Origin: the human T2T-CHM13v2.0 reference genome, Homo sapiens
Length of the DNA: 64,000 nt
Strand: one strand, 5' to 3'
NCBI RefSeq assembly: GCF_009914755.1
Contig: NC_060947.1
Positions 1 through 64,000 of the stretch are shown here, one piece after another (position 1 is the first letter of the stretch; the number at the start of each line of letters is the position of its first letter). The position numbers were made by a program, and so were the translations under genes. The notes below the pieces were generated by a model. It was not told the origin of the DNA. It made no database searches and saw nothing but the letters and a program-made list of their open reading frames with translations.

Positions 1-184
1 GCTCTGAATACACAAGAGGAAAAGGATAATCTCTTCAACAAATGGTATAGGAAAAATTTGATATCCACATGCAAAATAATGAAATGGACCCTTATCTTAC
101 ACTACACACAAAAATAATTTGGAATTTATTTTAATTATTCCATTATTTTAATAAAGAAATTTATTTTTAAATAAATGTAAATAA

Positions 185-442
<258 letters not shown>

Positions 443-560
443 TAATCCTCCCACCTCGGCCTCCGAAAGTGCTGGGATTACAGGCGTGAGCCACTGCGCC
501 CGGCCTACATTTATTTTTAAATAAATGGATTTAAATGTTAAGACCTGAACCTATAAAAAT

Positions 561-3261
<2,701 letters not shown>

Positions 3262-5462
3262 TGGCATGATTCCACTTATATGGGGTATCCAGAGTAGTCA
3301 AACTCATAGAAACAAAACACTAGGATGGTGGTTGCCAGGGGCTGAGAGGATGGGGAAATGGGGAGTTGCTGTTCAATGGATATTGCGCCCGGCCAGCCAC
3401 ACCAATTCTTACACCAAGAAGTGATGGAGCACAAGTGCTGATGGGCCTTAACACCATCATAAACATCTTTTGTTTGTCCCGGGGAAGAAATTCCCAACTC
3501 CTTCCAAAGGTCTGCCAAAGTCTACCAGTATCCCAAGCTGATTTCCTTATCCCCTCAGCAGATGCTGGAAAGCTGGAAGTCTCCTTCCTTCTCACTCTCC
3601 TGCTTGACATCTGCACAGCCATTCTTCTTCCTCCCCTTGCTCCCCTTCCTCCCCTTCTCCTTCTCCTACTTATTGAGACAGAGTCTCGCTCTGTCGCCGA
3701 GGCTGGAGTGCAGTGGTGTCATCTCGGCTCACTGCAACCTCTGCCTCCTGGGTTCAAGCAATTCTCTTGCCTCCACCTCCTGAGTAGGTGGGATTACAGG
3801 TGTGTGCCACCACAGCAGGCTAATTTTTGTATTTTTAGTAGAGACGGGGTTTCACCATATTGGCCAGGATGGTCTCGAACTCCTGACCTCAGGTGATCTG
3901 CCTGTCTTGGCCTCCCAAAGTGCCGGGATTACAGGCATGAGCCACCGGCGCCCGGCCCTTTTTATTATTATATATTATTTTTGAGACTGGGTCTCACTCT
4001 GTAATCCAGGCTGGAGGGCAGTGGCGTGATCACAGCTCACTGCAGCCCTGACCTCTTGGGCACAAGCAGTCCTCCCGCGTCAGCCACCCAAAGTGCTGGG
4101 TCTACAGGCATGAGCTACTGTGCCCAGTCTACGATTTTTTTAAAATTTATAATTATTTTGTTTATTCAGGCAGTACAACATGATGTTTTGATTTATGTAC
4201 ACATTATAGAGAGTCAAGCTAATTAACACACCCAATACCTCACCAATTTATCATTTTTGTGTGGTGAGAACGTTAAAAATCCATTCTTTCTCCTCTGAAG
4301 CTGTAGAGGATGGGGTGTCCCTGCTTTCCTTTTTAACGATAAAATCATGTTTGTTATTTCATAAAATAGTTAGACAGTGAGGCTTTGTTAGTTTGTTTAA
4401 TGTCCTAACTCGGCAAAATTGAAAGGTGGCAACACTCTGCCCCTCTCCCATGCACCATGCATACACACATATGTTTACAGCTAGGTTTTTTTTGGGGGGG
4501 GAGGTAGTATCCATATCATGTATTAATTTTCTTACAATTTATTTTTTCTTTTCTTTCAGTGACGGGGTGTTGCTCTGTCACCCAGGCTGGCGTGCAGTGG
4601 TGTGATCATAGCTCACTACAGCCTTGACCTCCCGGCCTCCAGCTATCCTCCCATCTCAGGCTCCCAAGTAGCTGGGAATACAGACATGCACCACCACACC
4701 CAGCTAATTTTTCTTTTTCTTTTTCTTTTTTCGTAAAGACAGGATTTCGCCATGTTCGCCAGGCTGGTCTCGAACTCCTAGCCTCAAGCCATCCTCCCAA
4801 CTTGGCCTCCAAAAGTGCTGGGATTATAGGCAATGAGCCACCATGCCCTGCCTAATTTTCTTACAATTTCAAAATATAAATATCATATCTTAATAATTTA
4901 TAATGACGTCACCAATATTCTCCCTATTGTCTCAAAAAAGTGGCAACCTTTGCAGAAGGGAGGATCTTCTAAAAGAACAAAATGAAAAAAGATAAGAATT
5001 CTAACTTGGGTCTTGCGCCGGGCATTGCCTGAAGCAGACAGCCAGAGGCAATCTTTCAGGAATGGAGTGAGGAAGAAATGGGGAGGGAGAGGTAAGCCTG
5101 GGGGTTCTGTGGGCAGCAGGAATCTTCAGCTGCTGGGAGGTAAGGGGACTTCTAAGAAAGTGGATGTCCTCTGTTTGACTTTGTTATATTTTCTGCTGTG
5201 TGGCCCGGGCTTGTCAGCTTGTCATCTTTCTCCCTTGGCCCTATAAACACAGAGAAACAGAGAAAAGAACAAGAATTCTGGGGACAGTGGAATTAGAACC
5301 AGAGGTGACCAAAGGGACATATTATCCAGGTGGTAACTGCCGGAAGTAGATGTTCTTTAACAGTTTAAAAAGTGATGATGAGGCCAGGCACAGTAGCTCG
5401 CGCCTCTAACCCCAGCACTTTGGGAGGCCGAGGTGGGTGGATCACCTGAGGTCAGGAGTTCA

Positions 5463-5717
<255 letters not shown>

Positions 5718-5756
5718 TTAGACCCTTGGCTAATGGGGCTTTGTTTAACCACATAG

Positions 5757-5975
<219 letters not shown>

Positions 5976-5978
5976 TGA

Positions 5979-6395
<417 letters not shown>

Positions 6396-7151
6396 TGAGC
6401 CACCTCACCTGGCCCCATTCTTTTGCTTTCTACCCTTTCTTAACCCTGTTCCCAAAATGTATGCGTCTGTGGCTGGAATATGTTAAAGGGAAGTAGCTTT
6501 CCACCTCTGTATTGGTTCATTCTGACTCTGCTTTTTCTTGCACCTGTGCTCTTCTTTTTAAAATGTTTTTGAGTGTTTTTATTTAACACTAATACACATT
6601 GGGTTTGGCCAAATAGATGTCTTTTCATCCCTGTGCCCCTCTGCAATGATACATTTCTGGAGAGGAGAGGCCAGGCAGGTTTCATTATCCTTACACATTA
6701 CCTGGCAAGCTGCCATGTGCAACAGGTATTTAATACATATTTTTTGAAAAACAATCTCTCATGTCTTTGGAATCATTGGGAACTACAACCAAGTGAAGGC
6801 AGTAGAAGTTGGTGGCTGATGAAGTGCCTACAATGCATGCTATTTCTATAGGGAAGATTCCAAACGTACGTCAATTGTTAGTAAAGGAATTGATAGAGGC
6901 CAGGCATGGTGGCTCATGCCTGTAATCCCAGCACTTTGGGAGGCCGGGGCGGGCGAATTGCTTGAGCCCAGGGGTTCAAGATGTAGCCTGGGCAACATTG
7001 TGAGATTCCGTCTCTACTAAAAATACAAAAATTAGCCACATGTGGTGGCTCACACCTGTAGTCTCAGCTACTTGGGAGGCTGAAGTGGAAGGATCGCCTG
7101 ATTCCAGGAGTTCAAGACCACGCTGGGCAACATAGGGAGACCTCGTCACTA

Positions 7152-7337
<186 letters not shown>

Positions 7338-8159
7338 TCATGAGCTAAACCAAGTACAAAATTAATAAATAAAAAGATTAAAAATAAAAATAAAATAAAG
7401 GAATGGATAGAAGGGATGAATTGTCAACAAGATCCCGATATGTTTTCCCTTCTGATTTCAAGTATCTAATTCAGTTATTCATTTTACCCTGAGGGTGGCA
7501 GCAGGAGTCTCTTCTATCGCCCAAGCGTTGCCAAGAGGCAACTTTTAGGTCACTCTGACATGAGCTAACAGATGCAGTTTCTGGTTAGAGAGCTTGGACA
7601 GATCCATGCCATTTCCTCTCCCTTACAAGGTTGGGGGGAAAGGCTGCGTGCGGCCTCAGGAAACCCTGGGGAGCAGCAGGGATCCTCCCCAGCTGTCGCC
7701 CAATTAGAAAGCCAGTGATTTAACAGAAGGCCAAGAAGACTCACAGGGCCAGGCCTGGGGTTCTCTTTGTTCCACCTTTTTTCCCATGCTGAGAAATGAA
7801 AGAGAAAAACATTGCATGACAAGAATTAATGGTGTCAAACAAATAGCATCAAAGACAATTTAAGTATTGCTCTTCTCTCTCGGAAATGGATGAAGACAAA
7901 GAGTAGTGGCTTCCTTTTTACCCATTAACTGCTCTACATTTGGAAAGAGCTGGTGGACAGTGTTTTCATACTGTATCCATTCAGCTTGATGCTTACAAAT
8001 GTACAGTTCAGAAATTTTTCAAGGAAACAGTTTGCTACAAAGCACATAGTTTCCTCTGATCATAACCATGACCTCGTTTATAATCATAATCTTGTTTATA
8101 ATCTCAGGATGCCAACATGCCCAAAATGACTTTGGAATCATTGTTTTAAAATTTCATCT

Positions 8160-10440
<2,281 letters not shown>

Positions 10441-10616
10441 TTTTTCTTAAATTAAAAAGTGAGCAATTTCTTTGCAGTCAGAACAACATTTCTGTTGGCA
10501 GTGTGTGGTGGTAAAGAGGGGGACTCTGGAGTTAGCTTGGATTTGAATTCCAGTTCTGCCACTTATTAGCTGTGCCAGTTACTGAATGTCTCTGTGCTGC
10601 ACTTTCCTCATCTTTA

Positions 10617-10967
<351 letters not shown>

Positions 10968-11439
10968 TTAGGTCAATTAATATAATTAGTATAAGAGATT
11001 TAAAACAGTTTCTGCAATATTTATTATTAAATTATTTGATTAGAACAAAAGATATAGTTTGCACAGTGGCAGAGACATGCATGAAAAGCAATGGTAGACA
11101 TTTCTGACATGAAGGGCATGCCTTGGCAGCCTTTTAAGATCATTCTCCACTGAGCAGCAGCAGTTTCGTTTTAGAAGTCACATCAAAGCTACTTTGGCTT
11201 TTGCAAGGCGATTTCTGTGCATTATGCACAGAATGACATACCAACCTAAGAAAATTGATCTACTAGCAATTAGTGAGATGGAGCAGGAGAAGGAGCTAGC
11301 TTGCTATGGAAAAAGTGACAAAGAGATGGACTGAGTTGAGACACTTAGAGGTCTCTGACACTAACTGGCTGCCTCACTTTGTACAAATCACTTTATTCAT
11401 CTGTTTCAGGCTTCCACTTGGTTTTGTTTTGTTTTTTGA

Positions 11440-11660
<221 letters not shown>

Positions 11661-11791
11661 TGATCAGCCTGCCTGGGACTCCCAAAGTGCTGGGATTACA
11701 GGCGTGAGCTACCACGCCCGGCCCAGGTTTCCACTTTTGTTATGAAGGTGTTACAGTTATCAGGGCTGGGGATGGATATGCACATTAATCG

Positions 11792-12328
11792 TGTTTTTTA
11801 ATTTTCTGTATTTCATGATGCTTTGACATCTTGGGGCCTTGCTAATCTTGGAGAGACTGTCCCTCCCAGGGCTAACTAATTCCTACAGAACTTGACTCTG
11901 AGCATGCTTTTGATATGCAAACCAACAATCATGAGACCATACCCAAACCACCTCCTTTTTCTAACTCTCACACACCAGCCAATATTCCCCCTCCAGGGCC
12001 AGGTACTGAACAACTAGGGGCCACCCTGTAGCCCACCAAAATCATTCAAACTATCCAGTCCTAAGGTTTCTCAGCTTGCCAATCCTGTCTCATCCATTCC
12101 TTCCCATAAAACCTACAATAAAGGCTCTGGGCCCATGCTTTCTCCTCACTCCTGACTCCTGACTGACCCTGGTGCCTCCCATGTGGCCCTTGCATGGCCA
12201 TGGCTTGGCAAGCCCCCTCCTCTTGAGAACTGTGAGTAACAAACTATCTTTTCAATGGCAGTTGCCTTGTGATCTGCTGGGCTCACCATACCTCAATTTT
12301 TAAAGATTCTTGGTTATATTTTAAAACA
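11792..12328 (+). mobile_element. Solo ERVL-class LTR (LTR47-like)
   Basis: TG...CA ends, internal AATAAA near 12118, LTR47-like 5' sequence. Confidence 0.55.
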
Positions 12329-12568
12329 ATCTAACCCCAGGTGCTAACTCTGGTGGCTGCTTAATAGCTGTCCCAAGTGAGGGATGAGAAAAATCTTCAG
12401 GTTGAGTCAAAATATCAATGTCTGCCCTGAGCATGGGTTGTGAGGAATAAAGATGTGAGAGAAAGGGTTTGTCCTCCCTGACACAGATGATCTCTAGGGG
12501 CCCTTGCAGCTCTAATATCTAAGCATTTTAGAAAGTATTTTAAGGCCAGGCACAGTAGCTCATGCCTA

Positions 12569-17810
<5,242 letters not shown>

Positions 17811-17875
17811 CAGCCTTTTACCTTCTGCAAATAAAACTGCTTCCAGTATACCCAAAGCTGTACTAAAACCTCTTT

Positions 17876-19783
17876 TTTTTTTTTTTTTTTTCTGGTTTTC
17901 CTAGGCAGAGTATTTGTGTCCCTGGGTACTTGAGATTAGGGAGTGGTGATGACTCTTAAGGAGCATGCTGCCTTCAAGCATCTGTTTAACAAAGCACATC
18001 TTGCACCGCCCTTAATCCATTTAACCCTGAGTGGACACAGCACATGTTTCAGAGAGCACAGGGTTGGGGGGTAAGGTCACAGATCAACAGGATCCCAAGG
18101 CAGAAGAATTTTTCTTAGTACAGAACAAAATGAAAAGTCTCCCATGTCTACTTCTTTCTACACAGACACAGCAACCATCCGATTTCTCAATCTTTTCCCC
18201 ACCTTTCCCCCTTTTCTATTCCACAAAACCGCCATTGTCATCATGGCCCGTTCTCAATGAGCTGTTGGGTACACCTCCCAGACGGGGTGGTGGCCGGGCA
18301 GAGGGGCTCCTCACTTCCCAGTAGGGGCGGCCGGGCAGAGGCGCCCCTCACCTCCCGGACGGGGCGGCTGGCCGGGCGGGGGGCTGACTCCCCCACCTCC
18401 CTCCCGGACGGGGCGGCTGGCCGGGCGGGGGGCTGACCCCCACACCTCCCTCCCGGACGGGGCGGCTGGCCGGGCGGGGGGCTGACCCCCCCACCTCCTT
18501 CCCGGCCACCTCCCTCCCGGATGGGGCGGCTGGCCGGGCAGAGGGGCTCCTCACTTCCCAGTAGGGGCGGCCGGGCAGAGGCGCCCCTCACCTCCCGGAC
18601 AGGGCGGCTGGCCGGGCGGGGGGCTGACCCCCCACCTCCCTCCCGGACGGGACGGCTGGCCGGGCGGGGGGCTGACCCCCCACCTCCCTCCCGGACGGGA
18701 CGGCTGGCCGGGCGGGGGGCTGACCCCCCCACCTCCCTCCCGGACGGGGTGGCTGCCGGGCGGAGACGCTCCTCACTTCCCAGACGGGGTGGCTGCCGGG
18801 CGGAGAGGCTCCTCACTTCTCAGACTGGGCGGCTGCCGGGCGGAGGGGCTCCTCACTTCTCAGACGGGGCGGTTGCCAGGCGGAGGGTCTCCTCAATTCT
18901 CAGACGGGGCGGCCGGACAGAGACGCTCCTCACCTCCCAGACGGGGTCGTGGCCGGGCCGAGGCGCTCCTCACATCCCAGACAGGGCGGCGGGGAAGAGG
19001 CGCTCCCCCCATCTCAGACAATGGGCGGCCGGGCAGAGACGCTCCTCACTTCCTAGATGGGATGGCGGCCGGGAAGAGGCGCTCCTCACTTCCTAGGTGG
19101 GAAGGCGGCCGGGCAGAGACGCTCCTCACTTTCCAGACTGGGCAGCCAGGCGGAGAGGCTCCTCACATCCCAGACGATGGGCGGCCAGGCAGAGACGCTC
19201 CTCACTTCCCAGACGGGGTGGCGGCCGGGCAGAGGCTGGAATCTCGGCACTTTGGGGGGCCAAGGCAGGCGGCTGGGAGGTGGAGGTTGTAGCGAGCCGA
19301 GATCACGCCACTGCACTCCAGCCTGGGCACCATTGAGCACTGAGTTAACGAGACTCCATCTGCAATCCCGGCACCTCGGGAGGCCGAGGCTGACGGATCA
19401 CTCGCGGTTAGGAGCTGGAGACCAGCCCGGCCAACACAGCGAAACCCCGTCTCCACCAAAAAAATACGAAAACCAGTCAGGCGTGGCGGCGCGCGCCTGC
19501 AATCGCAGGCACTGGGCAGGCTGAGGCAGGAGAATCAGGCAGGGAGGTTGCAGTGAGCCGAGATGGCAGCAGCACAGTCCAGCTTCGGCTCGACATGAGA
19601 GGGAGACCGTGGAAAGAGAGGGAGACCGAGAGGGAGAGGGAGACTGAGAGGGAGAGGGAGACCGAGAGGGAGAGGGAGACCGAGAGGGAGAGGGAGAGGG
19701 AGACCGAGAGGGAGAGGGAGAGGGAGACCGAGAGGGAGAGGGAGAGGGAGAGGGAGAGGGAGAGGGAGAGGGAGAGGGAGAGG
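17876..19783 (-). mobile_element. SVA retrotransposon (hexamer, Alu-like, VNTR, SINE-R, polyA)
   Basis: (GGGAGA)n ~19600-19783, Alu-like ~19240-19600, GC-rich VNTR ~18280-19230, SINE-R 17891-18280, T-tract; TSD AAACCTCTTT at 17866 and 19784. Confidence 0.97.
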
Positions 19784-21285
19784 AAACCTCTTTCTTTAGC
19801 ACTATTCATGTTCTCTTCTCCTGGACGTCAGTACCTTAAATAGAGTCATCCTCCCTCATGGACTCCACACTTCTCTCTCTCTCTCTCTGTCTCTCTCTCT
19901 CTGAGATAGGGTCTCACTCTGTCACCCAGGCTGGAATGCAGTGGCAAGATCATGGGTCACTGAAACCTCCACCTCCCAGGGCTCAAGTGATCTTCTCACC
20001 TCAGCCTCCTGAGTAGCTGGGACTACAGGCATGTGCCACAGTGCCTGGTTAATTTTTGTATTTTTTGCAGAGATGGGGTTTCACTATGTTGCCCAGGTTG
20101 ATCTCAAATTCCTGGGCTCAAGCAATCTTCCTACCTCGGCCTCCCAAAGTACTGGGATTATAGGCATGAGCCACTGTGCCTAGCCATATATCCTTCTCTC
20201 TCTTATCCTACTCCAGTCTGGCTTTGGTCCGCACTTGTTCACTGACATTCCTCTCTGTGACATGATGAGTTCTCTGTGGGCACACTGAGTTTGAGGTGTC
20301 AAAGCACATAAAAATGGAAAGGTCTACTAGGCAGTTGTTTATGTGGTCCAACTCTCTTTTGGTTCATATTTGCTTGGTGTATCTTTTTCCATCCCTCTAT
20401 TTTCAACCTTTCTTTGTGGTTTTATTCTAAGCGTGTTTCCTGTCACAGGTCTGTAGTTGAATTAACAACAACAACAACAAATCCAATCTGATAACCTCTG
20501 TTTTCAACAGGCATGTAATCATTTATATTTATTTTGATTACTTATGTATTGGAACTTATTTCTACCATCTTATGTTTGCTGTTTACTACCCCGTTCCCCC
20601 TCATCTTTTCCCATTATATGTTAGATGGATAAAGTTTTTGAAATTGCCCCATTACACATTTTATTTTTTCCTTTGCTGGTTCTGAAGTTATAGATGGTAT
20701 TTCTCCTCATTTAGTGGTTTCCATTAATTTTTAAAGTTCCTGAATCTCATGCTTCCAGTATCAACATGCCTAACCAGCAGGGCCTCCATTAATTTTTAAA
20801 TATATGTTCTAAATTATAAATTTAAGAGCCAGGCACAGTGGCTCACACCTGTAATCCCAGTGACTTTGAAGGCTGAGTTGGGAGGATCGTTTGAGGCCAG
20901 GAGTTTAAGATCAAACTGGGTAACATAGAGAGATCCCATCTATACAAAATTTTTTTTTCAATGAGCCAGGTGTGGTGGCACATGCCTGTAGTCCTAACTA
21001 CTTGGGAGGTTGAGGTGGGAGGATCCCTTGAGCCCAGGAATTTGAGGCTATAGTGAGCTAGGATTGCAGCACTGCACTCCAGCCTGGATAACAGAGTGAA
21101 ACAAATAAAAAATAAATACTTATGTTTCTATAAATTTACATACATAGATAAATATTAAAAATATATTAAGCCAGCTATAGTGGCACACACCTGTAGTCCC
21201 AGCTACTTGGGAGGCTAAGCTGGCAGGATTTCTTGAGCCCAGGATTTCGAGGCCAGCCTAGGCAACATAATGAGACCCCATTTCT

Positions 21286-21316
<31 letters not shown>

Positions 21317-21503
21317 AATATATATACACACATAAACACACAAACCAATATCCAAAAAATATATCTTTAAAAATGTATTGTCTCAGCCGGACATGGTGGC
21401 TCATGCCTGTAATCCCAGCACTTTGGGAGGCCGAGGCAGGTGGATCACAAGGTCAGGAGATCGAGACCACCCTGGCTAACACGGTGAAACCCCGTCTCTA
21501 CTA

Positions 21504-21716
<213 letters not shown>

Positions 21717-21854
21717 CTACTCTTAAAAGAATAAAGGCCAGGCGCAGTGGCTCACGCCTGTAATCCCAGCACTTTGGGAGGCCGAGGCAGGTGGATCACG
21801 AGGTCAGGAGATTAAGACCATCCTGGCTAGCATGGTGAAACCCCGTCTCTACTA

Positions 21855-22661
<807 letters not shown>

Positions 22662-22874
22662 AAGATTTTTTTTTTCTGTGACAACTTTTTTTATCATATG
22701 GAGAGGCAAAGGTGGCACAGACTCTACAATCAGCCAAACGTGGCTGTCTCTTGCCTTGGGCAGGTTATGTAATCCCTGAGCTCAGTCTTCTCACTTGTAA
22801 ATCTTTTTTGTTTTCTTCCCCTTCCTCCCTCCCTCCCTCCTTCCTTCTTTTTTTTTTTTCTTTTTTTTTCTTGA

Positions 22875-23189
<315 letters not shown>

Positions 23190-24363
23190 TAATAAGGTTT
23201 AAGAGGGCATGGCACACAGTAGGTCATCATCTTTATGACCTCCATTCTTGTAAATCTGATGCTCATTCCAATTTCAGTGTTCTGGGTTCTTCAAAAAGTC
23301 CCCACCACTAAAACTTTGCTTTATCATGAAGATTTCACTCAGTCCATTGTGTGATAGTATTCATAAAGCACCTGAAAGTACTACCTCTCAAATGAGTATC
23401 TCCCGTTCTCAAAATCAATGCCACACATAGACTCTAATTCAACCATGGTACAGGGGATGGTGAATTAGGCCTGGAGCCTCTAAGCAATGGCCTGCCATCC
23501 AACATCAAATCATGCTGAAAATCCTTTTTTTTTATACTAAGACAAAAACACAATCAAAGAATCATTGCAGTTTCTATGTGAATGAACCTCATATGAAATC
23601 CTCTGAACAGCAGTGGCTCATATCTGAGAGGGAAGGAGGATGTGAGAACATCTACATTACTAGATCTTCATGAATGGGCTGCTGAAGTCTGGCTTTTCCC
23701 TGTACTAAATCTCTCTGTAATTTTGTGCCTGCTCATGGAAACTGCATTCACAAATAGTATATTATGCATATACACAGACTTACACAGACAACCTTTGCAG
23801 ATAAAAAGCAAATCCCTGCCAATGATAAACAAAATGAACATAAAACCTATTACAGTCTTAGATTATCTTCTAAACCTTACATTCTCTTATGCTTAATTCT
23901 TTTCATTTTTAATTTTAATTTTTAATTTTTTTATTTTCCTGTTCTCCTCAGCTGCTCATAATTTGTATTTTTAGAGACAGGGTCTTGTGCTATCACCCAG
24001 GAGTGTAGTGACCTGATCATGGCTCATTGCAGCCTCGACCTCCTGGGCTCAGTGATCCTCCTACCTCAGCTTCCTGAGTAACTGGGATTAACATGCCCGG
24101 CTAATTTTTGTATTTTTAGTGGAGATGGGGTTTTGCCATGTTGGCCAGGCTGGTCTCGAACTCCTGGCCTCAAGTGATCTGCCAGCCTCGGCCTCCTAAA
24201 GTGCTGGGATTACAAGTGTGAGCCACCGTGCCAGGCCTATGTTTATTATGTATATATTTTTACATTTAATATGCATACCTTTTCTTATATTCTTGTATTT
24301 CATACACATAATGGTCAGCAGCCTGTATATACTACCCTGGATCTTTTTTTTTTTTTTTTTTGA

Positions 24364-24561
<198 letters not shown>

Positions 24562-24704
24562 TAAGAATTTTATTAAAAATGATCAAAAGGGAATTCTCTC
24601 CTTTTTCCTTCTAATTCAGATCTCGAGTTGCACTGTTGAAGCAATGTGCCAAAATTGCTTTTATTTTCCTAAATTAAAAGATGTGATATTATCTATTCTT
24701 ATCA

Positions 24705-25151
<447 letters not shown>

Positions 25152-25399
25152 CTAAAATCCTGAAACAGAAACCTTTCATCAAAGTTCTAATTCTACTCCC
25201 TCTAGACGGTCATCCTCCCAGCTCACCCAGCTGGCTGCCCAGTCAGTGACTAAGAGCAGAGCTGTTTTGGCTCAGGCTGAAGTTAATCTGTGCCTTGGGC
25301 AGAGACAAACTGTTGGTGCCTGTAAGAGTAAAATCCTAAATGATTAGAGCAGAAAACTCTTCTGAATTAAGGGTCTGCAAGACAAACAGGTTGCCATAG

Positions 25400-25807
<408 letters not shown>

Positions 25808-26263
25808 TGAGTCACTGTTCCTGTCCTCCAACTGCTTCCTGCCTCTTCAGGGAGCTCAGCCCTGTACTGTCCAAAGAGAGGACTACCAGACTGGGCAATA
25901 TAGCGAGACACCACCTTTACAAAAAATTTTTTAGAAATTAGCTGGGCATGGTGGCACACACCTGTAGTCACGGCTACTTGGGAAGCTGAGGTGAGAGGAT
26001 CACTTGAGCCCAGGAGTCTGAGACTACAGTAGGCTATCACAACACTGCACGCCAGCCTGGGTGACAGAGCAAGACCCTGTCTAAAAAAAATAAAAATAAA
26101 TAACAAAGAGGGGACTAGCAGAGCCATGTGGGAAGTAGTAAGTCACTTGTAGTAATAGCCACTTGTAATTAATCACTTCACAGATCAAAGTAGTTCATAT
26201 TTAGCCTACTCATCAGCACCTGACTATAAAGGTGTCAGGCCAGAGTCTCCATTTCACAACTTA

Positions 26264-26649
<386 letters not shown>

Positions 26650-26726
26650 CTAACCAAACTTTAGTTGCCTCCTTCTCGAATGACATCAGTTCACTTCCCT
26701 TCCTTCAGCTGCCCTCCCTCCTTCCT

Positions 26727-27055
26727 CTTAGGCCATTTGGGCTGCCAAAACAAAATATGATAGGCTGACTAGCTCATAAATGACAGAACTTGAGAAACAG
26801 TTCCGGAGCCTGGGAAATCCACAATTGAAGTGCCGCAGATTCAGTGTCTGGTGAGGGCCACTTTCTGGGTCACAGTTGGTGCCTCCTCGTTGTGTCCTCA
26901 CATAGTGGAAGGGGCAAGGGAACTCTCTGGGTCCTCTTCTCACTGATGTCACTCACTAATCATCATTCAAGGCCCCACCTCCTAATATGATTATATTGGG
27001 AATAAGGTTTCAAGGTACTACTTCTGGAGGGACACAGACATTCAGATAATAGCAC
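26727..27055 (-). mobile_element. MLT1A-like LTR
   Basis: cttaggccatttgggctgcc...gacacagacattcagataatagca. Confidence 0.65.
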
Positions 27056-27264
27056 TGCCCTCTCTCAATTCCTTGAGCATGGCTCACCTCTCCTCCAGCC
27101 CAGGGCACACTGCATGACCATCAGTTGTTTTCTGGGGTCAGGCTCTGGACCTGAACCCACAAGGTCAGGCACATTCACTTTTGTATTACATCCCGGGCTC
27201 AGCATGGGGCCTGGACCCATGTAAGGAGGCAAATGAGTGTTAAGGGAGGCTGAAGGTTTGTTGA

Positions 27265-27591
<327 letters not shown>

Positions 27592-29977
27592 TAGACGTGA
27601 GCCACGGCGTCTGGCCACCAGCGATTTCTTAAATGTCTATACACGCCTGAAACTGAAATAAGGCCGGGAAGTCTCTTGCCCACTTAGCAATTACAGAGAA
27701 GGGATATATGGGTTTATAGTAAATGTGACAAGTAAGTCCAGGGGGCCCTGGGAACACACAGGAGAGGCACAGAACTTGAACCCAGGGTGTCAGGGAAGGA
27801 GTCCTGGGGAAAGTGAGGTCTCAGCTAACATCTGAAGGCTGAACAGGAGTTTGACATATGAATGGGGTGAGGGGATGTGGGAGCTGGGGGCCGGATATCT
27901 GAGGAAACAGTTCAGCTTTATTTCAGCTGGCCGTGTGGCTTTGAGCAAACAAGTCACAAAAATTCTCTCAGATTCCCATTACTAAAATGGGGATAAAAGG
28001 AGCTGCCTCGGCCGGGCGCAGCAGCTCATGCCTTTAATCCCAGCACTTTGGGAGGCCGAGGCGGGCAGATCAGGAGGTGAGGAGTTCGAGACCAGCCTGG
28101 CTAACATGGTGAAACCCTGTCTCTACTAAAAATACAAAAACTTAGCTGGGCATAGTGCCGGGTGCCTGTAATCCCAGCTACTCAGGAGGCTGAGGCAGGA
28201 GAACTGCTTGAACCCAGGAGGCGGAGTTTACAGTGAGCCGAGATCGCGCCACTGCACTCCAGCCTGGGCGACAGTGTGAGACTCCGTGTCAAAAAAAAAA
28301 AAAAAGAAAGAAAAGAAAAAGAAAAAGAAAAAGAAAAGGAGCTTCCTCGTGCATCCGTTGTGAGGGTTAAATGAGATCATGTGGGCCAAGTGCCTGGCAT
28401 ATAGTAGATGCTCAATGGACATCTGATGGCATAGGGGCGCCTCAGCAATCCCTCAGCATGACACCCTGTATTAAAGCCAGGTAGATCTCTTGTGTTTTGC
28501 CAAAGATCCATTTTGAGATCCTATTCACCTTGGCTCTCAAGCTGAGAGTAGACTAAGAAGGCCTCAAGTGTTCAGCTAGTGATGACAGCTGAGCAAACCA
28601 ATAGGTAGTTACTGCACACGCCAGGCCATCAGATGCCAAAAAATTTTGTTTTGCAAATTATATAGACCAAAAGGGAAATTGAGCCTGAAAGTTCCAGTGT
28701 GTGGATGCGAGAACACACTAAAGAAATCTCTACCTGAAGCCTGGGGAAGGGGCTGCTGATGGTGCTCTTCTCACATCATACTCAGCTCCTGCCACCATTA
28801 GCAGCTTCATCTTCCTTTTAAAAATTTTTATTGAAAATAGAGACAAGGTCTCACTATGTTGCCCGGGCTGCTCTTGAACTCCTGGGCTCAAGTGAGCCTC
28901 CTGCCTCGGCCTCCCAAAGTGCTGGGATTACAGACATGAGCCATGTCAGCAGCCATGTTCTAAGCTAGCAGCTTCATGTTCTAAGAGGGCAGATTTCAAG
29001 TTTAGGATCCTGAATTTCTCTGTATGGAAGTGAGCAGATCACACCTTCTCAAGCAGGGAAATGCTCAGCTCTGCCAAAAAGAGAAACAAGTTATTGAGAC
29101 TGAGAAATCCGACATTTTTGGTGAGTTAGCTGAGTTTGCAAACAGTAAACTGTGTTTTCAAAGACATAATGCTGTAGCAATATCTTCAGAATAAAATCAG
29201 GTAATGTAATTGATCCTAAATTTGTTATTTTGGAGCCAAGTAATCAATAGCTGCCTGGTGACCTGGGCATCTTCCTTCTAGATCATGGCTCTGTGAGGAC
29301 AGCAGCTCTGCCCATGTTGTTCACCACAGGGCTGAACACCGTGCCACATACTTGGCATTCAAAATTGTTTTTTCTCCAACCTGGGCGACAGAGTGAGACC
29401 CCGTCTCTAACAAAAAAAGAAAAAAAAATTTTGTTGAATGAGTGAATTTTGATTAGATAGATCTAATACATTGTATAACGTTCATAAGTGTTTCTCTCCT
29501 AAGTCCAATCCTGAATTCTTGTGTAATAATAACCTCATTGAATTATTTTAGCAGAATAATTAGATATCAAGGATGGGTGTGTCGGCTACCAAATCACTCC
29601 ATCATATTAGACTTCTCTCTTTGAGAACCCTGACATGGCTCCATGATCCATAGGAACACACGTGTCTGTGTGTGTATGCATATAATGTACACACATCTGT
29701 TTGTCCGAACAACGGCCATATAAAGATTGTGTAACTGTCAAGAGCCTTTCCAGCTCATTAGATGGGTTCCTGGACATCTCTTAACTCTGTGGTTCAGCTT
29801 TCCCCCTGCAAAGTGGAGATGTATTTCAGTTTCCTATTTCAGTGAAAGTTTAGAAGAATTATCGTGACATCATTTTCCTGAATGACAAATGTCCACTTAG
29901 CTGCAGGGAATTCCTTCTAGGAAACTGAAGATCAAAAATTGAAAATTTATATTACAAAGCAATATTAAGATGTACGC

Positions 29978-36204
<6,227 letters not shown>

Positions 36205-36649
36205 TAATGCTTGTAATATATACTTCTATTTCAACTTACATAAACATGAAATGTAAAAATTTCAATCTGTAAAGAGGTAAGTGGCTACCTCACCTACGAT
36301 GTGGTAAATAAGACGTGTCAACGCAGCCATCCTGCCCCAGCCGACCAGACCTTAATGCTCCAAAACCATCCGTTTGCGCCTGGAAAACTGAGGAAAGTGT
36401 TTATTCCCTTACACACGCTTCGCCAAAGGCCCTGGCACGTAGGGCTTTTTCACTGCTGCGAACGTTAGACCGGCCTGTGATAAGGAGTACAATTAATCTA
36501 ACTTTGGTATACTATATCCAGAGACCACAGGGGGCTCGCTCTGCGATTTATGGTGCGAGGAGGACCAGACACCCCCTGTGCCCGTCCTACTCCTGCAGAT
36601 CAAACTCACAGCCACACTTTTCGGAATGAGAAACTGGACAGTAAATGAA

Positions 36650-37500
36650 CGCAAGAACCATGGTGCCCAGGCAGAGAACCCCGCTGGGTTTGCTACGAAG
36701 GTTGCGGTGGAGGCGCCCAGTGCACCAGGCGCCAAGGCCCGGTATGTGACCTCACTAACCTCCGCCAGCGCGCACCCTGTCCTGCCCCTTCTCGGGCCAA
36801 CAACCCCACACGACGCAGCGGTGTGAGAACCAGCAACCGGAACCGCAAAAGCACGGCTTTCCCGGAGCCCGGGCTCTGGACTGGCACCCACTGCGCATGC
36901 TCCAGAGCGGCGACCAATGGGAGCCCGGCGCGCAGGGACGGAGGCGGGCCCGGGCCGCTACCGAGAAGCACAGGGACCCGACTTCAGTCATCGACCAATC
37001 AGAGCTCACAGCCCCCCACACCCCCTCCCCCCCGGCCCTGAGCCAATTGCCAGCTCGTGTGCGGGAGGGCCGGGTCAAGACTAAGTCAAAGGAGGAGAGG
37101 GCAACGCGGTGGGCAGGAGAGAGGCCAACGGCCGCCCGGGGCGAGGGGAGCCGGTAGGACGGGACCAGGACTGGCCGACCCGGCCCCGCGCGGGGAAGGG
37201 GGCGCCTTCCTCCCACAACACAAAACGGTGCGCCCGGGTTGGCCGCCCCTCCCCAGTGGTGCGGCCCCGGGTGGACGCTTCCGTGCGCGCGTCCATGCCC
37301 AGCCATTGCGGGCTGCGGGCTCCAAGGGTCGCACACGCTGGAGAGTGCAGGTTGCCGGGTCCACCCACAGGGCTGTAGACACCCCTAGGGTCACACAGAC
37401 AAGGCTCTGGACACCCACAGGGGCACACACATTGGGGAGTGGGCACTCCTGGGCTCACAAAGACTGAGGCGCAGGAAGGTAGGGCGCGCCCGCCCAGAGG
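36650..37500. promoter_or_regulatory. CpG island; probable distal/alternative WAS promoter, likely bidirectional
   Basis: CpG-dense non-repeat DNA; NRF1-like TGCGCATGC 36892-36900, CCAAT at 36914, 36995 and 37043, GC boxes. An upstream alternative WAS promoter several kb 5' of exon 1 is known from the literature. Confidence 0.75.
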
Positions 37501-39808
37501 GAGTTGGTGGTGGCTGAGGGTGAGGGCAAGGTAGGGACTGGGAGGAGACTTCTGGTTCCCTGGTTGGTCCTGGTGGGGCCTGACTGGGCCAGGGTTTTCC
37601 TGTGCAGGTGCGGGGAGTAGGGCGGGGTCTCTGGTTGGCGGGGAGGGCTCCAGGAGCCTGTCCCAGCCCTGGGGGTGTCTGGCTGAGCCCCACAGAAGGG
37701 AACTCTGAGATGGGCTTTGCAGCAGGGGAAAGAAAAGGGAGGTCGCGCATACTGGCTTCCTGACCATCCACCAATGGTGGTGGAACCTGGAAGCCTGAGG
37801 GAGGAAGGTGAGGAGGCGCTTGAGGGAGGGGGGAATCTAGGCGTCAGGGATGATAGTTCATTGATCCAAGTTACTCAGCTATTTCATAGAAACGGCAACA
37901 GTAATGAATAATTATAACACGTGCCAAGCTCTCCTGATCACTTTACACAAATCATCTCACTGCATCTTCACAACAACCTTAACTACTATTATCATCTTCG
38001 CGTTCTGGATGAGAGACCTGAGGCCCTGTAGAGGTTACCAGAAGGCACACAGCTGAGAAGCGCCAGGGCCAGGGCAAGGGTCAGGCTGTGCACTCTGGAC
38101 TCTGTGTTCTGACCACTGCGTCATTGACTCTACAGATGTCTCTGCTTTCTGTGCTCACCCTGTCCTCATTCCGCCCCCGGCAGGACAGAGGGCCCCTGAA
38201 GCATCCATTTGCCCACAGCGTCAGTGAACTGTGTAGAACTCTCTGTGCAAGGGAGCTGGCCCCTGCGCACCCTGAGTCGTTTTTCTTCCCTGGCTCCCCA
38301 CGCAGGGGCAGTGAACAGAGGAGAGGGAAGCCTTGTTGGAAGAGGGCAGTAAATCACAGCATAGCTATCCAGACTGCAATTATTTACTTAGTGCATTCAG
38401 GGTCTTGTGCTAGGTGGTGGGGATACCGCACTGAACCAGACAGACAAGGGTCCTGTTCCTGCCTGCCCTCGGGGTGTGTTTTGGGAATTCCTCCTTGAGG
38501 GTGCTTTGGCATTGAATGGGCAGAGGTCTGGTGCTGGGGGGCTGTCCCACACCAGCAAGACTTGTAATGTACATGAATGTGAATGTCATTTCAGGATAGT
38601 AAAAGGAGGCCTCCAAAAATGTTTCTTATTAAAAGGGAGCATTGGGTCTGAGGGTTGGGAAATGATATTTCCTTAGGTCAGGCCTGTCCCAGGAAGCAAC
38701 CCTCAGTCAGGGATACGGAGGACCATGAAGATAGTACGGTGAGGGGAGGAGGAAGATACAGCAACGTAAATTTTGCCATCTTGGCCTCAGTTTGGTTTTA
38801 AAGGACAGCAGTTGGACCCTCCCCATGCCTAGGTCTCCTGCATGGATTCAGTCAGTGGTGGCCCAGGTGTGGAAGACACCCCCCATGTCTTATTACCTAC
38901 TCTGGGCTTGGGGTGTGGTGATCAGGACCTTGTAGTCAATATCTTCCCAACAAGAAGCAAAATAAGAACAAGATATAAACAGGAGGTGATTCATCTGGTG
39001 CCCCTAGGGGTTGGAGGGGAAGGTGATGGGGTCCATCCTGGTTCTTGGGGGTTCCTGGTGTTTGCTGTATTACTGTGAAGTAAATTAACACTTCTGCTGT
39101 GTGAACTGGCTTGCATTAGACCAACTCTCCTGCTGAGAGCAACCAGAAAAGCTGGATTAAAGTTCCTGTTTTTGTTTTTGAGTCTATTTGAAGGCCCAGG
39201 AGAGCAAATTATCTTTGAGGTCATCACCTCACCAAGTACTGGCATCCAGTGCAGAACAGCAAGAGTTGATGAGAACATCAGACTAGAAGAACGGAGTGAA
39301 AAAAATTTAAATTTTTTTTAAAAAGAGTTTGTGGATACATATAAACGTAATAAACCAGCTCCAAATTATTGATGCCAGTCAATGGAGTAATCAAAAAATA
39401 TGAATATGAAAAGTGATACTAAAATGATTAGTAAATCACTATAGTCTATAATGGGAAAACTCATTCTATTAGGGACTAAAATAACAAAAATGTGCTTTAA
39501 GTTTTTCTTTCTTTTTTTTTTTTCAAGAGCCGACGTCTTGTTCTGTTGCCCAGGCTAGAGTGCACTGAGGCAATCACAGCTCACTGCAGCCTCGATTTCC
39601 TAGGCTCAAGCAATCATCCCGCCTCAGCCTCCCCGACTACAGGCATATGCCACCACACCCAGCTAATTTTTAAAAAACTTTTTGTAGAGATGGGGTTTTG
39701 CTATGTTGCCCAGGCTGGTCTCAAACTCCTGGGCTCAAGCGATCCACCTATCTTGGCCTCCCAAAATGCTGGATTACAGGGGTGAGCCACCACGCCCAGC
39801 CTGCTTCA

Positions 39809-39839
<31 letters not shown>

Positions 39840-39920
39840 AGAGAAAAATATACATTTTACACTTGTCTGCTACTTAGAAATAAGAACAGGAAATATACAA
39901 CTTTAAAAAATTCATTCTCA

Positions 39921-40235
<315 letters not shown>

Positions 40236-40297
40236 CTAGGCAGCAGAGTGAGACTTTGTCTCAAAAATAAATAAATAGTTAAATAAAACAACCAGCA

Positions 40298-41369
40298 GCT
40301 GCTCTGCCTATGGAGTAGTCATTTTTTATTCCTTTACTTTCTTAATACATTTGCTTTCACTTTATTCTATGGACTTGCTCCGAATTCTTTCTTGTGTGAG
40401 ATCCAAAAACCCTCTCTTGGGTCTGGATCAGGACCCCTTTCCGGTAACATCTTCCTGGTGAACCACGAAGGGATGATACTGAGGAGACCCTCGACCCAAA
40501 GGAAAAAGACTGCAGCACTGATTGGCCAACTTTGGACTGACCCTGCTTATTCCTGTGAACCAATCAGTGACCTGTGACGGCTCCTCAGAAGAAACAAGAG
40601 GGATGGACAACACCTTTTGTTGGAGCTCAGTTATGAGTGGCTCAGTTATGACTGAGCTCCCTTCTACCCTGAATACAAGAGACCCTAATAGGCAGGAATA
40701 TCATCGCCCCTATTCCTCCTGAAGAAGTTACAGAAGATGAATCTTCCTCCCTCTAAACCGTTAGGATTAAGGGTTTCCTTGTAAAAGGGAAGGGCAAATA
40801 TGTCAGAGGCGTTTGAACCAGAGTGATTCTATCTTGAATAGGGGCTGGGTAAAATAAGGCTGAGACCTACTGGGCTGCTCCTGGGCTACTCCCAGGAGGT
40901 TAGGCATTCTAAGTCACAGGATGAGATAGGAGGTCAGCACAAGATACAGGTCACAAAGATCTTGCTGATAAAACAGGTTGCAGTAAAGAAGCTGGCTAAA
41001 AGCCACCAAAACCAAGACAGCAATGAAAGTAACCTCTGGTCTTCCTAACTGCTCATTATACACTAATTATGATGCACTAGCATGCTAAGAGACACTTCCA
41101 CCAGCGCCATGACAGTGCCATGGCAACATCAAGAAGTCACCCCACATGGTCTAAAAAGGGGAAGAACCTTCAGTTCCCGGAATTGCCCACCCCTTTCCTG
41201 GAAAACTCATGAATAATCCACCCCTTGTTTAGCATATAATTAAGAAATAACTGTAAGTATCCTTAGTCCAGCAGCCCAAGCTGCTGCTCTGCCTATGGAG
41301 TAGCCATTCTTTATTCCTTTACTTTCTTAATAAACTTGCTTTCACATTAAAAACAACAACAACAACACC
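40298..41369 (+). mobile_element. MER41 (ERV1) processed retrocopy: R-U5-leader/3' internal-U3-R-A tail
   Basis: LTR 3' part 40298-40449, PBS-like 40456, PPT 40783-40800, LTR from TGTCAGAGGCG 40801 ending just after AATAAA 41329; TSD AACAACCAGCA. Confidence 0.85.
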
Positions 41370-41668
41370 AACAACCAGCAAATATATCAGAGGCTTAGCA
41401 TCCCCTATTCAAGGGGACAGTTCTGGAGGCCGAGAAAGAAGTAGAAAGGTGGAGAATAAAAGACACAAAGGAGCAGAAGAATTTTATCTTGGCCTCCATG
41501 TGGCACCTCACAGCTTGGGAACAACAATTTCTCTCATAATTTTCCTCAGCTCCACCACTCACAAGCTGTGTGACCTCGGGCAAGGCACCCAAGCTCCTCT
41601 GGGCCTCAGCTTCCCAGTCAGTACAATGGGGTAACAGTAGTGCTTACGTTTTTTGTGTTTTTTTTTGA

Positions 41669-41773
<105 letters not shown>

Positions 41774-43210
41774 TGAGTAGCTGGGATTACAGGTGTGCAC
41801 CACCACACCAGGGTAATTTTTGTATTTTTAGTAGAGACGGGGTTTCATCATGTTGGTCAGGCTGGTCTCGAACTCCTGACCTCGTGATCTGGCTGCCTCG
41901 GCCTCCCAAAGTGCTGGGATTACAGGCGTAAGCCACCGCACCCGGCCAGTAGTGCTTACTTTGTGGGGTCATCTGTGAATGTGAAATGAGTTAATAAATG
42001 GAAAGCACTTAGAAAAGCCTCTGGAACCACTGAATCAAATTGGATATCATTACTGAACCTTCATTCAATGCTTCAATACCCATTTAGTGTCATCTGTCCA
42101 AATGCTGGAGATACGCCTAGCACACACTGACTGCTCAGTGAGCAGTGTCACAATGAACACGTGCAATGGCCTTGAAGGCCACATCGGGGCTTGCCCTGAT
42201 CAGCAGGTTGGAGGTGCTCCAGGCCCGAAGCTTAGCTGTGAGTGGGGACACGGGAGGGAGGTTGGAACTGCCACTGCAGAAGGGGTTCTGAACCTAGGTT
42301 CAGGAGAGAGGCTTTGAACCTGCACGTGTGGGAAGCCATGGAAGTTTCCAGGAAGGACTGCAGGTCCCAACTGGAGATGTGCCGTTCCTCCTTCAGGTAC
42401 CTGGGAATGTCAGTCACACCCCAGACCTGCTCAGCTCCCCCAAACTGCTGTTCCTGTATCTGAGAGCTTCAAGTCTCCAAATGGCCTACCTCATACATGG
42501 GGAAACTGAGGCCTGGGGAGGCCGGGGACTGAGCTAGCATTCACTTGTGGAAATAGTCTGGCATCATCTGGAGAAGTTAGAGACATGCAAACCCTACAGC
42601 CCTCAGATTCCCGTCTGAGAGTCTGCATGCCTATGTGGACCAGGAGATGTGTGCGGGAGTGAACACTGCAGTGTTGCTCCCAACAGCAAGAACCAGAAGC
42701 AGCCCAAAGGGCTGTTACAGGAGAATATGGACACCCAGGCTGCACATGCACACCATGGAATGCTGTATGGCAGTGGAAATAAATGAACAGCTACCACTAT
42801 AGGCAAACAGGAATCACAGCAACAGCCAAGAGTGAAGGCGTGGAGGGACGAGACCATGCACTCACACCTGGCCTGCCTGGCTCGCACTCCGGGCAAAGGG
42901 GTCAGAACAGTGACTGGCACACACGTTAAGTGCTATGTGAGTGTTAAGATAAAACTAGGATGTCCAGTGGGGAGAAAGCAAGCCTTTGAAGATTATGTGC
43001 TTTTACAAACTTCAAGTGCAATGAAAACTAAACAAGATGTTGTTCAGGCATTCATATATGATATAAAGTTCCTTTCTTTAAAAAAGGGATGGGCTGGGCA
43101 CGGTGGCTCACGCCTGTAATTCTAATACTTTGGGAGGCCGAGGCAGGTGGATCACGAGGTCGAGAAATCGAGACCATCCTGGCCAACATGGTGAAACCCT
43201 GTCTCTACTA

Positions 43211-43486
<276 letters not shown>

Positions 43487-43579
43487 CTAAGCACTCACGA
43501 TAGGCGTGGATCACAGGGGCTCGCTCTGTAATTAAAAGGAAAAGGGTTTTTGTTGTGTTGTTGTTGTTGCTGTTTTTGA

Positions 43580-43687
<108 letters not shown>

Positions 43688-44149
43688 TGAGCAGCTAGGA
43701 CTACAGGTGTGTGCCACCATGCCTGGCTAATTTTTGTATTTTTTAGTGGAAATGGGGTTTTGCCATGTTGCCCAGGCTCGTCTTGAACTCCTGACCTCAA
43801 GTGATCCACTCGTCTCGGCCTCCCAAAGTGCTGGGATTACAGGTGTGAGCTATTGTCCCCAGCCAAAAGGAAAAGTTTTACTGTAGTAACCCTTCCGGAC
43901 TAGGGACCTCGGGCCTCAGCCTCAGGCTACCTAGGTGCTTTAGAAAGGAGGCCACCCAGGCCCATGACTACTCCTTGCCACAGGGAGCCCTGCACACAGA
44001 TGTGCTAAGCTCTCGCTGCCAGCCAGAGGGAGGAGGGTCTGAGCCAGTCAGAAGGAGATGGGCCCCAGAGAGTAAGAAAGGGGGAGGAGGACCCAAGCTG
44101 ATCCAAAAGGTGGGTCTAAGCAGTCAAGTGGAGGAGGGTTCCAATCTGA

Positions 44150-44668
<519 letters not shown>

Positions 44669-44680
44669 TGACTGTCATGA

Positions 44681-45163
<483 letters not shown>

Positions 45164-46025
45164 TAAATGAGCACTGTATTTGTACCTGAACCTCAAATCT
45201 ATTCTAAACTCAACATTTTGCATCCCAGGAATCTCTCATCAAAACTCCTGAACCCCAGATGTTTGCCAAGCTCCTAAGTCATAAATCTGTTCAACAAACC
45301 CCAAAGTTGAATATTCCATTGATCCTTGAACTCCAAATCTGTCCTTCTAAATCCACAGCACAGACCCCAGAGTTCCCATATTAAAATTCCTGAACACTCA
45401 AATACCGAGGTAGTTCTTAAGCAAAAAGTCTTTTCCACAATCCCCTGACCTGAACTTTCTAGGTTTAAGCCCCAAATTCATCCTTTTAAACCCATAAAGA
45501 TGGACCCAGCATAACTTCCAGATCCCAAGGCTATCAAATATCCACCAAACTCCTAAACCATAACTCTCTCCACAAACCCCAAATTGCACTTACTTTAGCT
45601 GGACTCCCCGCGAAACTCCCAAGTCTATGTGTCTGAACTTCAAATCTCAACTCCAACCCCCAAATACTAGAATCCTACCTGTCATGAATTGGGGCTGGGG
45701 TGGTGGGGGAGGGCATGGATTGAATCTGTGAATGAGCCTCAACTTCCTAAGACTAGAGTCCTAAATTATGAAATTCAAGCCCCCAAGTCCCAGATCTAGG
45801 GCCCCAAACCCCAAATCCAAACCTCTCACAAAAGTGTATGGCTCCCAGACTATACCCCACAATCCACACCCTTAGACACCAACTCTCTGGTGCTGAGCTG
45901 AAAATCTCCAAACCAGACTATGAGGCTCCCAAATCCAGACACCCTGCTCCCTGCCCAGCTAACAAAAGCCTGCCACCCCCGGCGTGCCTCAGTGCCACTG
46001 TGCCTCCCACCCTACACCTCTCCAG

Positions 46026-46112
46026 GCTGGTCGGCTGCTCTGGGAACAGGAGCTGTACTCACAGCTTGTCTACTCCACCCCCACCCCCTTCTTCCACACC
46101 TTCGCTGGAGAT
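46026..46112 (+). CDS. WAS: WASP exon 3
   Basis: AGRLLWEQELYSQLVYSTPTPFFHTFAGD; ccag acceptor, GTAAGT donor. Confidence 0.99.
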
Positions 46113-46116
46113 GTAA

Positions 46117-46466
<350 letters not shown>

Positions 46467-46559
46467 GTGAGTCCTCTAGTGCAAGTAGGGGTAATAAGGG
46501 GCTAGCCCAGGAACCTGTGGCAGGGCTGTGATAACTCTCTACACATTCCATCTTCCCAG

Positions 46560-46613
46560 AGAGAAGAGGAGGGCTCCCACCCCTGCCCCTGCATCCAGGT
46601 GGAGACCAAGGAG
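46560..46613 (+). CDS. WAS: WASP exon 6
   Basis: (E)RRGGLPPLPLHPGGDQG; donor GTGCGT. Confidence 0.98.
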
Positions 46614-47234
46614 GTGCGTGCTGATTCTTCCCTGTGTCTCTGGATGGATGGGTAAGAGTGGATGGAGGAATGAGGAGTTGGATGGGTGCGTAAGTGGGTG
46701 AATGGATAGGTAGATTGATAGGTATGTGGATGGACGAGCAGGTGCATGGATGTGTGGACTGATGGATGGGTGGATGGATTGGCGGTAGATGGCTGAGTAG
46801 AGGGATGAATTGATGGGAGGATGAAAGTCTAAGTAGATAGATGCATAGGTGAATGGGTATGTGGATAAATGAATGAAAAGGTAGATGGATGACTGAGTAA
46901 ATTAATCAATGAGTGAATGAATGAACAGTGAATAAATGACTAAATGACAAGTTTCAGTCAGTGAAGAAAGCATGATTGAATGAATAAATGAGTAAATGAA
47001 TATTTTAACAAATTCATTAGTCAATGAGCCAGTGAATGATAAAGCATGAGGGAATGAAAACATGAATGAATCAGTGAATGTATGAATGGTTTGTGGGATC
47101 CACCCACTTCTCCATAGACCCTACTTGAACCCTTCACCCACTACCTCCATGACCATCCAACACACACACAGATTTCCCTCAAGGCTTCCGTTTCTTGCCC
47201 CTGTGCTTTGGTTGGTTGGTAAGTGGGTCAATGA

Positions 47235-47435
<201 letters not shown>

Positions 47436-47580
47436 TGAGAGCCACTCCCCAGTGGACCCACAGATTCCTGGGGGCAGAGGGGCACATGAACAAGTGGACA
47501 GCTGAGTGAATGGAAGGATGGGCAGATGGGCAGATGGCTGGGTGGCTGAGTGGGTAAATGGGTGGTTGGATAGGTAGGTG

Positions 47581-47744
47581 CAGGGCTGGGTCTAGGGAGA
47601 GGTAAATAAGGCACCAAGGGTACAAAATTTAAGGAGGCACTCACTCTCAGAGGCATGCAACTGTAATTCCTGACTCTCAGAGTGAGTGACTCACTTAAAT
47701 TTTGCACCCTAGGCACCTTACTTGCCTCACCCTGGGCCCACTCT
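47581..47744. mobile_element. MER96-like hAT MITE (hairpin) in WAS intron 7
   Basis: Imperfect inverted arms cagggctgggtctagggagagg...aaaattt / aaattttgcacc...cctcaccctgggcccactctg. Confidence 0.6.
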
Positions 47745-48532
47745 GGGTGGGCTGTTAGGAGAGCAGGTGGGTGGGCAGGTGAACAAATGGATAGATAGAT
47801 GAGGTAGATGATGGATGAGAAGGGCTGGTGGGTAGGTGGGTGAGTGGATGGGTGGATGGATGGATAAATGAATGGATGAATGAATGGGTTGAAGAATGAA
47901 TGGATAAGTGGTTGGATGGACAAGTTTATGGGTGGATGGGTTGATGGGAGGTGCGTGGATAGATAGATGGGTGAGTGGATAGGTGTGTGGACAGATTGAT
48001 ATGCAGGCTGATTGGCTCACAGACAAGGTGGATGGGGATGGACAGGTGGACAGATACGTGGATGAATGGACAGTTCAATGGATAAGTGAACAGAAGTGTG
48101 TGGTTGCATGGGTAGAAAAATGAGTGGATGGATAGATGGAAAGGTGGGCACATGGGTAGGTGGATGGGTGGATGGACAAGTGTGTGTGAGGACAGACTGG
48201 TGGACAAATGGGTGAACAGACATATGTGGGCAGATAGTTGCAGAGACAGATGTATGGACAGATCAGTAGTCCAACAGATGAATGTGAATGAATAGGTGGA
48301 CAAATGCATGGGATAGATGGGGAAAGAGGGATGGGTGGATGGATCAGCACCACAAACTATGGAGCCCTTCTAATTCCATAACTCCTGCCTATACTCATTC
48401 ACTCATTCAGTCTCATTCATTAATTCTGGCCCCTCAGAGTCTCTTTGGGCAGGAGAGGGCAAGAGGGTTTCACTATGAAGGGAGGGAAGGAAGGGCAGTG
48501 AGGATTCACTGGAGTCTCTTCACCTCTCCCAG

Positions 48533-48575
48533 GCATGTCAGCCACGTGGGGTGGGACCCCCAGAATGGATTTGAC
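48533..48575 (+). CDS. WAS: WASP exon 8 (CRIB)
   Basis: (K)HVSHVGWDPQNGFD; donor GTGAGT. Confidence 0.99.
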
Positions 48576-48583
48576 GTGAGTAA

Positions 48584-49599
<1,016 letters not shown>

Positions 49600-49768
49600 T
49601 AAGTCAGGATACTGGGGGGCTGAGGCCAGGACTGAGGAGAGTGCCAGGCCTTAGGGATTCAGTGATAGGGTTGAAAGGTTGGTGGGAAGCCTTGAAGGGG
49701 ACTGGAGTGTGTGGGAGAGAAAATATTGATGGAGGGGCGGGGAGAAATGCTCCTTTCCCAGGCCCTAA

Positions 49769-50017
<249 letters not shown>

Positions 50018-50080
50018 TGACAGCATTAACATGAATCTTGTGTCAGCCTCGTTTTTGACAATGTTAACATTAAGTCATTA

Positions 50081-50335
<255 letters not shown>

Positions 50336-50338
50336 TCA

Positions 50339-50560
<222 letters not shown>

Positions 50561-50598
50561 TTAACAGATTTACATTAATTCATTATGACGTAACCTAA

Positions 50599-50946
<348 letters not shown>

Positions 50947-51035
50947 TAATAATGTTACTATTACTCTCTTAATCTGTCAGCAATACTGTCACTAATCCAT
51001 TATATGATGCAAATATTAGTATCAACCTACTATAG

Positions 51036-51263
<228 letters not shown>

Positions 51264-51587
51264 TAGCGTTAACCAGACAGGAAGCAATAATATATTATCA
51301 CACCTTTGCTAATATTATTTAAATTCACCCTATTATGTGATAAATAGGTTAACATTAACCCTTTGTTTGACAATATCTCGACTAACCACATTTTTGACAG
51401 CATAAACTTCAACTCCAACTAGAACTCAGACCCCAACTATAATCCCTTTCTTGTCCCAAATGGAAACTCTAACTTGCCCTCCTCTAGCATGAGACCTCAG
51501 AACCCCAGGGTCCAGTCCTCACCTCCCAGGCCCTATGAAGCCCCCCACCAACCTCCCAGGGCATCTTATCTTTCTCTTTCCCTCCAG

Positions 51588-51643
51588 ACGAAGGGGAGGA
51601 CCAGGCTGGCGATGAAGATGAAGATGATGAATGGGATGACTGA
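51588..51643 (+). CDS. WAS: WASP exon 12 (acidic tail, stop)
   Basis: (D)EGEDQAGDEDEDDEWDD-TGA; the 12 exons sum to 1509 nt = 502 aa + stop. Confidence 0.99.
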
Positions 51644-51875
51644 GTGGCTGAGTTACTTGCTGCCCTGTGCTCCTCCCCGCAGGACATGGCTCCCCCTCCA
51701 CCTGCTCTGTGCCCACCCTCCACTCTCCTCTTCCAGGCCCCCAACCCCCCATTTCTTCCCCACCAACCCCTCCAATGCTGTTATCCCTGCCTGGTCCTCA
51801 CACTCACCCAACAATCCCAAGGCCCTTTTTATACAAAAATTCTCAGTTCTCTTCACTCAAGGATTTTTAAAGAAA

Positions 51876-51881
51876 AATAAA
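51876..51881 (+). terminator. WAS: WAS polyadenylation signal
   Basis: AATAAA about 230 nt after the stop codon, followed by T/GT-rich sequence. Confidence 0.9.
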
Positions 51882-52480
51882 AGAATTGTCTTTCTGTCTC
51901 TCTATAAATCTCAGTCTGTTTACATTCCAAATGTGGGAATGGGGTCCCTTTCCCCCAAAGTCCCTTTTATTCATTTATCCCATTTTATTTATTTAGCCTT
52001 ACATGTATATATTCATTCATTCATTTATTCCCTCAGTCATTTAGCCTGTATTTCTTTGTTTCCTTCTGCCCCTCTGTCTTTCAACATTTATTGTCAGGTA
52101 CTATTTTAGGGGCTAGGAATCAAGAAGTGGGAAAAAAAACAGACAAGAATTCCTGCCCTTAGGGGGTGAAATCCACATTCTAGGGGAAGAGACAGACAAG
52201 AAACAAGAAATCAAATAGAAATAAAAGATAGCTGCAGATCATGATAAATGCTGTGGAGTGGTAAGGCAGAGATACAGATGAAACAACATTCAGATGGAGC
52301 AGTCAGGGATGGTCACTTGGAGTAGGTGATGGTGGTGCTGGACCTAAAGAGAGAGAAATGTCGGCCCAGTTAATATTTGGGGAAAAGGGGTTCCAGGCTG
52401 AGGGAGCAGCCAGTGCAAAGGCCCTGAGGTGAGAAAAGGCTTGGCATGAGGCCAGATGTCATGCATTTAATTATTTTTTA

Positions 52481-52800
<320 letters not shown>

Positions 52801-54148
52801 TCAACACAATACTAGATTAAGAGCAGCATACTCAATGAGCAGACCTCCCCATTCTCCATGCCCATAACAACTCACACACCAGGATCTTGATGGGCAGGAT
52901 CCCCCTCTCATTTTTAAAATTTGGCTCTGCCCAGTTCCCAGTTCAAATCAAGCACTGGCCAATTGCAATGGAAAAGGCAAAGACTTAATTATCAGACAGA
53001 TCTGCTCTAGAACCCGGGAAAGATGCCTCACCTCTGAGCTTTGGTTTCCGCATCTATACAATGGAGGTAACTGATTTCCAACGGGGATCCCACTGAGTCA
53101 CCTCTCTGCCTCCTCAGGACTTGCTCTCCCAGAAACAAAGGAGTAACTCAAAAGCGTCCTTGGCGTTTACAGCTATTTCCAAGGGCATAATTAGAAACTG
53201 TTGCACAGCAAAGCCTAGAATTGAGCTCCCTGCCCCTTCCGATTTCTGAAATCTGGTGAATTCGAGATCTCAGACATCCTACCTTTAGAGGAGGAGAAAA
53301 AGAGAAAGGTAGTGGGGAGGAAGATAAAGGTGAGGGAGACTCCAGAGAGGGCAGGCTTCTTCAGTCTGCAAGAGCAACGGAAGAATTTCTAGGTGGAAAG
53401 GGGAACTCCCCCAAGCTAGAGAAGGAGGGAGTCTCAGGTTTCCTTTAATTCATTATTCTTTACACCGCAACACCACTCCCCACCCCACCCTGACCAGGTC
53501 CCCAGATGGGCACTGAGTCTAGGAAGGATCCATCAGCATCATTTATCCCTACTCCCAGTCCCCCACAGAAATCTTAGAAATCCAGTGTTCTGGTTGGCCG
53601 GGCGCGGTGGCTCACGCCTGTAATCCCAGCACTTCGGGAGGCCGAGATGGGCGGATCATGAAGTCAAGAAATAGAGACCATCCTGGCTAACATGGTGAAA
53701 CCTCATCTCTACTAAAAATACAAAAAATTAGCCGGGCGTGGTGGCACATGCCTGTAGTCCCAGCTACTCAGGAGGCTGAGACAGGGGAATTGCTTGAACC
53801 CGAGAGGCAGAGTTGTGGTGAGCTGAGATCACGCTACTACACTCCAGCCTGGGCAACAGAGCGAGACTCCGTCTCAAAAAAAAAATGTGGTATACACAAT
53901 GGAATACTATTCGGCCATAAAAAACAATGAAATCATGTCTTTTGCAGCAACATGAATGAAACTGAAGGCCATTAATTTGAGTGAAACAACTCAGAAACAG
54001 AAAGACAAATACTGAATCTTTTCACTTGTAAGTGGGAGCTAAATAATGTGTACACATGGACATAGCATGTGGAATTATAAACAACAGAAACTTGGAAGGG
54101 TGGGGAGGTGGGAAGGAAGTAGATGATGAGGAAATTACTTAACGAGTA

Positions 54149-54853
<705 letters not shown>

Positions 54854-56300
54854 TTAATGGTTGCTCAGCCTGCATTCTGGTTCCACATGTAGGTCTGCTT
54901 GTGAAAACTCATTACAGTGTTCACCCCTGGTCTGTGTACCCTTCTGTATTTGTGTTACACTCCAATCTGAGGTTTACATTACAATAGGTCAAACCTGTGA
55001 ATAAAACCTTATATTGGCTCCGGCACTGGGCAACGCAGTAATCATTAAATTAATGCTGAATGAACAGACAACTGGCTGGGAGTGGGACACGGTAGCAATA
55101 AGATGGCCTCTTAACTTTTGAGGTCTCCTGAAAAAGTGCTAGTCCAGAATGATTCACTTTCCAGATGAGCAGGAGACACCCACCCCAAGGTCACTTACTG
55201 CAGGTTTTACAGACCAGTTTAAGAAACTGCCTAAGATCAAGTAATTTAGTAAATGGCAGAGCCTGGATATGAGTCCAGGTAGTCAGGCTCCAGAATCCAG
55301 ACTTTTGCCCACTACTTTATAGTGTTTGGGGGCACTACTGGCGACAGACCCTTTTGTCTCCCTCTCAGATCCAGACAGGCAGAGGTCCTGTCTTAAATCA
55401 CTCTTGTGGGTTGGACAGGTCTCCTGGACACCCGGGAGTGGGAGAGCCCTGCTGCCCGAGGAGACTGGGGGTACATGAGGATGAGCACCTGACTCTGCTC
55501 GAGAAGGAGTAAGGGAGGGAAGGGGATGCATGGTGGGACCTTCGCTCCTGTCTGTCCCCTCAGGGCAAGCTGGGGCTGACGGAACCTCAGACCAGCCAGT
55601 CACTTCTTAATGAGCTCACAGCTGGACTGGCAGGCAGACAGAATATCCGTTTGGTTAACTGTATAACTGTTTGGTTGACTACAGAACTCATGGAGTGACA
55701 GGGAGAAGGCGCAACTTGAGGACGTGACAGCGCAGTTTCCTGAACATCTAACTGAATGACAGCCTGCCTAGGACTGGCTGGGGCTGGTAGCCTGACAGTG
55801 GAAAAGACAGGCAGCCTCCTGAGGACCTTGCAGGCTGGCTGACTGATGGCCCGTGGTGCTACTGCCTGCCTGGGTGGCCGGATGTTGTGAATGACTATTG
55901 TCAGGAATCACAGCTGGCGGGGGAATGTCTAGATGTTATACTGTCTGGCACCGTGTAAAGGAGGGCCACCTGGGGAAACTTCAGGCTAACTGATCAACAG
56001 ACCCGTGGCTGCTTGCTAGGCAGCTGTATCTGGTGATCAACTATCCACGCTGCTCGAATCACAGCATGCTGGAGGGCCTGGCTGGGTGCTCTGACTGACT
56101 GATCACCTGACAGACGGTGCGGTCAGTCGGATGCTGAGAATGACTGACGATGTGATGAGGGGCGGATTGAACGAGTCACAGGCCAGCTGGCCAGGAGCAA
56201 AATCGGCATAGCTGTCTGACTCGATGGCTGTACGTGGTTACGGACTGTCTGCCCTGATAGAATCTCAGCTTCAACGCATCAGAGGAGACTGACTTGACCA

Positions 56301-56352
56301 ATGGTGGGGATGAGTCGCCTGAGAAATGACAGACTGGCTGACCCACTGACAG
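56301..56352 (+). CDS. SUV39H1: SUV39H1 alternative upstream first coding exon (longer isoform)
   Basis: ATG...MVGMSRLRNDRLADPLT+G, donor GTGGTG, phase 1 joins exon 2 in frame; matches the N-terminus I recall for the 423-aa isoform. Confidence 0.8.
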
Positions 56353-56989
56353 GTGGTGTGGAGGCTTAATCCTACCTCTAGTTGCTGTGACTATTTGCTT
56401 TGAGGGCCTAGCTGGATGTTGTGACTGATCGTGGTGTGAATGAGAAGTAATCTGAGGGAAAGACAGTGACCAACTGATAGTGCCCGACAGGGCTGTATTA
56501 GATGCTGACAGTGACAGCTTGTCCCGACCTAATCACAGCCCGCCTGGGGGCATGGCTGGATGCTGCAGTCTATGAGAGGATTTAGCCAGGGAGAATCGCA
56601 GCTGGTCCCAGGGCTATGGTGGGTGGAGAGGAGGACTGATTGATCTGCTGACAACGTGAGGACAGGATGGTCTTAGGGAATGATAAGGCAGGCTGGCTAA
56701 CAGTGCTGTCTGCCTGCCTCCAGGGAGTCGCCGCTGGCCAGGGCACAAATGGAAGCCAGTATTGACTGCCCAGCAGTGTGGATGGGGGCCGGGAGTCTGA
56801 CTAGGCACCTGTCTGGGGCGACCGCCTGAGCAGTTGGATACGGCACTAGTCCACCTGGGAGCCCCGGCCTGCTTGGGGTTAAAATGAGATGACGGGCTGA
56901 CTGACGGTGATAACAGGGAGTATGACAGGACTGAGGAACCACTGCGACTGGCTGATAACGTGATTGGCTAGCAGTGTGACAGACAGACC

Positions 56990-57660
56990 AGCGCACGGGC
57001 AGGGCCTCTGGCAACTTTAGCTACCGCCGCTGTCGCTCCCGCTGCCGCCGCCGCCCAGACGCACTCTGGGAAAGCGCGGCGAGCACCCGCCTCCGGGACC
57101 GAGCCGGGCGGCAGGGAGGGGTTCGGTCACGGCTCTCCGGTTGGTCCGCGCGGGTGCTGCGAGTCGGGAGCCGCGGCCAATAGGCTGCGCGTTCCCGGCC
57201 ACGCCCGCGCGAGCGCTCTTCTCGCGAGGCCGGCTAGGCCCGAATGTCGTTAGCCGTGGGGAAAGATGGCGGAAAATTTAAAAGGTGAAGCAGTGGAGGC
57301 AGAGGCGCGGGCCCGCTGGCCGGGCCGGGTGGGCTGGAGGGGTGGCGTTGCCGGCTCGGGGCCCCGGCGTCCGAGGCCCCGGCGCCGGGAGCCGGAAGCT
57401 CGGCGCGGAAAGGATGAGGCTCGGGGAGCGCGGGCCTGGTGCGCGGGGCTGGGCGGGGCTCAGGGGAGGGGGCGCGCGCCTCGGAACGCAGCGGGCCTGG
57501 GGCTAAGTGGGGACGCAGGAGGGGGGCGCGCGCTGCAGATCGCGGCCGGACCGGCGCGCGCACGCGCGGGGGCTTGTCGAGGAGGCCGCGCCCGCGCGCG
57601 GGAAAATCGGCCCCTGGTGACCGTTACCCATTCGGTGTCCACGCGAGACGCCGGAAGGGG
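56990..57660 (+). promoter_or_regulatory. SUV39H1: SUV39H1 CpG-island promoter
   Basis: Very CpG-rich; CCAAT 57177, TCTCGCGAG palindrome 57220 (BANP/ZBED1-type), YY1-like AAGATGGCGG over the start codon. Confidence 0.9.
57266..57284 (+). CDS. SUV39H1: SUV39H1 exon 1 (H3K9 methyltransferase)
   Basis: aagATGg Kozak, MAENLK+G, donor GTGAAG. Confidence 0.97.
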
Positions 57661-58577
57661 AGGGAAGATAAGGGGGACAGACCCCCCCTTCAGAGTGCGG
57701 GGACTGAGAACTCTTCTGGGGGAAAGTATCGCCTCTCGGCGTGATGGGGGAAGGGTTTGGAATAGAGGATCTCCCAGAAGAGAGAAATGGGGCCTTCCTA
57801 ATAGGACAGCTGGACTCCCCCATGTGCAGGGAAAGAGGGGTGACTCAGTTATGTTGGGGGGCCCCTCTATGTGACGAAAGCCGCAGGGAGGATGGGTTCC
57901 ACAAGTGGGAGGACCTCTGAGGGGTTCAGGAGAGTCCACCTGTGGCCAGTTCCGGAGCCAGCAGCTGGAGGGTGTTAATTGGGACCACTTAAGTGGGGTT
58001 TCAAATGCAAGTGAAGGAAGGGGTTTGCGAGGACAGGCTGTAGGGAGAGGAAAGCGTGGGCACAGGCGGGCTCAGTCTCCACTTGGTCTTGCCTAAGTAG
58101 GGGGGGTAGGGCTTGCACACGAAATAATTTTGAAAAGCTCTTGTACGTTTTTAGGTTGACATCTAAAGTTTAGGTGTGATTTTTGCAATGGGAGGCAGAA
58201 AATATTAAACATTTTAAAAAGATGATATAGGATGAGGACTGACTGCCCTTGGAATGTTTTGAGACATGATTTGATAAAATGGCTTCTAAAGTACTTTGAT
58301 TAAGAATGTGCCTTGAATCAGAAAGAAATCTGTTTTTTAAAATCCGTGTGTCTTACAAAATTTTGGCAGTCCCAGAAATATACCAGGTATATTTAAAAGA
58401 ATCAGTGTCACTAATCTGTACCGCTTTGCGTATAAATTCAGAGCATAACCCTTTGGATGAGCTTTACTCTTCACAGAAAGATGGATGAGACAGAAAGTCA
58501 AAATGCAGTGTGAAAAAATATACCTTGTGGATTTAAGGCACCCAGATTGATCATTTAAGGAGCCTTCCTGTAATGTA

Positions 58578-58912
58578 GTATCATTCCACAATCTCTTGCT
58601 CATAATTCCGAAATCTAAAAAGCCCTGAAAACTGAAATCCTTTTCTTAAATTTGGCACCATTTATGGCAAAAGTAGATTATAAAGTGGAACTCTTCTGTG
58701 AGGCTATTTTATATCTCTATTTCTCCTATTTAATGTGGGAAATTCATACTTTTGCTGCAGGACGGTTAATGCATTTGATTATAGCTTGATGTCCCCTGGC
58801 CACGCTGGGGGTGTTAGGTGATGTATGGGATATCCTAGAACTAGTCTTGTAAAATCCAAAAAATTTTGAATTCCAAAACACATCTGGCCCAGGAGTTTGA
58901 GATAAGGGATTA
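58578..58912. mobile_element. MER46-like Tigger MITE (second partial copy at ~63660-63870)
   Basis: ccacaatctc...aaatccaaaaaattttgaattccaaaacacatctggcccagg...gataagggatta. Confidence 0.6.
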
Positions 58913-59382
58913 AAGACCAGTCTTTCCAGTTACGCCTTTGTTTGGTGCCCTGGAGGTTTTAATCTTGTCCTCCCATCCGCCCCACCTCGGGGCACTGCAT
59001 CCTACTGAGATGGGGGGTTGTTCTCTTTCTTTTGCAAAGTGGAGAGAGGGGTGATCAGGTCCTGAACCCAAAGCAGGTTTGCAGGCAGTTTTAGGAATGA
59101 CATGGAGTTTGAAGCTCTGGAAATAGATTCCTTTAGGACAATTCATGTTGCAAACCCCGCTTAGAGGTCTGCTGCTCCAGGGGCAGCTTTGGGCAGTGAG
59201 TATTGGGGTTCAAAGCACATTTCTGTTGTAGAACAGTCTCAGCACTGGGGAAGGCCTGTGGATTAAATTTCCCTGACTCTTAGTCAGTCTTTGGGATGTC
59301 CCAGGGAGGATTTGGGGTCCCCTTTGACTCCTGGCCTAGTCAGGCTGCCCAGTAATAGTTCTTTCTGCCCCGCTTGATCCAG

Positions 59383-59528
59383 GCTGCAGCGTGTGTTGCA
59401 AGTCTTCTTGGAATCAGCTGCAGGACCTGTGCCGCCTGGCCAAGCTCTCCTGCCCTGCCCTCGGTATCTCTAAGAGGAACCTCTATGACTTTGAAGTCGA
59501 GTACCTGTGCGATTACAAGAAGATCCGC
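59383..59528 (+). CDS. SUV39H1: SUV39H1 exon 2 (start of chromodomain)
   Basis: (G)[48 protein letters not shown]; donor GTGAGT. Confidence 0.99.
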
Positions 59529-60571
59529 GTGAGTCTGGGGTGACCATGCTCTGGGAGGGGACAGGTCACAAGGAAGTTAGTGTCCTGCCCTCTTGTCCCC
59601 AACTGCCCACATCTGTTTCCAAAGGGAATTTTCTCCTTTGACCCTGAAAACACAGGATGAATAGACCCTTTTATCCCTATGTTACAGATAGGGAAACTAA
59701 GTAGCTTTCTGGGCAGGAGCCGGAATGAATTCCCAAATAAATCTCTTCCCATCTCCCTAGGAATACAAAGTAATTGCAGAGATTGAGATGCTGAACCCTG
59801 GAGTGGAAATGTCAATAGCTAATGGCTATTGAGCACTTTCAGTGTGCCAGGCGTTTCCTCTCGGAAACTCATTTAATCCCCTAACAACTGAAATGGGGAT
59901 AGTTATTGCCAGAAGGGGGAGTGGCAGGATGGTTAGGAGAACAAACTGGAGTCAGCATGCTTGGGTTCCAGTCCTGGTTGTGTTACCCCAGGCTACCTAC
60001 CCAAACCTTCAGTACTTCATTTTCCTTGTCGTAAAAGAGGGATAACTAGGAGCATCTACCTCATGTGGGGTTGTGAGGATTAAGTTAGTTAATAATACAT
60101 GTAAGCTGCCTAGAACAGGCAAGGACTTGTCAGGGTCCAGGTGAGCCAGGGTGGTGGCAGTGATGATGGTTTGTCACTGGACGTATTTTGAAGGTGGGGC
60201 CAACGGGATGTGCAGAGGGTGGGTGTCGGAAGTGTGAACAAAAGAGAAGTCAAGGATGACTCCAGGAGTTCCGGTCTGAACAGCTAGAAGGGAGGGAGCT
60301 GATGATGGGGAAGACCAAGGAGAGGAGTGGGTTTGGGAGATTAATTAAAAGTTGGAACAGTTTGGACAGACAGTAAGGGGGAGAGGAGGATTTGAACCTA
60401 GTAATCCTCACTCTAGAGCCCATGCTTTTTAATCACCGCATGAAGTCATTCCAGAAAAGGGGTGGGGTGGGGTAGGTGTTATCCATCAGCTTTGGGATGG
60501 AAGCCCCATGAAGGCTGGCCCAAAGATCTCACTACTTACGGTACCCCCGTCCCCCTACCCACCCCCAACAG

Positions 60572-61234
60572 GAACAGGAATATTACCTGGTGAAATGGCG
60601 TGGATATCCAGACTCAGAGAGCACCTGGGAGCCACGGCAGAATCTCAAGTGTGTGCGTATCCTCAAGCAGTTCCACAAGGACTTAGAAAGGGAGCTGCTC
60701 CGGCGGCACCACCGGTCAAAGACCCCCCGGCACCTGGACCCAAGCTTGGCCAACTACCTGGTGCAGAAGGCCAAGCAGAGGCGGGCGCTCCGTCGCTGGG
60801 AGCAGGAGCTCAATGCCAAGCGCAGCCATCTGGGACGCATCACTGTAGAGAATGAGGTGGACCTGGACGGCCCTCCGCGGGCCTTCGTGTACATCAATGA
60901 GTACCGTGTTGGTGAGGGCATCACCCTCAACCAGGTGGCTGTGGGCTGCGAGTGCCAGGACTGTCTGTGGGCACCCACTGGAGGCTGCTGCCCGGGGGCG
61001 TCACTGCACAAGTTTGCCTACAATGACCAGGGCCAGGTGCGGCTTCGAGCCGGGCTGCCCATCTACGAGTGCAACTCCCGCTGCCGCTGCGGCTATGACT
61101 GCCCAAATCGTGTGGTACAGAAGGGTATCCGATATGACCTCTGCATCTTCCGCACGGATGATGGGCGTGGCTGGGGCGTCCGCACCCTGGAGAAGATTCG
61201 CAAGAACAGCTTCGTCATGGAGTACGTGGGAGAG
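60572..61234 (+). CDS. SUV39H1: SUV39H1 exon 3 (chromodomain, pre-SET, start of SET); gene continues beyond the window
   Basis: [21 protein letters not shown]...CECQDC...CPNRVVQKG...[24 protein letters not shown]; donor GTAGGG. Confidence 0.99.
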
Positions 61235-64000
61235 GTAGGGAGATGGGACCCGGTGTGTGTGTGCAGCTCTTCCCACCCTGTGTTCACAGTGTGCACCCGG
61301 CTCTCCTCACTGTGTGTCTGAAACTCCCTGCTTTCCCTATGGGAAAGGCCTGGGAGACTGATCTGAGTGTCACAGGGACATTGGGCAGGGGCTAGTATTC
61401 CAAGCTGGTACACACCAGCATGGCCATGCTGGTGGTTACAGGAACACCAAAATACTTCTGCACTGGGTTGACTTTATCAGGGTACTTAGCAAAGAAGAAA
61501 AGTGGGAGCTGAGATCCAGGCAGCCTTAGCATTCCTTGTAACAGGCCATGTGGTCTGGCATAGGGCTGCATCAGCTGGAAAGGCACTTCCTCTTCTCATT
61601 TCACAAGGGCCCATCTTATCACCAAGCAGTATCTGCCTGAGGAGCATTGTTTTACCAGTCTGCACAGAAGGAACGCAGTCTGGAGTAGGATGAGACATGC
61701 CTTGGACAAAGGTTGGCTAACTCCTTTAGACTTTCAGGACACTGGGGAAGGCCGAGTGTATTAGGCAAGCCAGCCATTGTAAAAACAACCCCCTCATCTT
61801 AGTGACTTTGCACATTACAAGTTTGCTTGCTCATGGAACAGTCCATTGTGGGGGTTTGAGTGGGTATCCTTTCACACAGCAACTGGGACACCTAGGCTCT
61901 TTCCCTCCTGTGCCTTTGCTGTGCCTTGAAGCCTTGGAGTCACTACCAGATCCTCAGCATTGCCTGGCAGGCGGGCCAAGTGGGGGATAGAAGGGGCCCA
62001 TCCTAGTGGGCCAGGCCTAGATGCAGCACCCATCACTTCTGCCCATGCTCCACTGGCTGGAACTGAGTCACTGGCCTTACCTCCATGCAAGAGAGGCAAC
62101 AGGATGTGCTTTAGCCATGTGCCCAGCTGCACAAGGCTAAAGCACAGCCATAACTAGCAACTAGATAACTAGCAAGTATCTACAACAGAAAAATGTCGCA
62201 TTCTAAGATGGGATGCAGTTAGCATTTGGGATGAGATGATTTTTCGTTATGTAGAACTGTCTCATGCATTGGGGGACATTTAGCATCCCTGGACCTTGAC
62301 CATTTAAATCCATGAGTGTGCCCTGTCATAGTGACAACCCCAGATACCTCTATATATAGCCATAGGTCCCTTAGGGGTGTGATATAGTTGGAAAGTGACA
62401 GAAACTGGCCTGAGGAACACTCACATGAGGGTGTCCACACTGTAGCACTGATACTGATGACAAGGAGAGGCTCCTACTCTGAGAAACTGTACAGAGGGTC
62501 ACATCTGACAGGGACAGAGACAATCTTGGGTAGAACAATCTACACCACAGAGGACCCTGACAGTCTGGGCAAGGAGACAGCCACACCCTGTCCAGATAAC
62601 CCTGCTGGCCTGCTGGAGGAGATGTCTACATGCCACAGGACCTGGCCATCTGGAAGGAGGAGGTGGGGAGGTGTCCACACCCTGAGGGCTCCTGACAGTG
62701 GGCGGGGGAAGGAGTCCTGATAATCTGCAGGAAGTCCATGTCCCACAGTGACCCCAGTGACCTGGAGGAAGAGCTTGTGCTCTCCACACTCTAGAGGACC
62801 TGGTGGTCTGACTTAGGAAGTGTTCACACCCATGTTGTCATGACAGGAAAAAGAAGTGTCCTCACCCCAGAGGGATCCGGACAGCCTGGAGATCTAGTCT
62901 ACACCCAAGGGCACCCTGACAGTATCGGGGGAAGTGTCCATGCCCTCAATGTCCTGACGCTCTGGAGGAAGTGTCCAGAGGTTGAAGGAACCCAAACTCT
63001 CTGGAGGAGATGTCCAGACCCCATAGGACCCAGACAGTCCACCGTCCTAGGGGCTGCACAGAGCAGGAAGTATCTCAGCCTCACTGTACTGGCATCTGGA
63101 GGAAACACTGTCTACCACACAGGGTCCTGACAGTCGAGGAGGAAGACTACACCCCAAGGGCAGCCTCAGACCCTCCTGGGCCTGAGACTTTTCTGGCTGC
63201 TCTTCCTTAGTGTCAGTGTCTTTAATCCTCCCAGGGATCCTCTCAGCCCTGTCCTCACCCTTCCTGCTCTCCACACATTCTTGCTGCACTATTTCCTGAC
63301 CGCCCTCCAGCACCCTCAGACCCATGGGTCCTCCTGATGGTGCCACAGGCCTCCGGAAAGAGCCAAACTCATCTTCCCGCATTCCCCTCTGAAGAGACAG
63401 TATAGCAAATGGTTAGGAGGGTGGACTCTGGATCCTGACTGCCCGAGGCTGAATCCCAGCTCCACTACTCATCAGCAATCACTAACCTCTGTGCCTGCAT
63501 TTACTATGTAAAATGGGAACAATAATAGCACTCACCTCACAGGCTTGTTACAAAAATTAAATGAGTTACTATGTATCAAGCACTTGGAAAAAGCACTTGA
63601 ACAGTGTTCAGTACACAGTAAGTTTGATACAAATGTTATCAGCATAGTTCAAACTTCAGCAAATCCAAAATGTCTGGAAGACCAAGTTTTTTTGTAACCC
63701 ATCTGGCTACAGGACCCAGCCTGACCGGATAGGGTCCTATTTGTAGTTTTTATTTATCCTACTTGGGGTAATAGTCATACATTTCGTTGCAGCAGTTCTA
63801 ATTTACTTGATTCTGTAGTGCCGTCCCAGATGCTGCCAGGGTGTTACGGAATCAAGGGCCTATCTGCACACCATGCTATCTACTGTCCTTCTTCAGCTGG
63901 GACATGTACTGACAGTCTGTACCAAGAGCTCCCTCCACGGGAGCTGCCCTTCCCTCCTTTGCAGCCTCCCACATTGGGTCAGAACTTTCACGTTCCTGCA

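What the first reader, a model, noticed from the sequence alone, without database searches (positions are those of the whole stretch)
40287..41380. Spliced, polyadenylated MER41 ERV mRNA retrotransposed in trans by L1
This is neither a provirus nor a solo LTR. The 5' LTR lacks U3 and starts at GCTGCTCTGCCTATGG (40298), which in the 3' LTR lies ~30 nt downstream of the TATA-like position (41252 vs 41283), i.e. at the predicted TSS. After U5 (ends 40449) and a PBS-like TGGTGAACCACGAAGGGA (resembles tRNA-Arg PBS), only ~350 nt separate the LTRs, with an apparent jump at ACTTTGG (40535), where I infer the splice donor was used. The 3' LTR lacks U5, stops 11-14 nt after AATAAA (41329) and carries an A/CAA tail. 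The whole is flanked by an 11-bp TSD AACAACCAGCA rather than a 4-bp retroviral TSD. Such processed copies are established for HERV-W; I do not know them as well described for MER41. It is a fossil of the subgenomic RNA structure.
Basis: partly seen in the sequence, partly recalled or inferred. Interest (0 to 1): 0.7.

Follow-up and report, generated by a model that had tools for sequence, protein, structure and literature searches.

The report
L1-made retrocopy of spliced MER41 RNA
This stretch is a DNA fossil of a twice-spliced, polyadenylated RNA of the ancient retrovirus family MER41 that was pasted into the genome by the LINE-1 machinery, and many sister copies show that MER41, like HERV-W, was widely copied this way.

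Summary
Window 40298-41369 reads R-U5-PBS-leader | 71-nt exon | 3' internal end-U3-R-A/CAA tail. It has no 5' U3 and no 3' U5, and it sits between exact 11-bp repeats AACAACCAGCA.

Both internal jumps fall on splice sites seen in unspliced copies elsewhere in the genome:
- 40535|40536 joins donor TTTGG|gtaagt to acceptor tttAG|ACTGACC.

The PBS matches the 3' end of tRNA-Arg(TCG), 18/18 with one extra base.

The locus is not a one-off:
- At least 8 copies join exon 1 directly to exon 3.
- Other copies use three further acceptors.
- In two samples, 16 of 27 leader-bearing loci start at R without U3, and 11 of 19 loci with a 3' end stop at R plus an A-run.
- Nine of 11 copies with both ends in hand show an A-run plus a TSD.

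Reviews I read state that HERV-W is the only HERV group mobilised by L1. The locus is therefore ordinary in kind, but it belongs to a family for which I found no such description. Outgroup empty sites could not be checked.

The parts
39960..39974 (+). 5' copy of the TSD of a later Alu (ATAAAACAACCAGCA). It contains a third copy of the MER41 TSD 11-mer (39964-39974). It is followed by a 10-nt filler, CAACCAGCAA (39975-39984).
39985..40282 (+). Alu with an A-rich tail, inserted after the retrocopy into the retrocopy's 5' TSD. It is not part of the retrocopy but explains the triple 11-mer.
   Evidence: order of events inferred
40287..40297 (+). 5' target-site duplication AACAACCAGCA. It also forms the end of the Alu's 3' TSD (40283-40297).
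40298..40364 (+). 5' R, beginning at the transcription start G of GCTGCTCTGCC. No U3 lies upstream.
40365..40449 (+). U5, ending ...GGTAACA
40456..40474 (+). Primer-binding site complementary to the 3' end of tRNA-Arg(TCG), with one extra G
40450..40535 (+). Leader up to splice donor 1. Exon 1 is 40298-40535 and ends ...CCAACTTTGG.
40536..40606 (+). Exon 2 (71 nt), between acceptor 1 and donor 2
40607..40800 (+). Internal part of exon 3, from acceptor 2 to the polypurine tract (AAAAGGGAAGGG, 40783-40794). It holds a copy-specific 15-bp tandem duplication at 40625-40654.
40801..41282 (+). U3 of the 3' LTR (starts TGTCAG). It includes the 43-nt block with two TTCCNGGAA motifs (41174-41182, 41195-41203).
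41283..41349 (+). 3' R with AATAAA at 41329-41334. No U5 follows.
41350..41369 (+). Decayed poly(A) tail, AAAACAACAACAACAACACC
41370..41380 (+). 3' target-site duplication AACAACCAGCA

Best explanation
A MER41-type provirus elsewhere in the genome was transcribed from the start of R in its 5' LTR.

The RNA was spliced twice. The leader donor was joined to an acceptor about 0.5 kb before the 3' LTR. Then a roughly 0.27-kb second intron was removed. The RNA was cleaved and polyadenylated about 15 nt after the AATAAA in the R of the 3' LTR.

This small, apparently non-coding RNA was then reverse-transcribed and inserted in trans by LINE-1, by target-primed reverse transcription at a TTTT/AT-like nick. 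The insertion produced an 11-13-bp target-site duplication.

The copy has no promoter at its 5' end but carries a whole U3-R at its 3' end. An Alu later inserted into its 5' TSD.

Shown here: the anatomy, the exact splice junctions, the tail, the TSD, and sister copies with the same hallmarks.
Inferred: LINE-1 as the enzyme source, the order of the two insertions, and the age.
For: 1. Anatomy. The element reads R-U5-leader-E2-E3-U3-R, with no 5' U3 and no 3' U5.

2. Junction 1. In the genome search with 40440-40700, 34 of 35 leader-only hits end at query position 95-97, which is window 40534-40536. GT follows the leader in 18 of 22 unspliced loci. Acceptor 1 has a pyrimidine tract plus AG directly before ACTGACC in 8 of 10 copies.

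3. Junction 2. Donor 2 (GATGG|gtaatg) carries GT in 8 of 10 copies. Acceptor 2 (cttccAG|ATATCACC) carries AG in 12 of 12 assessable loci.

4. Independent copies use the same sites in other combinations.
- Eight copies join donor 1 to acceptor 2. The joined letters were read in 7 of them.
- L054 uses an acceptor about 3.5 kb before the 3' LTR.
- L036 and L039 use another acceptor.
- L022 uses a cryptic AG 18 nt upstream of acceptor 1.

5. L1 hallmarks.
- The TSD 11-mer occurs 3 times in the window against 0.07 expected.
- The reconstructed target is TTTAT|AAAACAACCAGCA.
- Of 11 R...R copies with both ends in hand, 9 have an A-run plus a TSD of 8-19 bp. These are the window, L002, L019, L022, L051, L052, L053, L054 and L058.
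- The copies start at the same G wherever the 5' R is intact: 9 of the 10 (L022 is shifted or diverged by 1-2 nt) and 2 of 3 (L059's R is cut by an Alu).

6. PBS. It matches tRNA-Arg(TCG) 18/18 with a 1-nt insertion.
Against: - The tail is short and decayed: A4-5 followed by CAA repeats.
- No outgroup genome could be examined, so the empty site is not shown.
- No other copy with exactly the exon 1-2-3 structure was found. One search scored 40 of 727 candidates. This isoform therefore rests on one locus plus the splice signals seen in other copies.
- Two of 11 sister copies (L048, L055) show no clear TSD, and L048 has no A-run.
- A 17-mer at the PPT/U3 border recurs at the TSD/3' flank and is unexplained by this model.
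- L1 involvement is inferred from hallmarks only.
Confidence: 0.92

Rival explanations
1. A normal provirus integrated here and was later cut down by deletions that removed the 5' U3, most of the interior and the 3' U5.
For: ERVs often carry internal deletions. L015/L042 is a true provirus with a large internal deletion.
Against: This would need four independent deletions ending exactly at the transcription start, at two GT..AG pairs and at the poly(A) site. It would also need an A-rich tail and an 11-bp flanking repeat instead of a short retroviral one. The same boundaries recur at unrelated loci.
Confidence: 0.02
2. A spliced RNA was packaged and copied by the retrovirus's own reverse transcriptase and integrase.
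For: L028 (chr10:75.65 Mb) joins pol directly to exon 2 and exon 3 yet has a 3' LTR with U5. Spliced forms with full LTRs may therefore exist in a related family.
Against: Retroviral reverse transcription rebuilds U3-R-U5 at both ends and leaves no poly(A). Here U3 is missing at the 5' end, U5 is missing at the 3' end, a tail is present and the TSD is 11 bp.
Confidence: 0.01
3. The locus is a DNA-level duplicate (segmental duplication or gene conversion) of another retrocopy, not an insertion of its own.
For: Duplicate pairs exist in the family (L010/L011 on chrX).
Against: No second exon 1-2-3 copy was found. The best other full-length match is 77% identical and has a different middle exon (L002). 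The locus has its own TSD.
Confidence: 0.02
4. A reverse transcriptase other than L1 ORF2p made the copy, for example an ERV enzyme acting on a polyadenylated RNA followed by repair-mediated insertion.
For: The enzyme is not visible in the sequence. The target TTTT/AT is only near the L1 consensus.
Against: The TSD length, the A-rich start of the TSDs in the sister copies and the tail directly abutting the TSD are the standard L1 signature.
Confidence: 0.04

Closest known systems
HERV-W (HERV17/LTR17) processed pseudogenes made by L1 (Pavlicek 2002, recalled and cited in the papers read; Grandi 2016 PMC5016936 and Grandi & Tramontano 2017 PMC5537654, passages read)
   Same: The structure is R-U5...U3-R-poly(A), with no 5' U3 and no 3' U5, and a long TSD. 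About 60% of loci that bear internal sequence are of this type: 135 of 213 for HERV-W, against 16 of 27 and 11 of 19 in my two samples. Both families are placed in the HERVW9 supergroup. A tRNA-Arg PBS is reported for ERV-W-like elements of Platyrrhini.
   Different: The family is different. Here the LTRs are of MER41 type, including the 43-nt STAT1-motif block. The candidate numbers are far above HERV-W's 213 loci: 727 first-look candidates for the leader/internal query and 4754 for the whole element. Spliced forms are prominent here. For HERV-W, only a few copies lacking pre-gag are discussed as spliced.
Processed pseudogenes (retrocopies) of cellular mRNAs
   Same: They start at the transcription start site, have their introns removed at GT..AG, carry a poly(A) tail and a TSD, and insert at an L1 endonuclease-like target.
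   Different: The template here is a retroviral transcript. The copy therefore carries a complete promoter/enhancer (U3) at its 3' end.
Multiply spliced small retroviral RNAs (HERV-W 1.3-kb transcript, HERV-H non-coding spliced transcripts; recalled, with PMC3253121 seen in a listing only)
   Same: The leader donor is joined to acceptors close to the 3' LTR, giving short RNAs.
   Different: Here the isoforms are inferred from genomic fossils, not from RNA. No ORF above 44 aa remains.

Membership tests
L1-mediated processed pseudogene | The 5' end lies at the transcription start and the promoter (U3) is absent | tested here: met
   The element starts at G 40298. Nine of the 10 sister copies start at the same G. 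U3-bearing copies have cataaaaat... 30 nt upstream.
L1-mediated processed pseudogene | The 3' end lies at the poly(A) site and is followed by an A tail, with no U5 | tested here: met
   R ends at about 41349, 15 nt after AATAAA. The tail 41350-41369 is decayed. Sister copies have A6-A24 runs.
L1-mediated processed pseudogene | Introns are removed exactly at GT..AG | tested here: met
   There are two junctions, 40535|40536 and 40606|40607. Donors and acceptors are seen in unspliced copies.
L1-mediated processed pseudogene | A target-site duplication of about 7-20 bp at an A-rich, TTTT/A-like target | tested here: met
   The TSD is 11 bp exact, or 13 bp if two further As are counted. The target is TTTAT|AAAAC.
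L1-mediated processed pseudogene | An empty orthologous site in a species that diverged before the insertion | not testable with these tools
   No primate genome other than the window's own assembly is held.
MER41 (ERV1, HERVW9 supergroup) | LTR of MER41 type. B-type copies carry a 43-bp block with STAT1 motifs that A-type copies lack. | tested here: met
No tool names repeat families. Support: the window has a 43-nt block with two TTCCNGGAA motifs, and L053 and L022 lack exactly this block. This is the difference described for MER41B versus MER41A in PMC9963469 (passage).
MER41 (ERV1, HERVW9 supergroup) | Match to the curated Dfam/Repbase MER41B and MER41-int models | not testable with these tools
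   No repeat library is held.
HERV-W | LTR17/HERV17 sequence; about 213 internal-bearing loci | tested here: not met
   The candidate numbers are far larger. The LTR carries MER41-type features. A direct comparison with LTR17 was not possible.

The most novel reading that the evidence does not exclude
MER41 is a second HERV group whose spread owed much to LINE-1. Roughly 60% of sampled loci that bear internal sequence are R-to-R poly(A) retrocopies. They derive from both A-type and B-type sources.

Together these retrocopies preserve a fossil map of the virus's alternative splicing: one leader donor, at least four acceptors and one 3' intron. This contradicts the printed statement that only HERV-W was mobilised by L1.

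It also raises the possibility that the trait is shared across the HERVW9 supergroup rather than being a peculiarity of W.
Probability: 0.55. Interest if true: 0.7.

Novelty: new member of a known kind. Interest (0 to 1): 0.62.

Why it matters
Two papers from the HERV-W field state that W is the sole HERV group copied by L1, and ask what makes W RNA special (PMC5537654; PMC8554740).

- A second, older and larger family with the same behaviour would turn that question into a comparison. The features to compare are those shared by W and MER41 RNAs: the poly(A) signal in R, the tRNA-Arg leader and germ-line expression.
- The retrocopies record transcription start, poly(A) site and splice sites of a virus that was active 45-60 My ago (age from PMC9963469). 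No RNA can now be sampled from it.
- Each retrocopy carries a full U3. L1 may therefore have helped to scatter the interferon-responsive MER41 enhancers. One such U3 lies 2.9 kb upstream of WAS exon 1.

Tried and rejected
- Pfam on 20 ORF pieces of L055/L056 gave no family. The same was true for X-read-through three-frame translations of the env-side region of L055, L024 and L022. I therefore cannot say by test which gene the exons lie in. A hydrophobic, membrane-anchor-like stretch inside intron 2 was seen by eye only.
- ORFs in the retrocopy are at most 44 aa. I dropped the idea of an accessory protein.
- The 3' flank does not look like part of an older, related LTR. Its local alignment score of 14 equals the shuffle mean of 14.
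- L002's second junction is about 4 nt away from the nearest GTGAGT in unspliced copies. It is not counted as an exact splice.
- L048 and L055 have no convincing TSD.
- I could not obtain Pavlicek 2002, which is not held. One search failed on a term with brackets and was not repeated.
Only three small stretches were fetched afterwards. L057 lacks its 3' end and L059 its intact 5' R.
- A full census was not possible. Each genome search scores only 40 candidates.

Full report
**What is in the window**

The sequence and the repeat scan show two copies of a 67-71-nt segment, at 40294-40364 and 41279-41349, 92% identical. I cut the element into pieces: U3 40801-41282, R 41283-41349, U5 40365-40449, leader 40450-40535, E2 40536-40606 and E3 40607-40800. 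I mapped these pieces on related loci.

The element reads R-U5-leader-E2-E3-U3-R. Upstream of 40298 there is no U3, only the 11-mer and an Alu tail. Downstream of 41349 there is no U5, only AAAACAACAACAACAACACC and then the same 11-mer.

AACAACCAGCA occurs exactly three times in the 64-kb window, at 39964, 40287 and 41370, against 0.07 expected.

**Family**

No tool names repeat families. Three results support it:
- The window's U3 has a 43-nt block with two TTCCNGGAA motifs (41174-41182 and 41195-41203). Relatives L053 and L022 lack exactly this block. This is the difference that a review passage gives for MER41B versus MER41A (PMC9963469).
- The PBS at 40456-40474 equals the complement of the 3' end of tRNA-Arg(TCG) plus CCA, 18/18 with one extra G. 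The tRNA genes were found by pattern, typed by ARAGORN and read.
- The whole-element search gave 4754 first-look candidates and the leader/internal search gave 727. This is far above the 213 HERV-W loci quoted, so the family is not HERV-W.

**The two junctions are splice junctions**

I searched the genome with 40440-40700 (40 of 727 candidates scored). Of the 35 hits that match the leader only, 34 end at query position 95-97, which is window 40534-40536. One ends at position 84.

In the loci that go on unspliced, the next bases are GT in 18 of 22, mostly gtaagt. The other four read GG, AT, GC and AT.

The sequence that follows 40535 in the window, ACTGACCCTGC..., lies about 5 kb further on in long copies. 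There it is preceded by ...tttttttctgcaatttAG in 8 of 10 copies.

The same 10 copies continue after ...GGGATGG (window 40606) with gtaatg. GT is present in 8 of 10.

The window's next bases, ACAACACCTTTTGT, correspond to ATATCACCTTTTGT. In all 12 assessable loci this is preceded by ...ttaatcttccAG.

The RNA therefore lost two introns. Exon 1 is 40298-40535, exon 2 is 40536-40606, and exon 3 runs from 40607 to the poly(A) site.

**Position on a full provirus**

I used L056 (chr10:50.39 Mb) as the reference. It has U3-R-U5 at both ends and was read on its sense strand. The landmarks are:
- Donor 1 is at 1720.
- Exon 2 is at about 6792-6850.
- Acceptor 2 is at about 7127.
- The 3' LTR starts at 7327.

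The template RNA was thus a small, doubly spliced species and not the env-type subgenomic RNA. What these exons once encoded could not be established. Pfam found nothing in ORF pieces or in X-read-through translations. The retrocopy has no ORF above 44 aa.

**Sister copies**

*Exon 1 joined directly to exon 3.* A search with the leader-exon 3 junction of L053 (40 of 485 candidates scored) gave 8 hits that span the junction:
- chr1:165.02 Mb
- chr15:56.15 Mb
- chr20:47.07 Mb
- chr12:98.32 Mb
- chr4:81.11 Mb
- chr20:45.52 Mb
- chr10:17.11 Mb
- chr14:65.77 Mb

Of the other 32 hits, 29 begin at query position 69-71, which is exactly acceptor 2. The remaining three begin at 65, 65 and 74. The joined letters ...T[T/C/G]TGG|ATA[T/C]CA[C/T]C were read in seven of the eight copies. 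For L058 only the contiguous match was seen.

*Other isoforms:*

| Locus | Structure |
|---|---|
| L054 (chr17:16.18 Mb) | Donor 1 joined to an acceptor about 3.5 kb before the 3' LTR (unspliced copies read ttttgccttccAG\|CTGTGCC). This is the best candidate for the env-type mRNA. |
| L036, L039 | Donor 1 joined to a further acceptor; 3 of 4 unspliced copies have AG there |
| L002 | That acceptor, a roughly 100-nt exon, then exon 3. Its second junction is about 4 nt off the nearest GTGAGT. |
| L022 | A cryptic AG 18 nt before acceptor 1; intron 2 retained |
| L024 | Intron 1 retained, intron 2 removed |

**L1 hallmarks in the sister copies**

For 11 R...R copies I had both ends. Nine have an A-run directly after R and a flanking direct repeat:

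| Copy | Flanking repeat |
|---|---|
| window | 11 bp |
| L002 | about 14 bp, 1 mismatch, read by eye |
| L019 | 9 bp |
| L022 | 11 bp |
| L051 | about 18 bp, 1 mismatch |
| L052 | about 19 bp, 2 mismatches |
| L053 | about 19 bp, 2 mismatches |
| L054 | 9 bp |
| L058 | about 8 bp |

L048 has neither a tail nor a TSD. L055 has a tail but no clear TSD. Most TSDs begin with a run of A. Nine of the 10 copies start at the same G of GCTGCTCTGCC; L022 is shifted or diverged by 1-2 nt.

**How common are such copies?**

There are two samples. Both are biased by the ranking of the search tool, and both are lower bounds.
- 5' ends: the 27 leader-bearing loci, analysed.
  - 14 start at R with unrelated, often A-rich, upstream DNA.
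  - 2 more have an Alu inside R and no U3.
  - 10 have U3.
  - 1 is unclear.
- 3' ends: the 19 loci L002-L020, analysed.
  - 11 end at R followed by an A-run with no U5.
  - 1 has no U5 and no tail.
  - 7 have U5, two of which are a duplicated pair.

Copies both with and without the 43-nt block are among the retrocopies.

**Target site and the Alu**

Upstream of the Alu (39985-40282) lies ATAAAACAACCAGCA (39960-39974). The same 15-mer follows the Alu tail at 40283-40297.

The simplest order of events is as follows. The retrocopy inserted first at ...TTAATTTAT|AAAACAACCAGCA|AATATATC..., which on the bottom strand is TTTT/AT. The Alu then inserted into the 5' TSD copy, duplicating it and adding a 10-nt filler. 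The reverse order needs an extra deletion. This order is inference.

By recall, the Alu looks like an old (J-type) subfamily. If so, the retrocopy would be old, in line with the 45-60 My age quoted for MER41 and with 77-88% identity to its relatives.

**Literature**

The following papers make the "HERV-W only" statement:
[quoted passage not shown] The searches for an earlier description of MER41 retrocopies found none:
- "MER41" plus "processed pseudogene" found 14 papers. In the passages of the four I opened, the two terms are unconnected (PMC4724089, PMC5753468, PMC11359688, PMC9963469).
- "MER41-int/MER41I" found 9 papers, seen as a listing only.
- "endogenous retrovirus / processed pseudogenes / R-U5 / U3-R" and the search including "subgenomic" gave no description of MER41 retrocopies.
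- The HERVarium preprint passages do not treat them.

Pavlicek 2002 is not held. Subscription papers and Repbase/Dfam notes were not visible. An earlier description therefore cannot be excluded.

**Verdict**

In kind, this is an ordinary L1-made processed pseudogene. Its interest is that the template is a MER41 transcript, that many sister copies exist, and that together they record the splicing pattern of an extinct virus.

**Unexplained**

The 17-mer GCAAATATGTCAGAGGC at the PPT/U3 border (40794-40810) recurs with one mismatch at 41378-41394, across the 3' TSD and flank. Expected occurrences are 0.01. The rest of the flank is unrelated to the element.

Noticed in passing
window 39960-40297: An Alu (39985-40282) sits in the retrocopy's 5' TSD. 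Its own 15-bp TSD, ATAAAACAACCAGCA, contains the 11-mer, so the 11-mer occurs three times. A 10-nt near-repeat, CAACCAGCAA, lies at the Alu's 5' junction.
   Followed up: yes
window 40794-40810 and 41378-41394: The 17-mer at the polypurine-tract/U3 border recurs with 1 mismatch across the 3' TSD and flank (2 hits against 0.01 expected). The bottom-strand primer region of the target would have been complementary to an internal part of the template RNA. No explanation was found.
   Followed up: partly
window 41163-41207: The U3 keeps the 43-nt block with two TTCCNGGAA (GAS-type) motifs 21 nt apart. It lies 2.9 kb upstream of WAS exon 1 (44278), in sense orientation, inside the first intron of the long WAS transcripts. 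No paper holds both MER41 and Wiskott-Aldrich. The motif count in the window is not by itself significant (3 against 1.84 expected).
   Followed up: partly
window 40625-40654: A 15-bp tandem duplication (GCTCAGTTATGAGTG / GCTCAGTTATGACTG) lies in exon 3. Other copies have the unit once.
   Followed up: partly
L028 (G000:C10:75652291-75655470), 1226-2289: In this relative, a pol-end-like stretch (judged by eye) is joined exactly at acceptor 1 to exon 2 and exon 3, with no env region and no intron 2. Its LTR has a different U3 and keeps U5. It may be an env-less lineage born from a spliced RNA.
   Followed up: partly
L010/L011 (G000:C23:61.56 and 61.66 Mb): An inverted duplicate pair of a provirus in which about 130 nt of the exon 3 region is repeated three times at a period of about 228 nt.
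   Followed up: no
L052 (G000:C14:65771500-65775700), 1485-1779: The retrocopy has a partial second U3(316-482)-R after a truncated R at its 3' end.
   Followed up: no
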